Source: Candidatus Neptunichlamydia sp. (GTDB lineage Bacteria; Chlamydiota; Chlamydiia; Chlamydiales; Simkaniaceae). From it: a stretch of DNA of 64,000 bases. The notes under the pieces were generated by a model. The model was not told the origin of the DNA. It ran no database searches and saw nothing but the letters and a program-made list of their open reading frames with translations. Made by a program: the position numbers and the translations under genes. Below are positions 1 to 64,000 of this stretch, in pieces. How positions within the stretch are numbered: position 1 is the first letter of the stretch; every line of letters starts with the position of its first letter. The stretch covers positions 672,001 to 736,000 of the forward strand of contig OZ247587.1 in assembly GCA_965233865.1 (NCBI GenBank). Direction: 5' to 3'.

Positions 1-446
1 CGGAGGAGTTGCCCTCCATCTAGAGGTATCACGGGAAGAAGATTCACAACACCCCAAAAAAGGTTCACCCAGGTGAAGATGTTTACGGTGTACAAAGCGT
101 AAGGATTCTCAACAATTCCAGTAGATAAGATAAACAGAAAAAGAAGAAAAAGAAGAAATCCAAATAAGGGACCATTGAGGATCATTAAAAATTCACGCCA
201 CCCTTTGAGAGGTTTCCCTTCTGGGATTGTCAACCCTCCAAAAGAAATAAGCTGTATCCGGGGCTGCTGCCCAAAATAGCGGGAGGCGAGGGCATGACCA
301 TATTCATGAATAAGAACCGAAACAAAGATCACCCCAATCCAAATAAGTGTCAGAATAAAAGGGTGTCCGCTTCCAGAACTGTTGATAAAACCGATAATCC
401 CAGCTGTCACCCAGAAAAAGGGAGATATTTTTATTGGTATTTTCAT
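1..446 (-). CDS. Site-2 protease family (M50) membrane metalloprotease, runs off the window's left edge
   Basis: Hand translation from ATG at 446: MKIPIKISPFFWVTAG...LIHEYGHA...NLLPVIPLDGG. Has the HExxH and NLLPxxPLDGG motifs. Not in the ORF track. Confidence 0.9.
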   Translation of the reverse strand, partial: MKIPIKISPFFWVTAGIIGFINSSGSGHPFILTLIWIGVIFVSVLIHEYGHALASRYFGQQPRIQLISFGGLTIPEGKPLKGWREFLMILNGPLFGFLLFLLFLFILSTGIVENPYALYTVNIFTWVNLFWGVVNLLPVIPLDGGQLL

Positions 447-715
447 TTTAAACCCAAATAACCACCTATATTCGATTTAACATCAGATACTGATGATAAT
501 ATTTTTTAGGTTTTAATGCACAAAGAGTTCTTCCCTTTGCAAGAAGAAAAATAAAAAAAATCGCTAAGTATTTGGATGTTAGAGCGAAAAAAAGCTTTAT
601 GTTTGTTTGTTCTAGCATTCAGTTTTTGTGTTCGATTTCAACATTACTCATAAATATTTATGCCACCCAAAGTTAGTCTACTCTGCTGCAAAAACTTGTC
701 AGCAAAGATAGATGA

Positions 716-1594
716 TCACTTGGATTTCATAGCTTTAAGGATTGTATCCCCAATATCTGCAGGAGAATCAGCAACATAAACTCCCGCCTCGCGCAGCGCT
801 TCCATCTTACCTTTAGCAGTCCCTTTTCCGCCAGAAACAATCGCGCCGGCATGCCCCATCCTTCTTCCTGGAGGAGCTGTGACTCCAGCGATAAACCCCC
901 CAACAGGTTTATTGCAATGCGCTTTGATCCAAGAGGCAGCTTCCTCTTCAGCATTCCCTCCGATTTCACCAAGAAGGAGAATGCCGTGTGTGTCGGGGTC
1001 TTTTTCGAACTGCTTCAAAACATCGATAAAGTCTGTTCCATTAAGTGGATCCCCTCCAATCCCGACACAACTCGACTGTCCCAAATCATTTTGGGTTGTT
1101 TGCCATACGGCTTCATAGGTAAGGGTTCCCGAACGGGAAACAATTCCTATTTTTCCTTTTTTATGAATGTAACCTGGCATAATTCCAATTTTACACTCAC
1201 CGGGAGTAATTACCCCGGGGCAGTTCGGACCAATCAGCCGGGACGTTTTTGAATCTCGCATCACGCGAGAAACCTCTAACATATCTCGCACCGGAATCCC
1301 TTCAGTAATACAGATAATGAGGGGGATTCCCGCATCTTCAGCTTCTAGAATCGAATTCGCTGCAAAAGGAGGCGGTACAAAAACCATCGTAGCGTCCGGA
1401 TTCACTTTTTGCTTTGCCTCGTAAACCGTATCAAAAATTGGAATATCGAAAATTGTCTGTCCACCTTTTCCAGGAGTCACCCCTCCAACAAACTTCGATC
1501 CATAAGCAATACACTCCTCAGTGTGGAACTGACCAGACTTTCCTGTGATTCCCTGGGTGATGACCTTTGTGTCCTTATTGACCATAATCGCCAT
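716..1594 (-). CDS. sucD: Succinyl-CoA synthetase alpha subunit
   Basis: [22 protein letters not shown] and RMGHAGA (phospho-His) motifs; adjacent to sucC. Confidence 0.97.
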
Positions 1595-1595
1595 C

Positions 1596-2765
1596 TTATT
1601 TCCCTCCTTTAAGAGCTGCCACCGCTTTTTCTGCTGCGTCGGCCATTCCCTTTGCAGAGATAATCTTTAACTCCGACTCTTCAAGAATTCTTCTTCCCTG
1701 CTCAATATTTGTCCCTTCCAAACGAACAATCAGAGGCACCTCAATATCAAGCTCTTTTGAAGCGGCAATGACCCCTTCTGCAATCGTTGCACAGTTCATA
1801 ATTCCCCCGAAAATATTCACTAAAATCGCTTTCACATTGGGGTCTGAGAGGATGATTTTAAATCCGGCAGCCACCTTTTCTTTATTAGCTCCACCACCAA
1901 CATCTAAAAAGTTAGAAGGCTTCCCACCATAATGATGAATGATATCCATCGTCGACATTGCAAGACCAGCCCCGTTGACCATACATCCAATATTCCCCTC
2001 AAGCGAAATATAAGCTAGGTCATGTTCCTTAGCCGCGACCTCATTTTCAGAAACCTGTGAAGGATCATAAAAATTCGAGATTTCCTTTTGCCTAAACAGA
2101 GCACTATCATCAACACTGAGTTTTGCATCGACAGCCCAAATGTCCCCATCTCCCGTTTCCACTAAGGGATTGATTTCAAGGAGCGAAGCATCGGTATCGA
2201 TAAAAGCTTTTGCTAAGGAGGCGGTAGCCCGCATCCCTAGCTTGGCCGTTTTTCCCTTCCAACCCATAAAGTTTGCAAGGCGCAATAGGTGGTAAGGCTT
2301 CACACTTCCATCTAGAGAAATCGGTAATTTTAAGAGTTTTTCTGGCGTCTTCTCTGCCACCTCTTCGATATCCACCCCCCCTTCAGGAGAGGCTATCAAG
2401 ATCGGCATCGCATGATCCCGATCGATAATAGCACCTAAATAATATTCCTTAGAGATATCAACAGGCTTAGTGATCAGGACCTTATGGGCAACGATCCCTT
2501 GAGGTCCTGTTTGATTGTTCACCATCTTCATTCTAATGAGCTTTTTTGCCATTTCGACGATTTCATCTTTGCTTGTGGCGAACTTCACTCCCCCTGCTTT
2601 TCCCCGACCGCCGGCATGTACCTGGATTTTCACCACTGCCTCTTGGAGTCCTAAATACTGAACGACTTGCTCCGCCTCATCAAGCGTCGATGCCACCCCA
2701 AAACCTGGGATGGGCATATCGTACTGCTTTAAAATTTTTTTTGCTTGGTATTCGTGGGTGTCCAT
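1596..2765 (-). CDS. sucC: Succinyl-CoA synthetase beta subunit
   Basis: [35 protein letters not shown] and NIFGGI motifs. Confidence 0.97.
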
Positions 2766-2767
2766 CT

Positions 2768-2797
2768 TTGCTACCTTTATACCGATATCAGTATAAT
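2768..2797 (+). promoter_or_regulatory. Candidate sigma66/sigma70 promoter for ftsY
   Basis: TTGCTA-N18-TATAAT about 50 nt upstream of the ftsY ATG. Confidence 0.4.
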
Positions 2798-2848
2798 TCC
2801 TATATGTGATACCCTCGACTTTCGATCAATGAAAAACCTTGAGGCAAC

Positions 2849-3745
2849 ATGTTTGGTCTTTTAAAGTCAGGGCTTAATAAAATTCGAAAGGCTTTTTTTC
2901 GTACTAGATCGGTGCTCGGGGATCGCATCCGCGACCTTTTCCGCTCTCCTCTTGATGAAGAAACCCTCGAAAAGCTTGAGCAGATCCTTTATGAAGCTGA
3001 CCTGGGCAGCACACTCGCCCTTGAATTCGTTGAACATGTGAGAAAAAGTGACAATCCGATCCTGGCCATGAAAAACCATGCCGAGGGAATTCTCCATAAC
3101 CCCCCACAAGTCCAAGGGGAAAACCCCGAAGGCCCTCTCAAAGTTATTCTTGTCGTTGGTGTAAACGGCTCCGGAAAAACAACCTCCTGCGCAAAACTCG
3201 CAAAGCTCTATAAACAGGAAGGAAAAAAAGTGATGCTTGCCGCTGGAGATACCTTCCGCGCCGCTGCCATCGAGCAGCTCAGCACCTGGGCCGACCGCCT
3301 AAAAATCGATTGTATTAAAGGTTCTCAAGGAGGAGACCCCTCTGCTATTATTTTTGATGCCCTCACCGCTGCCAAAGCGCGCGGCCACGACGTTGTGATT
3401 GCTGATACCGCTGGCCGCCTCCAGTCAAAAACCGATCTCATGAATGAACTCGCTAAAATCAAACGGGTGATTGAGAAAGTTGTCCCCGACGCTCCGCATG
3501 AAATTTATCTCGTTCTCGATGCTTCCACCGGACAAAACGCCCTTGACCAAGCCAAAATCTTCAACAAGTTCACTCCCCTTACAGGACTCGTCCTCACTAA
3601 ACTCGATGGCTCTGCCAAAGGGGGGATCATCCTCTCCATCTACCACCAAATGGGAATCCCCATCCGCTACATCGGGATCGGCGAAGGTGCCGAAGATTTC
3701 CTCCCTTTCGTTCCCAAACCCTATGTTGATGCCCTCTTTACTTAA
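2849..3745 (+). CDS. ftsY: SRP receptor GTPase FtsY (short NG-only form)
   Basis: [21 protein letters not shown] and [10 protein letters not shown] motifs. Confidence 0.97.
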
Positions 3746-3871
3746 GACTATTCGAATTTCCCTATCATAGTCATAAGAGCTTATGGAATGTTGCTCATCA
3801 TTTGTGTCTTTATTCATGAGCTTACTTTATGCCCCTTTTCTCATAAGGGGCTTTGTGTTTTAATGGTTGCT

Positions 3872-4585
3872 ATGAGCCAAAAAGAATACCTAGCATTAAT
3901 TGAGGATACCCTATCATACGTCCGACAACTGCAGCCAAAGATTGAAAAAAGGGAAACAGAAATAGAGCTTCCACCACTTCCGACACTCACAAAACCTCCT
4001 CCTAGACCGAAAGCTAACCCTATCTCCTATGTAACCCACCCACCTCAGCCACTTAAAAAGAAAGAACAGAAGAACCTGTTTTTTGAATTGGAACCCGCTC
4101 CCGTTCCTCGGACAGAAGCAAGCCTGACCATTCAGAAGATCTTAAAAGAGATTGATCCTGAACTCTACCTGCATGAAAGCGTTCCTAACGACCATAAAGC
4201 AAAAAGAATCAAAGAAGCCTGGAAAGAAAAACGAGATACCCCGGCAATCCCCATCCTTTTTCAGGGACAAAAGCATCGCTCTTTTGTGACCAGAATTGCC
4301 AAGGCTATCGACATTCTTTATGACTCATGCCGCATTGTTGAAATCGATCCCACAAAGAAGTGGGACCTCTTTTTAGAATCCGAGAATCTCAAATTGATCA
4401 TTACTCCAGATGCCACGCTTTTTGGAACAAAAGAGCTTCTTCCTTTCTATCAAGAAAACCCTCAACAAAAGTCACGAAAGCTTGGGAAAATTCCTCTTCT
4501 CCTCCTTCCAGACCTTTCTCTCTACTTCAAGGACCCTTATCTTAAGAGAGCTCTTTGGAATGTGATTAAGTCCGCACTTAGTTAA
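3872..4585 (+). CDS. Conserved chlamydial hypothetical protein (CT779-like by synteny)
   Basis: Long ORF with Pro-rich linker, ending KRALW, directly upstream of priA as in chlamydial gene order. Start moved from 3788 to ATG 3872. Confidence 0.65.
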   Translation: MSQKEYLALIEDTLSYVRQLQPKIEKRETEIELPPLPTLTKPPPRPKANPISYVTHPPQPLKKKEQKNLFFELEPAPVPRTEASLTIQKILKEIDPELYLHESVPNDHKAKRIKEAWKEKRDTPAIPILFQGQKHRSFVTRIAKAIDILYDSCRIVEIDPTKKWDLFLESENLKLIITPDATLFGTKELLPFYQENPQQKSRKLGKIPLLLLPDLSLYFKDPYLKRALWNVIKSALS

Positions 4586-4836
4586 TCAACTAATTGATAT
4601 GTAATTAGTTAAACATAATTATCTAGTACTTAGTAAAATTCTCGATAAGGAACTGGGGGAATTCCGAAATCGTCCCCTTGGGAGTATGCGTTATGGTTGC
4701 CTTATGAAAGTAAGAGAGGGAAGATCCGTTAGAGATCTTGAGGTCTTAACTGCAGCCTATCCGAAGCAAAGGTTCATTCAATAAAGCACGTATAAACTCT
4801 AGGAAGAAAATCCAGCGTAGGATTTAATAGGGGGAT

Positions 4837-7041
4837 ATGTATGCAACTATCATTTTAGATAAAGGGTTAGACCTTCCTCTTGACTATGCCGTTATTGAAA
4901 AGGTTTCGGTAGGAACACGAGTTCTTGTTCCTGTACAAAACTCTCTTAGAAAGGGAACAGTTGTCGCGCTGAAAGATACTCCCTCTGTCGTCAAAGTGCA
5001 GCCCATCAAAGAAGTTCTATCTGAAGAATCCCTAATCGGACCTGATCTCTTTCGTCTAGCTAATTGGATGAGCAAATATTATTGCACCTCATTCCGAAAA
5101 ATTCTGAAAGTTTTTCTTCCTGCAACCATTCGAAAAGAAACGCAGGAGAAAGAGCAGCTTTTTGTCCGTCGACTTCTCTCTCCCAAAAAACTTGTAACAT
5201 TGACTATTTCACTCAGAGAAAATCATCCCTCTCAAGCAAAAGTATTAGATGCTCTTATAAAAAGACCTAAGGGAATTCTTTTAACAGAACTATTAGAAGA
5301 ATCTGGAACTTCTCGGAGTCCAGTGGCAACTCTCGAAAAAGACGGGATCCTAAAGATCGATAAGTTGCAGATTGACCGCTCTCCATTGGAAGACATGGAG
5401 TTTTTCCCTACAAAGCCAAAACTGCTTAGTGATGAACAACAAATCGCCCTCGACAGAATCATCAAAAACTTAAAAAGCTTTCAAACCCATCTGATTCATG
5501 GTGTAACGGGGAGTGGCAAAACCGAAGTCTATCTGCAAGCAATTGCAAAGGCGCGCAAACAAGAGCTGGGGGTTATTCTTCTCGTCCCTGAAATAGCCCT
5601 CACTTCTCAAACAATCGAAAGATTAAAGTCTCGGTTTACCGAAAAAATAGGAATACTCCATCACCGCTTAAGCGACGGGGAGCGATTTGACATTTGGCAT
5701 GGAATCCACAAAGGAGATACCCAAATCGTCGTAGGAGCCCGTTCTGCAATCTTTAGCCCCGTGAAAAATCTGGGATTGATCATCGTTGATGAGGAGCATG
5801 AATCCTCTTATAAGCAGACAGATGAAGAGCCTTGTTACCATGCTCGCGATGTGGCAATTATGCGAGGGAAATTCTCGAACGCAACGGTGGTTCTAGGAAG
5901 CGCTACACCCTCTCTTGAAAGTTATGCAAATGCAAATGCAAAAAAATACACTCTATCTACGCTCATGAAGCGGGCAAAAAACGCTTCCCTCCCTGAAGTC
6001 AAAATTGTTGACATGAAGACAGAGTATGAAAAATCAGAGGGATTCATTCTCTTTTGCTCCCAGCTCATTGATGCAATTAAACTTCGCTTACAAAAAGGGG
6101 AACAAACCCTCCTCTTTTTAAACAGGAGAGGCTACCATACCTTTCAGATGTGCGCAGGATGCGGGGAAACAGTGAAATGCCCTCATTGCTCGGTCAGCCT
6201 CACGTTTCACAAAAAAACAAACCATCTAGCGTGCCATTTATGCTCCTATGTAGTTGCGCCTCCTCCTACAGAATGCCCCCTTTGCAAAGAAGCCGCAACA
6301 TTGCAATTTAAGGGAGTTGGAACTGAGCAAGTAGAGAGAATGCTTCACGCCCTTTTTCCCGACATCCGAACCCTTAGGATGGATGCTGATACCACTCGCC
6401 ACAAAGGAAGCCACGACCTCCTCTTGAAACAGTTCCGCTCTGGAAAAGCCGATGTCCTGATTGGAACACAAATGATTGCTAAAGGACTCCATTTTCCCGC
6501 AGTCACCCTTGTCGGTGTGCTCAACTCAGATGGAGCTCTGAATCTTCCTGATTTTCGCTCTGGTGAAAATGTCTTTCAACTCCTGACACAAGTCTCTGGA
6601 AGGTCAGGACGAGGCGACCTAAAAGGAGAAGTGATCGTTCAATCCTCCCTGAAAGGGCACCCCATTTTCCAGCATGCCTCAAAAGAGGACTACAAAACAT
6701 TCTTCAAGGAAGAAATGGAAACCCGTGAGCTTTTTGCTTTTCCTCCTTTTGCCCGCCTTACCAAACTGGTTTTTTCAGGAAAAAATGAGGGACATGTGAA
6801 ACAGGTTGCCGATACCTTTCATAAAACCCTTCTGAAGAAACTCCCCTCAGACTTTACCCTCTATCCCGTTATCCCCTGCGGCTATGCTAAAATCAAAGAC
6901 AATTTCCGCTTTAAGCTTCTCATCAAAGGAACCAAGCCCCTTCTCCTTTCTTCCATCTTGATGCAATTGCGCCTTGAAATGCACCTACCCCACTCGATCC
7001 GTCTTCTTGTCGACGTCGACCCCACATCAATCTTTTCTTAA
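4837..7041 (+). CDS. priA: Primosomal protein N' (replication restart helicase)
   Basis: GVTGSGKTEVY, DEEH, two CxxC zinc pairs, GTQMIAKG, QVSGRSGR, C-terminal DVDP. Confidence 0.97.
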   Translation: MYATIILDKGLDLPLDYAVIEKVSVGTRVLVPVQNSLRKGTVVALKDTPSVVKVQPIKEVLSEESLIGPDLFRLANWMSKYYCTSFRKILKVFLPATIRKETQEKEQLFVRRLLSPKKLVTLTISLRENHPSQAKVLDALIKRPKGILLTELLEESGTSRSPVATLEKDGILKIDKLQIDRSPLEDMEFFPTKPKLLSDEQQIALDRIIKNLKSFQTHLIHGVTGSGKTEVYLQAIAKARKQELGVILLVPEIALTSQTIERLKSRFTEKIGILHHRLSDGERFDIWHGIHKGDTQIVVGARSAIFSPVKNLGLIIVDEEHESSYKQTDEEPCYHARDVAIMRGKFSNATVVLGSATPSLESYANANAKKYTLSTLMKRAKNASLPEVKIVDMKTEYEKSEGFILFCSQLIDAIKLRLQKGEQTLLFLNRRGYHTFQMCAGCGETVKCPHCSVSLTFHKKTNHLACHLCSYVVAPPPTECPLCKEAATLQFKGVGTEQVERMLHALFPDIRTLRMDADTTRHKGSHDLLLKQFRSGKADVLIGTQMIAKGLHFPAVTLVGVLNSDGALNLPDFRSGENVFQLLTQVSGRSGRGDLKGEVIVQSSLKGHPIFQHASKEDYKTFFKEEMETRELFAFPPFARLTKLVFSGKNEGHVKQVADTFHKTLLKKLPSDFTLYPVIPCGYAKIKDNFRFKLLIKGTKPLLLSSILMQLRLEMHLPHSIRLLVDVDPTSIFS

Positions 7042-7144
7042 GACCAGGTTGCGGTAGCAATCCAGGCTATAAACAAAAGGTTTTTTTCTCTAGATATTAG
7101 TGAAAGCTTCCGTTATTATGGGCTCAAAAACATCCATGGGCCTT

Positions 7145-9439
7145 ATGAACTTTTACATCGAACCTTCAGTTATTGAAAAATATCCAGAATTGAAAGTGGG
7201 AATCCTTATTTTAAAGGGGATTGAAAACAAAGGGAATGCTGAAGAAATCTCAGAGCTTATGGATGCCACCTTTGGGAAAGTAAAGGCTCACTTTGAAGGA
7301 AAAGAACTCACGAAAGAGCCAAAAATTGCTGACTGGCGAGAAGCTTATAAAGCATTCGGATACAAACCCTCCTCTTACCGATGTTCCGCTGAAGCTCTAC
7401 TGCGACGGGTTATTGGAGGTAAAGAACTCCCGAGCATCAATCCTGTTGTCAACTTATATAACCTTATTTCTGTAAAGTATAGCCTCCCTGCAGGAGCGGA
7501 TGATCTGGACCATATCGATGGCGATATTCGACTTGCTATAGCAAAAGGAGGAGAACCTTTCACAACCCTAGGATCCCGCGAAGAAGCAAAAGCTCAAGAG
7601 GGCGAAATCATTTACCGCGATGATGCCGAAATCTTGTGTAAAGCGTGGAACTGGAGAGAGTGTGATAAGTCTAAAATCACCGAAGAGAGCAATAATATCT
7701 CTCTTGTTATCGAAGGGCTCGAGCATACGCGCCCAGGTGAAGTTGTAAAGGCGTTAAAAGAGCTCAGCACACTCATTCAAAAATATTGTAGCGGAAAAGC
7801 AGAGCTTTATTATCTAGATAAAGAGATTTCTAAAATGTGCGACGCTTCAAATCTTGAGAATCGCATGGTCGCTGTTGATATTCCTGAACCTGCCTACCAC
7901 TCCCACGAGTCATTCAAAACGCGTAAACAAAAGCTTAAAGAAATTCGCAATATGGGAGTGAATCCTTACCCCCATAAGTACGAGCCGACCCATCAAATGC
8001 ACGCCCTGCAAGACAAATACGAAGCCTCGGCCGTTGGAGATAGTGAAACAGCGAGCGCTGGAACAACCGACCTTGTTCGGGTTGCAGGCCGTCTTGTTCT
8101 CTTCCGCGCCATGGGGAAAAATGCATTCAGCCAAGTCCAAGATGAAACCGGGCGAATCCAAGTCATGTTTAACAAAGATCAGACCGAAGTCATCGGTCTT
8201 CCATCTGGAGAATCCCCACTTAAGTTCATTGAAAAAAAGCTTGATCTTGGAGATATTATCGGCATCGAAGGACACTCCTTCCGTACCCAGAAAGGAGAAT
8301 TGACCATCTTTGCAAAAAAAGTCATTCTCCTGTGTAAAACCCTTCTCCCTTTACCTGACAAACATGCCGGACTCGCCGACAAAGGGACTCGCTACCGAAA
8401 AAGATGGCTCGATTTAATTACAAACCCCGAAGCCGTTAAGAGGCTAAAAACACGAAGCTTTCTTGTGTCAAAAATCCGCCGCTATATGGAAGATCTTGAC
8501 TTCATAGAAGTCGAGACCCCAGTCCTTCAAAACATTTATGGCGGTGCAGAAGCACGTCCCTTTGTTTCAGAGCTCAACGCTCTCCACCAGACGATGTATT
8601 TGCGTATTGCCATTGAAATTTCACTAAAAAAGCTCATCGTTGGAGGACTCTCTCGCGTTTTTGAAATTGGAAAAGTCTATCGGAATGAAGGCATCGACCG
8701 GACGCATAACCCTGAGTTCACCATGCTCGAGTCCTATGCAGCTTATTGGGATTATAATGACGTGATGACCATGACTGAAAATCTATTTGCCTACCTCGCT
8801 AAAGAGCTATACGGAACAACTGAAATTGGAATGCGTAAGGATAAACAAGGAAATGAACATCCTATCGATCTGAAAACTCCTTGGAATCGACTCTCGATGA
8901 AAGATGCCATTAAGAAATATGGAAAAGTTGACCCTGATAAACTTTCAGATAGCGACATGAGAGCAAAACTCAAAGGAAAGATTGAAGATGCAAAACTTAA
9001 AAATGCTCCTCGTGGAAAACTCATTGCATTTCTCTTTGAAGAATTTGCAGAACATCATCTAATTCAGCCCCATCATATCATCGACCATCCCATCGAAACC
9101 ACTCCCCTCTGTAAACTCCATCGCGACCCTAAGCTCCGCGAAGAAAAATTTGTCGAACGCTTTGAATCCTTCATCCTCGGTTATGAGTTTTGCAATGCTT
9201 ACTCAGAGCTCAATGACCCTGAGCTTCAGCGACAGCTCTTAGAAGATCAAAACAATCTCCGAGAAGGAGGCGATGACGAGGCAAATCCCATGGATGAAGA
9301 GTTTATTGAAGCAATCTGTCAAGGGATGCCTCCAACTGGGGGGCTTGGGATTGGAATCGACCGCCTTGCTATGCTCTTTACTGACGCTTTTTCTATCCGC
9401 GATGTCGTCTATTTCCCTATGATGCGCCCCGAAGAATAG
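7145..9439 (+). CDS. lysS: Class II lysyl-tRNA synthetase with N-terminal B3/4 domain fusion
   Basis: C-terminal ~510 aa has the OB-fold (RVAGR..MGK), YRKRWLDL, YRNEGIDRTHNPEFT and GMPPTGGLGIGIDRL. The first ~230 aa resemble a stand-alone B3/4 protein. Likely start is ATG 7145 (track start 7100). Confidence 0.95.
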   Translation: MNFYIEPSVIEKYPELKVGILILKGIENKGNAEEISELMDATFGKVKAHFEGKELTKEPKIADWREAYKAFGYKPSSYRCSAEALLRRVIGGKELPSINPVVNLYNLISVKYSLPAGADDLDHIDGDIRLAIAKGGEPFTTLGSREEAKAQEGEIIYRDDAEILCKAWNWRECDKSKITEESNNISLVIEGLEHTRPGEVVKALKELSTLIQKYCSGKAELYYLDKEISKMCDASNLENRMVAVDIPEPAYHSHESFKTRKQKLKEIRNMGVNPYPHKYEPTHQMHALQDKYEASAVGDSETASAGTTDLVRVAGRLVLFRAMGKNAFSQVQDETGRIQVMFNKDQTEVIGLPSGESPLKFIEKKLDLGDIIGIEGHSFRTQKGELTIFAKKVILLCKTLLPLPDKHAGLADKGTRYRKRWLDLITNPEAVKRLKTRSFLVSKIRRYMEDLDFIEVETPVLQNIYGGAEARPFVSELNALHQTMYLRIAIEISLKKLIVGGLSRVFEIGKVYRNEGIDRTHNPEFTMLESYAAYWDYNDVMTMTENLFAYLAKELYGTTEIGMRKDKQGNEHPIDLKTPWNRLSMKDAIKKYGKVDPDKLSDSDMRAKLKGKIEDAKLKNAPRGKLIAFLFEEFAEHHLIQPHHIIDHPIETTPLCKLHRDPKLREEKFVERFESFILGYEFCNAYSELNDPELQRQLLEDQNNLREGGDDEANPMDEEFIEAICQGMPPTGGLGIGIDRLAMLFTDAFSIRDVVYFPMMRPEE

Positions 9440-9679
9440 CCTGAGAAAAAGCGATAACGGACAGTTTTTGTTATTTTCGATTTAGGATTCTTGAGAGTGT
9501 TTACTCAAAGAGCATTATAATTTAAGTTGTTTATTATTTATGAGTTAAGTCAAAACTTTCACATCCTGTCATATATGGATATTTTTTATCCTAGAATTTC
9601 TGAAAATTCCTCTATGCAAATTGCTCCTACTTTTCTTTTAAAATTTTTTGCCCATTCATTCTTTTGGTTAACACTCTCC

Positions 9680-9812
9680 CTTCTTTATACGTATGCTCAT
9701 CATACCGAATGGCTGCTTTCTTACTTTTTCTCCCAGGAATTACTAGAGTAATCCTTTTCTCTACTAAGATTTTTCTAAATGGATCACTATCATATCCTCT
9801 GTTAGCAAGCAA
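9680..9812 (-). mobile_element. IS5-family transposase fragment
   Basis: Translates LANRGYDSDPFRKILVEKRITLVIPGRKSKKAAIRYDEHTYKE, the typical ADxGYD...IP....R...YD...YK segment. No ends visible. Confidence 0.75.
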
Positions 9813-10008
9813 AAAACTACAACAGAAACTAACTATAGCTAAAATATTTCTTTCTAGTTATACTTTTTTGAATGATATATTCGCTAGATTTTAAAAAACT
9901 TAGCGATCCAAAATAAAACGCTTCAGACATTCTTAGTGCCATGAAGATGACTAGATACTTAAAATCACATGGTTTTTCCTATTTATAACTATATCTAGCC
10001 TGCACGCT

Positions 10009-10359
10009 GCTAACTTTCTTCTTGATTCAAGGATACGATATTCTACGTTGGAAGGAGCAAATTTTGCAGAAATCATTAAGTGGATTAAAGAATTTGATGA
10101 TAAGGACCCCCTTCTAAAAGAAATCCAAAATATATGGCAGGAGAGTCAGGATGATCTGAACAAGGCAGTAGAAACTGTATCCGAAGCTGTTAAGAATCTT
10201 AAAGAAAAGGGTTTTATCGTTATTCCAGGAGGATGGAAATCAGATCCATTTGGTCATGCAATGCTTTATATGTTTCAAAAAGCAGAAATCGACGCTTTGC
10301 GGGAGCCTTATTTAATCAGGAAACAAAAGAAGACTACAAGAAGTTTAGTAGAAACCTAA
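10009..10359 (+). pseudogene. Fragment of a larger putative effector gene (PGGW...GHAM motif)
   Basis: LEGANFAEII...GFIVIPGGWKSDPFGHAMLYMFQK, flanked by IS remnants and broken frames. 11048-11296 may be a further fragment. Confidence 0.45.
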
Positions 10360-10391
10360 AAAAAGAGGTCACTTGTGCTTTTTTCAAAGAG

Positions 10392-11036
10392 TGATCTTCC
10401 CCCGAAAAATAGGACAATTATGATATAGACTTCTCGAACTTAAAGAGGAGTAAAAGCAAATGAAAAAATTCAATGATGAATTTAAAGGGAATGCGGTCAA
10501 GTTAGTGAGAGAGGAGGGACTGAAGATAGAAGAGGTAGCAAGTGATCTGGGTATAGGTGTTTCTACGCTAAAAGTATGGCTCAGTAAGCATGACCATGGT
10601 CGATTGATTAAGACTGAGAAGCAGGCAAGGGAAATCTTAAAAAAGGCCATGGGCATTTTCTCCTCGATGTCAAAAGCAAATACAGAGCTATGAAGAAATT
10701 GAGAAAGGAATTTCCCATAGAGAAAATGTCGCAAGTCTTTGGAGTGACAAGAAGCGGGTACTACCGCTTCGTGTCATCTCCAAAAGGGAAAAGAGTTCAA
10801 GAAAAAGAGAAGCTTACCGAGGAAGTAGAACAGATTTTTTATGAGCACAAAAAACGATATGGAAGCCCAATAATTTTTATGGAACTGAAGGAAAAAGGGG
10901 TGCACTGTAGTGAAAAGAGAGTTACTAACTCTCTGAAGAAGAACAATTTAGTTGCAAAACAAAGAAAGAAAAGGAAAGAAGTTAGTAGTAAAAGAGAAGA
11001 AGCCGAACTTGCTTAACTAGAATTTTACGGCAGATT
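10392..11036 (+). mobile_element. Truncated IS3-family element (IRL, orfA, 5' part of orfB)
   Basis: Left end TGATCTTCCCCCGAAAAATAGGACA at 10392-10416. OrfA HTH 10460-10693 (FNDEFKGNAV...VASDLGIGVSTLKVW...EILKKA). OrfB 10690-11016 (VTRSGYY...RYGSP). No DDE core or IRR. Confidence 0.9.
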
Positions 11037-11328
11037 TTACAAATGCTTTGATCCCGAAGCAAATCTCCTTCTTGCCATTTTCCATAACATATGAGGAGTG
11101 GAAAACATCAACAGAAGAAATTAAACACCAGCTTACCCGTCTTTTAAACAAACAAAATGTTCAGAAGCTTGAAAAAAATGAGTTACCTTTTATTTGCAAA
11201 GAAAAGTGTCACCATCTTTCAAAAGACCAAGCACAGTATATTATGGAAAAATTTATACCAATCATAACAGCTGCAAAAAAGGTGTTGAAGATGTGATCTA
11301 ACAAGGAAGTGTTTATAGTGCTTTAAAT

Positions 11329-12738
11329 TTAAACCACTATAACTCGAGATCCTTCTGGGCTGTCTTCGATTTGATAACCTTGAGAGTGGATGTAGTCTCT
11401 TTGCTTATCAGCCTCGGGCCAGTCTTTATCTGCGCGCGCTGTTTGCCTCTTCTCGAATGCTTCTTGAACATTTGTGGGGATGGAAAGCCTCTCCTCTTTC
11501 AATGGAAGGACACCTAAAACAGCATCGAGTTCTTCAAGAAAGATGAGAATATCTTGAGCCTCATCAAAGGAGATTTTTGAAGCGTCAACAAGAGCATTGA
11601 TAGGTTTGATCATATCAAAAAGTGCAGCTAGTGCAGCTGAGATATTGAGATCATCGCTAAGAGATTCATTAAAGGTTTGACGGGCCTTTTCGATCAAAAC
11701 CTTAGCGGAATTGCCAGCAGGGGCATTTGCAGTGCGGAGGCGGCGGATAAACTCACGGAGACGGTTTAACGTGTGGCGAGAGGCTTCAATCCCTTCAAGT
11801 GTGAAGTTGAGTTGAGTTCGATAGTGGGTTGACAGGAGGAGATAACGCACTTCCACGCCCGTATAGCCTTTATCAAGAAGATCGCGGAGTGTATAAAAAT
11901 TCCTAAGGCTTTTGGACATTTTTTTTCCATTCACAATGAGATGCTCAGCATGAATCCAATGCCGGACAAAATGCTTTCCTGTGCATCCTTCGGACTGCGC
12001 AATTTCATTTTCATGATGAGGGAAAATATTATCAACTCCACCAACGTGGATGTCTATGGTTTCTCCAAGAAGCTTTGTTGCCATTGCAGAGCACTCAACG
12101 TGCCAGCCGGGGCGTCCTTTTCCAAAGGGACTCTCCCAAAAAACATCGCCATCTCTTTCTTCATCGTAGGGTTTCCAAAGGACAAAATCAGAGGCTGATT
12201 TTTTGTCATACTCATCGTCAGAAACGCGCTTGGAAGCTCCCTTTTGGAGGGTATCGAGCTTGAGGTGGGAAAGGCGTCCATATGAGGGAAAGTTTTTAAT
12301 GCTATAGTAGACCCCTCCATCCTTTCCTTGGTAGGCATACCTCTTTTCAATCAGAGCTGCAATCATTGTGATCATTTCAGGGATGTAGTCGGTTGCCGGT
12401 GAGTAAATTTCTACGGGCTCAACATTCAGAGTTTTAAGATCTTCAAAAAAAGCGTCTTTATAGATCTGTGTATGCTCAGCAAGAGGAATTCCTTTTGCCT
12501 TTGCAGCAAGGATGGTTTTATCTTCGACATCGGTGAGGTTCATGACCTGTTTTAAAGGAAAACCAAAATACTTAAGCGAGCGGCGGAGAAGGTCTTCAAA
12601 AACGTAGGTACGAAAGTTGCCAATATGAGCATAGTTATAGACAGTAGGGCCGCAGGTATACATTTTGAGGGTATCTTCCCCTTCACAAAGGGAGATCTCT
12701 TCTTTTGTACGAGTTTCGGTATTAAAGATTCTAAGCAT
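11329..12738 (-). CDS. cysS: Cysteinyl-tRNA synthetase
   Basis: CGPTVY, HIGN, GRPGWHVEC, FPHHENE and KMSKS motifs. Start ATG 12738 overlaps the aas stop. Confidence 0.97.
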   Translation of the reverse strand: MLRIFNTETRTKEEISLCEGEDTLKMYTCGPTVYNYAHIGNFRTYVFEDLLRRSLKYFGFPLKQVMNLTDVEDKTILAAKAKGIPLAEHTQIYKDAFFEDLKTLNVEPVEIYSPATDYIPEMITMIAALIEKRYAYQGKDGGVYYSIKNFPSYGRLSHLKLDTLQKGASKRVSDDEYDKKSASDFVLWKPYDEERDGDVFWESPFGKGRPGWHVECSAMATKLLGETIDIHVGGVDNIFPHHENEIAQSEGCTGKHFVRHWIHAEHLIVNGKKMSKSLRNFYTLRDLLDKGYTGVEVRYLLLSTHYRTQLNFTLEGIEASRHTLNRLREFIRRLRTANAPAGNSAKVLIEKARQTFNESLSDDLNISAALAALFDMIKPINALVDASKISFDEAQDILIFLEELDAVLGVLPLKEERLSIPTNVQEAFEKRQTARADKDWPEADKQRDYIHSQGYQIEDSPEGSRVIVV

Positions 12739-15469
12739 GCATTTCCTCAATCAGTTCTCGAATCTTTCTGAGCTGAATTTTTCCAGTACCTGTCATGGGG
12801 ATTTTATTGATTTTATAGACTGCTGCAAGTTTGATAATCCGTGCAAACCCAGCCTCTTTAAGAACACCGTTAGCCACATCTTTTTCAAAATCAAAGGTCG
12901 TGAAAAGAACGAGCGTGGGTTTATCTCCCTCTTTAACACCAACTGCAAGCTGTGGCTCCTCTGCATCTGCTTTGATAAGTTCATGTTTAAGCGCATACGC
13001 TGTGATGGCCTCTTCGAGTGCCACCAAACTTACCATTTCTCCTCCAATTTTGACAAAGCGCTTGAGACGCCCGCCTAAAATAAGAGATCCATCTGGCGCA
13101 ATATGTCCAAGGTCACCACTCCGATACCATTTCTTCCCGTCTACTTCTACAAAAGGATTTGGAGCATTTTTGCCAAAGTAACCCTTAAAAACATTGGATC
13201 CTCGAATGCAAATCTCTCCTTGTTGATCGCTCGGAATTCTCTCATCGGTTTCGGGATTAATCATACAAAGCTCAACTCCAGGAGCTGGTTGCCCAACACC
13301 AACGCGAGGGATCCCTTGCCTGTTAATTGTGACAAAGGGAGAACACTCCGTAATCCCATACCCTTCAATCATCTCTTTGTTTCCCCCGAGTCGTTTCACA
13401 TATTCAAAGAGCTCAGGTGTAGCCTTTTCAGCACCAGAAACAAATAGACGAACACTTTTAAGCTGCCGGGGTGTTGCCACTCGAAAGAGGTTGCGATAGA
13501 AGCTGGGAGCACAGCAGAGAATAGTAATCTTTCGATAGAAACAGTCACGGGCCATTCCATGAGAGTCAGTCGGATCAGGTGCATAAAAGACGCGCACACC
13601 TGCTAAAATAGGAAAAAGCCCTGTTGCCGAAAACCCGAAAGAATGGAAAGGAGGAAGAACCCCATATAGAATGTCTTCTTTATAAAAATCCGTACATTGC
13701 AAAGCCTCGCGTTCATTGCTCAGGATATTCTTATGAGAAAGCGGCACTGCCTTAGGATAGCTTTCAGTTCCACTTGTAAAAAGGATCACGGCTGGGTCGT
13801 TTTCCTTGATATTTTGGAGTGCAAATTTTTTGTAGAGAACGGCTTTCTTCTTGCGAGCAAAATAGAGACCTAAAAGCTTGTTCCAAACAGAAACCCCCTG
13901 ACGAAAGTCCTCTAAGAGAACCAAATTTTCTTCAAGGTCCCCAAGCTCTAAAGCATCGACACGCTCTAAAAATCGGCGAGAACTAAGAACCGTTTTAAGT
14001 CCTAATAACTCTTTCGAAAAATTAATACTCCTCTCTCCTGCTGTCCAATTAAGCATCACAGGAATCTTGCCAGAAAAAAGGATGCTCAAGATAATAAGGT
14101 TGCAAGCCATTGTTGAGGGAAGGAGAACTCCTATATATTTGTCAGGCATCTCTTGAAGTTTTCGTGCGATGACAATGATCCCTAATTTGATTTCTTGGTA
14201 ACTCATGATTTTACTCACTTCATCACTGCAAGCCATCGATTTTCCCATACGGCCAGCTGTTTCAAGGAAACACTCTGGAATTGTCTTTCCCTCTGGAAAT
14301 TTCACGTTGGGGCGGAACTCTTCTTTAGGCCATTCATAATGCTTTAGATTCGTCGTATCGATCTTGGGTTTGCTCACACTCCCTTCAACAACAAGAAGAA
14401 GAATATCATAAACGGTTTTCAATGCGCCCGGCTGCGTCGCTTCGACATCGAATCTTTGATCAATAAAAGCATGGATGCTAGCCAAATCCAAAGAATCAAG
14501 ACCGAGATCTCGGGAAAGGTCCATTTCTTCCGTAATTTCTTTGACCCCTGACATCTTTTTTAGCTCTTGATAGAGCTTACTGCGGATATGATCAGGAACG
14601 TCGAGTTCCTTTTTTTCCTGCGGTTTTTTTTCTTCTTTAAGAATGGTGGGCACGACTTTTGAAAAACAACTATATGAAACCAAGCGAAGAGGTTCTGACG
14701 TGACGGTTTCCCCGGATTCAAGAGTGTATTTGTTATACCAATTTTCGAGATATTGATTGAGCTCAAGGCGAGTTCTTCCCTTAGGAAAATCAGTTGGAGC
14801 TCGTTCAAACTCTATTGTGACTTTCCGTCTTGGGGTGTAAAAGATCCAATTTTTTAGGATGATCTTTATTCCTTCTCTGAGCCCTTTCCAAAAATCAGGT
14901 GACTTCTCACTAAGCGCACAAGAAAAGGAGCTCCCCCACAATCCGTTGGTGCGGACCAAAACAACCTTTGTTTCAGGAGAGGAGTTTAGCAGGGAGTGAA
15001 TAAAAGAATTTCCCCCAATGTTTTCATGCCCTTCTCTTTTCAGATGACCCGAAGGATAAATGAGAAAGTTCTCCCCTTTTTTAAGTTCATTTGCAATCGT
15101 GTCTAAACACTTTCCCGCCTGTCGAATCTTCCAAGAGTTGGCAGAAAGTTCAAAGTTAGGCATCGGAAGAGCCCGGATAATGTCCATAAAAAAGCGCGCG
15201 CCACGCAAATAGTAAAAATGCTCGATCACAAGCGCACGGGGATGAAACTTTCGTGCCAAGAGGCTATAGATCGCGATGGGCTCTATTTCTGCAGGATGGT
15301 TCGGAAGAAAAAGGTTCCCCTTTTTTCCCTTCAAAAGATCGAGCCCTTTCACCTCAATTTTATATCTCAGAGAGAGGAGCCTCAAGAGCAAGTAAGATCC
15401 GATCCAAATAAGTACTTTTCGCATTCTAGCCATCATAGCAGGAAGCGGATATAAGAGACTATTATTCAA
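12731..15469 (-). CDS. aas: Aas-like fusion: PlsC acyltransferase + acyl carrier domain + acyl-ACP synthetase
   Basis: NHPAEIEP and YPSG (PlsC), DLGLDSLD (phosphopantetheine site), FTSGTESYPKAV, EGYGITECSP, YRSGDLG, GRLKRFVKIGGEM, TGTGK. Confidence 0.88.
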   Translation of the reverse strand: MNNSLLYPLPAMMARMRKVLIWIGSYLLLRLLSLRYKIEVKGLDLLKGKKGNLFLPNHPAEIEPIAIYSLLARKFHPRALVIEHFYYLRGARFFMDIIRALPMPNFELSANSWKIRQAGKCLDTIANELKKGENFLIYPSGHLKREGHENIGGNSFIHSLLNSSPETKVVLVRTNGLWGSSFSCALSEKSPDFWKGLREGIKIILKNWIFYTPRRKVTIEFERAPTDFPKGRTRLELNQYLENWYNKYTLESGETVTSEPLRLVSYSCFSKVVPTILKEEKKPQEKKELDVPDHIRSKLYQELKKMSGVKEITEEMDLSRDLGLDSLDLASIHAFIDQRFDVEATQPGALKTVYDILLLVVEGSVSKPKIDTTNLKHYEWPKEEFRPNVKFPEGKTIPECFLETAGRMGKSMACSDEVSKIMSYQEIKLGIIVIARKLQEMPDKYIGVLLPSTMACNLIILSILFSGKIPVMLNWTAGERSINFSKELLGLKTVLSSRRFLERVDALELGDLEENLVLLEDFRQGVSVWNKLLGLYFARKKKAVLYKKFALQNIKENDPAVILFTSGTESYPKAVPLSHKNILSNEREALQCTDFYKEDILYGVLPPFHSFGFSATGLFPILAGVRVFYAPDPTDSHGMARDCFYRKITILCCAPSFYRNLFRVATPRQLKSVRLFVSGAEKATPELFEYVKRLGGNKEMIEGYGITECSPFVTINRQGIPRVGVGQPAPGVELCMINPETDERIPSDQQGEICIRGSNVFKGYFGKNAPNPFVEVDGKKWYRSGDLGHIAPDGSLILGGRLKRFVKIGGEMVSLVALEEAITAYALKHELIKADAEEPQLAVGVKEGDKPTLVLFTTFDFEKDVANGVLKEAGFARIIKLAAVYKINKIPMTGTGKIQLRKIRELIEEMHA

Positions 15470-15758
15470 ATTTTTATTTTACTCTAAAAATCATAAGAAG
15501 TTGATTTTAATAGAAATAAATAATAATTACAAATTAATATAGTTGATAAATAAATATAACGTTTATAACATTAAATAATAATCGTTAATGTTATTAATTA
15601 AATTAAATGACAGCATTTTAGCCAACGAGCTCGAGATAACAGAACCGCAGATTTAGAAAATAAGGAGATCGAGTCTTTAAGGAACATTAATTTGACGCGA
15701 AAATACTTTTTTGAGTAATCAACTATGATTACATTTTAAACAAACAAGGAGTAGCATT

Positions 15759-15986
15759 GTGAAAATTGATGGAACAAGAGAACCAATCCGACCTAATACC
15801 GCTCAAACCATGGGTCATGGTTCAGATCAGACAAAAGGTGTTAGTAGTCAGGGGATGGCTAGCAATATAGAAAATATGAAGATTTTTGCTACAAATCAAA
15901 AGCCTCATGATTGGGATATTATTGATAAAGCAAGTAATCCTGGCGCTAATCAAACCGACGCCATGAGAAAGGCCATGCTTAGCTAA
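15759..15986 (+). CDS. Small hypothetical protein, possible T3SS substrate
   Basis: GTG start with AAGGAG SD; hydrophilic and S/T/N/Q-rich; preceded by a very AT-rich intergenic region. Confidence 0.55.
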   Translation: MKIDGTREPIRPNTAQTMGHGSDQTKGVSSQGMASNIENMKIFATNQKPHDWDIIDKASNPGANQTDAMRKAMLS

Positions 15987-17538
15987 TCTCATTAATCCGC
16001 CAAGACCACTCTCCGCTCTCCCTACGTTCTTCAGACTTAGGGATGCGGAGCATGACATTTACATCTAAGCTCGCAACTCGCGCACCATTTTTTGACATAT
16101 CTACAATTTCAAACTGAGTTTGACCATTCACCACAAACTCCCCTCCTTCTATAGTAAGAGAAATAGGAGCTTGCATTCCCCTTATTCCCCGTAGCATCAA
16201 GTCGCCTACTTCGAAGCTTTTCTGGAGTTCCAAAAATGGCTGTGAATAAATTTGTACCTCAAGCTGATTCATAATACGCTTAGCAGTATCTTCAGATAGC
16301 CGGTGGGTTTCGGTAAGCTCTTTATAGATTTGGTCAATCGTGTAAGGATAACCATCCCGTCCCACTGTGCCGTCATAGGAATGTCCATTCATCGTCAATC
16401 CATTTGCATAATTGCGCTTAAGCTGAGAGATTATCTTTTCCATTGACATGGTGCAATTATTTTTAATCATCTTGTCTGAATAAACAGTATACAATCTCCC
16501 TCGTAAGGAAGTTAGAATTGCTTTATACTCCCCAAGGGTTTGAGCAAGTTCCGGAAGGAAAACCGCAGGTTGCTCTTCACGCTTGTCAACAATCACCTCT
16601 TTCACTCTTTTTATCTTCTGAATTGCAAGAGTATTTTCTTTTGCAAGCGATAGTAAAAGCTCTGCGATACAAAGCGCTGGATGAATACGGTATCTAATTG
16701 GTTCCGTTCCTTTAAGCTGCAAGGTTGGAGCTTGAACACTGCCCATAATCGCCTCGAGTTTTTTAGGAGAGATTTCCTTCCCGTATATCTCGAAGAGGTG
16801 CATAAGATCCGTCGTCATATTCTGCCCTCCACCTCGATCAAAATCATCCTTGCATCCAGTATTTATATACTTGATGGGATAGTCTGTCTTAAGACCCTCA
16901 CGTTGATAATAATAGAGGAGCATGATAAACATTTGCCATTCAGTCGTCTTTTTCTCTTCTGATAATCCCCCATAAATATCGATTCGATCTTGATTCACAT
17001 CGATACGGCCTTCAAAGAACCCCTGATGAATGAACTCGCAGATCTCTCTCATTTTTTCTCTGTATTTTTCGCGATGTTTGAGACGTAAAGGGAGACGGTT
17101 GAGGCGACACCCTTTGGTCTGGTAGAAGGAGTCGATAAGCCGAGCTTTCAACTCTTCAAAAGTCCCTGCTCCTTCTTTAAAAAGGGTATTTTCAATAGCA
17201 TCGAATACTCCTCTTGCAGGAACGATTACCATTTTTTGATCTTCTTTATTAACAAGTCGGGAAGGACCAATTCGAAGATCTTGTCCAGACTGTTTTGTAA
17301 AGGGGACTATTGCAGCCATGCTAGCAGCAAGATAAGCAATAGATGCAGCTGAGTAGGAAAGAGTCGCTCTCTGATTTTCCTTAAAGGGAGTGATTATTTT
17401 TTTAGTCCTTTTTTGCGCAAGCTCGATAGTAAACCGCGTGAGGGACATCAGCGCAGCTGTAACTACAACTGTCTGAAACACTTTTCGAAAACAAATTTGA
17501 TGAAAATGCGCAGGAACCCGATTTTGTACCACTTGCAT
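15979..17538 (-). CDS. Hypothetical protein with CX5R motif (candidate phosphatase effector)
   Basis: 519-aa ORF; INTGCKDDFDRGGG with C...R at 16834-16854; N-terminal hydrophobic stretches. Confidence 0.7.
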   Translation of the reverse strand: MQVVQNRVPAHFHQICFRKVFQTVVVTAALMSLTRFTIELAQKRTKKIITPFKENQRATLSYSAASIAYLAASMAAIVPFTKQSGQDLRIGPSRLVNKEDQKMVIVPARGVFDAIENTLFKEGAGTFEELKARLIDSFYQTKGCRLNRLPLRLKHREKYREKMREICEFIHQGFFEGRIDVNQDRIDIYGGLSEEKKTTEWQMFIMLLYYYQREGLKTDYPIKYINTGCKDDFDRGGGQNMTTDLMHLFEIYGKEISPKKLEAIMGSVQAPTLQLKGTEPIRYRIHPALCIAELLLSLAKENTLAIQKIKRVKEVIVDKREEQPAVFLPELAQTLGEYKAILTSLRGRLYTVYSDKMIKNNCTMSMEKIISQLKRNYANGLTMNGHSYDGTVGRDGYPYTIDQIYKELTETHRLSEDTAKRIMNQLEVQIYSQPFLELQKSFEVGDLMLRGIRGMQAPISLTIEGGEFVVNGQTQFEIVDMSKNGARVASLDVNVMLRIPKSEERRESGEWSWRINEIS

Positions 17539-17738
17539 AAGCCAACCTTAATTGGAATGAGATTATATAGAAACAATACATAAAATAAAAATGGAAACAT
17601 AATTTCATATGTTATCGTTGTTTAAAATATCATTTAAGAACCAGTAAAAGTTCTTAAGGGGTGTACCTTAGTTACCTAAATTCTGGACGAGAGTATAGCC
17701 CAAAAAATTATTAATATGAACAGTTAAAGTTTTAGTTA

Positions 17739-18161
17739 TTATTTCTTTAAAAGATCTATCACACGAAGGTATAGCCTGCGCTCTTCTTCAAAGGTGACAT
17801 ATTCGAGTATTTCATTGATAGGAAGCCACTTACCTTCGGAAATTTCCTCTACTTGAAGAGTGTAGTTAGAAGTCACTTCAGCGAGGTAAAAACGAACGGT
17901 TTTATCTACAAGAATCCCCTCATAATGGAATTGGTACTTTTCAACAACATAAGGCGTATCAAGATAACGGATTACATCCATCCCCGTTTCCTCTTTGAGC
18001 TCACGCTCAGCAGCCTCTTTTGGAGATTCTCCTTTCTCTTTGTGTCCCTTAGGGAAGGACCAATGCCCTCCATTGAGATGGCAGACAAGAAAGACTTCCC
18101 AACAGCCTGCACGACATATAAGGGGGACAATCCCGAAACAATAACTCTTAAGCGGTTTCAC
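17739..18161 (-). CDS. Nudix hydrolase, Ap4A hydrolase-like (CT771-like)
   Basis: HWSFPKGHKEKGESPKEAAERELKEETG Nudix box. GTG start at 18161 overlaps the fabF end. Confidence 0.9.
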   Translation of the reverse strand: MKPLKSYCFGIVPLICRAGCWEVFLVCHLNGGHWSFPKGHKEKGESPKEAAERELKEETGMDVIRYLDTPYVVEKYQFHYEGILVDKTVRFYLAEVTSNYTLQVEEISEGKWLPINEILEYVTFEEERRLYLRVIDLLKK

Positions 18162-19410
18162 AAGGGCCAAAGATGACAACAGAGTTGTGTCCACCAAACC
18201 CAAAGGAGTTTGAAATTCCCGCTTTGACATCAAAATCCTCGGCTTTACCCCTAACAATATTGAATCCTTCAAGTTCTTCTTCAGGATCTTTAAGATTGAG
18301 GTTTGGATGGAGCTTCTTTGTTTGAATGGCTTTGATCGTTGCAATCGCCTCAACGCCCCCAGCAGCCCCTAGACAATGACCCGTCATTGATTTAGTGGCG
18401 TTCATCTTTATCTCTTTGACCTGATCACCAAAGACAGTGCGTATTCCACGTACTTCACAGAGATCGCCCACTGACGTCGCTGTCGCATGGGCATTGACGT
18501 AGTTGATATTTTTTTTGTCGATGTTGGCATCCTTGATAGCTGTCTCAATACAGCTAGCCACCCCTGATCCATCTTCGCGTGGACTTGTAATATGATAAGC
18601 ATCGGTAGAAACCGCGCCACCCAAATACTCCGCAAGAATCGTTGCTCCACGCTTTTTAGCATGCTCATATTCTTCAAGGACAAGAACACCAGCTCCCTCA
18701 CCTACAACGAAACCGTCACGAGACTTGTCCCATGGACGAGAGGCTCCTTCTATGTCGCTGTTTCGCTCAGAAAGCGCTTTCATCACAACGAATCCAGCAA
18801 CTCCGATTGGATTAATTGGCGCTTCACTTCCCCCGCAAACCATAAGATCCGCATCTCCCCGCTCAATGTGTTGTGCTGCAGAAACGATCGAATAGTTTGC
18901 TGTTGCGCAGGCAGTCGAAATTGAATAGGTCGGGCCAGTAAATCCTAGGTCTATGGCTAAGAGGCCGCCCCCCATGTTAGTGATGATATAGGGAACAAAG
19001 AAGGGGGTAATCCGATTAAATCCTTTATCGAAAAGTGTCTTATTTCCTTCGAAAAATATCGACATCCCTCCCATTCCAGAACCAACAAGAACACCACAAC
19101 GAGACTTATCAAGTTTTTCAAGCTCTTTGCCTGTCAAACCTGCGTTTTCTAAAGATTTTTTACCTGCAACCATTGTGTAGCGAATAAAAGGGTCTACGCG
19201 ACGCGCTTGCTTTTTGTCCATGTGCTCGCTAACTTCAAAATCTTGAACCGATCCTGCAAAACGCGTAGGATAATCTTCGCATGGAAATTGGGTAATAGGA
19301 GTAATTCCACTTTTTCCTTCTAAAAGACTTTGATAGAAGTGATCAACATCAGTTCCAAAACAGGAGACAATTCCCATTCCTGTCACAACAATACGGCGCT
19401 TTTTACTCAC
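18148..19410 (-). CDS. fabF: 3-oxoacyl-ACP synthase II
   Basis: TACAT catalytic Cys, NAHAT, GHCLGAAG and SNSFGFGGHN motifs. Confidence 0.97.
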   Translation of the reverse strand: MSKKRRIVVTGMGIVSCFGTDVDHFYQSLLEGKSGITPITQFPCEDYPTRFAGSVQDFEVSEHMDKKQARRVDPFIRYTMVAGKKSLENAGLTGKELEKLDKSRCGVLVGSGMGGMSIFFEGNKTLFDKGFNRITPFFVPYIITNMGGGLLAIDLGFTGPTYSISTACATANYSIVSAAQHIERGDADLMVCGGSEAPINPIGVAGFVVMKALSERNSDIEGASRPWDKSRDGFVVGEGAGVLVLEEYEHAKKRGATILAEYLGGAVSTDAYHITSPREDGSGVASCIETAIKDANIDKKNINYVNAHATATSVGDLCEVRGIRTVFGDQVKEIKMNATKSMTGHCLGAAGGVEAIATIKAIQTKKLHPNLNLKDPEEELEGFNIVRGKAEDFDVKAGISNSFGFGGHNSVVIFGPCETA

Positions 19411-19774
19411 TTTTCACCTTAGAGTTTAAATCTACATCTATCACCTTGCCCTCAGGCCATAGGCGTTCTAACTGATACTTTTGCCGCATATCGGGAAGGA
19501 GGAGATGAATAACCACTTGGAAGTAATCGAGAACTACCCAATCTCCAACTTGCTGCCCCTCAATATGAACCGGTTTTTCTCCCTCATCTCGCATGATATG
19601 CTGAATCTCAGTTGCAAGCGCGGATACATGCCGATCCACATTTCCATCTGCAATGATGACGTAATCAGTGATCGACGAAATGCCCCGTACATCTATAGCG
19701 ATGATATTGGTCCCTTTTTTGTCGTGAATCGCCTGCGCGATTTGCTGAATTATGTGTGAAAGATCTTTAACCAT
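19403..19774 (-). CDS. rsfS: Ribosome silencing factor RsfS
   Basis: DKKG..I, WVVLDY..V.IH and YQLERLW motifs. Confidence 0.95.
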   Translation of the reverse strand: MVKDLSHIIQQIAQAIHDKKGTNIIAIDVRGISSITDYVIIADGNVDRHVSALATEIQHIMRDEGEKPVHIEGQQVGDWVVLDYFQVVIHLLLPDMRQKYQLERLWPEGKVIDVDLNSKVKSE

Positions 19775-20375
19775 ACGGTGAAGAGTATATAGTATTTTGA
19801 TGAATGTAGTCTAGCACTTTTCCTTGAACTAAATGCCCACAATATAGCTTTTTTTTGAGTCTCTCCCGAATCTCACTACTACTTACGTCCATTGCAGGAA
19901 TTTTGCACATCCCCTGTTCAATTTTTAATTTGATTTTTTCCGAAAGTTGATTTAATTTTTTAGTATCAAAACCACGCCTTACCCCTACCAGGGGAGATGC
20001 TTTTTCGAGAAGCCTGTCGATATCTTTCCATTCTCCAAACTCACACGCGGTATCTTCAGCAACAATCAGATAAAGATTTCCTTTGATTTCCTGAAGAGTA
20101 TCGATTGTGAAGGAAGGTGCAGGACGCTGAATTTCCCCATCATAAGGATCGCAGTCAGGAACATCTTCAAGGGCGAGTCGCAACATGTTGAGGCGGTGAT
20201 TTGCAGCTGCCTCAGGTGGGGTAGCCCCCTTTGATGGAGATACATTTGCAGGACAAAAAAGAACCTGGTCTAGATCTTTTAGTTCCATAATACGCATGGC
20301 CAAATTGAGGTGGCCTATATGAATCGGATCAAAAGTTCCCCCAAAAAAGCCAATTTTTTTTAGATGATTTCCCAT
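19767..20375 (-). CDS. nadD: Nicotinate-nucleotide adenylyltransferase
   Basis: GGTFDPIHIGH, SFTIDTL and SSSEIR motifs; next to rsfS. Confidence 0.92.
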   Translation of the reverse strand: MGNHLKKIGFFGGTFDPIHIGHLNLAMRIMELKDLDQVLFCPANVSPSKGATPPEAAANHRLNMLRLALEDVPDCDPYDGEIQRPAPSFTIDTLQEIKGNLYLIVAEDTACEFGEWKDIDRLLEKASPLVGVRRGFDTKKLNQLSEKIKLKIEQGMCKIPAMDVSSSEIRERLKKKLYCGHLVQGKVLDYIHQNTIYSSPYG

Positions 20376-21004
20376 GAATGCTCCTTAGAAACCTTAAGAA
20401 GTTTTGAGTTAGGATTAACAGCTACGGGACTTCCAGCTGACTCCAAAAACGGAAGGTCGAGGTCACTATCCGAATAAGCAGTCACCTTTGCAGAAGATGT
20501 TTTTAAACGGTCGGTCAGTTGCTCCATGCAAACAGCTTTTCCAGCTCCAAGAAGAATTGATTCAATGGCATTAAAATTTCCCTTTTCATCCACGCTATAG
20601 TTCGAAGAATACCATTCATTCACTCCTAAGTACTCAGCAATGGGCCCTACGACAAAAGAAGGTCCATTTGACAAGATTACGGTATAATGTCCCTCATGCT
20701 GTGCACGACGAAGACGATCGAAGGTAGGTAAATAGAGAAAACGATAAAAGTCTTTTTTCAAGAATGCAGTCACCTCGTCTTGTACGAGCTGAAGAGGAGC
20801 CCCCTTTAAAAATTTTTCGAATACTTTCTGGTGTAGTTCCGTCAGGCTTAAGTTAAGAAAATAATGACGGGCAGAGTAGAACAGCGCCTCAATGAGTGAG
20901 ATAGGATGATAGAACCCTCTCGATATCAAATAACGATAAAAGAGGAGGCTGGAGTTCGAGCGGACCAACGTGTGGTCAAGGTCAAATGCACTGATCTGTT
21001 TCAA
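20360..21004 (-). CDS. HAD-IB family hydrolase (SerB-like)
   Basis: FDLDHTL, AYSDSDLDLPFL and AVNP motifs. Confidence 0.88.
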   Translation of the reverse strand: MKQISAFDLDHTLVRSNSSLLFYRYLISRGFYHPISLIEALFYSARHYFLNLSLTELHQKVFEKFLKGAPLQLVQDEVTAFLKKDFYRFLYLPTFDRLRRAQHEGHYTVILSNGPSFVVGPIAEYLGVNEWYSSNYSVDEKGNFNAIESILLGAGKAVCMEQLTDRLKTSSAKVTAYSDSDLDLPFLESAGSPVAVNPNSKLLKVSKEHSWEII

Positions 21005-21013
21005 TGGTCGATA

Positions 21014-22552
21014 CTAGACTAGTTTTTCTTCAAGATTTTCGAGCGCTTCCACCTCCCTATCAAGATGGATCTTGGCGCTATCATAAAGCTCACGATAAGT
21101 CATTGCCTTTTCAAAGTCAAGGTTAGACCCTCCCATTTCTTTTCGATAATCCTCAACCTGCCTTTTGATCACTTCAACGTGAGATGTTCTTTCCTCGTAG
21201 AAGGCTTCTAAAGCATCTCCCCCTAAAATACCTTCTTTTTTATTAAAAATAAAGCTACGAAGGCTTGCAAAATCTCTTTCAAATTTGTGAATTTCAACTG
21301 CGGAAAGGTTCAATAATTCGTAAGATTTTTTCAGCTCTTCTTCTCTCTTTTCTAAGTCTTCTAAAGCTGTCTCGCTCTCATTTTTGATCCATTGAGTAAG
21401 CTTTTCCTTTAGATCATCAACTTCTTTTAAAGCCGCTGCTTTTTTCTCATCAACTTTAGCTTTGAGTTGATCGAGAACCCCACTGCGAGCTTTTTGAATG
21501 CGATCTTTCAAAATTTTTATATGATCACGACTTAGCGCAGCTCCTTTCATTGCTTCCTGAAGAGCATTTGACTCTCCTAGAACTTTGGACCTCTCTTGAT
21601 TTTCTGAATTTGCGCAAAAAGCTTCAAAAGCCTCGACTTTAGGAAGAAGCTCATCAAAATTCTTCTTCTGCTCTTCAAACCGCTCACCCATCTCAGCGCG
21701 CCGCTCAGTCTCCTTTTCCTTAATTTTGTCCCATCCTTCACTGAGTATTTTTCGCGATTTTGTAAAAGCTTGGGTGTTCAAGGTTAGAATCTTTGCAAAG
21801 CCTTGAAAAGTTTTGATCTCATTTCGAATGACATAGTAGGGAGCGTCGTATTTATCTCCTTTTTCAGGAAAACGTTTCTTTACAAAAGCTTCCACATCTG
21901 CAATAAATGCGTCACTAATTGCTTTGACCAACTCTTTCCGTTTTGGGAAAATCTGATCTCCTAACTTGGAAAGACGCTTTAGGATTTTATTCTTATGGCT
22001 TATTCTCATATCGATTGCCAAGATTTCCTTTCGCAAAGAATCAAGGCGGGAGATTAAGGTCTTTAATAGGGAAAGTTCTCTCTGAACGGAGAGATACTCC
22101 TCCTCTTTGATCTCGAGAGTTTCTACATCTTTAGGGAAAACAACCGAGGCTATCTGCTCCGCTAAGCGGCCGTAATGATCTAAATCAGCTTCTAGAGCTT
22201 CAATTGCAAGTTCTACTTGTTCAACAGAAAATGCTGCTTGTTCGTCTTTGATCTCTTTTAAACGACGTGCTTCATCTCCAAGCTCAGCGTACTCAGCCCA
22301 GAGATGGTTCCGTTTAATCGGATTCATCTGCTCTTTAAAAAGAGGACCACAGAGTTTTTTGACATCCCAAAAATCCTTCAGGGTAACCCCATCAGGTTTC
22401 GAAAGAACTGATCTCATGAAATCGAGGGCAAGCCGTACCTTATCTTCTATCTCTTTAGCAGATTCAAAAGACTCTCGAAATCCTTTGAATTCTTCCGATT
22501 CCATTGGAGGCTTTTTCTCTTTTTCTTTTTTTTCAGTATTTTCTGTTTCCAT
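21014..22552 (-). CDS. Conserved chlamydial coiled-coil protein (CT768-like)
   Basis: 512-aa helical, charged ORF between miaA and the rsfS cluster as in chlamydial gene order; ends GGSNLDFEKAM. Confidence 0.75.
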   Translation of the reverse strand: METENTEKKEKEKKPPMESEEFKGFRESFESAKEIEDKVRLALDFMRSVLSKPDGVTLKDFWDVKKLCGPLFKEQMNPIKRNHLWAEYAELGDEARRLKEIKDEQAAFSVEQVELAIEALEADLDHYGRLAEQIASVVFPKDVETLEIKEEEYLSVQRELSLLKTLISRLDSLRKEILAIDMRISHKNKILKRLSKLGDQIFPKRKELVKAISDAFIADVEAFVKKRFPEKGDKYDAPYYVIRNEIKTFQGFAKILTLNTQAFTKSRKILSEGWDKIKEKETERRAEMGERFEEQKKNFDELLPKVEAFEAFCANSENQERSKVLGESNALQEAMKGAALSRDHIKILKDRIQKARSGVLDQLKAKVDEKKAAALKEVDDLKEKLTQWIKNESETALEDLEKREEELKKSYELLNLSAVEIHKFERDFASLRSFIFNKKEGILGGDALEAFYEERTSHVEVIKRQVEDYRKEMGGSNLDFEKAMTYRELYDSAKIHLDREVEALENLEEKLV

Positions 22553-22611
22553 GACACCTGTAGGGTTTCCGCTCAGGCAAATATAAAGGAAACACTATTT
22601 ATAGTGAAGGC

Positions 22612-23625
22612 TTAATATCGACTTTCATAGTCTTGGAGGATCATTTCAAGAGCTTTTTGATACCCATGAATATCAAGATCAACCCACCTGAAGAGGGGTT
22701 CCCTTCTAAACCAGGTAAATTGCCTTTTTGCATAGCGTCTAGAAGCTTTTTTAAACTCCCAGACGAAATGCTCCCAGTCTTCATCGCTTTGAGGAGAATC
22801 AATAAATTCGATACATTGTCGGTACCCAATTGCCTGCGCTGCAGATAGGTTCTCTCGAAGGCCCAGTTCAAGAAGTCCTTCTACCTCTTCAATAAATCCT
22901 TGTACCATCATCTCATCACAACGCATCTCAATTCTCGAAAAAAGAATATCTTTAGGGAAATAGGTAAACCAGCACCGAAAATCAAAGTCTTTGGGACGGC
23001 TTGGAACATTTCTTTTTGGAAAGTCACTCACTCGCTTTCCCGTCAAAGTCATAATTTCAAGCCCTCGGATAATCTTATGCTTGTCGCGATGGTTGATCGT
23101 CTGTCCATATTCCGGATCGATCAAGCAAAGCTTTTCATAAAGAGCTTCAGTTCCAAATTTTTCTATGTCTTCTTCAAGCTTTTGACGCACTTCAACTGAT
23201 GCCGGAGGCCCTTGTGGAGGACCATAGAGCAGAGCATGTAAATAAAAACCGGTTCCTCCCACCACAACCGGAACGTGTCCCCTAGCCAAAATTTCTCGGA
23301 TAGAGTCTGTTGCTCGTTCATAAAATTGAGCAACATTAAAGGACTCGGCAAGATCACAAATATCAATCAAATGATGCGGAAATTCTACCCGCTCTTCTAA
23401 GCTGGCTTTCGCTGTACCAATATCCATCCCACGATAAACCTGAACCGAGTCGGCAGAAACAAGCTCCCCACCTAAAATTCGCGCCATTTCAATCGATAGA
23501 CGAGTTTTCCCGCTTGCTGTAGGACCTGAAATCACAATCACACGATTGCTCGGCTGGATAGAGTCAATTTTTCTACGGGATGGGGCAGGTTGATGAGCAG
23601 ACTCATCCACGAGATCACTTCTCAA
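22612..23625 (-). CDS. miaA: tRNA dimethylallyltransferase
   Basis: GPTASGKT, DSVQVYRGMDIGTAK, GGTGFY and YAKRQFTWF motifs. Confidence 0.97.
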   Translation of the reverse strand: MRSDLVDESAHQPAPSRRKIDSIQPSNRVIVISGPTASGKTRLSIEMARILGGELVSADSVQVYRGMDIGTAKASLEERVEFPHHLIDICDLAESFNVAQFYERATDSIREILARGHVPVVVGGTGFYLHALLYGPPQGPPASVEVRQKLEEDIEKFGTEALYEKLCLIDPEYGQTINHRDKHKIIRGLEIMTLTGKRVSDFPKRNVPSRPKDFDFRCWFTYFPKDILFSRIEMRCDEMMVQGFIEEVEGLLELGLRENLSAAQAIGYRQCIEFIDSPQSDEDWEHFVWEFKKASRRYAKRQFTWFRREPLFRWVDLDIHGYQKALEMILQDYESRY

Positions 23626-23645
23626 TGAATTACTTCTATTTCTAT

Positions 23646-23993
23646 TTAGTTTGAAAAAGCTTGGAGTGCTTCTTGCTCAGTTGGAAAAATCTGGATGATC
23701 CTTTCGAATCCTGCCATTTTAATGATTTCTATTACCTCTTCACCGACAGAGCAGAGATGGAGCCCACCCGATCCTTTGAGTTTTTTTGTTGTAGATAAAA
23801 GAAGGCGCATTCCAGCACTACTCAAGTAATTTACCTTGGCAAAATCAAGCAGAAGTTTTGTTTTTCCACCTTCCACCTGCTCCACAAGTTTTTTCTCAAG
23901 TAACGGGGCCGATGCAGCATCTAAACGCCCTTCAACGCGAACCAAAGTAATCCCCTGGTCCTCTTCAATCTGTATATTTAATCCAACGGTCAT
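23646..23993 (-). CDS. rsbV: STAS-domain anti-sigma factor antagonist RsbV
   Basis: GRLDA, YLSSAGMRLL phosphoserine motif; next to miaA. Start ATG 23993 has an AAGAGAG SD. Confidence 0.88.
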   Translation of the reverse strand: MTVGLNIQIEEDQGITLVRVEGRLDAASAPLLEKKLVEQVEGGKTKLLLDFAKVNYLSSAGMRLLLSTTKKLKGSGGLHLCSVGEEVIEIIKMAGFERIIQIFPTEQEALQAFSN

Positions 23994-24059
23994 CGAAACA
24001 ACTCTCTTATTTGACCTCAGGATACCGCGGCTCAACTATTTTGTAAACAGATCTGGATA

Positions 24060-24158
24060 TTATTGAACAATTTTTAGCCGCATTTTGCGACCAAGACGTG
24101 CTGCAACAGTCACCGCAATTTGACGAAGTGCTTTAATGATCTTTCCTTATCTTCCTAC
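24060..24158 (-). pseudogene. 3' remnant of a KhpA/UPF0109-type KH-domain RNA-binding gene
   Basis: Hand translation VGR*GKIIKALRQIAVTVAARLGRKMRLKIVQ*; stop TAA (24147-24149) lies in the GxxG loop; no 5' half. Confidence 0.6.
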
Positions 24159-24303
24159 CCGTTTTCTCTTGTATTCCCTTACGATTAAATTTATGAATTT
24201 ATTTTTCGCGAATGGTATTAGTCTGTCTAGCAAAATATCGGAGAGCTATTAATGAGCTCGCTGATCCAACTAGAGCTACTTAAGTAACTGCCAGCACTAG
24301 AAC

Positions 24304-25418
24304 TTAAATTTTAATCTTAAGATAAATCCAATTCGAAAGCTTTGGAAAAACAGAAGAATGATGCTTACCAAAATTTATCTTTTCATAAACTTTATCTCCG
24401 TTAATTTTTTGCCCTTGATAATCATAGTTTATCCCATAGATTGCAGCAGCATCAATATCCTCAAAAATTTCATTGCATGAAGGACAGAGTGATGTAGCGC
24501 AAATTTTATTCAGGTTGATGTTCCCTGTCCCTTTATGTATCCAAAGTCTTTTAGGGAAATTTTGGCACTCAATGTGTTGACAACGCCCTAATATATATAG
24601 TCCTAATTTATATTCTTTTGGAAAATTATTTCTTTCTCTGTCTTCTGAATCTAATGATTCTTCGTCTGTTGAACCATCGAAGTAATTACAAGTCCTTTGG
24701 TAGCACTCTACCTGTCTAATTTGATGTTTTTTTTCAGAGTGTCTGCTAAGCTCTTGAGCAGTATCAAAGGTAATTTTTGCTTCTTTTTGAAATATAAACT
24801 CTCTAAGGCCTTGGTCTGTTATGGAAGCCTTTTCCATCCTTTTCGTTTGCAAGTGTGTATAACCAGGATATCTTCTAGCGCCAAACCATCGCTTTTTTAA
24901 AAGGGTGTAACCAGAAAGAGCAGCTGCTTGAACAATATTGTAAGCATATCCTTGGTAAAAAGCATTTTTTTGACCAGGTTGTATTAGTGTTATATGAATA
25001 CAATCACTATCTCGTTGGATTTTTCTGCAAGAGCTAAAAAAATCCCTAATAATTTCTGGAAGAGTTTAGCCTTTTAGGTCTTGCCCGTCATGAGGGCAAT
25101 TCCAGTAAATTCTAAAAAATACATACATTTAAATTGTTGATAGTGATGGAGTTTTGTGCCATCAACCCCCAGGACAACTTTTACGCCATTTGCTGCCAAT
25201 TTCTTAATATTACACAAAATCCTTGGATGCTAAAGGTCTCTATATGCCTTAATTTCTGTTGCAATAATCGAGTACCTAAGGAACCCTTGACTAGATTTTT
25301 CAAGCTGTTTTTGAACAAAAGATAATCCGTAAGAAAAATCCCCCTCTCCGATAAACAGCCTGGTTTTAGCGGTATTATTATAAAAAACATTGGAAATTCT
25401 ATAAAACTCTATAGACAT
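24304..25418 (-). pseudogene. DUF2431/Bmt5-like SAM methyltransferase fused to a Cys-rich domain, disrupted
   Basis: Reconstructed motifs LFIGEGDFSY, NIKKLAANGVKVVLGVDGTKLH, RIYWNCPHDG, RRYPGYTH, then GLYILGRCQHIEC...CPSC. Stops at 25230 and 25066 and one frameshift near 25115. Confidence 0.75.
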
Positions 25419-25502
25419 TTTAAGGAACCTTTTACTAGAGATTGAAATCAGAATTAATAGTGCACTCTAAATAAACCCATTGATCCAAATTATGAAAAAA
25501 AT

Positions 25503-26281
25503 TCTTGCTTCACAACAGACCTTATTTAAATTCAAGTAAGCTCCCCTTTGTGTGTCCAGATAGGTTTATTGCCTATATTACATTCTGCATTTTTGCAAGC
25601 AGCCAGTACATATAGCCCAGTACAGCGCAGAGAGCTTATGATAAGCATCTCTATAAATTGAGACATCTTGTAGAAAATGCTTTTTTACATTTGAAGCGAT
25701 GGAGAGGAATTGCTACACGCTATGCTAAGCACACATCTTCTTTCTTGGCTGCGGTTCAGATCAGATGTTTGGCTTTATGGGTAGAAATCTCGTGACTACA
25801 CTATCTAGGAGCTCTGCTATCAAAATCTATAAACTCTGAGCATTCTAAATCAACAAATGAGAGTGTTGCCATGGTTCCACCCCTTAATCTAGGATTCATT
25901 TGAATAGTGCTATCAGGCATGATGTTGTAACTGGCGAAGAGTTGCAAAAAGCTTCCTAGAAGAAGACAAATAGTGGGAATTGGAAGGAATGCCTGTTTTT
26001 TAAAAAGTAAGCTCTTTTATCTCTCCTATTTTTGTCTTACCCCTTTTTTCTAGATCCAAAGAAAGCGTTCTTTCCACGGTTTTCATGAAAATTTTAAATG
26101 AAGGTCTCCTTGATAAGGAGTCATTATTATTGGTTTCCTCAACATAAGAAACGTTCCTATTCCTGGGAGTTAAAAAACTATATAATCCCGGTTCTTGCGG
26201 AGGATATTTCCCATAATTGTCATTTGGTCTATACTCCATAGATCTTCCCATAGGAAAAGAGATCTTGTTTATAGAGTTCAT
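25503..26281 (-). pseudogene. Ubiquitin-like domain (RLRGG) plus Cys-rich domain gene, disrupted by IS5, stop and frameshifts
   Basis: FKIFMKTVERTLSLDL...IGEIKELTF*KTGIPSNSHYL / ASYNIMPDSTIQMNPRLRGG (25876-25890)...FDSRAP, then the IS, then GLYVLAACKNAECN...WTHKG / LNLNKVCC. Confidence 0.75.
25618..25808 (+). mobile_element. IS5-family 3' remnant
   Basis: AYDKHLYKLRHLVENAFLHLKRWRGIATRYAKHTSSFLAAVQIRCLALW*, followed by ACTACACTATCTAG ending in a CTAG target-type sequence. Confidence 0.85.
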
Positions 26282-26419
26282 AAGCTCCCCTTTTAAGTTA
26301 AGTCGAACGGATGTTCTAAATCATGATGATTTATTTTCCAATTTTTTTTTGATATATATATCGTTTTGCCCCCTCTTACAGCAGCTAAGGCTAATATAAA
26401 TTTAAGACCAGATGAATAT

Positions 26420-26456
26420 GGTAGTGTTCTCTTGCGCGCAATTAGAAAACACTACC
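26420..26456. repeat. Inverted repeat with palindromic core
   Basis: GGTAGTGTT...AACACTACC arms enclosing TTGCGCGCAA. Confidence 0.6.
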
Positions 26457-26633
26457 CTGTTTGGGTACCTTAAGTATTATAGACGATTATTTTCTCAACT
26501 TTTATGTAATTGAAATTCAAAAATCACTCACATCCAAAACATTACATTATGCGTTAATTATTAATAATTTAAAACATGTTTTTTTTGAAGAAATATAGTG
26601 AAGATGTAGGTAGAATGAGCTTAAGGGGGACCC

Positions 26634-27200
26634 ATGGTTGATATCCATCCAATCCCAGATTCTGAGATGCCCGGAACAACACCAAAGGCTAGCGCCTCAA
26701 ACTTTCAAAGTGAAGCGTTTGGAGATAAGGCTAACGCCTTCTATTCCTGGTATCAGTCAATCCGTCAGCCAAATTCTCCAGTCGAGGGATACCATGGATT
26801 GCAATATATTATGAATATATCTGAGCAAGAAACTGCAACTAAAGAGGAAGGAACCCTCGCTGCTGAAAAACTCAGTCAATTAATGGAAGAGATCGATGAA
26901 GGAACCCAAACCCTCGACAAAATTCCTCATGAAGTAGAAAAGATCGTCGACAGTCTCATTAACCAAAATGCAAAGAGCCGAATCGTGATGCAAGCAACTA
27001 AAATCCAGATTTCTGTCAATCTTTCCGAATCTAATACACCTGAAGAAATCCATCAGGTAATAAACTCTCTTCTTGGAAGAGTCACAAAGGAGATGCCACA
27101 TATTAAGGCTGAAGAAATTAGCCGCACTCTTCAGGATGCTATTGACCATCCAGAAGGGTCTAAGAGTCTTCTGCAGAAGGTTCTGTCACTCTTGAATTAA
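26634..27200 (+). CDS. Hypothetical protein, possible T3SS substrate
   Basis: AAGGGGGA SD; Pro/Ser/Thr-rich disordered N-terminus followed by a helical body. Confidence 0.7.
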   Translation: MVDIHPIPDSEMPGTTPKASASNFQSEAFGDKANAFYSWYQSIRQPNSPVEGYHGLQYIMNISEQETATKEEGTLAAEKLSQLMEEIDEGTQTLDKIPHEVEKIVDSLINQNAKSRIVMQATKIQISVNLSESNTPEEIHQVINSLLGRVTKEMPHIKAEEISRTLQDAIDHPEGSKSLLQKVLSLLN

Positions 27201-27277
27201 ACATTGCTTAGTGATCTCTCCCCGTGCCCAATGTAAAATTAAAGAAAATATTTACATATTAATACGTTAGCCCTGTC

Positions 27278-29086
27278 TTATTTTCGAGAGGAAGACTTTC
27301 TCTGAGTCTCATTGAGTACTTTCTTTCTAAGACGGATATGATTGGGAGTCACCTCAACAAACTCATCATCTTGTATGAAATCAATTGCCTGCTCAAGAGT
27401 AAGTACTGTTGGTGGAGTGAGTGTCAAACTTTCATCTGTGCCTGAAGCACGAACATTTGTGAGTTGTTTTTCTCGAGTGATATTAACGACTAAATCATTA
27501 TCTCGGCTATTTTCGCCGATAATCATGCCTTCGTAAACATCGTCACTCGGTTTTACAAAAATTGTTCCTCGGCTCTGCAGATTAAAACAGGCATAACCGG
27601 TTACTTTCCCCTGATTCATGGAAATGAGGGCTCCATTTTTTCGACCTGCAATCTCCCCTCGGTAGGGACCATACGAATCAAAAACTGAAGTTAGAATTCC
27701 CAGTCCACGTGTCACTGTTAAAAAATCATTTCGATATCCAATAAGACCTCGGGTGGGAAGGGAAAATTCTAGAGTTGTAATATTGTGCTCGTTCGTGTGG
27801 AAGTTTAGCATCTCCCCCTTACGACGGTTGATCTCTTCAATAACCGTACCGGAGAATTCTTCGGGAACTTCGATATGCGTATGCTCAATCGGTTCTTCTT
27901 TGTTCTCTTTCAGAATCACTCGAGGCTTTGAAACAAGAAACTCATATCCTTCTCGACGCATCCCTTCAATAAGGATCGAGAGATGCAGCTCTCCCCTTCC
28001 TGCAACTTGAATCGCATCTTCTCTTCCTTCAACCTCTTCAACATTTAAGGAAATATTGGATTTCTTTTCATGAAGGAGGCGCTCACGAATTTTATTCATC
28101 GTGACATACTTTCCATCTCTTCCTACAAAAGGGCCAGAGTTCACTGAAATTTCAACTGATAGAGTAGGCTCCCCAAGTTCAATCAATGGAAGCTGCTGCA
28201 TATGATTAGGATTGCAAAGAGTATCCCCAATCATCACGTTGGGGGAACCAGAAATACTTACAATATCCCCTACTCCAGCTTCTTCAAGTTCCACTTTCTT
28301 GAGACCATGATATCCATCAATCCGTGTCACTTTATGTTGGGTTGGATGCCCACTCTTCTCAATCATTGTGAAGGAATCTCCTTTTTTGACGATTCCTTCA
28401 AGGATTCGGCCTGTCGCCTGCCTTCCCAAGAAATCACTATGAGAAATAGTGCTTGCCTGCATCAAAAAAGGAACTTCTAAATTCCCAGGAGGGTGAGGAA
28501 CTTTTTCAATCACCAAATCAAATAATGGTTTCATGTTCTCTTTAGGATCCCCTTCATTGAGGAAAGCATATCCTCCAATTGCAGAAGCATAGCAGTAAGA
28601 GAAGTCGAGCTGCTCATCGCTCGCTCCTAATTCTACAAAAAGATCGAATGTTTTATTGAGAGCATTTTCAGGATCAGCGTGAGGCTTGTCAATTTTATTC
28701 AAAACAACGATAGGATTGATCCCCATCCTTAACGATTGAGAAAGGACAAAACGCGTTTGGGGCATCGGTCCCTCAGCAGCATCGATAATCAGTAGGACGC
28801 AATTGACCATCCCTAGAACCCGCTCTACCTCTCCTGAGAAATCCGCGTGTCCCGGAGTGTCAATGATATTAATCTTGCATTTATCAACAAATAAACTCGT
28901 ATGTTTTGCAAAAATCGTGATCCCACGCTCTTTTTCAAGCTCGTTGGAGTCCATTGCCCTTTCAGGTATGGCTTCATTTTCTCGAAATATCTCAGCTTGT
29001 GCCAAGAGGCAATCGAGAAGTGTTGTTTTCCCATGGTCAATATGGGCAATAATCGCAATATTACGAATCTTTTCTGGAGGATACAT
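27278..29086 (-). CDS. typA: Translational GTPase TypA/BipA
   Basis: IRNIAIIAHIDHGKTT, DTPGHADF, GRGELHL and LTNVRASGTDE motifs. Confidence 0.97.
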   Translation of the reverse strand: MYPPEKIRNIAIIAHIDHGKTTLLDCLLAQAEIFRENEAIPERAMDSNELEKERGITIFAKHTSLFVDKCKINIIDTPGHADFSGEVERVLGMVNCVLLIIDAAEGPMPQTRFVLSQSLRMGINPIVVLNKIDKPHADPENALNKTFDLFVELGASDEQLDFSYCYASAIGGYAFLNEGDPKENMKPLFDLVIEKVPHPPGNLEVPFLMQASTISHSDFLGRQATGRILEGIVKKGDSFTMIEKSGHPTQHKVTRIDGYHGLKKVELEEAGVGDIVSISGSPNVMIGDTLCNPNHMQQLPLIELGEPTLSVEISVNSGPFVGRDGKYVTMNKIRERLLHEKKSNISLNVEEVEGREDAIQVAGRGELHLSILIEGMRREGYEFLVSKPRVILKENKEEPIEHTHIEVPEEFSGTVIEEINRRKGEMLNFHTNEHNITTLEFSLPTRGLIGYRNDFLTVTRGLGILTSVFDSYGPYRGEIAGRKNGALISMNQGKVTGYACFNLQSRGTIFVKPSDDVYEGMIIGENSRDNDLVVNITREKQLTNVRASGTDESLTLTPPTVLTLEQAIDFIQDDEFVEVTPNHIRLRKKVLNETQRKSSSRK

Positions 29087-29194
29087 CCCACTATCCTACT
29101 AAGATTTCTCTAATAAAATCAACTATAAACCTATGCCAATAATAAATTGCTTGAAATTTGACAATGTTAGGGAAAAAATCTAGGGTGAGGGTCT

Positions 29195-30751
29195 ATGAAT
29201 CTAATTAAACAAAAAATTAATTGGCTTGCAATAATCGGACAGCTGGGGCTCTTACTCCACGTTCCTGCAGGAATGGCCATAACCGCTTTAATCATTGCTC
29301 TGATTTTTGAGGAATGGTTTGCCCTTGTCCCCTTTGGAACTATTGTGGCTTTTTCTCTTGCTTTAGGCCAACTATTATATCGGTTGAGGAAAAGATCAAA
29401 AGCCGCTCATCTGTGGGATGCTATGGTGATTGCTGGACTTGGGTGGCTTACATGCTCGCTTATTGCTGCTATCCCTTTTTGTTGGATCTCCCATCTTCAA
29501 CTTCAAAATGGGGTGGAGTCGGAGGTTCTTCGAGTGTTCCGCAATCCTTCCAACGCAATTTTTGAGTCAATTTCAGGCTTTACAAGCACAGGATTTACCA
29601 TGATGCAACGCTCGGGACTATTTCCCCATATCTTGCAATGGTGGCGCTCTCTTTTAGAGTGGACGGGAGGCCTTGGACTTGTCGTTTTTGTGCTTGCGCT
29701 TACTCACCTAAAGAAGGAAGGGTTTCAGCTCTATTATGCTGAGGCGCGGAGCGAGAAAATGACAAAAAATATTGCAGGAACAGCCCATTGGATTTGGGGA
29801 ATCTATTGCATTTTTACCGGAATTGCTTTTCTCCTCTTTCTCATCGCTGGAATGCCTCCTTGGGATGCTATGAATCACGCAATGACTGTCATTTCAACTG
29901 GGGGGTTCACAATTACCCAAACAAATTTTCAGGGATACACTCTTTCTACTCAGGTAATTGCAATGTTTATGATGCTTATAGGGGCGATTAGCTTTGCGGT
30001 GCATTTCCGGGTGATTCGAGAGCAGGAATATGGGATTCTATGGAGAAGTTGGCAACACCGTTTACTCTATATCTTTGCAATTGGTGGAGGCCTTCTCATT
30101 CTCATATTAAATTGGTGGAACGGGCTCAGTGAACATAAGGTCGATGCCGTTTTTGAGTGGATCTCTGCTCTTACGACTTGCGGGTATTCTTCGATGAGTT
30201 TTTCTCTTCTTAGTCCAATGGTTAAGCTGTTTCTCATAATGGGGATGTGTATTGGAGGAACAACGGGCTCAACAGCAGGTGGGCTTAAAATTCGCCGTCT
30301 TATTTATCTTTTTTCTGGTGTTATCCTTCGAGTTTTAGCAATCACTTCGAAAAATGAAAAACACATCACCAAAGGGTTTAAAGAAAATACATCTCCTCCG
30401 AATCAAGAACCCCCAGGAATTATCCTACCTCATACGCAAACGAGCGAACGTCTTTTCACTGCAGGAATTCTATTTTTTCTATGGATATCTACTCTCTTTT
30501 TTGGGTGGTTTCTTATTTTAAGATGGGTTCCAAATGGGCGCGGCCTTGATGTCCTTTTTGAAGTGACAAGCGCGATGAGTAATGTGGGTCTTTCAAGTGG
30601 AATTGTTCACCCAGACCTTCCTACTGCAGGAAAGTGGATTTTTATGGCTTTAATGTGGATGGGAAGGCTAGAAATTATTCCCGCACTTATACTACTCTTA
30701 ACATTTCCAATGATATTTACTCGGAGCTCGAAAAATAGAAAACAGCCTTAA
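29195..30751 (+). CDS. trkH: TrkH/KtrB family potassium uptake membrane protein
   Basis: Four pore-loop motifs (SGFTSTG, ISTGGF, LTTCGY, MSNVGLS), GSTAGGLK and MWMGRLEI. Confidence 0.9.
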   Translation: MNLIKQKINWLAIIGQLGLLLHVPAGMAITALIIALIFEEWFALVPFGTIVAFSLALGQLLYRLRKRSKAAHLWDAMVIAGLGWLTCSLIAAIPFCWISHLQLQNGVESEVLRVFRNPSNAIFESISGFTSTGFTMMQRSGLFPHILQWWRSLLEWTGGLGLVVFVLALTHLKKEGFQLYYAEARSEKMTKNIAGTAHWIWGIYCIFTGIAFLLFLIAGMPPWDAMNHAMTVISTGGFTITQTNFQGYTLSTQVIAMFMMLIGAISFAVHFRVIREQEYGILWRSWQHRLLYIFAIGGGLLILILNWWNGLSEHKVDAVFEWISALTTCGYSSMSFSLLSPMVKLFLIMGMCIGGTTGSTAGGLKIRRLIYLFSGVILRVLAITSKNEKHITKGFKENTSPPNQEPPGIILPHTQTSERLFTAGILFFLWISTLFFGWFLILRWVPNGRGLDVLFEVTSAMSNVGLSSGIVHPDLPTAGKWIFMALMWMGRLEIIPALILLLTFPMIFTRSSKNRKQP

Positions 30752-30947
30752 AAGCTACGTTGCTACAATTCTTCTATGTTTCTTCTTAGGGACCTTAGGA
30801 ATTCACCGATTTTATGTCAGCAAAACCGGAACAGGAATTCTCATGCTTACCACAGCTGGAGGCCTAGGGCTTTGGCAAATTATTGATTTTGTTGTTGCCA
30901 CTGTTGGTCACTTCCGCGATAAAAAAGGACGCTATATCAAACCGTGA
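30735..30947 (+). CDS. TM2-domain small membrane protein with ATA at the start position
   Basis: (I)ENSLKSYVATILLCFFLGTLGIHRFYVSKTGTGILMLTTAGGLGLWQIIDFVVATVGHFRDKKGRYIKP*. GGAG lies 8 nt before ATA; the stop overlaps the next GTG. Not in the ORF track. Confidence 0.75.
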   Translation: MENSLKSYVATILLCFFLGTLGIHRFYVSKTGTGILMLTTAGGLGLWQIIDFVVATVGHFRDKKGRYIKP

Positions 30948-31819
30948 AAGAGATCATTTTGAAAAATATTTCCCCCCTTGGACATCCCTTAGAAGCAACA
31001 TTTGCGCCTGATAGAGGGATGAATCTATTAAGCTATAAGTTGGAGAAAATAGAGGTGATCGACCAAGCCACCCGCTCTCTCTTTGATGAAAGATTCGCTG
31101 GGCTTGGAGCATTGATTGGCCCACACTTTCACCATCGAAAAGAGATTCCCTCAAATTTTGATACTTCTTTGTTTCCCCATATTGCTAAAGCGATGGCCCA
31201 AGGGGGGAAAGAACCTTTTTCCCATGGGATAGCACGCTATGTTCCGTGGAAGTTTGTGGCAAGCTCCACCCAAATCAAGGGAAGACTCCGTGGAGATGAT
31301 CTTTATAAGGGGATCCCCTTAAAGGCGTTAGAAGGACAAGATTTTAATATGACATTTGAAGCGCGCCTTCTTACCGATGGCCTTTTTATTGAATATAAGG
31401 TCGATAGCCAACACCCCTCCGTTTTGGGTCTCCATTATTATTATAAGCTTAACAAAGCGGGTTTCATCTATGGAGCAATACAGAATACCTACCGCGATCA
31501 GACGGAGTGGAGGCCTCTCCCCTCTGAGTGGACTCAAAATAATCACCTCCACTTTCCACTTCCTCAGGAAGCTGATTTCGGTTTTATTCCAGAGACCCCC
31601 CCCCTCACCGATCACAATTACCACATGAACCTTAATACTCCCGAATACTCTCTCCATATCGATTACAATACAGCGTCTGACACGGAAATTTCCTGCCAAA
31701 TATTCCATCCTAAAGACGCAACCTACGTTTGTGTTGAGCCTATCACGGCCCGCTTTCCACTCGCGCCTATACTTACTCGCTCAACTCTCGAAGCCAAGCT
31801 CCAAATTTTCGCTCCTTAA
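30944..31819 (+). CDS. Aldose 1-epimerase / galactose mutarotase-like protein
   Basis: HGIARYVPW, GLHYYY and VCVEP motifs. Confidence 0.7.
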   Translation: MKEIILKNISPLGHPLEATFAPDRGMNLLSYKLEKIEVIDQATRSLFDERFAGLGALIGPHFHHRKEIPSNFDTSLFPHIAKAMAQGGKEPFSHGIARYVPWKFVASSTQIKGRLRGDDLYKGIPLKALEGQDFNMTFEARLLTDGLFIEYKVDSQHPSVLGLHYYYKLNKAGFIYGAIQNTYRDQTEWRPLPSEWTQNNHLHFPLPQEADFGFIPETPPLTDHNYHMNLNTPEYSLHIDYNTASDTEISCQIFHPKDATYVCVEPITARFPLAPILTRSTLEAKLQIFAP

Positions 31820-31919
31820 GAACTTAAGTTTTGAGTGTATTTTGCTTAGGTTAAGAGATCCACCATTATCCTCTAGAGGGAAAATAGCAGATGGTGTAGA
31901 AGGAAGGGTGAGGTGTCTA

Positions 31920-33527
31920 ATGGTTAAAAGGGTTGTCATTCTAGGTGGTGGTTTTGGGGGTGCATATACTGCAATGCATCTAGAAAAACACTTAAAAAAA
32001 ACAAAAGAACCCTTCGAAATTGCAATTGTCAATCGGGAAAACTACTTTGTTTTTCAACCAATGCTTGCAGAAGTCGTTGGAGGGTCTCTAGATCTCCTTG
32101 ATACGATTAACCCCTTGAGAAAACTCCTTCCAAAGACTAATCTTTATGTGAGGGAAATTGACTCGATCGACATCGAAAGTCAGAAGGTAATCCTCGCACC
32201 AAAATATTCCCATACTCCCTTTGACCTTCCTTATGATCATCTGGTGCTTGGGCTTGGAACTATAACAGATTTTCGAGGGATGTCTGGGCTTCACGAGCAT
32301 GCTCTTCCTTTCAAAAACCTTGCCGACAGTGTAAATATCCGCAACCAAGTCATTGAGGTTTTGGAAGGCGCTGCAAATGAAAAGGATCCTCTGTTAAAAC
32401 AAAAACTTCTTACATTTGTCGTGGGTGGTGGTGGATTTTCAGGAACGGAAGTAGTTGCTGAGGTCAATGACCTAGTCAGAAAACTTGCAAAAAAATATCC
32501 TGAAATTGACCCCAATCAGATCCGGGTGGTTCTTATTCATAGTAAAGACCGCCTGATGGAGCGAGAAATGCCTGAAACCTTAGGGCGTTATGCTGCAATG
32601 CTTCTTAAAAGGAGAGGCGTTGAAATCTATTTTAATGCACACCTTAAGGCAGCAACTCCTGAAGAAGCTATTCTTGATACTGGAGAACGCATCCCTTCTA
32701 AAACTGTTATTTCTACCGTTCCTTCTTCCCCCAACCCTCTAATTGAAAACCTCCCACTGCATCTTGAAAGAGGGAAAATTGTTGCAGATGCGGGAATGCA
32801 GGTTGAAGGACGGGCAAATGTTTGGTCTATCGGAGATTGTGCTGCAATTCCAAATCTAGAGGGAGGCGGATTGTGCCCTCCAACAGCTCAGTTCGCAATC
32901 CGAGAAGCTAAGATCCTTGCTCATAATATTGCCGCTTCACTTTCTTCTGGAGGAACAAAAAAAGAATTTCGGTTTAAAGCTTTAGGAATGATGGGGGCCC
33001 TCGGTCACCACTCCGCGGTAGCAGAGTTATTTGGAAAATTTAAGTTTTCGGGACTTCCCGCTTGGGTCATGTGGCGCATGATTTATTGGGCGAAACTCCC
33101 TGGAATTGATCGAAAAATCAAAGTTGCTCTCTCTTGGGTACTTGATACCATGATTCCTATCGAAGCTGTTCAAATTAAAACAAGTCCCACGCAGGGAATT
33201 GCAGAGCTTCACTTCGAAGCTAATGAAATTATTTTCCACGAAGGAGATGTCGGCGACTATCTCTACATCATTATTAATGGAGAGGTTGAAGTTTTCACAA
33301 CAAAAGATCAGAAGAAAAAACTGATTGCCAAGCTTGGTAAAGGTGAATATTTTGGAGAAATGGCTCTTCTTAACCAACGATCAAGATTTGCAACAGTTCG
33401 CTGTCTTTCTCCTGTGGATGTCTTAGCGCTACGTAAGAATGATTTTGGTGTTCTTATTTCAAATTTCCAAGAACTGCGCAAGGATTTCGAACAAACTGAG
33501 AAAACTCGTAGAAAGGAAATTGGGTAG
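31920..33527 (+). CDS. Type II NADH dehydrogenase with C-terminal cyclic nucleotide-binding domain
   Basis: GGGFGG, VGGGGFSGTEVVAE, IGDCA and PPTAQFA; C-terminal IFHEGDVGDYLYII..GEV...FGEMALL...RFATV. Start ATG 31920 has a GAGG SD. Confidence 0.88.
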   Translation: MVKRVVILGGGFGGAYTAMHLEKHLKKTKEPFEIAIVNRENYFVFQPMLAEVVGGSLDLLDTINPLRKLLPKTNLYVREIDSIDIESQKVILAPKYSHTPFDLPYDHLVLGLGTITDFRGMSGLHEHALPFKNLADSVNIRNQVIEVLEGAANEKDPLLKQKLLTFVVGGGGFSGTEVVAEVNDLVRKLAKKYPEIDPNQIRVVLIHSKDRLMEREMPETLGRYAAMLLKRRGVEIYFNAHLKAATPEEAILDTGERIPSKTVISTVPSSPNPLIENLPLHLERGKIVADAGMQVEGRANVWSIGDCAAIPNLEGGGLCPPTAQFAIREAKILAHNIAASLSSGGTKKEFRFKALGMMGALGHHSAVAELFGKFKFSGLPAWVMWRMIYWAKLPGIDRKIKVALSWVLDTMIPIEAVQIKTSPTQGIAELHFEANEIIFHEGDVGDYLYIIINGEVEVFTTKDQKKKLIAKLGKGEYFGEMALLNQRSRFATVRCLSPVDVLALRKNDFGVLISNFQELRKDFEQTEKTRRKEIG

Positions 33528-33546
33528 CAACCTATAATCGCTTATT

Positions 33547-34197
33547 ATGGATATTTGGCTCGATACAACAGATGTAAAAACAATCACCTTAGGAAACAGA
33601 TTAGGAATCCTGATGGGAGTCACGACCAACCCCTCTTTGATTGCAAACTCAGGGCTAAGTCTGGAAGAAAATATCGATGCTATTTTGAAGTGTCAGAGTG
33701 GTCCCATTACCGTTCAAGTCACAGCTGTTGATCATTCCGGAATTATTGAGCAAGCTGAAACACTTCGTGAGTTTTCCGAGCGAATCATCGTAAAAATTCC
33801 CGTAACTCAGGAAGGCCTCAAGGCTATGAATTCTCTTTCTCACTTGCAATTCCCTGTCATGGCAACGGCAATTGTTACTCCCTATCAAGCGCTATTTGCC
33901 TGCCACGCAGGAGCAGCCTTCATTGCCCCTTACTACTCCAGCATCTTGAATCCGTTAGATGCATTAGAAGCAATCACTCTAATGTTAGATCGCTATGGAT
34001 TTGAGACAGGAATCGTGGCTGCCTCTCTAAAAACTGAAGGCCATATCGATGATTGCTTCCAACTTGGTATTGACGCTATCACGCTTAAAAAAGAGCTTTT
34101 TGAAACTTTCATTGCCGATCAAAGTGGAACGTTTGAAGCATTAGATCGCTTTTCAAACGATTGGAAGAAAGCAAAGCCCTCTAATCTCCTTCAATGA
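33547..34197 (+). CDS. Transaldolase / fructose-6-phosphate aldolase family protein
   Basis: WLDT, GVTTNPSL, IVKIP (Schiff-base Lys), APY and AAS motifs. Confidence 0.88.
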   Translation: MDIWLDTTDVKTITLGNRLGILMGVTTNPSLIANSGLSLEENIDAILKCQSGPITVQVTAVDHSGIIEQAETLREFSERIIVKIPVTQEGLKAMNSLSHLQFPVMATAIVTPYQALFACHAGAAFIAPYYSSILNPLDALEAITLMLDRYGFETGIVAASLKTEGHIDDCFQLGIDAITLKKELFETFIADQSGTFEALDRFSNDWKKAKPSNLLQ

Positions 34198-34348
34198 GAC
34201 ATACAAGCACATCTTTAAAGGAGTGCTATTTATTCGTAACATTCTTATGATTCCTTAAAAATCAGAGACTTGATGTGAACTCAAATTCACGAAAGATTCT
34301 CACAAAACTAACTTAAAATTAGATACTTGCAACATATTAGGGTGCCAG

Positions 34349-36250
34349 GTGGATTCTAACATATTTCGATTGGCAGAGTTTTCAATTGGAACTGCTTCTA
34401 AATTAGCCAATTACAACACTGGAAAAGCAATTTCTGTAGGCGCAGCCCTCCAAACAAGGGTCATTCATTTGCAAAGAACCGACCACTGCGTTGCGAAAGA
34501 CACGCATAAAATCACAAAGATTCTTATAGCCCTTAACTGCATAGGCACGTTATGGACCGGAGGAAAACTCACAGAAATATTGCAAGACAAGTACCAGATT
34601 TCCTTGATGAGCCCAAAGATGCTGACGAGTAATTGGACTGTTCCAGATTGGTCCATGTCTAAAATTTTTCTTTACAATACTGTAGGGGTCACCGCTGGAG
34701 CAGTTACTCTACTGACCCTCTATAATTTAACAACCGTTGCATCAAGTGCATTTAAACCTAATGATAGCCGTAGAGAGTCCTTACAAATCTCATGGGAAGA
34801 TCCCTTCTCCCAAAGCCTCGCCCAAACGCTGTATACAACTCAGATTGTTTTAAATGTGGCCCTCTTTTGTTTAGGCTCTAATCGGATCGAGTCACTTGTT
34901 ACCATTGGTGGACTTGCTGGATCTCTTTACTCTTCGTTCAAAATGGAATGGCTAAACCTTGAGCAAAATTCGGCAAGTTATGCAGGAAAAATTCACTACA
35001 CGACTCTTTTGATTCCAAGCGGCAATAATGACAATAAAAGAGTGACCTGTTCAAAGGGATGTACAAAGGAGGGGCATGATCCTTTAGATCATATCATCAG
35101 TAAGTTCCAAGCAGTTGTAGAGCATTCGAATGACAAAAAAAACTACCATACCTACCGTATAACAGACGAGCATGGTATATTTTTAAGGTACGCTTATGCA
35201 CTCGAATGTTCTAGGGAATCCCTGCCAAACTGCATTTCCTGCCCTGAAACTCCTGCACACGGATACCTGAGTGTTGAAATAGGATCGATTGTCTGGAATG
35301 GCAATATGCTTGAACCTAAATCCGACTTTGGAGCGGCTCTCTACCTGACCTACGGAGTTGTGCAACTCAGCCTTGTCTTAGTACAACAAAAGTACCCTCA
35401 CTTAGCCGGCTCTATTTATAAGATCCAAAAAATCATGATTGGCCTCGATATCCTTGCGATTGCTGGAAAAATTGATGACTATCAGTCAATGCAGAATGAA
35501 GAGTGGGAAGATGAGGCAATTTTTGGAACCCTTGCAATCTCAGCGGTTGCCCTCGGATACATTCTTTATTACCATAAGACTGAGACAGGAAAAGATCTAA
35601 TCGAGCATGTCAAAGGAGTGATTCCAGAAAACAATCTAGCAAATCTAACAGTCAATTCAACAACGCCCATTTCATTCACAGTAATGCAATGGATGTTAAC
35701 GAACAAAATCATCCTTGACTTAGCTCTTGCTCCTCATGCTCCTAATGAACAGATTCACCTGCTTAGTGCTGCTGTTGAAGCGTTTGCTCTCTACAAACTC
35801 TCTCAAATACACTGGATCTTCTTCGAGAGAAAATACACGATGCCGCTCATGAATCGTCCTTTCAAATTATTTGATCTAACGCTTGCAGAAACAACAAATG
35901 CCGCACGCGAAAGTTTTGAGCATTCCTTAACAAAAGTCACAACGCGACTCCATTTTATTGTCTCTAGTGAAAAACATCTATTACCTGATGCTGAGTCAAT
36001 GCAAAAAATGCTCCAAGGAATCTACGACTACTCAACAAAGTTTTTTGAAGACAGTTTCTGGCAACATTACTGGCATGTAACCTACTATTGTGGTGTGGAA
36101 ATTAATCGTAAACTTATTATGCATGCTCAGATCTTCCCTCGTTCCCTTAAAATTGGGGATGTTGATTACTTCGATCTCCTAACCTATTGGGAAGGAAACG
36201 CATACAATTGTTTGGCAAGAACCACCACACTTAGCTTTCAAATGCAATAG
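34349..36250 (+). CDS. Hypothetical membrane protein with internal duplication
   Basis: 633-aa ORF with several hydrophobic segments and two similar blocks; no family recognised. Confidence 0.7.
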   Translation: MDSNIFRLAEFSIGTASKLANYNTGKAISVGAALQTRVIHLQRTDHCVAKDTHKITKILIALNCIGTLWTGGKLTEILQDKYQISLMSPKMLTSNWTVPDWSMSKIFLYNTVGVTAGAVTLLTLYNLTTVASSAFKPNDSRRESLQISWEDPFSQSLAQTLYTTQIVLNVALFCLGSNRIESLVTIGGLAGSLYSSFKMEWLNLEQNSASYAGKIHYTTLLIPSGNNDNKRVTCSKGCTKEGHDPLDHIISKFQAVVEHSNDKKNYHTYRITDEHGIFLRYAYALECSRESLPNCISCPETPAHGYLSVEIGSIVWNGNMLEPKSDFGAALYLTYGVVQLSLVLVQQKYPHLAGSIYKIQKIMIGLDILAIAGKIDDYQSMQNEEWEDEAIFGTLAISAVALGYILYYHKTETGKDLIEHVKGVIPENNLANLTVNSTTPISFTVMQWMLTNKIILDLALAPHAPNEQIHLLSAAVEAFALYKLSQIHWIFFERKYTMPLMNRPFKLFDLTLAETTNAARESFEHSLTKVTTRLHFIVSSEKHLLPDAESMQKMLQGIYDYSTKFFEDSFWQHYWHVTYYCGVEINRKLIMHAQIFPRSLKIGDVDYFDLLTYWEGNAYNCLARTTTLSFQMQ

Positions 36251-36264
36251 GTGGGGTTCCCCTC

Positions 36265-36298
36265 GGCTGTGTTGAAAAATGATTTATTCAACACAGCC
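36265..36298. repeat. 34-bp hairpin made of IS903-like terminal inverted repeats; possible terminator
   Basis: GGCTGTGTTGAAAAAT GATTTATTCAACACAGCC, a 12-bp perfect stem 15 nt after the stop of 34349-36250. Confidence 0.65.
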
Positions 36299-36465
36299 TT
36301 GGAGAATTCATGTATTTGATGTTTTCAAACAGAACTATATGACACTCAAAAATGCCCTGCCTCAAGCTGAAGAGGTTTAGCTATCAAATTGGCTTTGGGC
36401 AAGAGGTAAAATCGTTTTTTGGAAGGGACATCGCCTTGCTTTTCTACAAATTCCCAAGTAAATTC

Positions 36466-37269
36466 TTACGAACTAACAACCATCTCCCACATTAATATCC
36501 CCTTTATTGGACTTGCTTCCCCCTGAAACTTTACCTTCATTAAAGGTACTTTTACCTCACTATTCGCCCGAGTTATGATTGCATTCAGTTGAAGAATTCC
36601 TTCTTCAATTGAATGTCCTTCAAATCTTGCATCAAGAAATGGAAGAAGCTCGAAACACTTAAATGCCAAAGCAATTTGTGCATTGTGAAAAACCTGACGC
36701 AAACTACTCCCATAGACTCTAAAAACAAGGTCTGTGCGAGACTCTATCTCTTCAAATGGAGGAAGTAAATCATGGCTCCAAATCGGTTCATATCGAAGCC
36801 CCTTATAACTTTCATAGAGGTGAAAGTTATGGAAATACAGAGGAAGAGAATGAAAGTTCTTCTTCCATTCTTTCTCACTAAAGGGACTTCTTCCCAAAGT
36901 AACATGCTTTAAAAATTTTCTCCGCTCCAATTGATACCCCTCCTTTTCTAAAAACTCTGAGAGTTCTTTTTGATAGGCCTTAATAGGATCTTCTCCAAAG
37001 GGATCAACGTGCCATGTCACAACGTTTGGGTGCCTCTTCGGAAGGAACAAGCAAGAGTCTGAAATTCCTACAGGTCCCACACGAAAATGGGGCTTTGGAA
37101 GCCTGGGAATAAGATTGCGGAGTTTGCTGTAGGAGATGTCCCCTAAAAATGCCAATGTAAGGTGTCGGTGCTTTGCTTTCAGTGTGCGTGCATCCGGAAG
37201 GGTTTCAGGCCATGGAGCATGGACTTCAAATCCAAAAAAAAGACGTTTTCTATCCTCAATCTCATCCAC
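36466..37269 (-). CDS. 2H phosphoesterase (ThpR/LigT) fused to an archease-like C-terminal domain
   Basis: HLTLAF and HVTLGR motifs; C-terminal FEEIESRTDLVFRVYGSSLRQVFHNAQIAL...MKVKFQG. Confidence 0.78.
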   Translation of the reverse strand: MDEIEDRKRLFFGFEVHAPWPETLPDARTLKAKHRHLTLAFLGDISYSKLRNLIPRLPKPHFRVGPVGISDSCLFLPKRHPNVVTWHVDPFGEDPIKAYQKELSEFLEKEGYQLERRKFLKHVTLGRSPFSEKEWKKNFHSLPLYFHNFHLYESYKGLRYEPIWSHDLLPPFEEIESRTDLVFRVYGSSLRQVFHNAQIALAFKCFELLPFLDARFEGHSIEEGILQLNAIITRANSEVKVPLMKVKFQGEASPIKGILMWEMVVSS

Positions 37270-37495
37270 TTCTAGCCTGCTTCCTTAATAACATGCAGAA
37301 AAGTGCATAGAAAAACCCTAAGACTAGTCCAAATACTCTTAACAAAACGATGGAGGATAAGGGAAAAGATGATCCCAAATATAATTGCTGTCACATAGTG
37401 GGCTATATTCAATATAATTTTCACCGATAAGTATTCTTCTTCATACCCTAGGTATACTCAATCAAGAAAAAAGAGAGAAGCGGATTTAATTTAAA

Positions 37496-38818
37496 ATGCC
37501 TTCTTTAAAAGAATTTTTCTTCACTTCTTCACAAAATAAACCAGAATGCAGTATACCAAGGAGGATGACAAAACATGTTCATATGCGGCGTTGGATCATT
37601 TGGTCTCTTGCAGTCGCTTTCTACTTTTACGAATACTTCCTCCGTGTCGCGCCTAGCGTTATGGTCTCAGAACTGTTTAAGGCATTCAATATTGGTGCTG
37701 GAGTTTTTGGAATTATTTCCGCAGCTTACCTTTATGCCTATGCCCCCATGCAGCTTCCTGTTGGTGCCTTGATGGATCGCTTTGGAGCACGAAAGCTATT
37801 GACAATCGCAACCCTCATGTGTGGGATTGCATCTATCCTTTTTGGCATAGCTCCGAGGGTATGGCTTACTATTACTGCCCGTCTCTTCATGGGAGTAGGC
37901 TCAGCATTTGCCTTTATCGGAATGGTCTATATCTCTTCTCATTGGTTTCATGGAAAAATCCTTGCTCTGCTCGTAGGGATTGGAAACTCTATTGGGATGT
38001 TTGGAGCTGTTTTTGGAGAAGGGCCGCTTTCTGAGCTTATGCATATATTTTCTTGGAGGCAGGCTTCGGTCATCTTAGGCTTTGCTGGCATAGGGCTAGG
38101 AATCATTATCTATTTAGCAGTACGCAACGAACCTCCCTCGATGGAGCACTATGATCCTAAGCCCAAACTTTCCATGATTCAGGGAGTTAAAAGCGTTTGC
38201 AAAAACTCGCAGACCTGGATTAATGGGATTGTTGCAATGATGTTCTATACAGCCACCGTTTCGTTTGGAGGGCTTTGGGCCATTCCATTTCTTCAGCAAG
38301 CCCAAGGGTTTTCGAATGAGTCGGCAAGCTATGCCACGTCGATGATCTATGTAGGATGGATTGTAGCAGGACCTATTATTGGAACGATCTCTGATCGGAT
38401 TTGTAACCGAAAAATTATGCTTTTTACGTTTACTCTACTCAGTATCGTCTTTTTCTCTCTCATTACCTACACCCCAATTCGAAACCCTTTTTGGATTTTT
38501 ACCCTCATGTTTCTTCTAGGCTGCTGTCTATCGGGTGAGCTTCTCTGCTATTGTTTATCCATTGAGCTCAATCTCCCCGAAACGAAAGGTTCTGCCCTTG
38601 CCATCACAAATTTCTTAGTATTTGTAGCGGGCTCCCTTGTTCAAACTCTTGTAGGTCTTATCCTAGATTGGAATTGGAGTGGCCAAGTACTTCATGGAGT
38701 CCGTGTGTACGGCCTGACGAACTATAAAATGGCGCTCACTGTCTTTCCTATCACCATGCTGATTGCATTTATCTTTACTTTTTTCATCCGTGAAAAAGAT
38801 AAACCGTGGTGCAGTTGA
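37496..38818 (+). CDS. MFS transporter
   Basis: About 12 TM segments; GALMDRFGARK motif A and a second-half GTISDR. True start may be 37565. Confidence 0.9.
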   Translation: MPSLKEFFFTSSQNKPECSIPRRMTKHVHMRRWIIWSLAVAFYFYEYFLRVAPSVMVSELFKAFNIGAGVFGIISAAYLYAYAPMQLPVGALMDRFGARKLLTIATLMCGIASILFGIAPRVWLTITARLFMGVGSAFAFIGMVYISSHWFHGKILALLVGIGNSIGMFGAVFGEGPLSELMHIFSWRQASVILGFAGIGLGIIIYLAVRNEPPSMEHYDPKPKLSMIQGVKSVCKNSQTWINGIVAMMFYTATVSFGGLWAIPFLQQAQGFSNESASYATSMIYVGWIVAGPIIGTISDRICNRKIMLFTFTLLSIVFFSLITYTPIRNPFWIFTLMFLLGCCLSGELLCYCLSIELNLPETKGSALAITNFLVFVAGSLVQTLVGLILDWNWSGQVLHGVRVYGLTNYKMALTVFPITMLIAFIFTFFIREKDKPWCS

Positions 38819-38881
38819 AAGATCCTATGTGTAAGCCCAAAAGGCTGTCGATTCCCTGTATGAAAAAAGGAGCCTTCTTAA

Positions 38882-39790
38882 ATGAACCGTAAGTATGTCC
38901 TACCGACACTGGCTTTTTTTGGGCTCCTCTTTGCTCTTTTTATGGTATTTTATGGAGCAAGAACTCCTCCAATTCCTCCGATTGAATTCCCCCCTCCCGC
39001 TCCTCCCTATAAACATTACGTTGCTGGAGCAGGAGTTGTAGAAGCAGCATCTGAAGGTATCAAAGTGGGGGCCCCCTTTAATGAGATTGTCACAGATGTT
39101 TTTGTGAGTGTAGGGCAAATCGTGAAGAAAAACATCCCGCTCTTCCAACTCAATGTTGAAACGCTCAGTGCTGAGTATGAAGAAGTCAAACAAAAACGGG
39201 ATGTTGCTAAAACTAAATACGAGGATCAAAAGACAGAGCTTTCTCTTTACCAAAATCTCAAAGATAAACGGGCAGTGAGTGAAAATGAGATCAATAAACA
39301 ATACTATTCGACAGAGGCTGCCCTGAATGAACTGAAAGAGGCCGAGGCCTCAATAAAGGTCATCGCTTCAAAAATTCAACGCTCAACAATTCGAGCGCCC
39401 ATGAATGGGCAGGTCCTCCAAATTAATATCCATGTAGGAGAATCTGCAGATGTCAATCTTTTCAATAAAAAACCTCATATGCTTTTTGGGCAAACCGACC
39501 CGCTTCATATTCGAGTAGAAATTGATGAAGATGATGCATGGCGTGTGCAAAAAGGCTCTCCCGCAATTGCCTATATTCGGGGAAACAGTTCGATCAGCAC
39601 TCCTTTAGATTTTCTCTATATTGAACCCTATATCATCCCCAAATCAGCCCTAACTGGAGATAACCAAGAAAAGGTCGACACCCGTGTACTGCAAATTATC
39701 TACTCCTTTGAGAGAGAAAATCTTCCCATTTACCCGGGACAAATTATGGACATCTTCATCAAAGGAATTCCAGCAAATGAAAGGTATTAG
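38882..39790 (+). CDS. Periplasmic adaptor (HlyD/MFP) of an ABC efflux system
   Basis: N-terminal TM, lipoyl half-motifs (VFVSVGQIVKK, IRAPMNGQV), coiled coil, VDTRVLQIIY. Confidence 0.88.
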   Translation: MNRKYVLPTLAFFGLLFALFMVFYGARTPPIPPIEFPPPAPPYKHYVAGAGVVEAASEGIKVGAPFNEIVTDVFVSVGQIVKKNIPLFQLNVETLSAEYEEVKQKRDVAKTKYEDQKTELSLYQNLKDKRAVSENEINKQYYSTEAALNELKEAEASIKVIASKIQRSTIRAPMNGQVLQINIHVGESADVNLFNKKPHMLFGQTDPLHIRVEIDEDDAWRVQKGSPAIAYIRGNSSISTPLDFLYIEPYIIPKSALTGDNQEKVDTRVLQIIYSFERENLPIYPGQIMDIFIKGIPANERY

Positions 39791-41204
39791 TGGCCAGCCC
39801 CAGAAATCCCTCAAAAAACTGACCACTAGGTCTATTCTTTTCCTTTTTTTGACAGGATGCGCTGTAGGGCCCAATTATCAACCTCCACCTGTTGCTCTTC
39901 CCGAGAGTTATAGAGAACTTCATAATGATGAAGGAATTGATGAAGTTGCCTTCAAAAGATGGTGGACAACTTTTAATGACCCACTCCTCGATATGCTTGT
40001 TCACGAAGCGCTTTCCCAAAATTACGACTTAAAAATTGCCATTGAAAAAGTCAATGAAGTCAGAGCCCTTTACCAAATTGAAGCAGCTGAACTCTACCCA
40101 AAAATCGACATGACCGCGGATGAACAGCGCACCCGCATTAGCCAGTCTCTTTTTGATGCTTCCTTTATAGGTCCTCCTTATCAAACCTTCTACAAGGTAG
40201 GCTTTGATGCAAGTTGGGAAGTGGACATTTTTGGAAAGCGCAGGCGCGAAAAAGAGGCGGCCTATTATGAATACGAAGCCGAGATTAATAGTGCCCGCGA
40301 TGTATATATTACTCTTCTTAGCGAACTTGCCTCCACCTATATTGAAATCCGAGGCTTTCAGCACAGAATAACTCTTTCGAAAAAGAATATCTACATCCAA
40401 AAAGAGCTCTTAGCTCTTGCCGAATCTCGCTTTAGTGCGGGACTCAATAGTGAAATTAAGCCTCAACAAGTCCGTTTCAACTTAGAAGAATCGGAAGCAA
40501 TACTCCCAGAACTTGAAACGAATTACCGCCGTGCAATCCACCGGATGACGATGCTCCTTGGAAAATCTCCTGACAGCCTCCACAGTGATTTTGACAAGCA
40601 GCGCGCAATCCCTGTAAGTATAGCCGCAATCCCTATCGGTCTTCCCTCTGATCTTCTCAGACGCCGACCTGATATTCGCCGAGCAGAGAGAACTCTTGCT
40701 GCAGCTACCGCAAATATCGGATCTGCCATTGCAGACCTTTTCCCCCGTTTTTCCCTTTTGGGGAGTTTCGGTTTTGAAAGTAATCGCACGAATAATTGGT
40801 TCAAGGCGCGCAGTCGCACCTGGTCGATTAGTCCCAAGATACAATGGCCGATTATCTATTTTGGGCGGATTAGAGCAAATATACGGGTGCAGAATGCCAA
40901 ACAACAGCAAGCTCTCTTTAATTACGAGCAAACAATTCTTACCTCGTTTGAAGATGTTAAAAATGCTCTAATTTCCTATTATAAGGAGGACGAAAGGGTA
41001 GACCGCTTTGAAAAACAGGTAAATAGTGCAACACGCACTTATGAGTTAACACGCGATCGCTATATTAGCGGTCTTGTGGATTTCTCAGTACTTCTTGATG
41101 CTGACCGCATACGTCTCTCTGCAGAAAATAATCTTGTGGATAGCACCCAAGCACTGAGCACTAACCTTGTTGCTCTCTATAAATCACTTGGTGGGGAGTG
41201 GTAA
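39777..41204 (+). CDS. Outer membrane factor lipoprotein (TolC/NodT family)
   Basis: Lipobox LTGC-AVGPNY, ASWEVDIFG, LLRRRPDI and LYKSLGGEW. Confidence 0.92.
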   Translation: MKGISGQPQKSLKKLTTRSILFLFLTGCAVGPNYQPPPVALPESYRELHNDEGIDEVAFKRWWTTFNDPLLDMLVHEALSQNYDLKIAIEKVNEVRALYQIEAAELYPKIDMTADEQRTRISQSLFDASFIGPPYQTFYKVGFDASWEVDIFGKRRREKEAAYYEYEAEINSARDVYITLLSELASTYIEIRGFQHRITLSKKNIYIQKELLALAESRFSAGLNSEIKPQQVRFNLEESEAILPELETNYRRAIHRMTMLLGKSPDSLHSDFDKQRAIPVSIAAIPIGLPSDLLRRRPDIRRAERTLAAATANIGSAIADLFPRFSLLGSFGFESNRTNNWFKARSRTWSISPKIQWPIIYFGRIRANIRVQNAKQQQALFNYEQTILTSFEDVKNALISYYKEDERVDRFEKQVNSATRTYELTRDRYISGLVDFSVLLDADRIRLSAENNLVDSTQALSTNLVALYKSLGGEW

Positions 41205-42371
41205 ATGCTTCTCCTTGCGATCAAAATTCTTATTGGTGACAAAGCAAAGTTTATCGGAATTGTTTTGGGGCTGAGCTTTTCCTCTCTAATTATTGTTCAA
41301 CAATCTTCAATCTTTGCTGGATTAATGGTCCGAACGTTTGGTTTTATCACCGACACCTCACAAGCAGATATTTGGGTGATGGATAAGCAAGTACGATTTA
41401 TTGATGATGTAAAACCTCTACGCGATACCCAACTTTATTTTGCCCGAGGAATTGAAGGCGTGAAATGGGCTGTACCCTTTTACAAGGGGCTTCTCAAAGC
41501 GCGCCTGCGTGGTGGGAATTTCCAGATGTGTAATATCATCGGAATCGATGATTCAACATTAATCGGTGGCCCCCCACGTATGAGAGAAGGAGAAGTTTCT
41601 GATCTGAGACTCGTTGATGCAATCATTGTCAATAAAGTCGGTGCTGATAAAACGCTTGCTGAAAATGGAATCTACAACCCTGAGAAAAAACCTGTCATTC
41701 CTCTCCGAGTCGGTGAGGTTCTTGAAATCAACGATCGAAGAGCTCAAGTCGTTGGAATTTGCGATTCATCGCGCACATTTCAGTCTCAACCCGTAATCTA
41801 TACAACTTACAATCGAGCGCTTAACTATGCTCCTCCAGAGAGGAAACAACTCTCTTATATCCTGATCAAAGCACAAGATGGGGTCTCTCCAAAAGAGCTT
41901 TGTCGCCTGATCAATGCCCGCTCTGATCTTGCTGCTTATACCAACAAAGAATTTAAAAGACTCACCTTTGACTATTATGTGGAAAACACCGGGATTCCTC
42001 TGAATTTTGGGATTGCTGTTCTTTTAGGGGTCATTATTGGAATGGCCATTTCTGGACAGATGTTCTATAATTTCATCCTTGATAACCTCTGCTTCCTTGC
42101 TACATTCAAAGCGATGGGTGCTAATAACCGCCTTCTCACAAAGATGGTACTTCTTCAAGCCGTTTGGGTGGGGTTTATCGGATGGGGGCTAGGTGTGGGC
42201 GCTGCCGCTATTTTTGGGTGGTTTTCCAAAAATAGCGATCTCTCCTTTCTTCTAATCTGGCAACTCTATGTGATTAGCGGCGTTGTGATGTTTTTAATTA
42301 CCGGCCTTTCCTCATGGATAGGCCTCAATCGGGTCTATCGTTTAGATCCTGCAATCGTTTTCAAGAGTTAA
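41205..42371 (+). CDS. ABC transporter permease (DevC/FtsX-like)
   Basis: N-terminal TM, large periplasmic loop, FKAMGA, C-terminal LDPAIVF. Confidence 0.88.
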   Translation: MLLLAIKILIGDKAKFIGIVLGLSFSSLIIVQQSSIFAGLMVRTFGFITDTSQADIWVMDKQVRFIDDVKPLRDTQLYFARGIEGVKWAVPFYKGLLKARLRGGNFQMCNIIGIDDSTLIGGPPRMREGEVSDLRLVDAIIVNKVGADKTLAENGIYNPEKKPVIPLRVGEVLEINDRRAQVVGICDSSRTFQSQPVIYTTYNRALNYAPPERKQLSYILIKAQDGVSPKELCRLINARSDLAAYTNKEFKRLTFDYYVENTGIPLNFGIAVLLGVIIGMAISGQMFYNFILDNLCFLATFKAMGANNRLLTKMVLLQAVWVGFIGWGLGVGAAAIFGWFSKNSDLSFLLIWQLYVISGVVMFLITGLSSWIGLNRVYRLDPAIVFKS

Positions 42372-42374
42372 GAT

Positions 42375-43076
42375 ATGAAGAATGAAGTTGCCGTAAAATG
42401 TTCCCAAATTCGGAAATCTTTTGGAGTAGGAAACCTCCGCTTTGAAGCACTCCATGGCATTGACCTTGAAGTCAAATCAGGAGAACTCCTGATGCTTGTT
42501 GGTCCTTCAGGATCTGGGAAAACAACTCTTATCTCGATTATTGCAGGAATCTTGAGCCATGACAATGGACACTGCGAACTATTTGGAAACGATCTCGATG
42601 CTTTTTCTGACTCTGAAAAAACAAAATTTCGAGGAGAAAACCTCGGGTTTGTCTTCCAGTCCTTTAACCTTATTCCGATGCTTTCCAGTTCTGAAAATGT
42701 TGCGATTCCTCTCCTTCTTAATCATATGGACAGACATGAAGCGATAAAACTTGCTGAAAAGCGTCTTGATCAATTTGGTCTTGGAGATAAAGTAGGCGAT
42801 TTTCCCGCGCAACTTTCTGGAGGGCAGCAGCAACGTGTTGCGATTGCTCGAGCAGTCATTCACAACCCCAAACTGATCGTATGCGACGAACCCACGAGCG
42901 CCCTCGATCACGAAAACGGTACACTCGTTCTTAACCACCTCAGAGAAATTGTCGATAAAGAAAACCGGGCTTTGATCGTTGTCACCCACGACTCTCGCAT
43001 TTTTGACTATGCTGATCGCATCATTCACTTAGAAGACGGCAACATCGCTTCCGAGAAAACTAACCACTATAAATAA
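42375..43076 (+). CDS. ABC transporter ATP-binding protein (DevA/LolD-like)
   Basis: GPSGSGKT, LSGGQQQR, CDEPT and VTHD motifs. Confidence 0.93.
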   Translation: MKNEVAVKCSQIRKSFGVGNLRFEALHGIDLEVKSGELLMLVGPSGSGKTTLISIIAGILSHDNGHCELFGNDLDAFSDSEKTKFRGENLGFVFQSFNLIPMLSSSENVAIPLLLNHMDRHEAIKLAEKRLDQFGLGDKVGDFPAQLSGGQQQRVAIARAVIHNPKLIVCDEPTSALDHENGTLVLNHLREIVDKENRALIVVTHDSRIFDYADRIIHLEDGNIASEKTNHYK

Positions 43077-43191
43077 CCAACTTCAAAGGCTCCAGAAATT
43101 AGATGAATGTTGTATCTAATACTCACACCCGTGGATCGGTTAATATGGAAAGAACAATTTAAATCATAAACAAGGAAAAATAATAGTAGTA

Positions 43192-43731
43192 CTACACTGT
43201 ACGTCGTTTTCTTGCGACCCATATGAGCAATACCGCTACTCCTATTGTAATCGGTAACATAACCGTATAAAGATATTCAGTAAGCACTGCTGCTGCTGCT
43301 GCAAACAAACCAAGTAGAATCCCAATCACGAAAAATGTCGGTTCCACATAGATACCAGTGATGAATGTATTCAACGCAAGAAGAGTTAAGACAATGAGCC
43401 CTGCTTCAAAGCGTCCTATGAGACCTATTCTAACAAAAGCAGAGACTAAATAAACCGCTAAAGCGAGACCAAACCACTGTGCTAGCTCGTGCCAAATTGT
43501 GGTTACACTCATTACACGCTGCTTATGTCTGAGATACCAGGACAAAAACAAACAGAGGACTGCAAAAATAGGCACCATCCAACGCCAATAATCCCATGCT
43601 CCATTTGTCCATAGGTCTGAAATGATCAGCCCGATAAAAGAGAGGCTAATCATAATAATGGCAACCATCAAGCGCATTTTCCAATGATGGTGATGCTTCT
43701 CAATAACAATTTCTTTGTTGCTTCTAGCCAT
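43192..43731 (-). CDS. Hypothetical integral membrane protein
   Basis: 179 aa with about six hydrophobic helices. Confidence 0.75.
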   Translation of the reverse strand: MARSNKEIVIEKHHHHWKMRLMVAIIMISLSFIGLIISDLWTNGAWDYWRWMVPIFAVLCLFLSWYLRHKQRVMSVTTIWHELAQWFGLALAVYLVSAFVRIGLIGRFEAGLIVLTLLALNTFITGIYVEPTFFVIGILLGLFAAAAAVLTEYLYTVMLPITIGVAVLLIWVARKRRTV

Positions 43732-43758
43732 ATGTACCCTAAATCACTATATCTTTTC

Positions 43759-43817
43759 AATCTACTGAAAAAAAACAAAAAAAGTCAATTGACATATACG
43801 ACAAACTTTTCAACACT
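43759..43817. promoter_or_regulatory. Candidate back-to-back divergent promoters
   Basis: AGTCAATTGACA gives TTGACA (+, 43789) and TTGACT (-); -10 candidates AACACT (+, 17-nt spacer) and TAGATT (-, 18-nt spacer). Confidence 0.35.
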
Positions 43818-43827
43818 TGTTTTCTGA

Positions 43828-45954
43828 ATGTATGCATCTGGAAATGTAATGGCACTAGAATTTCAAGTACAATATCAGCAACACCTTTCAAATCCTCTTC
43901 TTAACTACAAACGCCTGATTCCTTTTGACCAAATCGAACCCGATCATTTTCTCCCCGCGTTTAATGCGATGGAAGAAGAACTTCTTCCTCAAATCGAACT
44001 CCTTGAAGAAATCGAAAAACCCACCTGGGAATCGATTGTCGTTCCTTTGGAAGAGATCGAGGAAAAGATTCATCGTGTGGTGGGGCCTATGGCACATCTT
44101 AGACTAGTAAAAGATTCACCAGCACTTCGTAAAGCATGGAGCACCGTCGAACCACGGATCAACCAGATGGATCTTCGAATCAAACAAAGTCGTCCTCTCT
44201 TTGAGGCTTTTGAAACTCTTAGAACTAGTGAAACTTGGAACACTTATTCCTCTTCTCAGAAGCGGATCATTAAACTCCGTCTTTTGGAAGCTAAGCTTAA
44301 AGGGATCCATCTTGAAGACTCCGACCTCGATACATTCAACGCATATATTTTTCGCCTTTCTGAATTACAAAGTAGCTACGTCTCTAATATGATTGACGCC
44401 ACGAAAGAAACTGTTTTTATTATCACACAAAAAAAAGAACTCGAGGGAATTCCTTTTTCTACTTTAAAATTCATTTCTGAATTATACAATACAACGCGCT
44501 TAGAAGAAGACCCTCTCTCCACAGCTCAAGAAGGTCCCTGGAAATTATCCCTAACTCCCCACATTTATCTCACGATTCTGCGCCATTGCAAGTGTCGCAA
44601 GACTCGTGAACTCCTTTATAGAGAACAAATTAAAAAGGCCTCTCATGGTGATATCGACAATACCCCAAACTTGATGGAACAACTTCAAGTCCGAAAAGGG
44701 CTCGCCAACCTCCTCAACTATGAAAATTTTGCAGAACTAAGCCTCGCTTCAAAAATGGCTCCCAACATTGAAACTGTAAATAATTTCCTGGAAAAACTTC
44801 GAGAATCAAGTTGGATTTCTGGGAGAGAAGATCTTCTAGATGTCCAACTCTTTGCGGCACGTGCCGGATTTAAAGAACCCTTTATGCCGTGGGATTATGC
44901 CTTTTGGACAGAGCGTCTTCGAGAAGAACGATATCATCTTTCAGAAGAAGAGATGAAACCCTATTTCCAGCTCCCAAAAGTCCTTAAAGGTCTCTTTGAC
45001 CTCTGCCAAAAACTCTTTGGAATTACAATCATCAAGCCTGAAGTTCAACCCCCTGTCTGGCATAAAAATATCAGCTACTATCTGATCTACGATAATAATA
45101 ATGAGCAAATCTCTTCCTTCTACTTTGACCCTTTTACTCGCTCAAGCACAAAACGAGGTGGAGCTTGGACAGAGACTTGCCTTAACAGGACAAGACTCAA
45201 TGGAGAACTTCAGCTTCCGATTGCCTACATCGTTTGCAACTCCGCTCCTCCGATTGGTGAAGACCCAGCTCTACTTACCTTCCGCGAGCTTGAAACACTT
45301 TTTCATGAATTTGGACACGCTCTCCAACACATGCTCACTAAAATCAATTATGGAAGCATTTCGGGAACTAATGGAATCGAATGGGATGCGATTGAAATGG
45401 CAAGTAAGTTCATGGAAAACTGGTGTTATCATAAGCCTACCCTGAGACAAATCACCGCCCACTACAAGTCGGGGGAACCTCTACCTGAAGTTCTTATCGA
45501 AAAAATTCTCTCCGCACGTAATTTCAATGCAGGAAGCAGTATGCTAGCCCAACTCAAGTATAGCATGTGCGACATCTCCCTTCATAGCGACTATGATCCC
45601 TACGGCATCTTCACACCTTTTGATGTCTGGTACGAAAAATGTCTAATCACCTCTCACCTCCCTTGCTTAGAAGAAGACCGCTTCCTCTGCTCTTTCCACC
45701 ACATCTTTGGAGGTAACTCCTACGCTGCTGGTTACTATTCTTATAAGTGGGCAGAAGTTCTGAGTGCTGATGCATTTGAAGCCTTTGTGGAAGCAGGAGA
45801 AGACGACTGGTCGGCGCTACATGTCATCGGTGAAAAGTTCAAAACGACTTTTCTAGAACTTGGCGGCAGCGTCCATCCTATGGAAGTTTTCGAATCTTTT
45901 CGAGGCCGCGCACCTACAATAGAGGCCCTTCTTAACCAATCGGGGCTAAGATAA
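43828..45954 (+). CDS. prlC: Oligopeptidase A (M3A)
   Basis: TLFHEFGHALQH, EWDAIE, HIFGG..YAAGYYSYKWAEVL and FRGRAP motifs. Confidence 0.93.
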   Translation: MYASGNVMALEFQVQYQQHLSNPLLNYKRLIPFDQIEPDHFLPAFNAMEEELLPQIELLEEIEKPTWESIVVPLEEIEEKIHRVVGPMAHLRLVKDSPALRKAWSTVEPRINQMDLRIKQSRPLFEAFETLRTSETWNTYSSSQKRIIKLRLLEAKLKGIHLEDSDLDTFNAYIFRLSELQSSYVSNMIDATKETVFIITQKKELEGIPFSTLKFISELYNTTRLEEDPLSTAQEGPWKLSLTPHIYLTILRHCKCRKTRELLYREQIKKASHGDIDNTPNLMEQLQVRKGLANLLNYENFAELSLASKMAPNIETVNNFLEKLRESSWISGREDLLDVQLFAARAGFKEPFMPWDYAFWTERLREERYHLSEEEMKPYFQLPKVLKGLFDLCQKLFGITIIKPEVQPPVWHKNISYYLIYDNNNEQISSFYFDPFTRSSTKRGGAWTETCLNRTRLNGELQLPIAYIVCNSAPPIGEDPALLTFRELETLFHEFGHALQHMLTKINYGSISGTNGIEWDAIEMASKFMENWCYHKPTLRQITAHYKSGEPLPEVLIEKILSARNFNAGSSMLAQLKYSMCDISLHSDYDPYGIFTPFDVWYEKCLITSHLPCLEEDRFLCSFHHIFGGNSYAAGYYSYKWAEVLSADAFEAFVEAGEDDWSALHVIGEKFKTTFLELGGSVHPMEVFESFRGRAPTIEALLNQSGLR

Positions 45955-45998
45955 TGAGCCAGAAGAATATCCCCCTTCTTTTGATCTGCTATTGAGCC

Positions 45999-46205
45999 TT
46001 AGAAATCTTGTTTTTGAACTGTTTTTCTTCGATTTATTTCAGCTCTGTCCATGGCTTCATCACAAAGATTCATAACACGCTCTGAAAGAGCTTCAAAACT
46101 TTCTGCAGAAACTCTGAAATCTCCCCTTGACTTGATATATTCTTGAACGAGACTTTTTTTGATTAGCACTTCGCTTTTTTTAGCTTTTTTCTTTTTCTTG
46201 GCCAT
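45999..46205 (-). CDS. Histone-fold protein with Lys-rich N-terminal tail
   Basis: MAKKKKKAKKS-EVLIKKSLVQEYIKSRGDFRVSAESFEALSERVMNLCDEAMDRAEINRRKTVQKQDF. L1 RVS, long alpha2, L2 RKTVxxxD. AAAGGA SD 7 nt upstream; intact frame. Confidence 0.88.
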   Translation of the reverse strand: MAKKKKKAKKSEVLIKKSLVQEYIKSRGDFRVSAESFEALSERVMNLCDEAMDRAEINRRKTVQKQDF

Positions 46206-46429
46206 CTTTAGATCCTTTTGCTTTAATTACGGAATTTTTTTTTATAGCAGAATTCTATTATTTCCTCCAAACTTTCAAATTCCTTATAGAGATAGATAGG
46301 GGTTTGAGATTAAAAAGCCACACTGATTTCGACAGATCTATTATAGCTTGGGAGTCCTGGGAAAAGAAAAATTCGCATCACCACTATGCAAGCTAGCTAG
46401 CAACTAATTAAGAGTTGAAATGAGTTTCT

Positions 46430-47878
46430 TCACCGTAAATCAACCGAACGATCGTGATTAATAAAATACCGATTCAATATTTTATGGCTTCTCATTTCAA
46501 GAACCTCTCGATCAATAACGATTTCAACACCATCTCGAGTAACAATAAAAATATAAGCATCCTCATCACTCTCGACCACTTTAATCAGCTCGCGGATATT
46601 ACGTATTACTTTCCCATTAACTTGATCAACAATTTTCTTTTCCAGATGTTGATATCCCACATTGACAATATCATCAAGAACCCTTGACAAAACAACTACT
46701 TCATCTCTTCCTTCTTGAACTTTCCCGCAAAAAAGATCATAGAAAATGTCTATGAATCCAAGACTTTGGTCAAGGTCAATGTGTCTAAAAAAATTTTGCA
46801 CCAGGGGTTGAAACACTAGCCCCGCAGAAATATAGTAGGTAGGAGGCTTGTCAAACTCTTGACGTACAAGCGGCCTTCCCTTCCGTTTTGGGTCCACAAA
46901 GCTCGTTATTTCCAAGCAACTCCCTTCTCGCATCACTGCAACATCGATGCTATCTCCAAAATGCTTCATCATAATCAAGTATTGAAAAGGGAGTGAAATT
47001 CCCAGATCTTCCAATTCCACCCATCCATGGGAATCAATCTCATATCCATCAAGCGCTAAAAGAATATCTCCAGCTTTTAAGAAATCCGTAAGAAAATGAT
47101 TTTCTGGAACTTCAACAACAAGGAGCCCCCCTTTTCCTTTTGGAATACCATAATAGGCACGCATAGCAGGATTGCGAATAGATTGCACCTTCAAGGGGTT
47201 TTCTGGAAACCCCAAATACTCTCCTCTCTCCACTTCATCCATAAAATGCTTGATAATGGGGATGGGAATCATATACCCGATGTTTTGACCAAGAAAGGAA
47301 GCTTGATGAGCAACTCCCACAACCTTTCCTCCTGAAAGAACCGGTCCTCCACTATTACCAGGGTTAATCGGTGCATCGATCTGAGAAATCAGAAGGTTGG
47401 CTCTAGAATGCGCATAATTTCCGATCTCTACCCGAGAAACAATCCCCTTATTCACAGATATTTCACGCCCTCCCATAGGGAATCCATGAACAACAACCTC
47501 TTCCTGACGATGGATCAGCTCATCACTAAATTGGAGAGCTCTTTTCCCTTCAAAAAAGGAGGGATCTTCTAACTCTAAAACCGCTAAATCGCAATCATGA
47601 CCCACCACTTTTACACGTGCTTCATACCAGTCACGTGAAGATCCGCAGCGGACCTCAATAAATGAAGCATCTTTTATCACATGAGCATTGGTAACAATGA
47701 GATTTCCTTCAATGATAAATCCCGATCCCCCAGTTCTCTCTGTTGTTGGAGGCGCCCAAGGGCTTTCATAATCATAATCCTTGTGAGTTGTCGCAATTTG
47801 CACCACAGAGTTTTTCATCTCTTCCAAGGCAAATACAGAGAAAGTAAAGAAGAGTAATCCAAAAAACAACGATTTCAC
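46430..47878 (-). CDS. HtrA/Deg-family serine protease (Deg2/Deg9-like, two PDZ regions)
   Basis: Signal peptide, TNAHV, DCDLA, INPGNSGGP, PTYYISAGLVFQPL. Confidence 0.9.
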   Translation of the reverse strand: MKSLFFGLLFFTFSVFALEEMKNSVVQIATTHKDYDYESPWAPPTTERTGGSGFIIEGNLIVTNAHVIKDASFIEVRCGSSRDWYEARVKVVGHDCDLAVLELEDPSFFEGKRALQFSDELIHRQEEVVVHGFPMGGREISVNKGIVSRVEIGNYAHSRANLLISQIDAPINPGNSGGPVLSGGKVVGVAHQASFLGQNIGYMIPIPIIKHFMDEVERGEYLGFPENPLKVQSIRNPAMRAYYGIPKGKGGLLVVEVPENHFLTDFLKAGDILLALDGYEIDSHGWVELEDLGISLPFQYLIMMKHFGDSIDVAVMREGSCLEITSFVDPKRKGRPLVRQEFDKPPTYYISAGLVFQPLVQNFFRHIDLDQSLGFIDIFYDLFCGKVQEGRDEVVVLSRVLDDIVNVGYQHLEKKIVDQVNGKVIRNIRELIKVVESDEDAYIFIVTRDGVEIVIDREVLEMRSHKILNRYFINHDRSVDLR

Positions 47879-47980
47879 TAGCGACTCCTAAGATAAACTT
47901 TTCAAAAGATTTTATGTAATCTTCCCCTTTCTTGCAATAAATCCCTTTTCAGAATATGAAGAAAAGAAAGAACGAGATGA

Positions 47981-48457
47981 ATGATGTATCAGTTTTTTTC
48001 AAAGATTGGTTACAAAAAAAGACAAGGAGAATGGCTTCCCATTCTATTCGTACGAATTTGCCTAGGGACCTTCTTTATTCTTTCAGGATTCTTTAAGGTT
48101 TTCCATTCCAAGCAGCATACGGCTCTTTTGAAGACACTTCAAAAATCTAATATACCTTTTCCTGAATTTAATGCTTATTTTGTTCCGACCCTAGAATTTA
48201 TCGGAGGGATTCTCACCCTCCTTGGTCTCTTCTGTTCACTTGCATCTCTCATGCTCTTTGCCCTCATGATCATCGTACTTGTAACCGACCGCATAGCCTC
48301 TGTCGCTCTGCACGATGGGCTTATGACTCTCAAAAACTTTCTCTGTCTTCCTGAAATCCTCTTCGCCCTCATGTTCGTCTGGCTTTTCTTCTCTGGACCT
48401 GGCAAACTCTCCCTAGATTTTTCCTATGGAAAAAAGAAGCGCCACTCCACCTATTAA
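47981..48457 (+). CDS. DoxX family membrane protein
   Basis: RICLG.FF..SG..K, EFIGG..LLLG and GPGKLSLD motifs. Confidence 0.88.
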   Translation: MMYQFFSKIGYKKRQGEWLPILFVRICLGTFFILSGFFKVFHSKQHTALLKTLQKSNIPFPEFNAYFVPTLEFIGGILTLLGLFCSLASLMLFALMIIVLVTDRIASVALHDGLMTLKNFLCLPEILFALMFVWLFFSGPGKLSLDFSYGKKKRHSTY

Positions 48458-48501
48458 TTCAATTTAAAAAAATTGATGACGTTCTTTTGCTTCATAAAAA
48501 A

Positions 48502-48726
48502 GTGAGCGATCATCTTCTCCAGTAAGTCTTACTCCTCTTTTTCTTGAAAGGGTAGTTGGATTATGGGCTTTTTAAAAAATATTTATGAACTTATCGCAAG
48601 AGATTTTTTTGGGATTAAAGAAATTTCAAAAGTGTACCCTGCCAGAGTAGATTGAACTCCCTTGAAACCATCAAAAGCCTCTTCAATTCCCTAAAAACAT
48701 CCCGCAGCAAATGTCGCCTTTTCCAT
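48502..48726 (-). pseudogene. msrA: Methionine sulfoxide reductase A pseudogene
   Basis: MEKATFAAGCF*GIEEAFDGFKGVQSTLAGYT (TAG at 48691 in the GCFWG motif), then a shifted frame FNPKKIS...IF*KAHNPTTLSR. Confidence 0.82.
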
Positions 48727-48776
48727 ATTCAACTCATTTGATATACTGGTCTTGTCAAATTATAAAAGTTTTGAAT

Positions 48777-50954
48777 ATGATGCTACTGGAAATATTAAAA
48801 CGCCCGTTTAACATCTGGTTTCCCTCTCGCGTCAAGGAAAATGCGGAAGGCCTTGAGACCTTCTTAGGAGTCTATTTGCCAAGCGTCTTGCAAATGCTGG
48901 GCGTCATTTTATTTATGCGCCTTGGATGGGTTACAGGACACATTGGTCTCCCGAAAATGACGATCATCATTTTGATGGCCTCTTCAATCCTCTTTTTGAC
49001 AGGGTTATCGATGACTTCAATTGTCACGAATATGAAGATGGGAAGTGGGGGCTCGTACTATATTATTTCCCGTTCCCTTGGAATGGCATTTGGGAGCGCG
49101 ATCGGGATTCTCTTGACAATTGCCCAACTGACGACAATTGCGATTTGCGTATCGGGATTTGCAATTTCCCTTCAGGAACTGATGCCCCACCTTTCCCTAA
49201 CATTTCTGGAACTTTGCACGCTTGCAGGGCTTGCGCTTGTCTCGTCATTCCCTGTCGACTTTGTTCTTAAGACACAAGGAATTATCTTCTGCATTGTCGT
49301 CACCTCTATCGTATCGGTTTTCTTTGGAAGCAGCTCAAATATCCCTGAAACTGTTAAAGTTCTCCCCTCTTTTGAAACAGTCTCATTTTGGGCAGCATTT
49401 GCTCTTTTCTTCCCAGCAACAACGGGGATTGAATCAGGAATGGCTATGTCAGGAGATTTAAAAAGCCCCTCCCGCTCTCTAGCCATAGGGACCCTTGGCG
49501 CAGTCGTCACGGCATATATTGCCTATACATCTTTATCCATTTTCTTAGCGACAGAAGTTCCAGCCGATTATCTGAAATCCCATCCAATGATCATCTATTA
49601 TGTTTCGAAAGTGGGCATTCTCTTTATCTTGGGAGTTTGGGGAGCAACACTCTCAAGTGCCCTGGGAAGTATGATTACTTCTCCTCGCACGCTTCAAGCC
49701 CTTGCAAAAGACAACATCCTCCCTTCATTATTTGCAAAAAGTCCGCGACGGGCGGGAATTTTAATTATTATCCTAGCAACAGCAATGACTTTGTTAACCG
49801 ATATGAACCACCTCCTTCCTATCCTGTCGATGGTCTGCTTGATGACATACGGTCTCTTAAATTTTGTCGCGTTTTTTGAAACCCTTCTGAAGAATCCTAG
49901 CTGGCGCCCCCTTTTTAAAACACCCATTGCTCTTTCGCTTATTGGAACAATTGCTTGTTTGGTGAGCATGTTTATGATCAATGCAGGGTGGACCTTTATT
50001 GTCCTCTTAGCAGTCGTGGGACTCTGCTTTTGGACAACAAAGCGAAACTTAAAGGGAAATTGGAATGACATTCGCTACAGTATTTTTTCCTTTTTTGCAT
50101 CAACGGCAACAAATAAGTTAGTCCATCTTAACAAGAATCCACGGAGCTGGCGCCCCAACATATTAGCGATCGTAGACCCAGAATTAAAGGATCATGGAAT
50201 GATCAATTTCGCCCATGCCCTCAATCAATCCAAAGGATTTCTTACCTATGGAACAACTCTTCTAAAAAGTAAAAGCATTGAGTTTACACAAACGACTTTC
50301 GAAGAATATTTTAAAAAACGGGACATCCCCTGCTTTTTCCACATTAATGCCCACAAAACCTCAGCACTTGGAACACGTAGCATTGTACAGAATTATGGCT
50401 TAGGCCCCTTGCAACCAAACACCATTATTTTGAAGCCTCCAGAAGAAAAGTTAGAAGAGTTTTGTGAACTGATTTGCACTGCATATGAATTGCAGAAGAA
50501 CATCATCATCTTTCAAGGGGATGCGATTGAAAAAAAGAACTCTATCGACCTGTGGTGGGGTGGGCGGTATCACTCTAATTTTGAGCTAGCCCTTGCACTC
50601 TCTCACTTGCTGCAATCAGGAAAGGAGTGGATGAAGGCAAAGATCACAATTAAGACGATCGTCAAAAATAAAGCTGCTGAGATTCATATGACAAAACTCT
50701 TTGAAAAATACCATTCTGTCCTCCGCTTTACCAATCTCTGCTTTAAGTCCTATCTTGATGAATCAACCGATTTTTATGCGCATATCACTGAATGCTCAAC
50801 AGAGGCTGATTTGACATTCTTGGGACTAAGGGCCCCGGACTTTGATGACTACAATACCTATTACAAGCGACTCATAAAGCAAACGGCAGGAATAAAAAAT
50901 GTGGCTTACGTCCTAGCAGGAGAAAAACTCAACTTTCAAGGAATTTTCGAATGA
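48777..50954 (+). CDS. Cation-chloride cotransporter (SLC12/CCC)-like APC permease
   Basis: GVYLPSVLQMLGVILFMRLGW, GGSYYIISRSLG, FFPATTGIESG, WRP motifs, GLGPLQPNT cytoplasmic domain. Start moved past the msrA remnant. Confidence 0.85.
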   Translation: MMLLEILKRPFNIWFPSRVKENAEGLETFLGVYLPSVLQMLGVILFMRLGWVTGHIGLPKMTIIILMASSILFLTGLSMTSIVTNMKMGSGGSYYIISRSLGMAFGSAIGILLTIAQLTTIAICVSGFAISLQELMPHLSLTFLELCTLAGLALVSSFPVDFVLKTQGIIFCIVVTSIVSVFFGSSSNIPETVKVLPSFETVSFWAAFALFFPATTGIESGMAMSGDLKSPSRSLAIGTLGAVVTAYIAYTSLSIFLATEVPADYLKSHPMIIYYVSKVGILFILGVWGATLSSALGSMITSPRTLQALAKDNILPSLFAKSPRRAGILIIILATAMTLLTDMNHLLPILSMVCLMTYGLLNFVAFFETLLKNPSWRPLFKTPIALSLIGTIACLVSMFMINAGWTFIVLLAVVGLCFWTTKRNLKGNWNDIRYSIFSFFASTATNKLVHLNKNPRSWRPNILAIVDPELKDHGMINFAHALNQSKGFLTYGTTLLKSKSIEFTQTTFEEYFKKRDIPCFFHINAHKTSALGTRSIVQNYGLGPLQPNTIILKPPEEKLEEFCELICTAYELQKNIIIFQGDAIEKKNSIDLWWGGRYHSNFELALALSHLLQSGKEWMKAKITIKTIVKNKAAEIHMTKLFEKYHSVLRFTNLCFKSYLDESTDFYAHITECSTEADLTFLGLRAPDFDDYNTYYKRLIKQTAGIKNVAYVLAGEKLNFQGIFE

Positions 50955-51673
50955 AAGTACTCATCTATGCCGATGAAGGAGTCAGTTCATTTTCTCTTCA
51001 AGAAACGTTGAAAACTTTTCGCATGCGTTATGCCAACGTGGAGACTGTAGACCACAAAGTTCTTCGCAATAGTGATTGGGAAAAAGAGACATCCCTCCTT
51101 ATTATTCCAGGAGGAAGAGACATCCCTTATGACCGAAAACTCAAAGGAAAGGGAACGGCTAAAATTCGAAAATTTGTAGAGGAAGGAGGTAACTTTCTAG
51201 GTATCTGTGCCGGTGCATACTTTGCCTCCGCCGAAGTCATCTTCGAAAAAGGAACCTTTCTTGAAGTTCATGAGAAGAGGGAGCTCTCTTTTTTTCCAGG
51301 AGCGGCCGTAGGAACTCTTTATCCTCATTCCCCCTTCGTTTACGAATCAGAAGAGGGCTCTCATGCCTCTTCCGTCACGTTCAAAGGAGAGGAGCTCAAT
51401 CTCTACTATAATGGAGGGTGCACCTTCAAAGATGCAGAGAAATACCCCAGAATTACCGTCCTTGCTCGCTTTCATGATGCTGCAGACCAACCCGCAATTA
51501 TTCATTGCAAAGTTGGGAAGGGAAGCACAATTCTTTCGGGCGTTCATTTTGAAGTAAGCCAAAAAAATTTAAAAAAAGAGGGCTGCAAGCAAAAAATGAT
51601 CGATCGTTTAAAAAGCTCGGATTCAAAAAGGGACCGCCTCATCGCTTCTCTCATGAGTTTACTAAACTCATGA
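50951..51673 (+). CDS. BPL_N (biotin-protein ligase N-terminal, GATase1-like) protein
   Basis: VLIYADEG, PGGRDIPY, FLGICAGAY, YYNGG and LSGVHFE motifs. Confidence 0.85.
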   Translation: MKVLIYADEGVSSFSLQETLKTFRMRYANVETVDHKVLRNSDWEKETSLLIIPGGRDIPYDRKLKGKGTAKIRKFVEEGGNFLGICAGAYFASAEVIFEKGTFLEVHEKRELSFFPGAAVGTLYPHSPFVYESEEGSHASSVTFKGEELNLYYNGGCTFKDAEKYPRITVLARFHDAADQPAIIHCKVGKGSTILSGVHFEVSQKNLKKEGCKQKMIDRLKSSDSKRDRLIASLMSLLNS

Positions 51674-52929
51674 GAACTTCAAAAAGACAATTTTGGGTTA
51701 ACTTTGCTGCCGCAAGCGCAGGAAATTTTTTTGAGCATTATGACAAAGCCCTCTTTGCGTTCTTAGCCCCCTTTCTAGCCCCTCTTTTTTTTGAAACTTC
51801 ATCGACAATTACCGCACTGATTTATACCTATGCAATGATGCCTATTGGATTATTTTCGAGACCGTTTGGAGCCCTTATCTTCGGCCGAATTGGGGACCGA
51901 AAAGGAAGAAAATCTGCCCTATACTTAACATTGATTGGAATGGCCCTTACGACAACCCTTATGGGATGCATCCCTATCTACAAAACAGCAGGATGGATTG
52001 CTCCAAGCCTGCTTGCCCTCGGTCGCTTGGTCCAAAACTTTTTTGCATCTGGAGAAACAACAGGAGGAGCTCTTCTGATTTTAGAGTCATGTCCTGAAAA
52101 ACGTCGCAGTTTTTATAACAGCCTTTACGAATGTTCAACGATTCTAGGGATCTTAGTCGCTTCTTTTGGAGTAACATTTCTCAGTTTTCAAGGATCGATT
52201 GAAACAACATGGCGGATACTCTACTGGATTGGAGGCACCACCGGTATTCTTGGCCTATTCATGCGTTTCGCTGCGGTTGAGGGGGAGATTTTACCAAAGC
52301 CTCGTGTTTCGATTCTTCCTCTTCTTTGGAAATACCGATTTCAATTTCTAATGATCATATTTACTTCTGGGTTTTCTTACGCCAACTACTATATGATCAC
52401 TTCATTCCTCAATGGATATCTTCCACTTATCGGCTCGGTTACAAGGGAAGAGGCAATGCAAGCAAACACCTATATCTTGGGATTCGATTTCCTTCTACTG
52501 CCTCTTGCAGGAATTTTGGCTACTCGATTTTCAAAAGAGAGGATCCTCCTCTTTTTTGGAGGGTTAATTTGCATCCTTGCGATTCCCCTCTATTCCTTTT
52601 TGGCTACAGCGCCATTAATGATGGTCATGGCAATTCGACTAGTATTTGTCTCTTTTGGGGTAGGGTTTTCAGTGGTCTTAGCCCCTTTTTATCAAAATCT
52701 CATTCCTGCAGAAAGTCGCTATACATTGATAGCCTTTGGAAATGCAATCGGTTCTCAGCTCTTAGGAACAAGTGCTTGCAGCTTTAGCTTCTTTCTCTAT
52801 AAGCAAACAGGGTGGGTCGCTTCTCCAGCTCTTTACTTGATGGGACTTGCCACTATAGCAATCTTTACTATCTATCTAGGAAGTCACCTCCCGGCAGCGG
52901 GTCTTTCTAAGGAAAAGATTGAACATTAA
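51670..52929 (+). CDS. MFS transporter, ProP/MHS-like
   Basis: GNFFEHYD, RPFGALIFGRIGDRKGRK and GRLVQ motifs. Confidence 0.88.
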   Translation: MRTSKRQFWVNFAAASAGNFFEHYDKALFAFLAPFLAPLFFETSSTITALIYTYAMMPIGLFSRPFGALIFGRIGDRKGRKSALYLTLIGMALTTTLMGCIPIYKTAGWIAPSLLALGRLVQNFFASGETTGGALLILESCPEKRRSFYNSLYECSTILGILVASFGVTFLSFQGSIETTWRILYWIGGTTGILGLFMRFAAVEGEILPKPRVSILPLLWKYRFQFLMIIFTSGFSYANYYMITSFLNGYLPLIGSVTREEAMQANTYILGFDFLLLPLAGILATRFSKERILLFFGGLICILAIPLYSFLATAPLMMVMAIRLVFVSFGVGFSVVLAPFYQNLIPAESRYTLIAFGNAIGSQLLGTSACSFSFFLYKQTGWVASPALYLMGLATIAIFTIYLGSHLPAAGLSKEKIEH

Positions 52930-52992
52930 TCTATGATGGGCTTAGCATCGGCCAAGAAGCTTTAATTTGATAACCTATTTAGGAGATGACTG

Positions 52993-53334
52993 ATGAAAAA
53001 GCTGCTAAATTTGTTTTTCCTGTCCTGCTTTGCTTTTTCTGCGAGCACTTTTTGTAACTCATGTGACAGGGACGCCCTTTTTTTAAAACAGACAGAGGTG
53101 GAATCTGGAACCCTTGCTGTTGATCTAGAAAATCTTGAAATCAATTCTGATGGGATCTTTATGCATCATAATGGACTATGAATCCGGCTTCAGGGTATCA
53201 TCATGGATGATTGCGAAGGGCTGATTGGTATAAGGGATCAATGGAGCTTTACATGGAGATGTCCAAAATGCACCTTTGAAAATAGCCCGTTCAGTAGGAC
53301 GTGTAAATCATGAGGTTACATGCCTCCCAGGTGA
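52993..53334 (+). pseudogene. Secreted protein with RanBP2-like zinc finger, two in-frame TGA
   Basis: Signal peptide MKKLL...; frame continues past TGA 53179 to WRCPKCTFENSPFSRTCKS*GYMPPR*. Confidence 0.6.
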
Positions 53335-53337
53335 TCT

Positions 53338-54342
53338 ATGAAAAAGCTTTTCTTCTCTCTCTTGCTCTTGGGCTTGTTGGTTTCATGCAGATCAAATAAC
53401 AAGACGTCTAAGTATAACTTTGCTTCAAGTGAGCAGAGGGAAGATGTAGAGAAATTTCTAAGAAATCTGCTGTTCTTCGAAAGAGGTGTGTACACCTTAT
53501 TGGGAAGCAAGCCTGTTACTGTCTTTGACCTATTTGAACCAACAGAGGATCTTACTCAATCTATTCAGAATTTTTTGGATTACCCCGGAATTAGAATATA
53601 CGTCAACAAAGACAAAGAGAGCGACCTCTGTTTTTATTCTACCTTGAAAGAAGTAGATAAGAAGAAGGTGGTCCTTTTTTCTGATGAGAATTACATTTTC
53701 AATATCTATGAATTGTGGGAAAAGTAGGGAAACTTTTATTCCAGCCTTAATCTTTCGAGGAAATATCTGCTAATCAAAAGAGAAATGGTTCCATCTAGTG
53801 ACGAGTCTCAAGAACCGCCAACCGAAAAGGGGTATCATGTTGCATTTGTCAATGTTTTACAGACTGCCTGTTTACTACAAAATTACTATGAACTTTTCAA
53901 AAATGCTCTAGGAGAAAACTTCATGCCTCTTAAGGAGGCGATGGCAATAGAAAGCCCAGAGTCTTCCTTGTGGAAACTCTTGTTTCCTGAAAATGCTGAT
54001 AATTATCATCTACAGAGGGGATTGTTGCTCGAGTGTGCCCTGGACGATGCGCAAGTATTTCATTGGAAGCATGAAAAAAATCTAGATAGGATTCTGATCC
54101 ACACTTTCTTTGATGAAATCCCTCAATATGCGATCGATTCTCCAGACAAGCATTTTTACAAGACTCATCCATTTTCTGCTGATAACTTTCTGATTCCCCC
54201 CTTTGTCACCTTTTCTCTTCTATCAGAGCAAAGAGACAAGTACTATGTAGAAAAGGGTCGAATCATGGATTTTTATAAGGGAAAGGATTTTGCCGAGATA
54301 ACGGTAGACATTCTTACGGGTTCCTTCCAGCCCGACTTTTAG
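53338..54342 (+). pseudogene. Lipoprotein gene split by one premature TAG
   Basis: Lipobox LVSC; ORFs 53338-53727 and 53785-54342 share one frame separated only by TAG 53725-53727. Confidence 0.72.
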
Positions 54343-54503
54343 AGCTAGCAAAATAGGCATGTTATGAAAGCTCTGATCTTAGAAAGGGGTTTTTTCACTA
54401 AGCGATTCAGACAGAAAGAGAAGGAATGATGCAGAATATAAATCAGAAAAATAAATTTTGGAACTGCTCAATGCGGGTTTCAACTATCTCAATATTAGGC
54501 CAC

Positions 54504-54531
54504 AAAAAAAACCTCGCGGAAAACCGCGAGG
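54504..54531 (-). terminator. Rho-independent terminator of the translocon-like operon
   Basis: Minus strand CCTCGCGG-TTTT-CCGCGAGG followed by T8, about 27 nt after the stop at 54559. Confidence 0.9.
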
Positions 54532-54558
54532 GCGTGTGTAAAAGTGCAAGGGATCAAA

Positions 54559-55527
54559 TTAGCCCAACATATCAGCATTATTAATCGCTATCAGCGCCTG
54601 GTTTATCTCCGAAGCACTTTGCACAAACTTGGTTGAAGAGCTTTGCAGTTGCTGCAATGTACCCTGAGCCATTTGCATAGCTGCTTGCCCATTGGTTGCA
54701 TCAGCCTGGTCTTCTCCATATTTTTTTTGTGGAGTAGCCGAAGCTGCTTGCCCAATTCCAGCAGATGCCTTTGATAAAGACTCCGATATTCCAGAAACAA
54801 AATTTGGAAGCTGCATTTTTGCTTGCTTGATATCACGTAGCTCTACTTGCTTTTCTTCAATGTGAGCAGAAAGATGCTTTTGTAACTTTTTAAATTCTGC
54901 ATCTTCCATGTTATTAACATGTGCTTTCTCAGATTCAGAAGGAGTTTCAGCTTTCCCATCTTTAACAAATGTTTTTTTATTTAATATCCTTTCTACTGCT
55001 TCATTACCTGCTTGAGTATCAGTACCCGATTCCCAATCTCCTCCAAGAGGCTCTAGCTTATCAAGTCCTGGCTCCACTTCCTCTAAACGAACGTCCGGAG
55101 TACGAGATAGTTCTTTTAAGTAGCTTTTAGCCCCTTCTATTTCCTGGTTGCATTGAGTTTCCTCTGGAGATACACCCATAGACTTATAGAAAGAGAAAGA
55201 ATTGGCTCCCATTGAAACACCTCCACCAACAGCTTGGCCAATTCCCTGGCAAAGAGCCGCGTTAAACTGATCCACTCCTTGCTGAATTTGTGCATTTGCT
55301 GTTACTTGTGCAAGAGAGCTGGTCACTGTTGATTGGAGCTGAAATTGATATCCATATTGATTTGCAATTTTCACAAAATCCCCTTGGAGCTTCAGAAAAG
55401 CTACTATACATTGCCCCAAAGTCCCAGGCATTAACTCCCCTAACTTTACACCACCAGTAGCTTTTTTTGACGCCTTTGAGGAAACAGAATCTCCACCACT
55501 AGCATTTGTACTTCTTATATTTTCCAT
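54559..55527 (-). CDS. Putative T3SS minor translocator (CopD/SctB-like)
   Basis: Ser-rich N-terminus, small-residue hydrophobic segment, A/Q/S-rich amphipathic C-terminus; downstream of an SctE-like gene. Confidence 0.55.
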   Translation of the reverse strand: MENIRSTNASGGDSVSSKASKKATGGVKLGELMPGTLGQCIVAFLKLQGDFVKIANQYGYQFQLQSTVTSSLAQVTANAQIQQGVDQFNAALCQGIGQAVGGGVSMGANSFSFYKSMGVSPEETQCNQEIEGAKSYLKELSRTPDVRLEEVEPGLDKLEPLGGDWESGTDTQAGNEAVERILNKKTFVKDGKAETPSESEKAHVNNMEDAEFKKLQKHLSAHIEEKQVELRDIKQAKMQLPNFVSGISESLSKASAGIGQAASATPQKKYGEDQADATNGQAAMQMAQGTLQQLQSSSTKFVQSASEINQALIAINNADMLG

Positions 55528-55551
55528 GTATATTACCTTTTTTAATAAAAA

Positions 55552-57114
55552 TTAACCATTTGCAAGCAAAGATTTTGCTACCGCCTCGCCAGAGCCAACA
55601 GCTGTTTTTCCAAACCCTCTTAACATTTTTTCTAGCGTTTGCATATCAGACTTAAGCCTACTACTAAGGTCTGACAGCATGTTATCGTTCATTGACATAC
55701 TCATATGAATCTCAGTCATTGACGCTTCTGCTTGGGCAATAACCTTTTTCATTTCCCCTTCAATAACTTTAGCCCCTCCCTGTGCTACTTCTACGCCACC
55801 TTGAGCTGCCGCTGCTCCAGTTTGAATAGCTGCTCCTAGCTCTTTAAAATTATCTGCATTGTCTAAGAGGTATTGGATGAGTTTATTATTAGGGCCTTCA
55901 GCTGATTTACTTATTGAGCTCGATCCGCCAGCAGTTGCCGCAATAGTTGCCGCCACTTGAGTAAGAACAGCTACAATAAGCAGCAGTATTTTCTTCCAAC
56001 CTTTGGCGCCTGTAGCATTTATGGTATCAAACGCAATGGAGGACTGACCAATGCCACTAGCGGCTCCCATGCATGTCACCCCAGTAACACGCTTCCCATT
56101 AATACGAAACTTAGAAGCCTCTTGATCAGAAGTTTTTAAAATCGTTCCTTCAATCTCTTCAGTAACCTCTACGCCTACTTCTTCAGCAACCTCCGCACTA
56201 ACCTCTTTAGAAGCTGCAGAAATAGCAGCAGCACCCCCAGTTGCCATCGCAAAAGCCGTGATAATCACAATGGTAATCAGATCTGCAAGAATCTTGGCAA
56301 CAGACTTAGACATGTGCTTAGCAAGCTCTTCTGTGATTCCCTTAGTCATATCATTCGTGACACCTTCCTCTGATAAGACAAAAAGCATCGCTCCAATTAA
56401 TGCAATTTCAGGCTGTCCAGTAAGTGCTGCAGTAGCAATCATTATGATTGATAGGATCGTACTGACCCACGGAAGAGCTTCACTTTTTAGACATTTCTCT
56501 CCAAATTTTTTTGCATCTTTAACATCACCGATTAATAGACAGTCAAGGGCCATTCTTGCATCAAAAACAAGTTCCCCAAGACTCTTTAAATCTTTTAACC
56601 CTTGCTTAATGTCCTTATTATATATGCTTTTAGCATCCTCTGGCCGAACTATCAGCTCAACACATCCAATAACCGCCTTAAAAATATGGCAAATAAAATG
56701 CCAGAAAGAATGGTGCTTATGTTGTTCTGCTACTTCTTTTATTACCTTATTTAACTGAGCTTCATCAAGTTTTTGAAAAATTTTTCCAATCTCAACGCTT
56801 TGGTTCGATAATTTTTGGTTATTCTCAAGCATCCACTGCCCAATTTCCGCAAGAGCAGCATCCATCGCAAAAATATCTTTCATGTTAGCTTTGTTAGATG
56901 AGCTACTTCCTGGTGCTGATGTCGGAGCTTCTGGCTTTGGAGTATCTGGCTTTAGACCAGACGTAGAGGCTTTAGCAGAATCAGTTAAGCTATCACTTAG
57001 AGAACAAAGCGACAAACTCAATAGGTCACTATTTGCTGGAATTTTTTTATTTGATCGAACATTAAATAGCTTCTGACTAAGTTGTTCATTAGACGTTAAA
57101 GTATTATTTAACAT
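55552..57114 (-). CDS. Putative T3SS major translocator (CopB/SctE-like)
   Basis: Disordered Ser/Pro N-terminus, coiled coil, long Ala/Gly-rich hydrophobic segments, C-terminal coiled coil. Confidence 0.62.
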   Translation of the reverse strand: MLNNTLTSNEQLSQKLFNVRSNKKIPANSDLLSLSLCSLSDSLTDSAKASTSGLKPDTPKPEAPTSAPGSSSSNKANMKDIFAMDAALAEIGQWMLENNQKLSNQSVEIGKIFQKLDEAQLNKVIKEVAEQHKHHSFWHFICHIFKAVIGCVELIVRPEDAKSIYNKDIKQGLKDLKSLGELVFDARMALDCLLIGDVKDAKKFGEKCLKSEALPWVSTILSIIMIATAALTGQPEIALIGAMLFVLSEEGVTNDMTKGITEELAKHMSKSVAKILADLITIVIITAFAMATGGAAAISAASKEVSAEVAEEVGVEVTEEIEGTILKTSDQEASKFRINGKRVTGVTCMGAASGIGQSSIAFDTINATGAKGWKKILLLIVAVLTQVAATIAATAGGSSSISKSAEGPNNKLIQYLLDNADNFKELGAAIQTGAAAAQGGVEVAQGGAKVIEGEMKKVIAQAEASMTEIHMSMSMNDNMLSDLSSRLKSDMQTLEKMLRGFGKTAVGSGEAVAKSLLANG

Positions 57115-57151
57115 AATTTATCCTGTTATTATTAATTTTTTAGGAGACCGC

Positions 57152-57580
57152 TTATCCTAGCTGGCCTTGCAACAGATTCCCTGTGTATTTTAATAGCTCA
57201 GTAGCATCTGAGGCAAACTGGATCGTCATTTGCTGAGATTGAGCTAACTGTTGCGATGAGGTTTGCATCGATTGGACGTTATTATTGGCCACATTCTCTA
57301 TGTTTTGAAATTTTTGATTGTCACAATTGTAGTTATTTTCATCTATTCCAGCCTGGCTAGAACTCTTACCATCATTTTGAACTTTCTTGCTATCCTGCTC
57401 TAGACAATCGGAAGCCTCATCATAAATCGTTTTAAGCACATCTGCTAATTGCGCTGTTGTTTTTGCATCCATAGCCTCATTATTCGACTGAGATTGCTCT
57501 AATTCTTCAGACGCTTTTACAATTAATTCCAAGGGAGGTGCCCTAAGTGGTTTTATAGGAGGTGAAATATCTTGACTCAT
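57152..57580 (-). CDS. Small Q/N/S-rich helical protein (DUF720- or EspA-like secreted protein)
   Basis: NQKFQNIENVANNNVQSMQTSSQQLAQSQQMTIQFASDATELLK pattern; operonic. Confidence 0.55.
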   Translation of the reverse strand: MSQDISPPIKPLRAPPLELIVKASEELEQSQSNNEAMDAKTTAQLADVLKTIYDEASDCLEQDSKKVQNDGKSSSQAGIDENNYNCDNQKFQNIENVANNNVQSMQTSSQQLAQSQQMTIQFASDATELLKYTGNLLQGQLG

Positions 57581-57598
57581 ATTTATACCCTTATTTTT

Positions 57599-58696
57599 TT
57601 ATTGCTTCATTGAACTGTTTGCTTGCTTTTCTAAACTTATAACATTACTCATCGTTGTGTTATCCATCCCCTCATACTGCTGAGCATTACTCTGTAGATA
57701 CTTCACTTCCGCCTGCACTTGCGATGACTGACTATTTAAATCACTTGAAACCGCTGTGAATGCATTTGTGTATGGCCCAATTTCTGAGGTCTTACTGCTA
57801 CTACCAGAAGCACTCCAAGTATTCCCCCAAACTTTTAAAATAGAATCATTTGTAACGGTGCTAGGGATTGTAGGTGGAAGATTTCCTCCATCAATATTAG
57901 TTCCGAAAATTACGCCAATCTGTTTCAGAAAATCCTGGTAAACATTAGAAGGTAAGTCGCCATTTTTGTGCATCCAGGCCGCCTCTGCAAGAAACTTGTT
58001 TGCTTCCCCAACAGGATCTGCTGCCATATCTTGAGACACCTCTGTGTCAGTCGCAGAATGAACTATGCCGTTAATGCCAATAATTCTAGATGCAGGCCAC
58101 TTAGTACCTCCTGAATGCTTACCTTGTTGGTCATTCGTTATCAATCCAAGTAATTGCTTATTTTTTGTATCAAGGGTTGGTGCGCCATTAATTCCATCTG
58201 GATTTGTCCATGCAGCAGGACAATCATTGTAATGGAATAATTCTTTCGCATGTCCAATAAATTGCTTATATTGACTATCTGAAACAACTCCTTGGTTATG
58301 CAAGAGATACATTTGCTTAAAAAGATCATTCATATCTGCTGTTGCTTTACCTATATTACTTTTAATACCACTACCAGAAGGCCCGCCCCAATAATCATTG
58401 TTAATATTGTTTATGTCATTTTGAGCTTTAATGCATTCTGAATAATTTTTGGATCTATTAAACGAGGCTTGAATAGAATTTAGAAAACCATTCATCCCAG
58501 AAATATCATTCATCAGATTTCCTTGCTTTGCCATTTCTTGCTGCGTAAATTCGTTTAGTATTGGAAATGCAGCCCATGCAAGTGAAAGGAGTACTTCCCC
58601 TGCATTCGCTTTGCTATTGTGCAGATAATTCCATTCTTGCTTCCATTTTTCTGGAAGAGAAGGTTTTGTTTTATTCAAATTTACATCTTCTATCAT
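57599..58696 (-). CDS. Hypothetical secreted-type protein, first gene of the translocon-like operon
   Basis: 365 aa, N/S/Q-rich, internal repeat, C-terminal coiled coil; AGGA SD. Confidence 0.7.
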   Translation of the reverse strand: MIEDVNLNKTKPSLPEKWKQEWNYLHNSKANAGEVLLSLAWAAFPILNEFTQQEMAKQGNLMNDISGMNGFLNSIQASFNRSKNYSECIKAQNDINNINNDYWGGPSGSGIKSNIGKATADMNDLFKQMYLLHNQGVVSDSQYKQFIGHAKELFHYNDCPAAWTNPDGINGAPTLDTKNKQLLGLITNDQQGKHSGGTKWPASRIIGINGIVHSATDTEVSQDMAADPVGEANKFLAEAAWMHKNGDLPSNVYQDFLKQIGVIFGTNIDGGNLPPTIPSTVTNDSILKVWGNTWSASGSSSKTSEIGPYTNAFTAVSSDLNSQSSQVQAEVKYLQSNAQQYEGMDNTTMSNVISLEKQANSSMKQ

Positions 58697-58967
58697 ATTA
58701 ATTTTATCCTGGTTTTCTTTTTAAGCGCTTTCGTCCTTAGTTATATTATATATTTAATATATTTATAAATCAATCATTAAATTGAAAATATCAATTATAT
58801 TAACCTCCATCACAAGAAAATCCATAAATTATTACAAAGATTTTGTACACAGAGAGAAAAAAGCAGGGGAATTGTTCAAGTAGTTCTTATTTAAGACATT
58901 AAATAATTAGTATCATTCTGTTAGCTTTAAGATTGCAGAGAATTAGTGTAAAGCTTTTCTGCTAATC

Positions 58968-59840
58968 CTATTTTTTCTTCTCTTCTAAAAGAGCCAATAG
59001 ATACTTCCCATAATCACTGTTAATCAATGATTTAGCAATAGATTCAAGCTCTAGGTCTCCAATCCACTTATTTTGATAGGCTATTTCTTCAACACATCCC
59101 ACTCGGATCCCTTGTCTCTCCTGAATGACCTGTATATAGTTGGAGGCTTGGTGAAGAGCTTCAAAGGTCCCAGTATCGAGCCAAGCAAAGCCTCGATCGA
59201 ATAGATGGACTCTTAAGGCCCCTTGATCAAGGTAGGCACGGTTGAGATCGGTGATCTCCAGCTCACCACGAGCCGAAGGAGTGAGTCCTTTTGCTAGAGA
59301 GACCGCTTGACCATCATAGAAATAGAGCCCTGTGACAGCATAGGAAGAAGGGGCGGGATCAGGCTTCTCAATGAGATTAGATACCCTGTCACCCTTAAAT
59401 ACAACCACTCCATAGCGCTCAGGATCCTTCACCTGATAACCAAAGATGGCCGCCCCCGATTCAAGCTCGGCACAGCTCTTGAGTAGGGAGGGCATGTGAT
59501 CACCATAAAAGATATTGTCCCCGAGAATGAGGGCCACATTCTCCCCATCAATAAAGGACTCACCGATAATTAAAGATTCAGCAATCCCTCGAGGTTCCTC
59601 CTGCACAGCATAGGAAAGAGAAATCCCTAACTGAGATCCATCTCCAAAAAGGGTCTCAAAACGAGGCAAATCATGAGGTGTAGAGATAATCATAATTTCC
59701 TGGATTCCTGCCAGCATCAAAACAGAGAGGGGGTAGTAAATCATCGGTTTATCGTAAATAGGAAGGAGTTGCTTACTTGTAACAAGTGTTAAAGGGTGAA
59801 GGCGTGAGCCTAGCCCCCCAGCTAAAATGATACCTTTCAT
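58968..59840 (-). CDS. rfbA: Glucose-1-phosphate thymidylyltransferase
   Basis: GIILAGGLGSRLHP, SKQLLPIYDKPMIYY, SARGELEIT and WLDTGT motifs. Confidence 0.96.
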   Translation of the reverse strand: MKGIILAGGLGSRLHPLTLVTSKQLLPIYDKPMIYYPLSVLMLAGIQEIMIISTPHDLPRFETLFGDGSQLGISLSYAVQEEPRGIAESLIIGESFIDGENVALILGDNIFYGDHMPSLLKSCAELESGAAIFGYQVKDPERYGVVVFKGDRVSNLIEKPDPAPSSYAVTGLYFYDGQAVSLAKGLTPSARGELEITDLNRAYLDQGALRVHLFDRGFAWLDTGTFEALHQASNYIQVIQERQGIRVGCVEEIAYQNKWIGDLELESIAKSLINSDYGKYLLALLEEKKK

Positions 59841-59841
59841 G

Positions 59842-60402
59842 TTACATCTCTATTGAATAGATATCGGGAAGTCCCCGATAATATTCCTTGTAGTCCAAAC
59901 CATACCCGACAACAAATCGATCTTCAATATCAAAAAGAGAAATATCAGGGCGATAATCGGTACTATGAGGCACATCTTTTGAAAGCAATACAAGAGACTT
60001 AAAAGAAGCCGGTTTCTTGTCTTGAATTTTTCGAGACAACTCTGCCAAGGTTTCCCCTGTGTCAAAGATATCGTCGACTAGTAGAACATGCTTCCCTGTA
60101 ATTTCTAGGGAGTCAACACCCGCAACCTCTTGCTCCCCCGTAACAATACCTCCATCCCTGTAGCTAGTAGTTTGAACTACTCCCAAACGGATAGGAAGGT
60201 GGGTATGACGAAGCAAATCACCGACTAAGATAAAGGAACCTTTCAGTACCATCACAATGGTAAGCTCTTCAGTAGAATAATGATTTTCAAGCACGCGCGC
60301 GGTTCTTTCTAAACGCTCCTCAATTTCTTGAGAGCTAATGAGGAGTTGCAGCTGCAGTTCGTTGCCCGGGGGCTGTTTCTTCTGTATGAGTTTTTGGTTC
60401 AT
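59842..60402 (-). CDS. hpt: Hypoxanthine-guanine phosphoribosyltransferase
   Basis: VLKGS, LLVDDIFDTGETL and FVVGYGLDY motifs. Start uncertain. Confidence 0.92.
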   Translation of the reverse strand: MNQKLIQKKQPPGNELQLQLLISSQEIEERLERTARVLENHYSTEELTIVMVLKGSFILVGDLLRHTHLPIRLGVVQTTSYRDGGIVTGEQEVAGVDSLEITGKHVLLVDDIFDTGETLAELSRKIQDKKPASFKSLVLLSKDVPHSTDYRPDISLFDIEDRFVVGYGLDYKEYYRGLPDIYSIEM

Positions 60403-61762
60403 CGTGTACAAAGTTGCATCCTTCTTCAATCAGGGTATCGATAAATGCTAGATTATATCCTTCTCCTGACAAAAAGGTGGGGTTATGAAGCATATATTGG
60501 TGAAACGGGATCGTAGAGTCAATGCCACCGATATGAAATTCACGAAGAGCTCGTTTCGCAATTTTGATAGCATCAGCGCGGTCCTTTCCTTTAACGATGA
60601 GCTTCGCAATCATCGAATCATAAAAAGGCGGGATCCGGTACCCAGAATAACAAGCGCTATCAACGCGCACATTGGGTCCTCCAGAAGGAATGTAGTATTC
60701 TAAAAGCCCAGGAGATGGCATAAAATTATTTGTAGGATTCTCGGCATTAATCCGGAATTCAAAGACATGGCCTTCCATCCGAATATTCTTTTGTTTGTAT
60801 AAGAGTTTTTCTCCCATTGCCATCTTAATCTGTTCTTTCACAAGATCGATTCCGGTCAACTCTTCTGTTACAGTGTGCTCTACTTGGATGCGAGTATTAA
60901 CCTCCATAAAAAAGAAGTTCTTCTTTTCATCAAGGAGGAACTCCACAGTTCCCACAGTGTGATACTTTGCAACTCTTGCCAAATGCACTGCCGCTTCTCC
61001 CATCTTTTTTCGCAAATAAGGAGTCAGAACAGGACTTGGGGTCTCTTCAATCAGCTTTTGCCGTCTTCTTTGAATGGTACAATCTCTTTCCCCTAAATGC
61101 ACATAATTCCCATGCTCATCTCCAAGGATCTGCACTTCAATGTGGCGAGGATTAACGATCATTTTTTCTAAATAAACATCAGGGTTCCCAAAGGAAACTT
61201 CTGCTTCAGCGCGAGCTGCTGCAAATTGACGGACAAAATCATCAGAATTTTGAGCAATTCGAATCCCCTTTCCACCGCCACCAGCTGTCGCTTTAATGAA
61301 GACTGGAAATCCAATTTTTTTGGATTCTTTCAAAGCCTCGTCAACAGTTTCTACGATCCCATTGGACCCAGGAATAATAGGACATCGCACGCTCTTTGCA
61401 AGGATTTTAGCTTGCGCTTTATCGCCAAGTATCGCAATCGTCTTTGCTGACGGGCCTATAAAGGTAATGCCACAGCTTTCACAAATTGATGCAAAGTTGG
61501 CATTTTCACTTAGGAAGCCATAGCCTGGATGGATCGCATCGGCACCAGAAATCTCACAAGCCGACAAAATATGGGGGATTTTAAGGTAAGATTGATTCGA
61601 AGGAGCATCTCCAATACAAATCGCTTCATCGGCATGGAGTACGTGAAGGGCTTCCGCATCCGCTTTGGAGTAAACAGCCACTGTTTGGAGACCAAGATCG
61701 TGACACGCTCGAATAATTCGAACTGCTATTTCACCTCGGTTTGCAACTAAGACTTTTTTCAT
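60335..61762 (-). CDS. accC: Acetyl-CoA carboxylase biotin carboxylase
   Basis: ANRGEIA, HPGYGFLSEN, GGGGKG and EVNTRIQVEH motifs. Confidence 0.97.
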   Translation of the reverse strand: MKKVLVANRGEIAVRIIRACHDLGLQTVAVYSKADAEALHVLHADEAICIGDAPSNQSYLKIPHILSACEISGADAIHPGYGFLSENANFASICESCGITFIGPSAKTIAILGDKAQAKILAKSVRCPIIPGSNGIVETVDEALKESKKIGFPVFIKATAGGGGKGIRIAQNSDDFVRQFAAARAEAEVSFGNPDVYLEKMIVNPRHIEVQILGDEHGNYVHLGERDCTIQRRRQKLIEETPSPVLTPYLRKKMGEAAVHLARVAKYHTVGTVEFLLDEKKNFFFMEVNTRIQVEHTVTEELTGIDLVKEQIKMAMGEKLLYKQKNIRMEGHVFEFRINAENPTNNFMPSPGLLEYYIPSGGPNVRVDSACYSGYRIPPFYDSMIAKLIVKGKDRADAIKIAKRALREFHIGGIDSTIPFHQYMLHNPTFLSGEGYNLAFIDTLIEEGCNFVHDEPKTHTEETAPGQRTAAATPH

Positions 61763-61764
61763 GA

Positions 61765-62232
61765 CTAACTTATGGTAAGGAGTTTCGTTCCAAATTCTAC
61801 AGGATCAGCGTTGTCTAAGAACACCTTTTTTACAACACCGCTTTTTCCAGCCTTTACCTCGTTCATCACCTTCATTGCTTCGATGATACAAACAACGGTA
61901 TCTTCCTTCACTCTATCTCCTACCTTGACAAACGGATCGTCATCTGGAGACGGGGAGGCATAATATGTTCCCACCATTGGAGATGTTAATGCATCATCTC
62001 TCTTAGACTCGGTTTTTTCCAGCTCTTTTACTGTTTCAGGAAGAATCCTACTTTCCTGAGTACCCACGCGAGGTGCACCCATCATTGGCGCATGCGTAGG
62101 ATAAGGGGCAACTTCAAAGTCGCTTCCCCTTTCAAGTTCTAGCTCGAAACCACTTTTTTCCTTTAGGATCACTTTTTTCATCCCTTTGGCTTCCATGGCT
62201 TCCATAAGCTCTTTAATTTTCTCTAAATCCAC
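61765..62232 (-). CDS. accB: Biotin carboxyl carrier protein
   Basis: SPMVGT and EAMKVMNE biotinylation motif. Confidence 0.96.
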   Translation of the reverse strand: MDLEKIKELMEAMEAKGMKKVILKEKSGFELELERGSDFEVAPYPTHAPMMGAPRVGTQESRILPETVKELEKTESKRDDALTSPMVGTYYASPSPDDDPFVKVGDRVKEDTVVCIIEAMKVMNEVKAGKSGVVKKVFLDNADPVEFGTKLLTIS

Positions 62233-62248
62233 AGCTTACTCCAAACAA

Positions 62249-62809
62249 TTAGATTCTCTGTACGAACTCACCAAGATGAGTATCGACTTTAATGATATCA
62301 CCCACTTCAATAAAGAGCGGTACTTCTACTTTTGCTCCTGTTTCCAGAATTCCATATTTACTCGCACTTGAGACAGAAACTTTAGATTTTATATCTTCAA
62401 GCTTTATGATCATCAGCTCCAAAAACTGAGGGAGTTCGATCGAAAAAATCGTCTCTCCATAAAACATTGCTCGAATCTGTATTCCCTCTTTCAAATAATT
62501 GACCTTATCTCCAACGATATCGGTTGCAACAAGAACTTCATCAAGCTCGTCGACATCCAAAAACAGGTAGTCTTTTCCCTCTAAGTAAAGAAACTCTAAC
62601 CGTCTCTCACTTAAGTTCACCTCATGAATCTCTTGATCAACTTTAAAGTTTTTCTCAATGACTTCATCAGACATGAGGTTCTTGAGTTTCGTTTTAATAA
62701 ACGGGACGCCCTTGGCGACAGTGACCTTCACACTTGTCTCCACTCGGTAGATTTTTCCATCGAGTGATAGTGTTGTTCCAGGTGAAATCTGATTGCTTGT
62801 AACTGCCAT
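62249..62809 (-). CDS. efp: Elongation factor P, divergent chlamydial paralog
   Basis: EF-P pattern (FLY, FLD, ELP, LETG..V.VPLFI..GD.IKVDT); upstream of accB-accC. Confidence 0.88.
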   Translation of the reverse strand: MAVTSNQISPGTTLSLDGKIYRVETSVKVTVAKGVPFIKTKLKNLMSDEVIEKNFKVDQEIHEVNLSERRLEFLYLEGKDYLFLDVDELDEVLVATDIVGDKVNYLKEGIQIRAMFYGETIFSIELPQFLELMIIKLEDIKSKVSVSSASKYGILETGAKVEVPLFIEVGDIIKVDTHLGEFVQRI

Positions 62810-62816
62810 TTGCGTG

Positions 62817-63494
62817 TTAACCAACTATTTTAAGGGTTTCTAAAAGGGCTTTCAACTCTTTCAGGTATAAAATGGTATAATCGACGTCCTTTTTAAATCC
62901 AGTATTACCTAATCCACGTCCCCATCTAATCTGAACAGTTTTATACCCAAGTGTTTTAGCAGGAGCGAGATCTAATGAAATCCTGTCTCCACAAACTAAA
63001 GCATTTAATGGGGAAATCCCCATCTCTTCACTCACTTTTTGGTATATATTTTTTTTCTCTCCTTCTTTGCAGAAGTAAAGTTTAGTAAAAAATTTAGTTG
63101 AAATTCCCGCTCGCTTCATTTTTTCCCGCTGAATCTTTTCCTTCCCCTTTGTAACAAGAACCAAAGGGTGTGATCTTGAAAGATCTGAGAGCACTTCAAT
63201 CGCATCTTCTACGGGTTGTACTGTCTCATCAAAAACAGGTCTTTCATAGACAGCCTCTAATGCAATATCTAGACAAGAGAATGGAGCTCGATTGATTTCA
63301 AGAAACTCCATCAAAGCATCCTTTGAGCTGGTATGAAATGTATTGAGACGCAAAAGTTCTTGGTAGGAACGGTTGAAATTGGCCATAGACAACCCCACCC
63401 CTTCCATCTCCTTAAGGACTTTTTTTAGAACTCCAGGGAGGATCGATCCACTTGTATCGATCAATGTATCGTCTAAATCAAAGATGATCAACAA
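62817..63494 (-). CDS. HAD family hydrolase
   Basis: FDLDDTLIDT, VTKG and GDRISLDL motifs. Confidence 0.85.
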   Translation of the reverse strand: MLIIFDLDDTLIDTSGSILPGVLKKVLKEMEGVGLSMANFNRSYQELLRLNTFHTSSKDALMEFLEINRAPFSCLDIALEAVYERPVFDETVQPVEDAIEVLSDLSRSHPLVLVTKGKEKIQREKMKRAGISTKFFTKLYFCKEGEKKNIYQKVSEEMGISPLNALVCGDRISLDLAPAKTLGYKTVQIRWGRGLGNTGFKKDVDYTILYLKELKALLETLKIVG

Positions 63495-64000
63495 TATTCA
63501 TAATCTCTTTTGTTACTTGCGTAGAATTATGGCGGATCAGGCTCCGACTCATAATGTCCCCTTTCCTTTTTTCAGTCAATGCCCCTAAGAGCTTCGCTGA
63601 AATAATTCGAGGATCATCAATGTCATTTTCTACGAGTTCACCTTCCTCGGCGTATCTTTCAATTAATGCTGGATCAGGAGTTTGGTTATTTACTAAGATA
63701 TAATCAAAGACATCCTTCCCTAAATAATGGACAGTCTCTTTGAGATAATCACTTACTTTGTAGCCTGTTGTCTGTCCTCTACGGTTCATCAAATTGCAAA
63801 TAAAAACCTTTTTTGCCTGAGATTCCCTTAGAGCTTTGCTCACACCGTCAACTAGTAGGTTAGGAATGATCGAGGTGTGAAGGCCTCCTGGACCAATAAC
63901 AACCAAATCAGAATTTATAATTTCAGAGAGCGCATGAGGATTTGGTTTTGGAAAAGGCTCCAGATAAATCTTACTATAGCCCTTATCAATTTCGTGGGAG
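63478..64000 (-). CDS. YvcK/UPF0052 family protein, 3' part
   Basis: Frame open to the window edge: DLVVIGPGGLHTSIIPNLLV...CNLM..GQT...LIRH. Confidence 0.88.
   Translation of the reverse strand, partial: SHEIDKGYSKIYLEPFPKPNPHALSEIINSDLVVIGPGGLHTSIIPNLLVDGVSKALRESQAKKVFICNLMNRRGQTTGYKVSDYLKETVHYLGKDVFDYILVNNQTPDPALIERYAEEGELVENDIDDPRIISAKLLGALTEKRKGDIMSRSLIRHNSTQVTKEIMNIVDHL

Follow-up and report, generated by a model that had tools for sequence, protein, structure and literature searches.

A CtdA-like B3/4 domain at the N-terminus of the class II lysyl-tRNA synthetase of a Candidatus Neptunichlamydia, a putative tethered editor of mischarged tRNA-Lys

Several aminoacyl-tRNA synthetases (aaRS) correct their errors after transfer by means of a separate domain, and LeuRS, IleRS, ValRS, AlaRS, ThrRS and PheRS are the examples given in the available portion of the review PMC7373986. 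LysRS, ArgRS and TyrRS are not listed as carriers of such a domain in that portion, nor in the available portion of the AARS Online paper (PMC11580382). For class II LysRS, the same portion of PMC7373986 describes editing in the active site only, before transfer, with homocysteine, homoserine and ornithine being cyclised there; the original prediction had likewise taken this enzyme to be normally devoid of a separate editing domain. The locus described here concerns the same enzyme and the same purpose. However, pre-transfer editing uses the synthetic site and no extra domain, whereas the module found here is a separate putative hydrolase that would act post-transfer. The appended editing domains of other synthetases (CP1 of Leu/Ile/ValRS; AlaRS/ThrRS with free AlaX; ProRS INS with free ProXp/YbaK) follow the same pattern, in which a single deacylase fold is found as a free protein as well as attached to a synthetase (PMC7373986 and PMC11580382, in the portions available), although their folds are unrelated to that of the present domain.

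Two B3/4 systems provide a closer comparison. The B3/B4 editing domain of PheRS beta, which hydrolyses Tyr- and meta-Tyr-tRNA(Phe), shares with the domain described below its Pfam family, its basic fold and the same logic of a hydrolytic domain carried by a class II synthetase. CtdA, solved from P. canavaninivorans (9f7e) and S. enterica (9mkl), is a stand-alone B3/4 protein tied to tRNA-Arg, a deacylase that takes a toxic look-alike of an amino acid off tRNA, and the only relatives so far characterised act on canavanyl-tRNA(Arg). The catalytic-water asparagine is common to the PheRS and CtdA types (PMC12449066). In CtdA, whose pocket positions (105, 116, 118, 166, 173, 176, 189) are given here in S. 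enterica numbering, N105 is essential and is the sole pocket residue that CtdA-type proteins have in common with PheRS; CtdA-type proteins do not conserve the remaining PheRS pocket, nor can CtdA stand in for editing by PheRS (PMC12449066). The same paper reports that CtdA is inactivated by N105A, G116H/W, C166G and Q173G, that Glu is tolerated at position 173, being present in the active C. perfringens CtdA, and that a helical insert is specific to CtdA.

The window, that is the whole stretch of 64,000 nucleotides analysed here, originates from a member of the Simkaniaceae (Chlamydiota). The following features of the window are relevant to the gene under study.

4837..7041, + strand: priA, the upstream neighbour, identified by its Pfam PriA domains and used as a synteny marker only
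7100..7144, + strand: upstream in-frame stretch with alternative starts; 15 residues unaligned in homologues, with stop codons here in several relatives
7145..9439, + strand: whole gene, CtdA-like B3/4 domain, linker and class II LysRS; 764 aa, stop at 9437-9439 (ORF, homologue lengths, domain matches)
7145..7840, + strand: predicted CtdA-like B3/4 aminoacyl-tRNA deacylase domain, aa 1-232; Pfam B3_4 core aa 64-215, nt 7334-7789 (phmmer, AF2, Foldseek, dN/dS)
7841..7894, + strand: linker, aa 233-250; block 241-250 has a mean pLDDT of 60 in the full-length AF2 model
7895..9436, + strand: class II LysRS body; N-terminal helices, OB anticodon-binding domain nt 8075-8332, catalytic domain nt 8381-9424 (Pfam, lysS_bact, PRK00484)

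The ORF listing of the window contains a single plus-strand frame, 7100..9439, of 779 aa counted from GTG 7100, with further in-frame starts at ATG 7118 and ATG 7136. Since the homologues are mostly 764 aa long and their alignments begin at residues 13-19 of this ORF, ATG 7145 is the likely translation start, as originally proposed, and the stretch that precedes it is probably not translated. Pfam coordinates quoted below follow the 779-aa ORF, whereas residue names such as N106 follow the 764-aa protein.

The synthetase part is a bona fide class II LysRS, to which the N-terminal region is fused in frame as had been predicted. Its OB anticodon domain (tRNA_anti-codon, aa 326-411) and class II catalytic core (tRNA-synt_2, aa 428-775, E 7.5e-86) are both present, and the NCBIfam equivalog TIGR00499 lysS_bact is matched over profile positions 3-495 of 496 with 564.8 bits for a cut-off of 427.6; PRK00484 gives the same identity. 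This fused LysRS2 is the sole LysRS of the genome, in which no class I LysRS was found.

The N-terminal region of about 230 aa had been assigned to the B3/4 family on the strength of the motifs WREAYKAFGYKPSSYRCSAEALLRR, LPSINPVVNLYNLIS, GADDLD, EIIYRD and WNWRECDKSKITE, all of which are present in the translation. This assignment is borne out by Pfam B3_4 (PF03483), which matches aa 79-230 with E 3.7e-28 and 98.7 bits, well above the gathering cut-off of 29.3, over profile positions 2-173 of 174. The predicted kinship with CtdA deacylases holds as well. In a phmmer search of the PDB, the closest solved structures are the two CtdA proteins (9f7e, E 3.3e-30; 9mkl, E 1.2e-26), while PheRS beta chains appear only marginally (E 6e-3). 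The AF2 model of the domain (pLDDT 96.5; helices 32-49, 59-70 and 81-90) superimposes on 9f7e and 9mkl over 226 columns with TM 0.81-0.87 and E 7e-24 (Foldseek), at about 27-29% identity by structure alignment. The fold is thus shared over the whole length, and the model includes the helical insert specific to CtdA. PheRS beta is retrieved by Foldseek with E 2e-11, and the contrast in TM is 0.84-0.87 for CtdA against about 0.59, normalised to the query, for PheRS beta. On the basis of this model, the N-terminal domain has the CtdA fold. In its details it departs from PheRS: the PheRS pocket (E. coli R244, N254, Y255, H265, F267, A312, G318 and E334, in the context of PheT) is not reproduced, the domain having G117 where PheRS has His265 and E172 where PheRS has Gly318 (positions transferred through the CtdA alignment). 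The CtdA deacylases are far closer, and the genome's own normal PheT is a separate gene located elsewhere.

This fusion is not peculiar to one genome. The 72 protein clusters found with the N-terminal 270 aa as query all combine the domain with a LysRS. The partner is LysRS2 in all but one, with the domain at its N-terminus in 61 clusters and at its C-terminus in 10, and the remaining cluster has it at the C-terminus of class I LysRS. The architecture recurs in 70 further LysRS2 clusters from independent assemblies, and in 33 of 400 sampled genomes of the phylum (matches at E < 1e-55 in an open frame of at least 680 aa). Additional class I fusions were found at the N-terminus (P0106) and at the C-terminus (P0101, L090), together with LysRS2 fusions in a Peribacteria MAG (L098) and a Babeliales MAG (P0140), and the gene for one stand-alone copy (L087) immediately follows that of a class I LysRS. 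Members of this domain lineage have become attached to LysRS several times, at both termini of the class II enzyme and at both termini of the class I enzyme. Among the best 150 of the 3614 family members, from which architectures were drawn, relatives of the domain are fused to ArgRS in at least 25 representatives and to TyrRS in at least four, and free copies of about 233 aa exist alongside the LysRS, ArgRS and TyrRS fusions. ArgRS, the partner of these 25 or more relatives, is the synthetase whose error CtdA corrects. The carriers include Chlamydiota, Babeliales, DPANN and CPR.

Within the genus, this locus encodes a plain LysRS in five of 14 congeners, with 78-85% identity across the matched part and no copy of the domain anywhere in the genome, so the module is dispensable. 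Two of them (G061 and G339) retain the priA-lysS gene order, and a tblastn search of the 784-bp priA-lysS spacer of G061 with E up to 10 detected no domain remnant. The N-terminus of the congeners' plain LysRS falls at the end of the linker stretch 7841..7894. The situation in which close relatives would encode the two parts as separate genes was not encountered, but these five congeners do carry LysRS without the domain. In the chlamydial genomes G130 and G138, none of the free high-identity copies lies within about 6 kb of lysS. As for the reality of the frame, the 764 codons contain no stop, the composition is smooth over 7700-8000, and the junction between domain and LysRS is crossed with 0 differences by contigs of two public runs, X1 (7350-9557) and X2 (7672-8272), which do not count as independent support because the runs may stem from the same sample as the genome assembly. 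Taken with the independent assemblies that share the architecture, the fusion is real and conserved, neither a chance juxtaposition nor an assembly chimera. The domain is under purifying selection: in the four of eight congener pairs that are not saturated, its dN/dS amounts to 0.070-0.085, next to 0.042-0.054 for the LysRS body.

Alignment to a close CtdA homologue places the pocket residues as follows, with roles taken from PMC12449066 for Asn106, C166 and Q173.

7460..7462, + strand: Asn106, equivalent to CtdA N105
7493..7501, + strand: Gly117-Ala118-Asp119; G117 equivalent to CtdA G116, D119 to CtdA E118 (pocket acid)
7637..7669, + strand: Cys165...Glu172...Lys175 (CKAWNWRECDK); C165 equivalent to CtdA C166 (specificity residue), E172 to CtdA Q173, K175 co-varying with D119

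CtdA N105, G116, E118, C166, Q173 and I189 thus correspond to N106, G117, D119, C165, E172 and V188; N105, G116 and C166 have identical equivalents, and conservative replacements are seen for E118 (D), Q173 (E) and I189 (V). Among 57 fused homologues, conservation reaches at least 90% both at N106 and at G117. In the 24 LysRS2-fused rows, the equivalent of C166 is kept in 21 and that of E/Q173 is Glu in 21. To judge from these alignments, the domain either keeps or conservatively replaces the residues that the CtdA papers found necessary.

The change of E118 to D together with that of R176 to K (Asp119 and Lys175 in the present domain) marks a subtype distinct from CtdA. At position 118, forms linked to LysRS mostly have Asp and those linked to ArgRS have Glu. 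The pair 118/176 reads Glu/Arg in 25 of the 26 domains fused to ArgRS and in each of the 3 CtdA stand-ins, and Asp/Lys in 17 of 27 LysRS-fused rows. Exceptions include a LysRS2-fused clade (P0115, P0147, P0116) with a Glu/Arg pocket, P0140 with Gln/Arg, and an Asp/Lys stand-alone (L079) that adjoins ArgRS. A further 57 Asp/Lys stand-alones were left out of the evidence, the search pattern having contained the Lys175 motif and the sample being biased accordingly. The correlation between pocket and partner is confounded by descent: a test of independent pairs yields a single pair on well-supported branches, which puts significance out of reach. In a careful IQ-TREE analysis of 105 domains, the window's domain belongs to a 26-row clade (98/97) of chlamydial LysRS fusions and free relatives, and does not branch with the stand-ins for the characterised CtdA enzymes (CtdA-1 clade), which fall in a separate 47-row group (61/95); the deep branches are weakly supported. 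These stand-ins are Salmonella and Sinorhizobium plasmid genes, the Salmonella one scoring 348.8 bits to 9mkl, and in the tree they take the place of the CtdA sequences of P. canavaninivorans, of the S. enterica chromosome and of C. perfringens.

The reading that accounts best for these observations is that the only LysRS of this cell probably carries, tethered to its N-terminus, a predicted competent CtdA-type deacylase that would edit mischarged tRNA-Lys after transfer. LysRS would load tRNA-Lys with a wrong, lysine-like amino acid; the putative deacylase domain, held at the N-terminus by its linker of about 18 residues, would then capture the 3' end and hydrolyse the ester bond, correct Lys-tRNA-Lys being spared. 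The full-length AF2 model (pTM 0.57) does not place the domain confidently on the LysRS body, which leaves a defined editing path without structural support. A precise docking geometry is probably unneeded, since the fusions occur at the N-terminus as well as at the C-terminus, and on two synthetase scaffolds unrelated to each other, and the domain would most likely act as a locally concentrated 'trans-like' editor and not through a fixed CCA-shuttling channel. Candidate substrates are non-protein lysine analogues such as thialysine (S-aminoethyl-cysteine), 4-oxalysine, 5-hydroxylysine or ornithine. No lysA was found in this single-contig genome, 96% complete, so the cell probably imports its lysine, and any look-alikes with it, from the host. 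The post-transfer editing of lysine analogues that had been proposed is well motivated as an inference.

A second reading retains the editing of tRNA-Lys and differs from the preferred one in substrate only: the amino acid removed would be a standard or a metabolic one that LysRS has attached in error, such as Arg, Thr, Met or ornithine. According to the available portion of PMC7373986, homocysteine, homoserine and ornithine have to be rejected by class II LysRS, and Ser/Thr wrongly loaded by synthetases that include LysRS is cleared by ProXp-ST factors; furthermore, the host dependence of the carriers would suggest unbalanced amino-acid pools. However, the characterised family members all discriminate a near-isosteric analogue of the cognate residue, CtdA hardly touching Arg-tRNA(Arg) (PMC12449066), and the acidic residues that should accommodate a long cationic side chain are retained in the pocket. 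This reading is rather unlikely.

It is less plausible still that the domain acts freely, in trans, as a canavanyl-tRNA(Arg) deacylase or a broad basic-analogue deacylase, its fusion to LysRS serving for co-expression or stability only. The CtdA enzymes are indeed its closest characterised proteins and CtdA itself is stand-alone, the pocket is the same or conservatively changed with Glu173 occurring in an active CtdA, one LysRS2-fused clade has the CtdA-like Glu/Arg pocket, and the ArgRS of this genome, a plain 575-aa open frame, has no editor of its own. On the other hand, among the fusions listed, those of the Asp/Lys type always involve LysRS, in five architecture/lineage combinations, and never ArgRS, while the Glu/Arg type occupies 25 of the 26 ArgRS-fused rows; the chlamydial clade also stands outside the CtdA stand-in group, with the weak deep split noted above. 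Canavanine, moreover, is a legume product (PMC12449066), and presumably no obvious hazard for symbionts of protists or marine animals.

The domain might alternatively be a non-catalytic appended module, binding tRNA or another protein in the manner of the N-terminal extensions of eukaryotic LysRS. Appended RNA-binding domains are frequent in aaRS (PMC7373986, available portion), five of the 14 congeners dispense with the domain, and a few fused homologues have altered pockets: P0070 (His116, Asn118, Tyr166), P0015 (Gln105, Asn118, Ala173) and L049 (Tyr118, Gln173, Pro189). The conservation of the residues for catalysis and substrate fit described above, together with a dN/dS close to that of the essential LysRS body, makes this quite improbable. 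Finally, an artefactual fusion, by mis-assembly or by a missed stop or frameshift between two genes, had nothing found in its favour and can practically be dismissed, being refuted by the 70 other clusters, the independent assemblies and the junction-spanning contigs.

Beyond this locus, the preferred reading may be extended to a family. The Asp118/Lys176 lineage could be a sister lineage of CtdA dedicated to the deacylation of lysine-analogue-tRNA(Lys), forming a widespread and so far undescribed system. This lineage would occur in free form in numerous DPANN archaea, CPR bacteria and other organisms, and LysRS of the two structural classes would have captured it on at least five occasions, relatives of the Glu/Arg type being captured by ArgRS and those of the His type by TyrRS. 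This extension is put forward tentatively, as possible. If true, host-dependent microbes would naturally have cis-editing modules on LysRS, ArgRS and TyrRS, three enzymes taught as lacking a separate editing domain, and the choice of the amino-acid look-alike to be removed would depend on two pocket positions.

If confirmed, the tethering of a CtdA-type hydrolase to a natural LysRS would represent a new editing activity in the quality control of the genetic code, extend the recently discovered CtdA family beyond canavanine, and suggest that lysine look-alikes are a real hazard for microbes living off the amino-acid pool of a host. Natural controls are at hand in the congeners with the same LysRS minus the domain, the C-terminal versions, the class I versions and the ArgRS-fused relatives. 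Such domains are also possible tools for genetic-code engineering, where lysine analogues often go onto tRNA. In the literature outside subscription journals, no account was found in which LysRS, ArgRS or TyrRS carries a B3/4 or CtdA-like domain. The main texts of the CtdA papers (PMC12449066, bioRxiv 10.1101/2024.11.30.626143 and PMC10018355) are silent on 'fusion' or 'fused' and on 'LysRS' or 'lysyl'. The supplementary text of PMC12449066 does not contain 'Simkania' and has 'Chlamydi' in PheRS rows only; it does include one row labelled 'Lysyl-tRNA synthetase, class 2', from Alteribacillus persepolensis.

The sole open reading frame at this locus, 7100..9439 (+), opens with GTG and encodes 779 aa. 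In the phylum scan, homologues are mostly 764 aa long, their alignments begin at residue 13-19 of this frame, and several relatives carry stop codons within its first 15 codons. ATG 7145 is therefore the likely start among the in-frame candidates (GTG 7100, ATG 7118, ATG 7136 and ATG 7145), in agreement with the coordinate of the original prediction. All the motifs cited in that prediction were found in the translation, and the B3/4 domain that it joined in frame to a class II LysRS (LysRS2) was confirmed by the HMM scan (Pfam B3_4, NCBIfam lysS_bact), which resolves the following features, numbered on the 764-aa protein:

aa 64-215, + strand: B3_4 domain (Pfam E 3.7e-28, 98.7 bits against a cut-off of 29.3)
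aa 311-396, + strand: OB anticodon-binding domain (Pfam)
aa 413-760, + strand: class II catalytic core (Pfam E 7.5e-86)
C-terminal 510 residues, + strand: lysS_bact (NCBIfam, 564.8 bits against a cut-off of 427.6)

The likeness of the N-terminal domain to CtdA-type deacylases, also part of the prediction, is strong both in sequence and in fold. Against all PDB sequences, the best matches are 9f7e ('CtdA canavanyl tRNA deacylase', E 3.3e-30) and 9mkl (S. enterica CtdA, E 1.2e-26), the PheRS beta chains reaching E 6e-3 at best. An AF2 model of the domain (alignment of 100 family members, mean pLDDT 96.5) retrieved the same two structures as top Foldseek matches (TM 0.81-0.87, 226 columns, E about 1e-23), followed by PheRS beta chains (E about 1e-11, query-normalised TM about 0.59). 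As described in PMC12449066, CtdA stands alone as a B3/B4 protein, forms dimers and bears a helical insert of its own; its aminoacyl pocket comprises N105, G116, E118, C166, Q173 and I189. The same source reports that the enzyme is inactivated by N105A, G116H/W, C166G and Q173G, that C166 tunes its specificity, and that the active C. perfringens enzyme has Glu in place of Q173. Transferred via a Salmonella plasmid gene scoring 348.8 bits to 9mkl, these positions correspond to N106, G117, D119, C165, E172 and V188; compared with CtdA, the residues reported as needed are all kept and the substitutions are conservative. N106 and G117 are each at least 90% conserved in 57 N-terminally fused homologues. 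The dN/dS ratio against four close congeners is 0.070-0.085 for the domain and 0.042-0.054 for the LysRS body; in four more congener pairs, synonymous sites were saturated, and the ratio is missing for the domain, the LysRS body or both. By all sequence criteria, the kept pocket, its conservation and the low dN/dS argue for a maintained domain, predicted to be a catalytically competent deacylase.

The genome consists of a single contig of 1.83 Mb (96.3% complete), in which B3_4 matches only an ordinary PheT and the fused gene. The latter is the only gene to pass the cut-off of the LysRS family, and class I LysRS, the structurally unrelated second type, was not found in the genome. It follows that all tRNA-Lys must be charged by the fused protein. 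GC content shifts smoothly over the junction of domain and LysRS, and a search with residues 1-270 recovered 72 protein clusters, 72/72 of which are LysRS fusions. Read support at 7800-7900, the check proposed for the junction, is provided by contigs of two public runs that span 7800-7950 with zero differences, an agreement weighed as consistency only since the runs possibly come from the same sample as the assembly. The lysA profile (TIGR01048) has no match in this single-contig genome, which suggests a lysine auxotroph that probably obtains lysine from its host.

Across Chlamydiota, where the distribution was to be followed, the domain was matched in 83/400 sampled genomes (E <= 0.001), and 33/400, from several families, carry it in an open frame of at least 680 aa at E < 1e-55. 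These long-frame carriers include 16/34 genomes of the organism's own family, together with families f9, f25 (3/3) and f28 (2/2). Free genes of 230-300 aa, 30-37% identical, occur in about 20/400 genomes, and the weakest matches (E > 1e-8, frames about 800 aa) are presumably PheT. The source names of close matches are Simkaniaceae, Simkania sp., Candidatus Neptunochlamydia, and Chlamydiia and Chlamydiales MAGs. In the 72 clusters, the domain lies at the N-terminus of LysRS2 (61), at its C-terminus (10) or at the C-terminus of class I LysRS (1). Both LysRS2 arrangements can be observed inside one family, N-terminal in genome G220 and C-terminal in G355.

Within the genus, 9/14 species have the fusion. 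In the remaining five, LysRS is plain (528-539 aa, with 78-85% identity across the matched region), and the domain is absent elsewhere in their genomes too. The priA gene lies upstream of lysS in fused and plain forms, where the locus extends far enough (G061, G339), and no remnant of the domain was detected in the 784-bp priA-lysS spacer of G061. In a tree of the LysRS body, the five plain enzymes lie on the same side of one branch (70/93), requiring one change, with the fused genera G053 and G162, which are more distant, placed outside them. Such a topology favours, with modest support, a single loss of the domain within the genus. The existence of these five congeners argues that the module is useful but not essential, a pattern to be expected if it protects against a conditional hazard. 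One of the plain genomes, G054, contains, about 1.4 kb from its full lysS, another LysRS-like open frame that is partial (391 aa, C4:36745-37839, locus L027) and 89% identical to residues 400-764. In a MAG labelled Verrucomicrobiae (locus L058, 3251-4791), the fused LysRS is matched in two pieces overlapping at body residue about 296-298, the open frame being only 585 aa; a frameshift or a faulty assembly may explain this split.

The domain is by no means restricted to this phylum. A search of 1.84 billion representatives returned 3614 relatives at E <= 1e-3 (273 of them at <= 1e-30), and the fusion partners were determined by a Pfam scan of the 41 proteins >300 aa among the best 150 of the 3614. 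In this set, the domain precedes ArgRS in 25/41 proteins, including P0080, P0087, P0090 and P0093, with two tandem copies in P0080. Such proteins would be natural cis-editing ArgRS, presumably against canavanine. The domain precedes TyrRS in 4/41 (P0205, P0211, P0212, P0221), three of which have His at 118, Thr at 166 and Pro at 189 in CtdA numbering. LysRS2 is found with the domain ahead (2/41) or behind (2/41), as is class I LysRS (1/41 each), and a second domain is absent in 4/41. An amidase fragment and a GNAT acetyltransferase account for 1/41 each; in the pair P0145 and P0136, the acetyltransferase stands before the domain in one and the amidase fragment after it in the other. P0140 is a protein of a Babeliales MAG. 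The named-genome scan added a class I LysRS fusion in a Candidatus Iainarchaeum MAG (L090) and a LysRS2 with a C-terminal domain in a Peribacteria MAG (L098). Free copies of about 233 aa, with 40-56% identity, occur commonly among DPANN archaea, CPR bacteria, Aminicenantes and others. Two free copies, both with an Asp/Lys pocket, immediately follow a class I LysRS gene in a Thaumarchaeota MAG (L087, 966-3181) and an ArgRS gene in a Nanoarchaeia MAG (L079, 789-3178).

A domain tree of 105 sequences, computed with IQ-TREE (LG+G4) and rooted on distant Tyr-type free proteins, covered every fused form, one free form in six, three CtdA stand-ins and five additional loci. Close to its base lies a TyrRS-linked clade. 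The chlamydial N-terminal fusions (15 rows, 100/97, fused gene included), the chlamydial C-terminal fusions (4 rows, 100/98) and free relatives form a clade of 26 rows (98/97). Other groups are a DPANN/CPR clade (100/97) with L098, L087, L080 and L079, a class I LysRS-linked clade (85/87), and a 47-row group (61/95) with the CtdA stand-ins, the C. acetobutylicum homologue, all ArgRS fusions but one and another LysRS2-linked clade (100/93). On this tree, the domain of the fused gene is a sister lineage of characterised CtdA, outside the CtdA clade, the deep branches being weak (56-61 bootstrap). CtdA positions 118 and 176 track the tree groups: Glu/Arg in 25/26 ArgRS-fused rows and 3/3 CtdA stand-ins, Asp/Lys in 17/27 LysRS-fused rows (D119/K175 in the fused gene), and His at 118 in 3/4 TyrRS-fused rows. 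The pair is suggestive of a link to specificity that is confounded by descent, the independent-pairs test of pocket against partner giving one pair on supported branches. Exceptions are the Glu/Arg LysRS2 clade, an Asp/Lys copy beside ArgRS, and P0070, P0015 and L049, whose pockets are altered.

Taken as a putative functional editing module for tRNA-Lys, a reading that we consider fairly probable, the domain would act after transfer, stripping tRNA-Lys of a wrong residue that resembles lysine. Candidate substrates, judging by what is generally known of LysRS substrates, are thialysine, oxalysine, hydroxylysine and ornithine. Probable host-derived lysine and the host-dependent lifestyle of most carriers would fit a need for filtering out look-alikes that are imported. 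The tether between domain and LysRS is about 18 residues long and poorly ordered, and the full-length model has no confident interdomain packing (pTM 0.57). Counted by lineage and topology, fusions of the same domain lineage to LysRS exist in at least five combinations, which span both of the unrelated LysRS classes. The use of both ends of both classes and the lack of confident packing favour a tethered, locally concentrated editor that would re-capture released tRNA, as described for PheRS (PMC7373986).

Separate post-transfer editing domains are exemplified by LeuRS, IleRS, ValRS, AlaRS, ThrRS and PheRS in passages of PMC7373986 and of the AARS Online paper, which give LysRS an active-site, pre-transfer mechanism only. 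The AARS Online table of domain superfamilies common to several synthetase families contains Edit-LIV and Edit-AT only. Fusions are unmentioned in the main text of the CtdA papers (PMC12449066; bioRxiv 10.1101/2024.11.30.626143; PMC10018355), and a supplementary table of the first, from 2025, has one row named 'Lysyl-tRNA synthetase, class 2'. Literature searches for a B3/4 or CtdA-like domain fused to LysRS, ArgRS or TyrRS returned nothing relevant, and the fused homologues are annotated simply as lysine--tRNA ligase. The architecture is visible in domain databases, yet undescribed as far as these searches reach. Synthetases with an appended editing domain and CtdA-type deacylases were already known; their combination on LysRS is new and is predicted to bring, probably, a new specificity.

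Downstream of the fused gene, two short overlapping ORFs at window 10460-11016 (+) encode transposase-type HTH domains (HTH_Tnp_1, HTH_21), as would fit the front part of an IS3-like element. The stretch between lysS and these ORFs, 9350-10100, is AT-rich (GC about 0.30-0.34). A C/T difference at window 9566, present in the contigs of each of the three runs and making up roughly half of the summed depth, falls in this spacer 3' of lysS.

What the first reader, a model, noticed from the sequence alone, without database searches (positions are those of the whole stretch)
24304..25418. Eukaryote-like Bmt5/DUF2431 rRNA methyltransferase relic: a possible host-ribosome-modifying effector
Seen: repairing two stops and one frameshift gives a ~370-aa protein with GEGDFSY, GVDGTKL, IYWNCPH and YPGY.H motifs plus a Cys-rich C-terminal domain. 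Established: GEG(N/D)FSF, VDAT.L, FNFPH and YPGY characterise DUF2431, whose yeast member Bmt5 makes m3U in 25S rRNA. Inference: intact orthologs may be secreted RNA methyltransferases acting on host RNA.
Basis: partly seen in the sequence, partly recalled or inferred. Interest (0 to 1): 0.7.

Follow-up and report, generated by a model that had tools for sequence, protein, structure and literature searches.

The report
Dead chlamydial Bmt5-like methyltransferase gene
This is a recently broken gene for a Bmt5-type RNA methyltransferase of an intracellular chlamydia-like bacterium, joined to an unnamed four-cysteine domain that its relatives attach to ubiquitin-like and other eukaryote-type parts, so it is most likely a discarded host-directed protein.

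Summary
On the minus strand, 25418 to 24304, lies one gene broken by a TAG (25230-25232), a frame change at a T6 run (25114-25119) and a TAA (25066-25068). Its two halves match Pfam PF10354 (BMT5-like) end to end (E 7.5e-12 and 2.4e-10). Contigs of two public runs show the same letters across all three lesions.

It belongs to a large chlamydial subfamily. That subfamily is patchy: 44 of 401 genomes sampled from the phylum. It has several copies per genome, is fused to LRR, ankyrin and other parts, and is far from fungal Bmt5 (30% identity over 109 residues). All four copies in this genome are dead.

The "Cys-rich C-terminal domain" is an unnamed family of its own. It has 2464 representative clusters, no Pfam model and no solved-fold match. 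It sits behind ubiquitin, U-box, PARP, caspase, patatin and protease domains. 46 of 149 representatives end in a CaaX-like prenylation motif.

I read the gene as a decayed host-directed effector. The effector reading is indirect, and a host rRNA target is untested. The locus itself is a relic.

The parts
24304..25418 (-). Whole relic: BMT5-like methyltransferase, acidic tail and C-terminal 4-Cys module, 371 residues when read through with X at three breaks
   Evidence: G+C is 34.2% against a genome mean of 41.0 +/- 2.9, which is in the lowest 2.4% of windows of equal size.
24853..25358 (-). Methyltransferase domain (PF10354), carrying GEGDFSY, GVDGTKL, RIYWNCPH and RYPGYTH
   Evidence: model 1-75 and 78-166 of 168; for motif coordinates. 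The relic keeps 53 of 61 columns that are invariant in ten intact short-type relatives.
25230..25232 (-). In-frame TAG (first break), in a variable stretch of the family alignment
   Evidence: same letters in run contigs.
25114..25119 (-). Run of six T where the reading frame changes (second break)
   Evidence: the Pfam match goes on from model position 75 to 78 across the change. X1 and X2 contigs span it without gaps.
25066..25068 (-). In-frame TAA (third break), in a column that is invariant in intact relatives
   Evidence: same letters in run contigs.
24640..24687 (-). Acidic Ser/Asp-rich tail (NYFDGSTDEESLDSED). In intact relatives this is the C-terminus; here it is internal and has 3 changes at invariant columns.
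   Evidence: A tail pattern is found in 54 of 120 family proteins.
24307..24639 (-). C-terminal module, 111 residues, with invariant G13, C20, C25, C52, C55. Predicted as a beta sandwich. No CaaX end.
   Evidence: Alignment A2; model pLDDT 88.8; 2464 representative clusters at E <= 1e-3; no Pfam or NCBIfam match.
25445..25640 (-). Second, heavily decayed copy of the module (GLYVLAACKNAECNIGNKPIWTHKGE), cut on its N-terminal side by the IS piece
   Evidence: E 0.0019, 5 stops inside; profile E 1e-4.
25629..25808 (+). End piece of an insertion sequence, encoding the C-terminal end of a DDE transposase
   Evidence: Weak Pfam DDE_Tnp_1 and DDE_Tnp_1_2 matches (E 7e-4 to 9e-4). 19 blastn hits in the genome including this one, 16 of them 100 bases or longer, the listed other copies about 98% alike. 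Depth jump and loose ends at 25629 and 25808.
24166..24303 (.). Left edge of the island. DNA likeness to same-genus genomes stops at about 24165. 24184-24221 resembles a short repeat with 12 copies in G011.

Best explanation
The locus is a recently inactivated gene, with no present function, for a short-type chlamydial BMT5-like class I SAM-dependent methyltransferase. It is joined in frame to a C-terminal four-cysteine beta-sandwich module.

Shown: the gene is broken three times. It keeps the SAM-loop and catalytic-loop motifs of PF10354. It lies in a low-G+C, IS-scarred stretch at a synteny breakpoint. Every copy of both families in this genome is dead.

Inferred: intact relatives are host-directed proteins of obligate intracellular chlamydiae. 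They would be delivered into the eukaryotic host cell, probably by the type III system. By analogy with yeast Bmt5 they would methylate a base, possibly N3 of uridine, in a host RNA. Large-subunit rRNA is the only precedent for a target. The module is inferred to be a targeting or binding part that works next to host membranes, because a third of its family ends in a prenylation motif. This genome has discarded the whole set during IS-driven reduction, perhaps after a change of host.
For: Broken gene and family.

Recent decay: 53 of 61 invariant columns are kept.

Not housekeeping:
- PF10354 is found in 44 of 401 sampled genomes of the phylum and 25 of 212 genera. It is in 0 of 25 genomes of genus g35 and 0 of 14 control genomes.
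- It is found in 3 of 16 other genomes of the same genus.
- All four copies in this 96%-complete genome are fragments.

Chlamydial subfamily:
- 99 of the 120 listed proteins score E <= 2.6e-24. Those with names are chlamydial, apart from one Verrucomicrobia MAG, one Gammaproteobacteria MAG, one 'uncultured bacterium' and six rows labelled as eukaryotes.
- 16 of 19 loci from the GTDB scan have chlamydial titles.

Effector-like build: paralogs stand in tandem (L005/L008, L028). There are fusions to LRR and ankyrin repeats and to about 500-residue N-terminal regions.

Module partners:
- Of 15 chlamydial ORFs: ubiquitin 5, PARP 3, U-box 1, trypsin-like protease 1, ankyrin 1.
- Of 122 representatives: ubiquitin 56, plus caspase, U-box, PARP and patatin with ankyrin, one each.

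Prenylation motif: a CaaX-like end occurs in 46 of 149 module representatives, against 1 of 120 in the methyltransferase set. It occurs in 4 of 19 modules taken from chlamydial genomes.

Injectisome: an SctV gene (E 1.7e-219) lies next to an HrpJ/CopN-type gatekeeper gene (E 1.8e-16) in this genome.

Fold: the relative P0003 folds as a class I methyltransferase (pLDDT 90.7; Foldseek matches to SAM methyltransferases at E about 1e-7).

Precedent: Bmt5 makes m3U2634 of 25S rRNA (PMC3950682, passages read).
Against: No experiment or RNA data bear on any member of the family. Secretion, substrate and site are all inferred. The structural matches mix RNA and small-molecule methyltransferases and do not pick a substrate. 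The window's protein has no CaaX end.

No other protein with both the methyltransferase and the module was found: 0 of 16 parsed family ORFs, 0 of 122 module representatives, and no hit covering more than 58% of piece B. The fusion may therefore be an accident of decay and may never have worked.

Some module bearers come from protist transcriptomes (Cochliopodium, Protocruzia). Part of the CaaX signal could therefore come from true eukaryotic proteins.

Low G+C could reflect decay rather than foreign origin.
Confidence: 0.6

Rival explanations
1. The family is host-directed, but the substrate is not host rRNA. Intact relatives would methylate another RNA (tRNA, mRNA), a protein or a small molecule in the host cell.
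For: Chlamydial members are only about 30% identical to fungal BMT5-like proteins over 109 residues. They form their own clades. They carry a structured C-terminal extension and an acidic tail that were not aligned with the fungal hits. Fold matches include small-molecule methyltransferases.
Against: The only characterised member of PF10354 is an rRNA uridine-N3 methyltransferase. The four family motifs are kept.
Confidence: 0.25
2. The in-frame join of methyltransferase and module is a by-product of decay. A deletion fused a dying short-type methyltransferase gene to the module end of a neighbouring gene, so no such two-part protein ever functioned.
For: No second example of the fusion was found. 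In relatives the acidic tail is the C-terminus. Here three of its invariant columns are changed. Only about ten residues separate the tail from the module. A second module relic and an IS piece lie next door.
Against: The 253-codon frame runs open from the TAA to the end. The module keeps all five invariant residues of A2. Only part of the module family could be examined: 122 of the 150 listed representatives, out of 2464 hits.
Confidence: 0.35
3. It is a former housekeeping enzyme that modified the bacterium's own rRNA or tRNA and became dispensable.
For: It is a methyltransferase of an RNA-modifying family. No signal for export can be read from the sequence with these tools.
Against: The distribution is patchy (44 of 401 genomes). 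There are up to three matches per genome and repeat-domain fusions. It was not found in 25 of 25 genomes of genus g35 or in 14 of 14 control genomes. All copies are dead in a 96%-complete genome.
Confidence: 0.07
4. The lesions are assembly or sequencing errors and the gene is intact.
For: One of the three lesions lies at a homopolymer run, a common site of error.
Against: Contigs of X1 and X2 cover all three sites with 0 differences at depths of 2599 and 1400. Two of the three lesions are substitutions to different stop codons. The three other family copies in the genome are fragments too.
Confidence: 0.03

Closest known systems
Saccharomyces cerevisiae Bmt5 (Yil096c), 25S rRNA m3U2634 methyltransferase, founder of Pfam PF10354 / DUF2431
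   Same: Same Pfam family, matched over the full model length. It shares the glycine-rich SAM loop GEG(N/D)FS, the D(A/G)T.L strand, the (F/W)N.PH loop and Y.GY.H. The fold is Rossmann-like (PMC3950682 passages).
   Different: It is not an ortholog. A fungal BMT5-like protein (P0116) is 30% identical to the intact relative P0003 over 109 residues. Fungal members score E about 1e-12 against the chlamydial profile and cover only its first half. Chlamydial members add a structured C-terminal extension with an acidic tail. They occur in bacteria, and here the gene is fused to a module and broken. Activity is untested.
Short-type chlamydial 'DUF2431 / Rossmann-like fold-containing' proteins (for example two paralogs named for Candidatus Protochlamydia amoebophila, P0026 and P0027)
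   Same: These are the nearest relatives: 41-51% identity, and 44-55% over the matched part. They share the clade in the tree (53 rows, SH-aLRT 93), the motifs and the tail.
   Different: They are intact, 270-350 residues long, and end at the acidic tail. None carries the module.
Bacterial effectors that use host prenylation through a C-terminal CaaX box (Legionella AnkB and others; recalled from memory, and the review PMC7542358 was seen only in a search listing)
   Same: In the module family, 46 of 149 representatives end in C-aliphatic-aliphatic-X, often with L or F last. Their N-terminal partners are eukaryote-type domains.
   Different: The window's protein has no CaaX end. Prenylation of any member is untested. 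The module itself has no counterpart that I could find in Pfam or the PDB.
Secreted methyltransferase effectors of intracellular bacteria (chlamydial NUE, Legionella RomA/LegAS4: SET-domain histone methyltransferases; recalled from memory, no call)
   Same: The idea is the same: an injected SAM-dependent methyltransferase of eukaryotic type.
   Different: The fold is different (SET against class I Rossmann-like), and the known substrate is protein, not RNA.
ORF158L of Singapore grouper iridovirus, a histone H3-binding protein (PDB 3rj2)
   Same: It is the best structural match of the module model. Both are beta sandwiches.
   Different: The match is weak: Foldseek E 0.07; Z 4.6, rmsd 3.9 over 78 residues, 6% identity, with 0 of 48161 chains reaching Z 5. 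This is a common arrangement at most.

Membership tests
Pfam PF10354 BMT5-like (DUF2431) | Profile match above the curated gathering score | tested here: met
   46.3 and 41.4 bits for the two halves against a cut-off of 24.7. Together they cover model positions 1-166 of 168.
Pfam PF10354 BMT5-like (DUF2431) | Family motifs: GEG(N/D)FS(F/Y), (V/I)D(A/G)T.L, (F/W)N.PH, Y.GY.H | tested here: met
   GEGDFSY, GVDGTKL, YWNCPH and YPGYTH are all present. The same columns are shared with a fungal member. The consensus wording is partly recalled and partly read from A3/A4.
Pfam PF10354 BMT5-like (DUF2431) | Class I Rossmann-like SAM methyltransferase fold | tested here: met
   Tested on the intact relative P0003, not on the relic. 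The model has pLDDT 90.7 and pTM 0.90. At least 500 PDB matches have E <= 0.001, and the top rows are SAM methyltransferases.
Pfam PF10354 BMT5-like (DUF2431) | Intact reading frame (a working member) | tested here: not met
   Two stops and one frame change.
Bmt5 orthologs (25S/28S rRNA m3U methyltransferase) | Orthology to yeast or fungal Bmt5 | tested here: not met
   Fungal proteins score E 8.8e-13 or weaker against the chlamydial profile, compared with 1e-138 to 1e-24 inside the subfamily. They cover only profile positions about 21-143. Identity is 30% over 109 residues.
Bmt5 orthologs (25S/28S rRNA m3U methyltransferase) | N3-uridine methylation of large-subunit rRNA | not testable with these tools
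   This needs biochemistry or modification mapping.
Type III secreted effectors of Chlamydiota | A type III apparatus in the same genome | tested here: met
   SctV/FHIPEP at G000:761946-763940 (E 1.7e-219), with an HrpJ-type gatekeeper gene next to it (E 1.8e-16).
Type III secreted effectors of Chlamydiota | Translocation of the protein into the host cell | not testable with these tools
   No predictor or assay is available here, and no RNA or protein data exist.
CaaX-prenylated host-targeted proteins | C-terminal Cys-aliphatic-aliphatic-X | tested here: not met
   The window's protein ends ...YLKIKI. The motif is in 46 of 149 representatives of the module family.
Unnamed 4-Cys C-terminal module (this report) | Profile match with invariant G and four Cys (C-x4-C ... 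C-x2-C), at the C-terminus | tested here: met
   The window sequence is the first row of A2. It scores E 2.8e-30 in the library search as P0001 and E 7e-35 in the genome scan.
C2H2 zinc fingers (Pfam zf_C2H2_10, zf-C2H2_4) | Profile match above the gathering score | tested here: not met
   13.6-14.7 bits against cut-offs of 25.6-27, E 0.04-0.11.

The most novel reading that the evidence does not exclude
Environmental chlamydiae inject Bmt5-type methyltransferases that write non-native base methylations, for example m3U, into host ribosomal or other RNA. The unnamed four-cysteine beta-sandwich module would be a new host-membrane-proximal targeting domain shared by a large set of prenylated chlamydial effectors: ubiquitin-like, U-box, PARP, caspase and patatin. 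The window preserves a one-off union of the two.
Probability: 0.2. Interest if true: 0.8.

Novelty: new variant of a known kind. Interest (0 to 1): 0.5.

Why it matters
Bacterial effectors that methylate host proteins are known. An injected RNA base methyltransferase of the Bmt5 type has not been described in the literature I could search: 'DUF2431', 'PF10354' and 'Bmt5' with 'effector' gave nothing on bacteria. If the intact relatives act on host RNA, they would be a new way for an intracellular bacterium to tune host translation. This can be tested directly with natural intact genes from cultivable amoeba symbionts.

Separately, the C-terminal module is a large domain family without a name: 2464 representative clusters, no Pfam model and no solved-fold match. 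Its partners and prenylation motifs mark it as a likely organiser of host-directed proteins. The window's gene itself is only a fossil. Its value is as a pointer, and as an example of a whole effector family being purged from an IS-ridden genome.

Tried and rejected
- NCBIfam gave no family for either half.
- Sequence search of the PDB with the family profile gave nothing usable (best E 0.82).
- Foldseek and VIA-align gave no convincing fold match for the module.
- The protein atlas gave only leads: unnamed eukaryote-labelled clusters at 0.93-0.94 and ubiquitin-carrying clusters at 0.78. The query's recognition value was below the usual threshold.
- The 'longer' search with the module profile was crowded out: 3 hits among 8000 scored candidates.
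- No RNA holder is listed for the locus, so nothing can be said about expression.
- Earlier findings of this scan: nothing by place, words or sequence.
- Literature: no paper on bacterial PF10354 proteins, or on CaaX or prenylation in Protochlamydia, was seen in the listings.
- I first suspected the genus Rhabdochlamydia from the IS load. The G+C figures in PMC9723776 (passages) do not fit, and I dropped the naming.
- I rejected a programmed frameshift or stop read-through. There are three lesions of three kinds, and neighbouring genes end normally under table 11.
- Searches failed on a frame slip of mine and were corrected.

Full report
**1. What is there**

On the minus strand, from the ATG at 25418 to the TAA at 24304, lies one gene that is broken three times:
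- a TAG at 25230-25232;
- a change of reading frame at a run of six T at 25114-25119;
- a TAA at 25066-25068.

Read through with X at each break, it gives 371 residues. The first piece matches Pfam PF10354 (BMT5-like) at model positions 1-75 (E 7.5e-12, 46.3 bits). The second piece matches positions 78-166 of 168 (E 2.4e-10, 41.4 bits). The cut-off is 24.7 bits. The two halves meet exactly at the frame change, so this was one gene. NCBIfam has no model for it.

**2. Are the lesions real?**

Contigs assembled from three public runs of one study hold the locus. X1 covers 24200-25656 and X2 covers 24200-25475, each with 0 other letters and 0 gaps, at word depths of 2599 and 1400. The listed X3 pieces also show no differences, but none spans 25096-25126. 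These runs may be the source of the assembly. They rule out a consensus slip but are not independent isolates. No RNA run is listed.

The relic keeps 53 of the 61 columns that are invariant in ten intact relatives. One of the eight losses is the TAA, and three are in the acidic tail. Inactivation is therefore recent.

**3. The family**

- *Nearest relatives.* A word-indexed search with piece B found 9 relatives besides the window's own ORF. Identity was 44-55% over the methyltransferase part and coverage was at most 58%. These are 270-470-residue proteins. Where named, they come from Parachlamydiaceae or Chlamydiales MAGs, plus one Trichoplax entry. They end shortly after a conserved acidic tail of the type YY.CS(S/T)D(E/D)DSSD.
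- *Size and separation of the subfamily.* A profile of ten such proteins (A3) found 151 proteins at E <= 1e-3 among 4603 candidates. Of the 120 listed, 99 score E <= 2.6e-24. The other 21, mostly fungal BMT5-like proteins, score 8.8e-13 or weaker and cover only the first half of the profile. A direct comparison gives 30% identity over 109 residues. The gene is a true member of PF10354 but not an ortholog of yeast Bmt5.
- *The precedent.* Yeast Bmt5 makes m3U2634 in helix 81 of 25S rRNA, is nucleolar, and loses activity with a SAM-pocket mutation (PMC3950682, passages read). The animal m3U is made by a different enzyme at a different site (PMC11641110, passages).
- *Fold.* An AlphaFold model of the intact relative P0003 (66-row alignment, pLDDT 90.7, pTM 0.90) is a class I methyltransferase with a well-ordered C-terminal extension. 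Its PDB matches are SAM methyltransferases of mixed substrate, so they do not pick a substrate.

**4. Distribution**

- PF10354 was found in 4 of 41 nearest genomes, counting this one. That is 3 of 16 others of the genus and 0 of 24 single genomes of other genera.
- It was found in 44 of 401 genomes sampled from the phylum, counting this one, and in 25 of 212 genera. All carriers are in the same order. None of 25 genomes of genus g35 has it, and no control genome does (0 of 14).
- A scan of one genome per GTDB species gave 19 loci. The scan was limited to two peptide patterns, so it finds close relatives only. 16 loci carry chlamydial titles. The other three are a 'Verrucomicrobia' MAG, an 'uncultured bacterium' and a cyanobacterium at 28% identity.
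- There are two builds. One is short (about 270-360 residues). The other is long (about 650-1050 residues), with some 500 N-terminal residues that Pfam does not recognise. There are also fusions to LRR and ankyrin repeats.
- In a tree of 120 rows the relic falls in the short-type clade (53 rows, SH-aLRT 93; nearest row P0003, 49% identity). The intact copies of the same genus fall in the long-type clade (34 rows, support 95).
- Rows labelled Trichoplax, Bemisia, Sarracenia and protist transcriptomes are nested among the bacterial and unnamed rows of the subfamily. I left out rows that did not span profile positions 30-230, which removed the fungal proteins and all fragments.

**5. This genome has lost the whole family**

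A six-frame profile scan of the 1.83-Mb genome finds no intact member. It finds only:
- the window relic;
- a 169-codon fragment at 216428-216934, next to a transposase gene;
- an 89-codon fragment at 205421-205687;
- a 71-codon N-terminal fragment at 1349648-1349860.

All three fragments best match short-type rows.

**6. The Cys-rich end is a module in its own right**

- *Occurrence in chlamydial genomes.* The last 116 residues match 19 of 400 genomes of the order, counting this one, and 15 of 216 genera. They often stand in tandem arrays: G167 has 8 matches and G153 has 5.
- *Partners in chlamydial genomes.* In those genomes the module is always the C-terminal part. Among 15 ORFs the N-terminal partners are ubiquitin (5), PARP (3), U-box/RING (1), trypsin-like protease (1) and ankyrin (1). 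Four have no significant partner. No Pfam family covers the module.
- *Conserved residues and fold.* Nineteen modules align with one invariant Gly and four invariant Cys, spaced C-x4-C and C-x2-C. The model is a nine-strand beta sandwich (pLDDT 88.8). It has no match at E <= 0.001 in the PDB (best 3rj2, E 0.07). None of 48161 chains reaches Z 5 (best Z 4.6).
- *Size of the family.* A profile search of 1.84 billion representatives gives 2464 hits at E <= 1e-3, 998 at 1e-10 and 15 at 1e-30. In most of the 150 listed rows the best match lies at the C-terminal end. A few proteins carry 5-11 repeats of its first half.
- *Partners among representatives.* Of 122 of the 150 listed that I scanned, 56 carry ubiquitin. 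One each carries U-box, PARP, caspase, and patatin with ankyrin. None carries PF10354. I left out 28 short or redundant rows to stay within the size limit.
- *Names.* Where given, they are chlamydial (a Neptunochlamydia 'ubiquitin-like protein', a Parachlamydiaceae MAG, a Simkaniaceae MAG) or protist transcriptomes (Cochliopodium, Protocruzia).
- *Prenylation motif.* 46 of 149 representatives end in a CaaX-like motif, against 1 of 120 in the methyltransferase set used as control. Four of the 19 modules from chlamydial genomes do so. Prenylation is a eukaryotic reaction, so for the bacterial members this points to action inside a host cell.
- The window's copy has no such end.

**7. The fusion and its surroundings**

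The window's gene carries the family's acidic tail (24687-24640) and then runs straight into the module, with about ten residues between them. I found no second protein with both parts, so the join may be unique or an accident of decay.

Directly upstream, at 25445-25640, lies a second module copy in ruins. It has 5 stops and is cut by a 180-base IS end piece (25629-25808). That piece has 19 hits in the genome including itself, 16 of them 100 bases or longer.

DNA likeness to the 16 other genomes of the genus ends at about 24165. None of them has the relic.

The flanking genes are miaA with a STAS gene on one side and typA on the other. They are 3.6 kb apart here, but 0.8-1.07 Mb apart in G006, G010 and G011.

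The relic has 34.2% G+C against a genome mean of 41.0 +/- 2.9.

The relic therefore sits in a small, IS-scarred, low-G+C stretch at a rearrangement breakpoint.

**8. Reading**

Shown:
- a recently broken PF10354 gene;
- a chlamydial, patchy, multi-copy subfamily;
- loss of every copy in this genome;
- a separate, unnamed C-terminal module with eukaryote-type partners and frequent CaaX ends;
- an injectisome export gate with its gatekeeper gene in this genome.

Inferred: the intact relatives act in the host cell, and by analogy with Bmt5 they methylate an RNA base. A host rRNA target is one possibility among several.

A housekeeping role is unlikely, and an assembly error is very unlikely.

**9. 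Limits**

- Nothing here measures secretion, substrate or expression.
- The searches with word or pattern pre-filters miss distant relatives.
- The effector analogies (CaaX effectors, SET-domain methyltransferase effectors) are recalled from memory, not drawn from a paper read here.
- I did not open the supplements of the cited papers.

Noticed in passing
window 25629-25808 (+): A 180-base IS end piece has 19 hits in the genome including itself, 16 of them 100 bases or longer and the listed other copies about 98% alike. In the run contigs its summed depth is roughly 25-100 times that of its flanks, more than the chromosomal copies explain. It may also sit on a plasmid or in other organisms of the sample.
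   Followed up: partly
G000:C1:216428-216934 (+), 205421-205687 (+), 1349648-1349860 (-) (L003, L004): Three further fragments of short-type BMT5-like genes. One lies beside an IS3-type transposase gene. No intact copy exists anywhere in the genome.
   Followed up: yes
P0010, P0082, P0086, P0085, P0098: Proteins labelled Trichoplax adhaerens, Sarracenia, Bemisia tabaci and two protist transcriptomes are nested among the bacterial and unnamed rows of the BMT5-like subfamily. This could be contamination by chlamydial symbionts or gene transfer into eukaryotes. The Trichoplax and Bemisia entries lie on contigs of 9.7 and 54 Mb.
   Followed up: no
L037, L039, L047 and many representatives: Ubiquitin-module proteins keep an RGG-type end of the ubiquitin part just before the linker: 20 of 149 by my pattern. 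Host deubiquitinases might cut the module free.
   Followed up: no
P0122 (1428 aa), P0125, P0140, P0152, P0153, P0197: Long proteins with 5-11 tandem repeats of the first half of the module (profile positions about 5-77) and no Pfam domain. Two lie on contigs of about 1.9 Mb.
   Followed up: no
L005-L008, L010, L019 etc.: Long-type proteins share about 500 N-terminal residues that Pfam does not recognise. These regions have 'DGS' repeat stretches and a basic, Ser-rich linker that looks like a nuclear localisation signal. G013 has two such genes in tandem.
   Followed up: partly
window 24184-24221: A short stretch that resembles a repeat with 12 copies in G011 and one weak second copy in G000. 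It is possibly the end of a mobile element and marks the left edge of the island.
   Followed up: partly
window 21014-22552 (-), 26000-26281 (-), 26634-27200 (+): Three open frames of 512, 93 and 188 residues without any Pfam match. The last two lie inside the low-G+C stretch next to the relic.
   Followed up: no

Follow-up and report, generated by a model that had tools for sequence, protein, structure and literature searches.

The window analysed here, a stretch of 64,000 nucleotides, corresponds to positions 672001-736000 of a Candidatus Neptunichlamydia sp. genome that is assembled as a single contig of 1.83 Mb. Its minus strand carries one broken gene, which runs from 26281 to approximately 25448. 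The parts of this gene are, in order, a 61-aa N-terminal stretch, a ubiquitin-like domain (Ubl) ending in RLRGG, a linker of the FVD...AP type, and the start of a Cys-rich domain. The peptides quoted in two frames by the first-pass annotation, and the CTAG at 25805-25808, are all present on this strand.

The gene is spread over three registers. The first open piece (frame A, ORF 26000-26281 on the minus strand) starts with an ATG at 26281, is open for 93 aa and ends in ...FKIFMKTVERTLSLDLEKRGKTKIGEIKELTF, followed by TAA. It comprises the low-complexity 61-aa stretch (MNSINK...SRRPS, 26099-26281) and the beginning of the N-terminal two thirds of the Ubl (FKIFMKT...KTGIPSNSHYLSSSRK, 25952-26098), which align to positions 1 to approximately 48 of the ubiquitin (Ub) profile. 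The in-frame TAA lies within this part of the Ubl, at 26000-26002, where the relatives have an ordinary residue in the profile alignment; past it, frame A reads KTGIPSNSHYLSSSRKLF. A +1 shift leads to frame B, which reads ...ASYNIMPDSTIQMNPRLRGGTMATLSFVDLECSEFIDFDSRAP to 25807. Frame B contains the C-terminal third of the Ubl (...ASYNIMPDSTIQMNPRLRGG, 25876-25950), including the C-terminal (L)RGG tail in the form RLRGG at 25876-25890, and the family-typical linker after the GG (TMATLSFVDLECSEFIDFDSRAP, 25807-25875), in which comparison with relatives and the profile alignment identify the conserved FVD and AP motifs. Of 24 join positions scored, those from 25949 to 25967 all give a read-through score of 59.4-61.3 bits, hence the exact frameshift site cannot be fixed. 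This zone includes an A5/T5 run at 25956-25960, with T5 on the coding strand.

Beyond an inserted piece of IS DNA, a third register reads RCTGLYVLAACKNAECNIGNKPIWTHKGELT (25535-25627) up to a stop codon at 25532-25534. This is the start of a four-Cys C-terminal domain and matches domain profile A1 at E 6.9e-4; of the cysteines, the first pair alone remains. The domain continues in decayed form at 25448-25534, where 31% identity to residues 83-146 of a neighbouring paralog is retained, two TGA and three TAA codons interrupt the reading and the second, CPxC pair of cysteines is no longer recognisable.

The DNA that separates the linker from the C-terminal domain is the right end of an IS5-family element, on the plus strand at 25629-25805. 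The remnant is 177 bp long, corresponds to IS positions of approximately 673-849 in an element of approximately 850 bp (98.9% identity over 179 bp), and encodes only the C-terminal end of the transposase. Alignment of the IS ends and flanks of seven other copies resolves the CTAG: its C is the final base of the IS, and the TA at 25806-25807 is the duplicated target, of the form YTAR. The segment 25629-25807 recurs at 18 further genome positions with 96-100% identity; genome-wide, 26 stretches match the IS, and nine of them are at least 800 bp long. The full copies are approximately 850 bp in length; their inverted ends read GATAGTGTAG... and ...CTACACTATC, and the TA of their YTAR targets is duplicated. 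They contain two overlapping ORFs that score 113.9 and 136.2 bits to NF033580, over its curated cut-off of 110, and they also match DUF4096 and DDE_Tnp_1. In transposase model, length, inverted ends and target duplication these copies agree with the IS5 family, of which the window copy retains the last 177 bp only. IS5-family elements with two overlapping ORFs and a TA duplication in YTAR are of the IS427/IS1031-like type.

The first-pass annotation had described the gene as split by IS5 at CTAG and had placed the inserted DNA at 25618-25804. The family and the type of target are upheld by the full copies; the description of the split stands as regards the IS5 origin of the DNA but not as regards a whole element, and the borders had to be moved to 25629-25805. 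At the left junction (25628/25629) an internal IS position abuts gene sequence, therefore a deletion that followed the insertion took approximately 670 bp of the element. Excision of the remnant does not restore the frame, and the codon registers of both flanks show that 3n+1 gene bases are missing. Fitting the frames and the spacing in the family, we infer that ten bases were lost (four codons around a conserved Trp).

A family profile spanning the last Ub domain, the linker and the C-terminal domain was constructed from 34 intact relatives and run against the genome's six-frame ORFs of 20 aa or longer, 53,320 in number. It ranked highest the neighbouring paralog (E 8.8e-18), followed by the ORF 25804-26016 (E 1.5e-7) and the post-IS ORF 25535-25684, which taken alone reaches E 0.33; these three hits are collinear. 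With an X put in for the TAA, at the frameshift and at the IS break, the read-through gives a single continuous alignment over profile positions 2-131 (61 bits, E 3e-16). The proposed order of a Ubl ending in RLRGG and a Cys-containing domain is supported. It had also been suggested that the IS be excised and the repaired reading searched with a ubiquitin profile. Excision leaves the frame broken, as described above, but the X-joined read-through aligned end to end (positions 1-76) with a profile of the Ub domains of the 34 relatives, scoring 32 bits (E 2e-7, reckoned on 53,320 ORFs). The best of 1000 shuffles scored 4.4 bits. Plain tblastn with an intact 313-aa protein from the same genus also gave collinear matches in the window, with E 7e-5 for the Ubl end and linker.

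Among the genome ORFs, the family profile gives no significant hit to the N-terminal Ubl half by itself. Pfam assigned no family at E<=10 to the pieces, including the first piece with TAA replaced by X, and PF00240 found nothing at E<=10 in the six-frame genome; in both searches the broken domain is available as fragments only. The absence of a Pfam match to the pieces is what would be expected if the ubiquitin likeness had arisen by chance in AT-rich non-coding DNA. That explanation is refuted by the read-through score, which no shuffle approaches, by the ranking of the pieces as collinear top hits genome-wide, and by the tblastn match, and we assign it a practically negligible probability.

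The sequence on both sides of the IS reads TMATLSFVDLECSEFIDFDSRAP, break, RCTGLYVLAACKNAEC, and the FVD, AP and GL.L..C....C motifs of the family are all present, with the Trp of AP.W lost at the break. The profile alignment spans the break with three profile positions skipped, therefore both flanks belong to one gene, as had been assumed at first. Intact relatives have approximately 7 residues between ...AP and GL.L..C. An IS-mediated rearrangement could instead have joined two different genes, a Ubl fragment and a separate Cys-domain gene: the truncated IS and the gene bases missing at its left junction show that some rearrangement occurred, and a second Cys-domain gene is located just 700 bp away. 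The break, however, falls exactly at the border between the linker (..AP) and the domain (GL.L..C) of the intact proteins, with approximately 4 residues missing and with order and strand correct. A chance join of two genes in that register is very unlikely, and we consider the two-gene origin highly improbable.

Intact homologs, which the first-pass annotation had proposed to look for, were found in other chlamydiae. A genome of the same genus (G011) encodes an intact protein of 313 aa that contains PF00240 twice (E 1.1e-45; 153.6 bits), the ending KLRGG, a linker ...FVDDAPNWRTVYPGLNLEGLCKTIDC... and a Cys-containing C-terminal domain; its first Ubl has no GG, and no signal peptide is evident by eye at its N-terminus. 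This gene with two Ub domains is followed by a gene for a protein with a U-box (E 2e-10) and the same C-terminal domain. A 365-aa protein with two Ubl domains and the C-terminal domain is encoded in another family (G053; PF00240, 96.1 bits). The GG is missing in this protein and in several chlamydial copies. Another genome of the same genus (G008) has a further broken copy that reads ...SSDAPK, a stop at the Trp position and then RVVTKGLNLKGVC..., and is located at a contig end. Searches of other kinds gave little: word-index protein searches returned the query itself or two relatives only, the search for related loci with protein P0008 found no relative, and the 93-aa piece gave chance-level rows only (E>=0.07) against 61 related genomes.

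In the position of the 61-aa stretch the relatives have a second Ubl or unrelated sequence. The stretch carries no family signal detectable with the Ub profile (-2.6 bits), a score that also led us to reject it as a recognisable decayed first Ubl, and the leader of about 60 aa that had been proposed finds no support as a feature of the family. A weak resemblance to an upstream Ub end is visible by eye in the phmmer alignment to P0058 only. The stretch could be a decayed upstream Ubl, or it could never have been coding. No close intact ortholog of the locus was found, the best relatives being approximately 31-39% identical, and so the ancestral architecture may have included one Ubl or two.

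The initial proposal of a hidden but working precursor does not stand, since the gene is broken several times over. Its lesions are the in-frame TAA in the beta-grasp, the +1 frameshift, the IS remnant with an out-of-frame deletion, and further stops from 25534 downward. The complete domain of approximately 110 aa (C-x4-C ... C-P-x-C) is absent, and only domain-profile positions 8-36 are matched (E 6.9e-4). Because the domain is incomplete, contains five stops and has no CPxC, we file the locus as a pseudogene of the family and not as a working member. Contigs from three public runs of one study have no differences or indels over 25780-26400 and 25300-25656, the TAA included, so the lesions are not polishing errors, with the reservation that these runs are possibly the assembly's own data and not independent of it. 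The locus is thus very probably a decayed copy of an accessory chlamydial gene composed of one or more Ubl domains with an (L)RGG end, a linker of approximately 25 aa with FVD and AP.W, and an all-beta four-Cys domain of approximately 110 aa.

The gene has undergone a nonsense mutation and a +1 frameshift, and an IS5-family element inserted into its linker at a YTAR target. Approximately 670 bp of the IS, and with them 3n+1 gene bases, were deleted later, after which what was left of the C-terminal domain decayed. Could the locus still work in its present form? The 93-aa and 48-aa pieces might be expressed as small proteins, or read-through of the stop combined with +1 frameshifting might yield an RLRGG-ended Ubl; the ATG and 93 open codons of the first piece, and the T5 run on the coding strand in the frameshift zone, are compatible with this. 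Against it are three independent kinds of lesion within approximately 500 bp and at least five stops further downstream. In addition, the stop lies inside the beta-grasp, which precludes a Ubl fold for either piece; the post-IS domain lacks its second Cys pair, and PF00240 finds nothing. We regard continued function as very improbable.

The neighbouring paralog is an open 182-aa gene on the same strand (24304-24852) with an unassigned N-terminus and a complete four-Cys domain (E 4.7e-45 to the domain profile). It is 36% identical over 126 aa to the C-terminal part of the U-box protein of G011. Judged by sequence, it is the counterpart of the gene for the U-box and domain protein that lies downstream of the Ubl gene in that genome. 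No remnant of a U-box was found upstream of 24304-24852, where the only match is one of 13 aa on the wrong strand (E 0.56).

Within chlamydiae the four-Cys domain was found in 14 of the 400 genomes searched, which represent 11 of 212 genera; it is frequently present as tandem pairs, and copy numbers reach ten. Among the domains with which it is combined there are ankyrin repeats, Ub and PARP-like domains, two of the latter exceeding the Pfam cut-off. PF00240 itself scores over its cut-off in 28 of the 400 chlamydial genomes and in none of 14 control genomes.

The breadth of the domain was assessed with a five-sequence profile searched without a word index against 1.84 billion representatives. 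This search yielded 1801 protein clusters at E<=1e-3, with 345 at E<=1e-10. From the best 150 of the 1801 hits, 66 were scanned with Pfam: PF00240 is N-terminal to the domain in 44, nothing is found in 17, and the other partners are a U-box or RING (3), a caspase (1) and patatin with ankyrin (1). A Hint domain lies between Ub and the four-Cys domain in one of the 44 Ub-bearing hits. With the Ub profile, one to three Ub domains are detected in 74 of the best 150 hits, and in 70 Ub directly precedes the four-Cys domain. The adjoining Ub ends in GG in 50 of these 70, the next residue being Gly in 37 and never Pro, and the remaining 20 have no GG. A CaaX-like terminal tetrapeptide is present in 34 of the best 150. 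One intact copy with a CaaX end is a 394-aa protein of genome G182.

The nearest ESM Atlas clusters come from Rotifera, Euglenozoa, Porifera (95% with ubiquitin) and Mucoromycota (ubiquitin and RING), with TM 0.82-0.90 over the domain. Based on these clusters, the domain is shared with eukaryotes; its division between eukaryotes and bacteria rests on the Atlas rows and on the scan of chlamydial genomes.

The domain itself is covered by no Pfam family in the 66 hits scanned from the best 150, and NCBIfam and PADLOC gave no match. Its AlphaFold models are confident (pLDDT 84.7 with five sequences, 91.4 with 21 sequences) and show an all-beta fold with four invariant Cys. Foldseek found no convincing match for two domain models (best E 0.03 and 0.02), and exhaustive VIA-align with two models reached best Z of 5.0 and 5.2, both to a fucosidase C-terminal sandwich (3.2-3.3 A over 77-78 residues), with beta-gamma-crystallins next (Z<4). 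These matches were rejected as lying below the chance level stated for the tool. The PDB sequence-profile matches to lysenin (E 0.03) and SIAH1 (E 0.16) were taken as chance or zinc-knuckle likeness.

For the ancestral gene and the intact relatives, a possible mode of action can be proposed. The protein would be delivered into, or made in, a eukaryotic cytosol, where ubiquitin-specific proteases might cut after the GG as they do in natural ubiquitin-fusion precursors. The cut would free ubiquitin and a small domain that, judging by its Cys motif, probably binds zinc. In many relatives the CaaX motif predicts that the freed domain would be prenylated and thereby directed to membranes. Deubiquitinases cut Ub fusions after GG unless the next residue is Pro, which is the basis of the ubiquitin-fusion technique. 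The retention of GG in 50 of 70 relatives, the absence of Pro after it and the frequent CaaX ends among the best 150 of 1801 hits fit a pro-protein from which a cut in the eukaryotic cytosol would yield free ubiquitin and a membrane-directed domain. From sequence, cleavage by host deubiquitinases is plausible for the intact relatives only, as the conjugation by host ligases that had also been proposed could apply to these only, and cleavage cannot be a general rule since 20 of the 70 have no GG. Against the model also speaks that a tightly folded ubiquitin hinders type III export. The domain most likely targets or docks and does not catalyse, because proteins with U-box, PARP-like, ankyrin, caspase and patatin domains share it as their C-terminal module.

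The absence of GG in these 20 relatives, and in the G053 protein, several chlamydial copies and the first Ubl of the G011 protein, fits an alternative in which the Ubl remains uncut and acts in cis. It might serve as a docking tag for the proteasome or for ubiquitin-binding proteins, in the manner of the Rad23/Dsk2-type UBL, or as a decoy. The GG kept in 50 of 70, with Pro never next, is on the other hand the pattern expected under selected cleavage, and the window copy and both same-genus copies have (L)RGG. We consider action in cis possible but doubtful. Equally tentatively, we suggest that the family represents a previously undescribed class of pro-effectors, derived from a eukaryotic family, in which host deubiquitinases would clip off one to three ubiquitins to release free ubiquitin and a zinc-binding, often prenylated beta address module whose fold has no solved relative. 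Placed behind U-box, PARP-like, ankyrin, caspase and patatin heads, this module would bring all of them to a single target of the host, in chlamydiae as well as in rotifers, sponges, euglenozoans and mucoromycete fungi.

Among known systems, the closest in arrangement are UBA52 (Ub-eL40), RPS27A (Ub-eS31) and polyubiquitin, in which an RGG-ended ubiquitin is likewise joined head to tail with a small protein that is rich in Cys and presumably binds zinc. Such Ub-extension precursors are expected to be processed by deubiquitinases, which cleave after the GG. As in polyubiquitin and other Ub precursors, the intact relatives among the best 150 of 1801 hits have one to three tandem Ub domains and no Pro after the GG. 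In contrast to the ribosomal precursors, the extension of the chlamydial type is not a ribosomal protein but an unrelated all-beta domain of approximately 110 aa preceded by a conserved linker of approximately 25 aa; the fusion gene resides in bacterial genomes, and the extension also occurs on U-box, PARP, ankyrin, caspase and patatin proteins. The synthesis of eS31 as a Ub fusion is described in PMC5027506.

A bacterial gene of the eukaryotic ubiquitin family, presumably acquired by transfer, is also known in Bacteroides fragilis. According to two reports (PMC5705921, PMC11467351), its product BfUbb is a secreted antibacterial protein that targets the periplasmic PPIase of rival Bacteroides. 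Unlike BfUbb as presented there, which stands alone with no fusion, the chlamydial family has a GG and an extension domain, occurs in obligate intracellular bacteria and gives no sign of an antibacterial role.

Expansions of F-box, BTB and RING/U-box proteins in chlamydiae are reported by Domman et al. 2014 (PMC4209131), and the terms 'ubiquitin-like' and 'ubiquitin domain' are absent from its text. Like the ubiquitin-system effectors of chlamydiae and Legionella, the family consists of accessory genes that derive from eukaryotes, are expanded and patchily distributed, and reside in intracellular bacteria associated with amoebae. The U-box gene that adjoins the Ubl gene in G011 and the CaaX-like ends in 34 of the best 150 of 1801 hits add to the likeness to ubiquitin-system and CaaX effectors; prenylation occurs among Legionella effectors. 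The family differs from ubiquitin-system effectors in that the bacterium encodes ubiquitin itself and not a ligase adaptor. In searches of the literature on bacterial and chlamydial ubiquitin, Ub fusions and prenylation we found no description of chlamydial Ub-fusion genes or of the four-Cys domain.

The locus itself is an ordinary case of a gene decaying in a symbiont genome rich in IS. It is of value as a pointer: 28 of the 400 chlamydial genomes searched encode eukaryote-type ubiquitin, which in many cases ends in GG and is fused to an uncharacterised domain. This domain recurs behind ligase, ADP-ribosyltransferase, protease and lipase domains and has neither a Pfam family nor a clear relative in PDB. 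If the processing model is true, an intracellular bacterium would have a simple new way to activate an effector via host deubiquitinases, and the family would also provide a handle on an unstudied eukaryotic domain.

The broken gene and its paralog lie in a low-GC stretch at 24.2-26.6 kb (GC 31-38%, against 40-45% in the flanks), between housekeeping genes: miaA and a STAS gene on one side, typA/bipA and trkH on the other. Positional orthology with the gene pair of G011 was rejected, since that pair is at a different chromosomal site, its flanks mapping to 5.6-21 kb of the genome studied here. The low-GC stretch contains, as a separate observation, a second broken gene of eukaryotic type, which encodes a BMT5-like methyltransferase over two frames.

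The Ubl-domain gene of the second same-genus genome, G008 (loci L015/L030, at a contig end), has TAG where the AP.W motif should have its conserved Trp codon, and a second stop upstream of it. The genus thus has two broken copies among the three seen. The IS5-family element, whose end remnant sits in the relic, is itself undergoing decay genome-wide: only 9 of the 26 matching stretches reach at least 800 bp, and the transposase of the copy at locus L002 (e.g. L002:830-1680) contains stops and frame changes.

Between the Ubl relic and a 182-aa gene lies a second pseudogene (25074-25418, minus strand), a BMT5-like gene of the eukaryote-type rRNA uridine-N3 methyltransferase family. It is broken across two frames; the first piece (25230-25418, minus strand) matches profile positions 1-35 (E 2.1e-4), and the second (25074-25217, minus strand) positions 47-76 (E 5.2e-3). 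The 182-aa gene (24304-24852, minus strand) is open and encodes a complete four-Cys domain. No domain was recognised in its N-terminal part, the place occupied by a U-box in the counterpart from genome G011, and the gene may be a truncated survivor. On the other strand, a 188-aa ORF (26634-27200, plus strand) adjoins the Ubl relic. All family models fell below cut-off for this ORF, with a weak match to ELMO_ARM (E 3.4e-3); it may be a further accessory gene of the low-GC stretch.

Tandem gene pairs with the four-Cys domain recur in other chlamydiae, namely G120 (L035/L046), G139 (L038/L047), G246 (L039/L048) and G182 (L044/L057). In all four genomes one member is a PARP-like protein of ~430 aa with the four-Cys domain, and the other (~335-350 aa) combines a weak ubiquitin domain with a C-terminal four-Cys domain. 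Another protein with this domain, P0020 (371 aa), consists of a ubiquitin domain ending in RGG, a Hint/intein-like domain starting with Cys, the linker and the four-Cys domain; it would represent a version of the ubiquitin fusion that splices or cleaves itself. The chlamydial genome G251 (contigs C183 and C184) yielded 14 matches to the Pfam ubiquitin model PF00240. Among these are open frames of 460-475 aa with five or six ubiquitin units in tandem, polyubiquitin-like genes in a bacterium.
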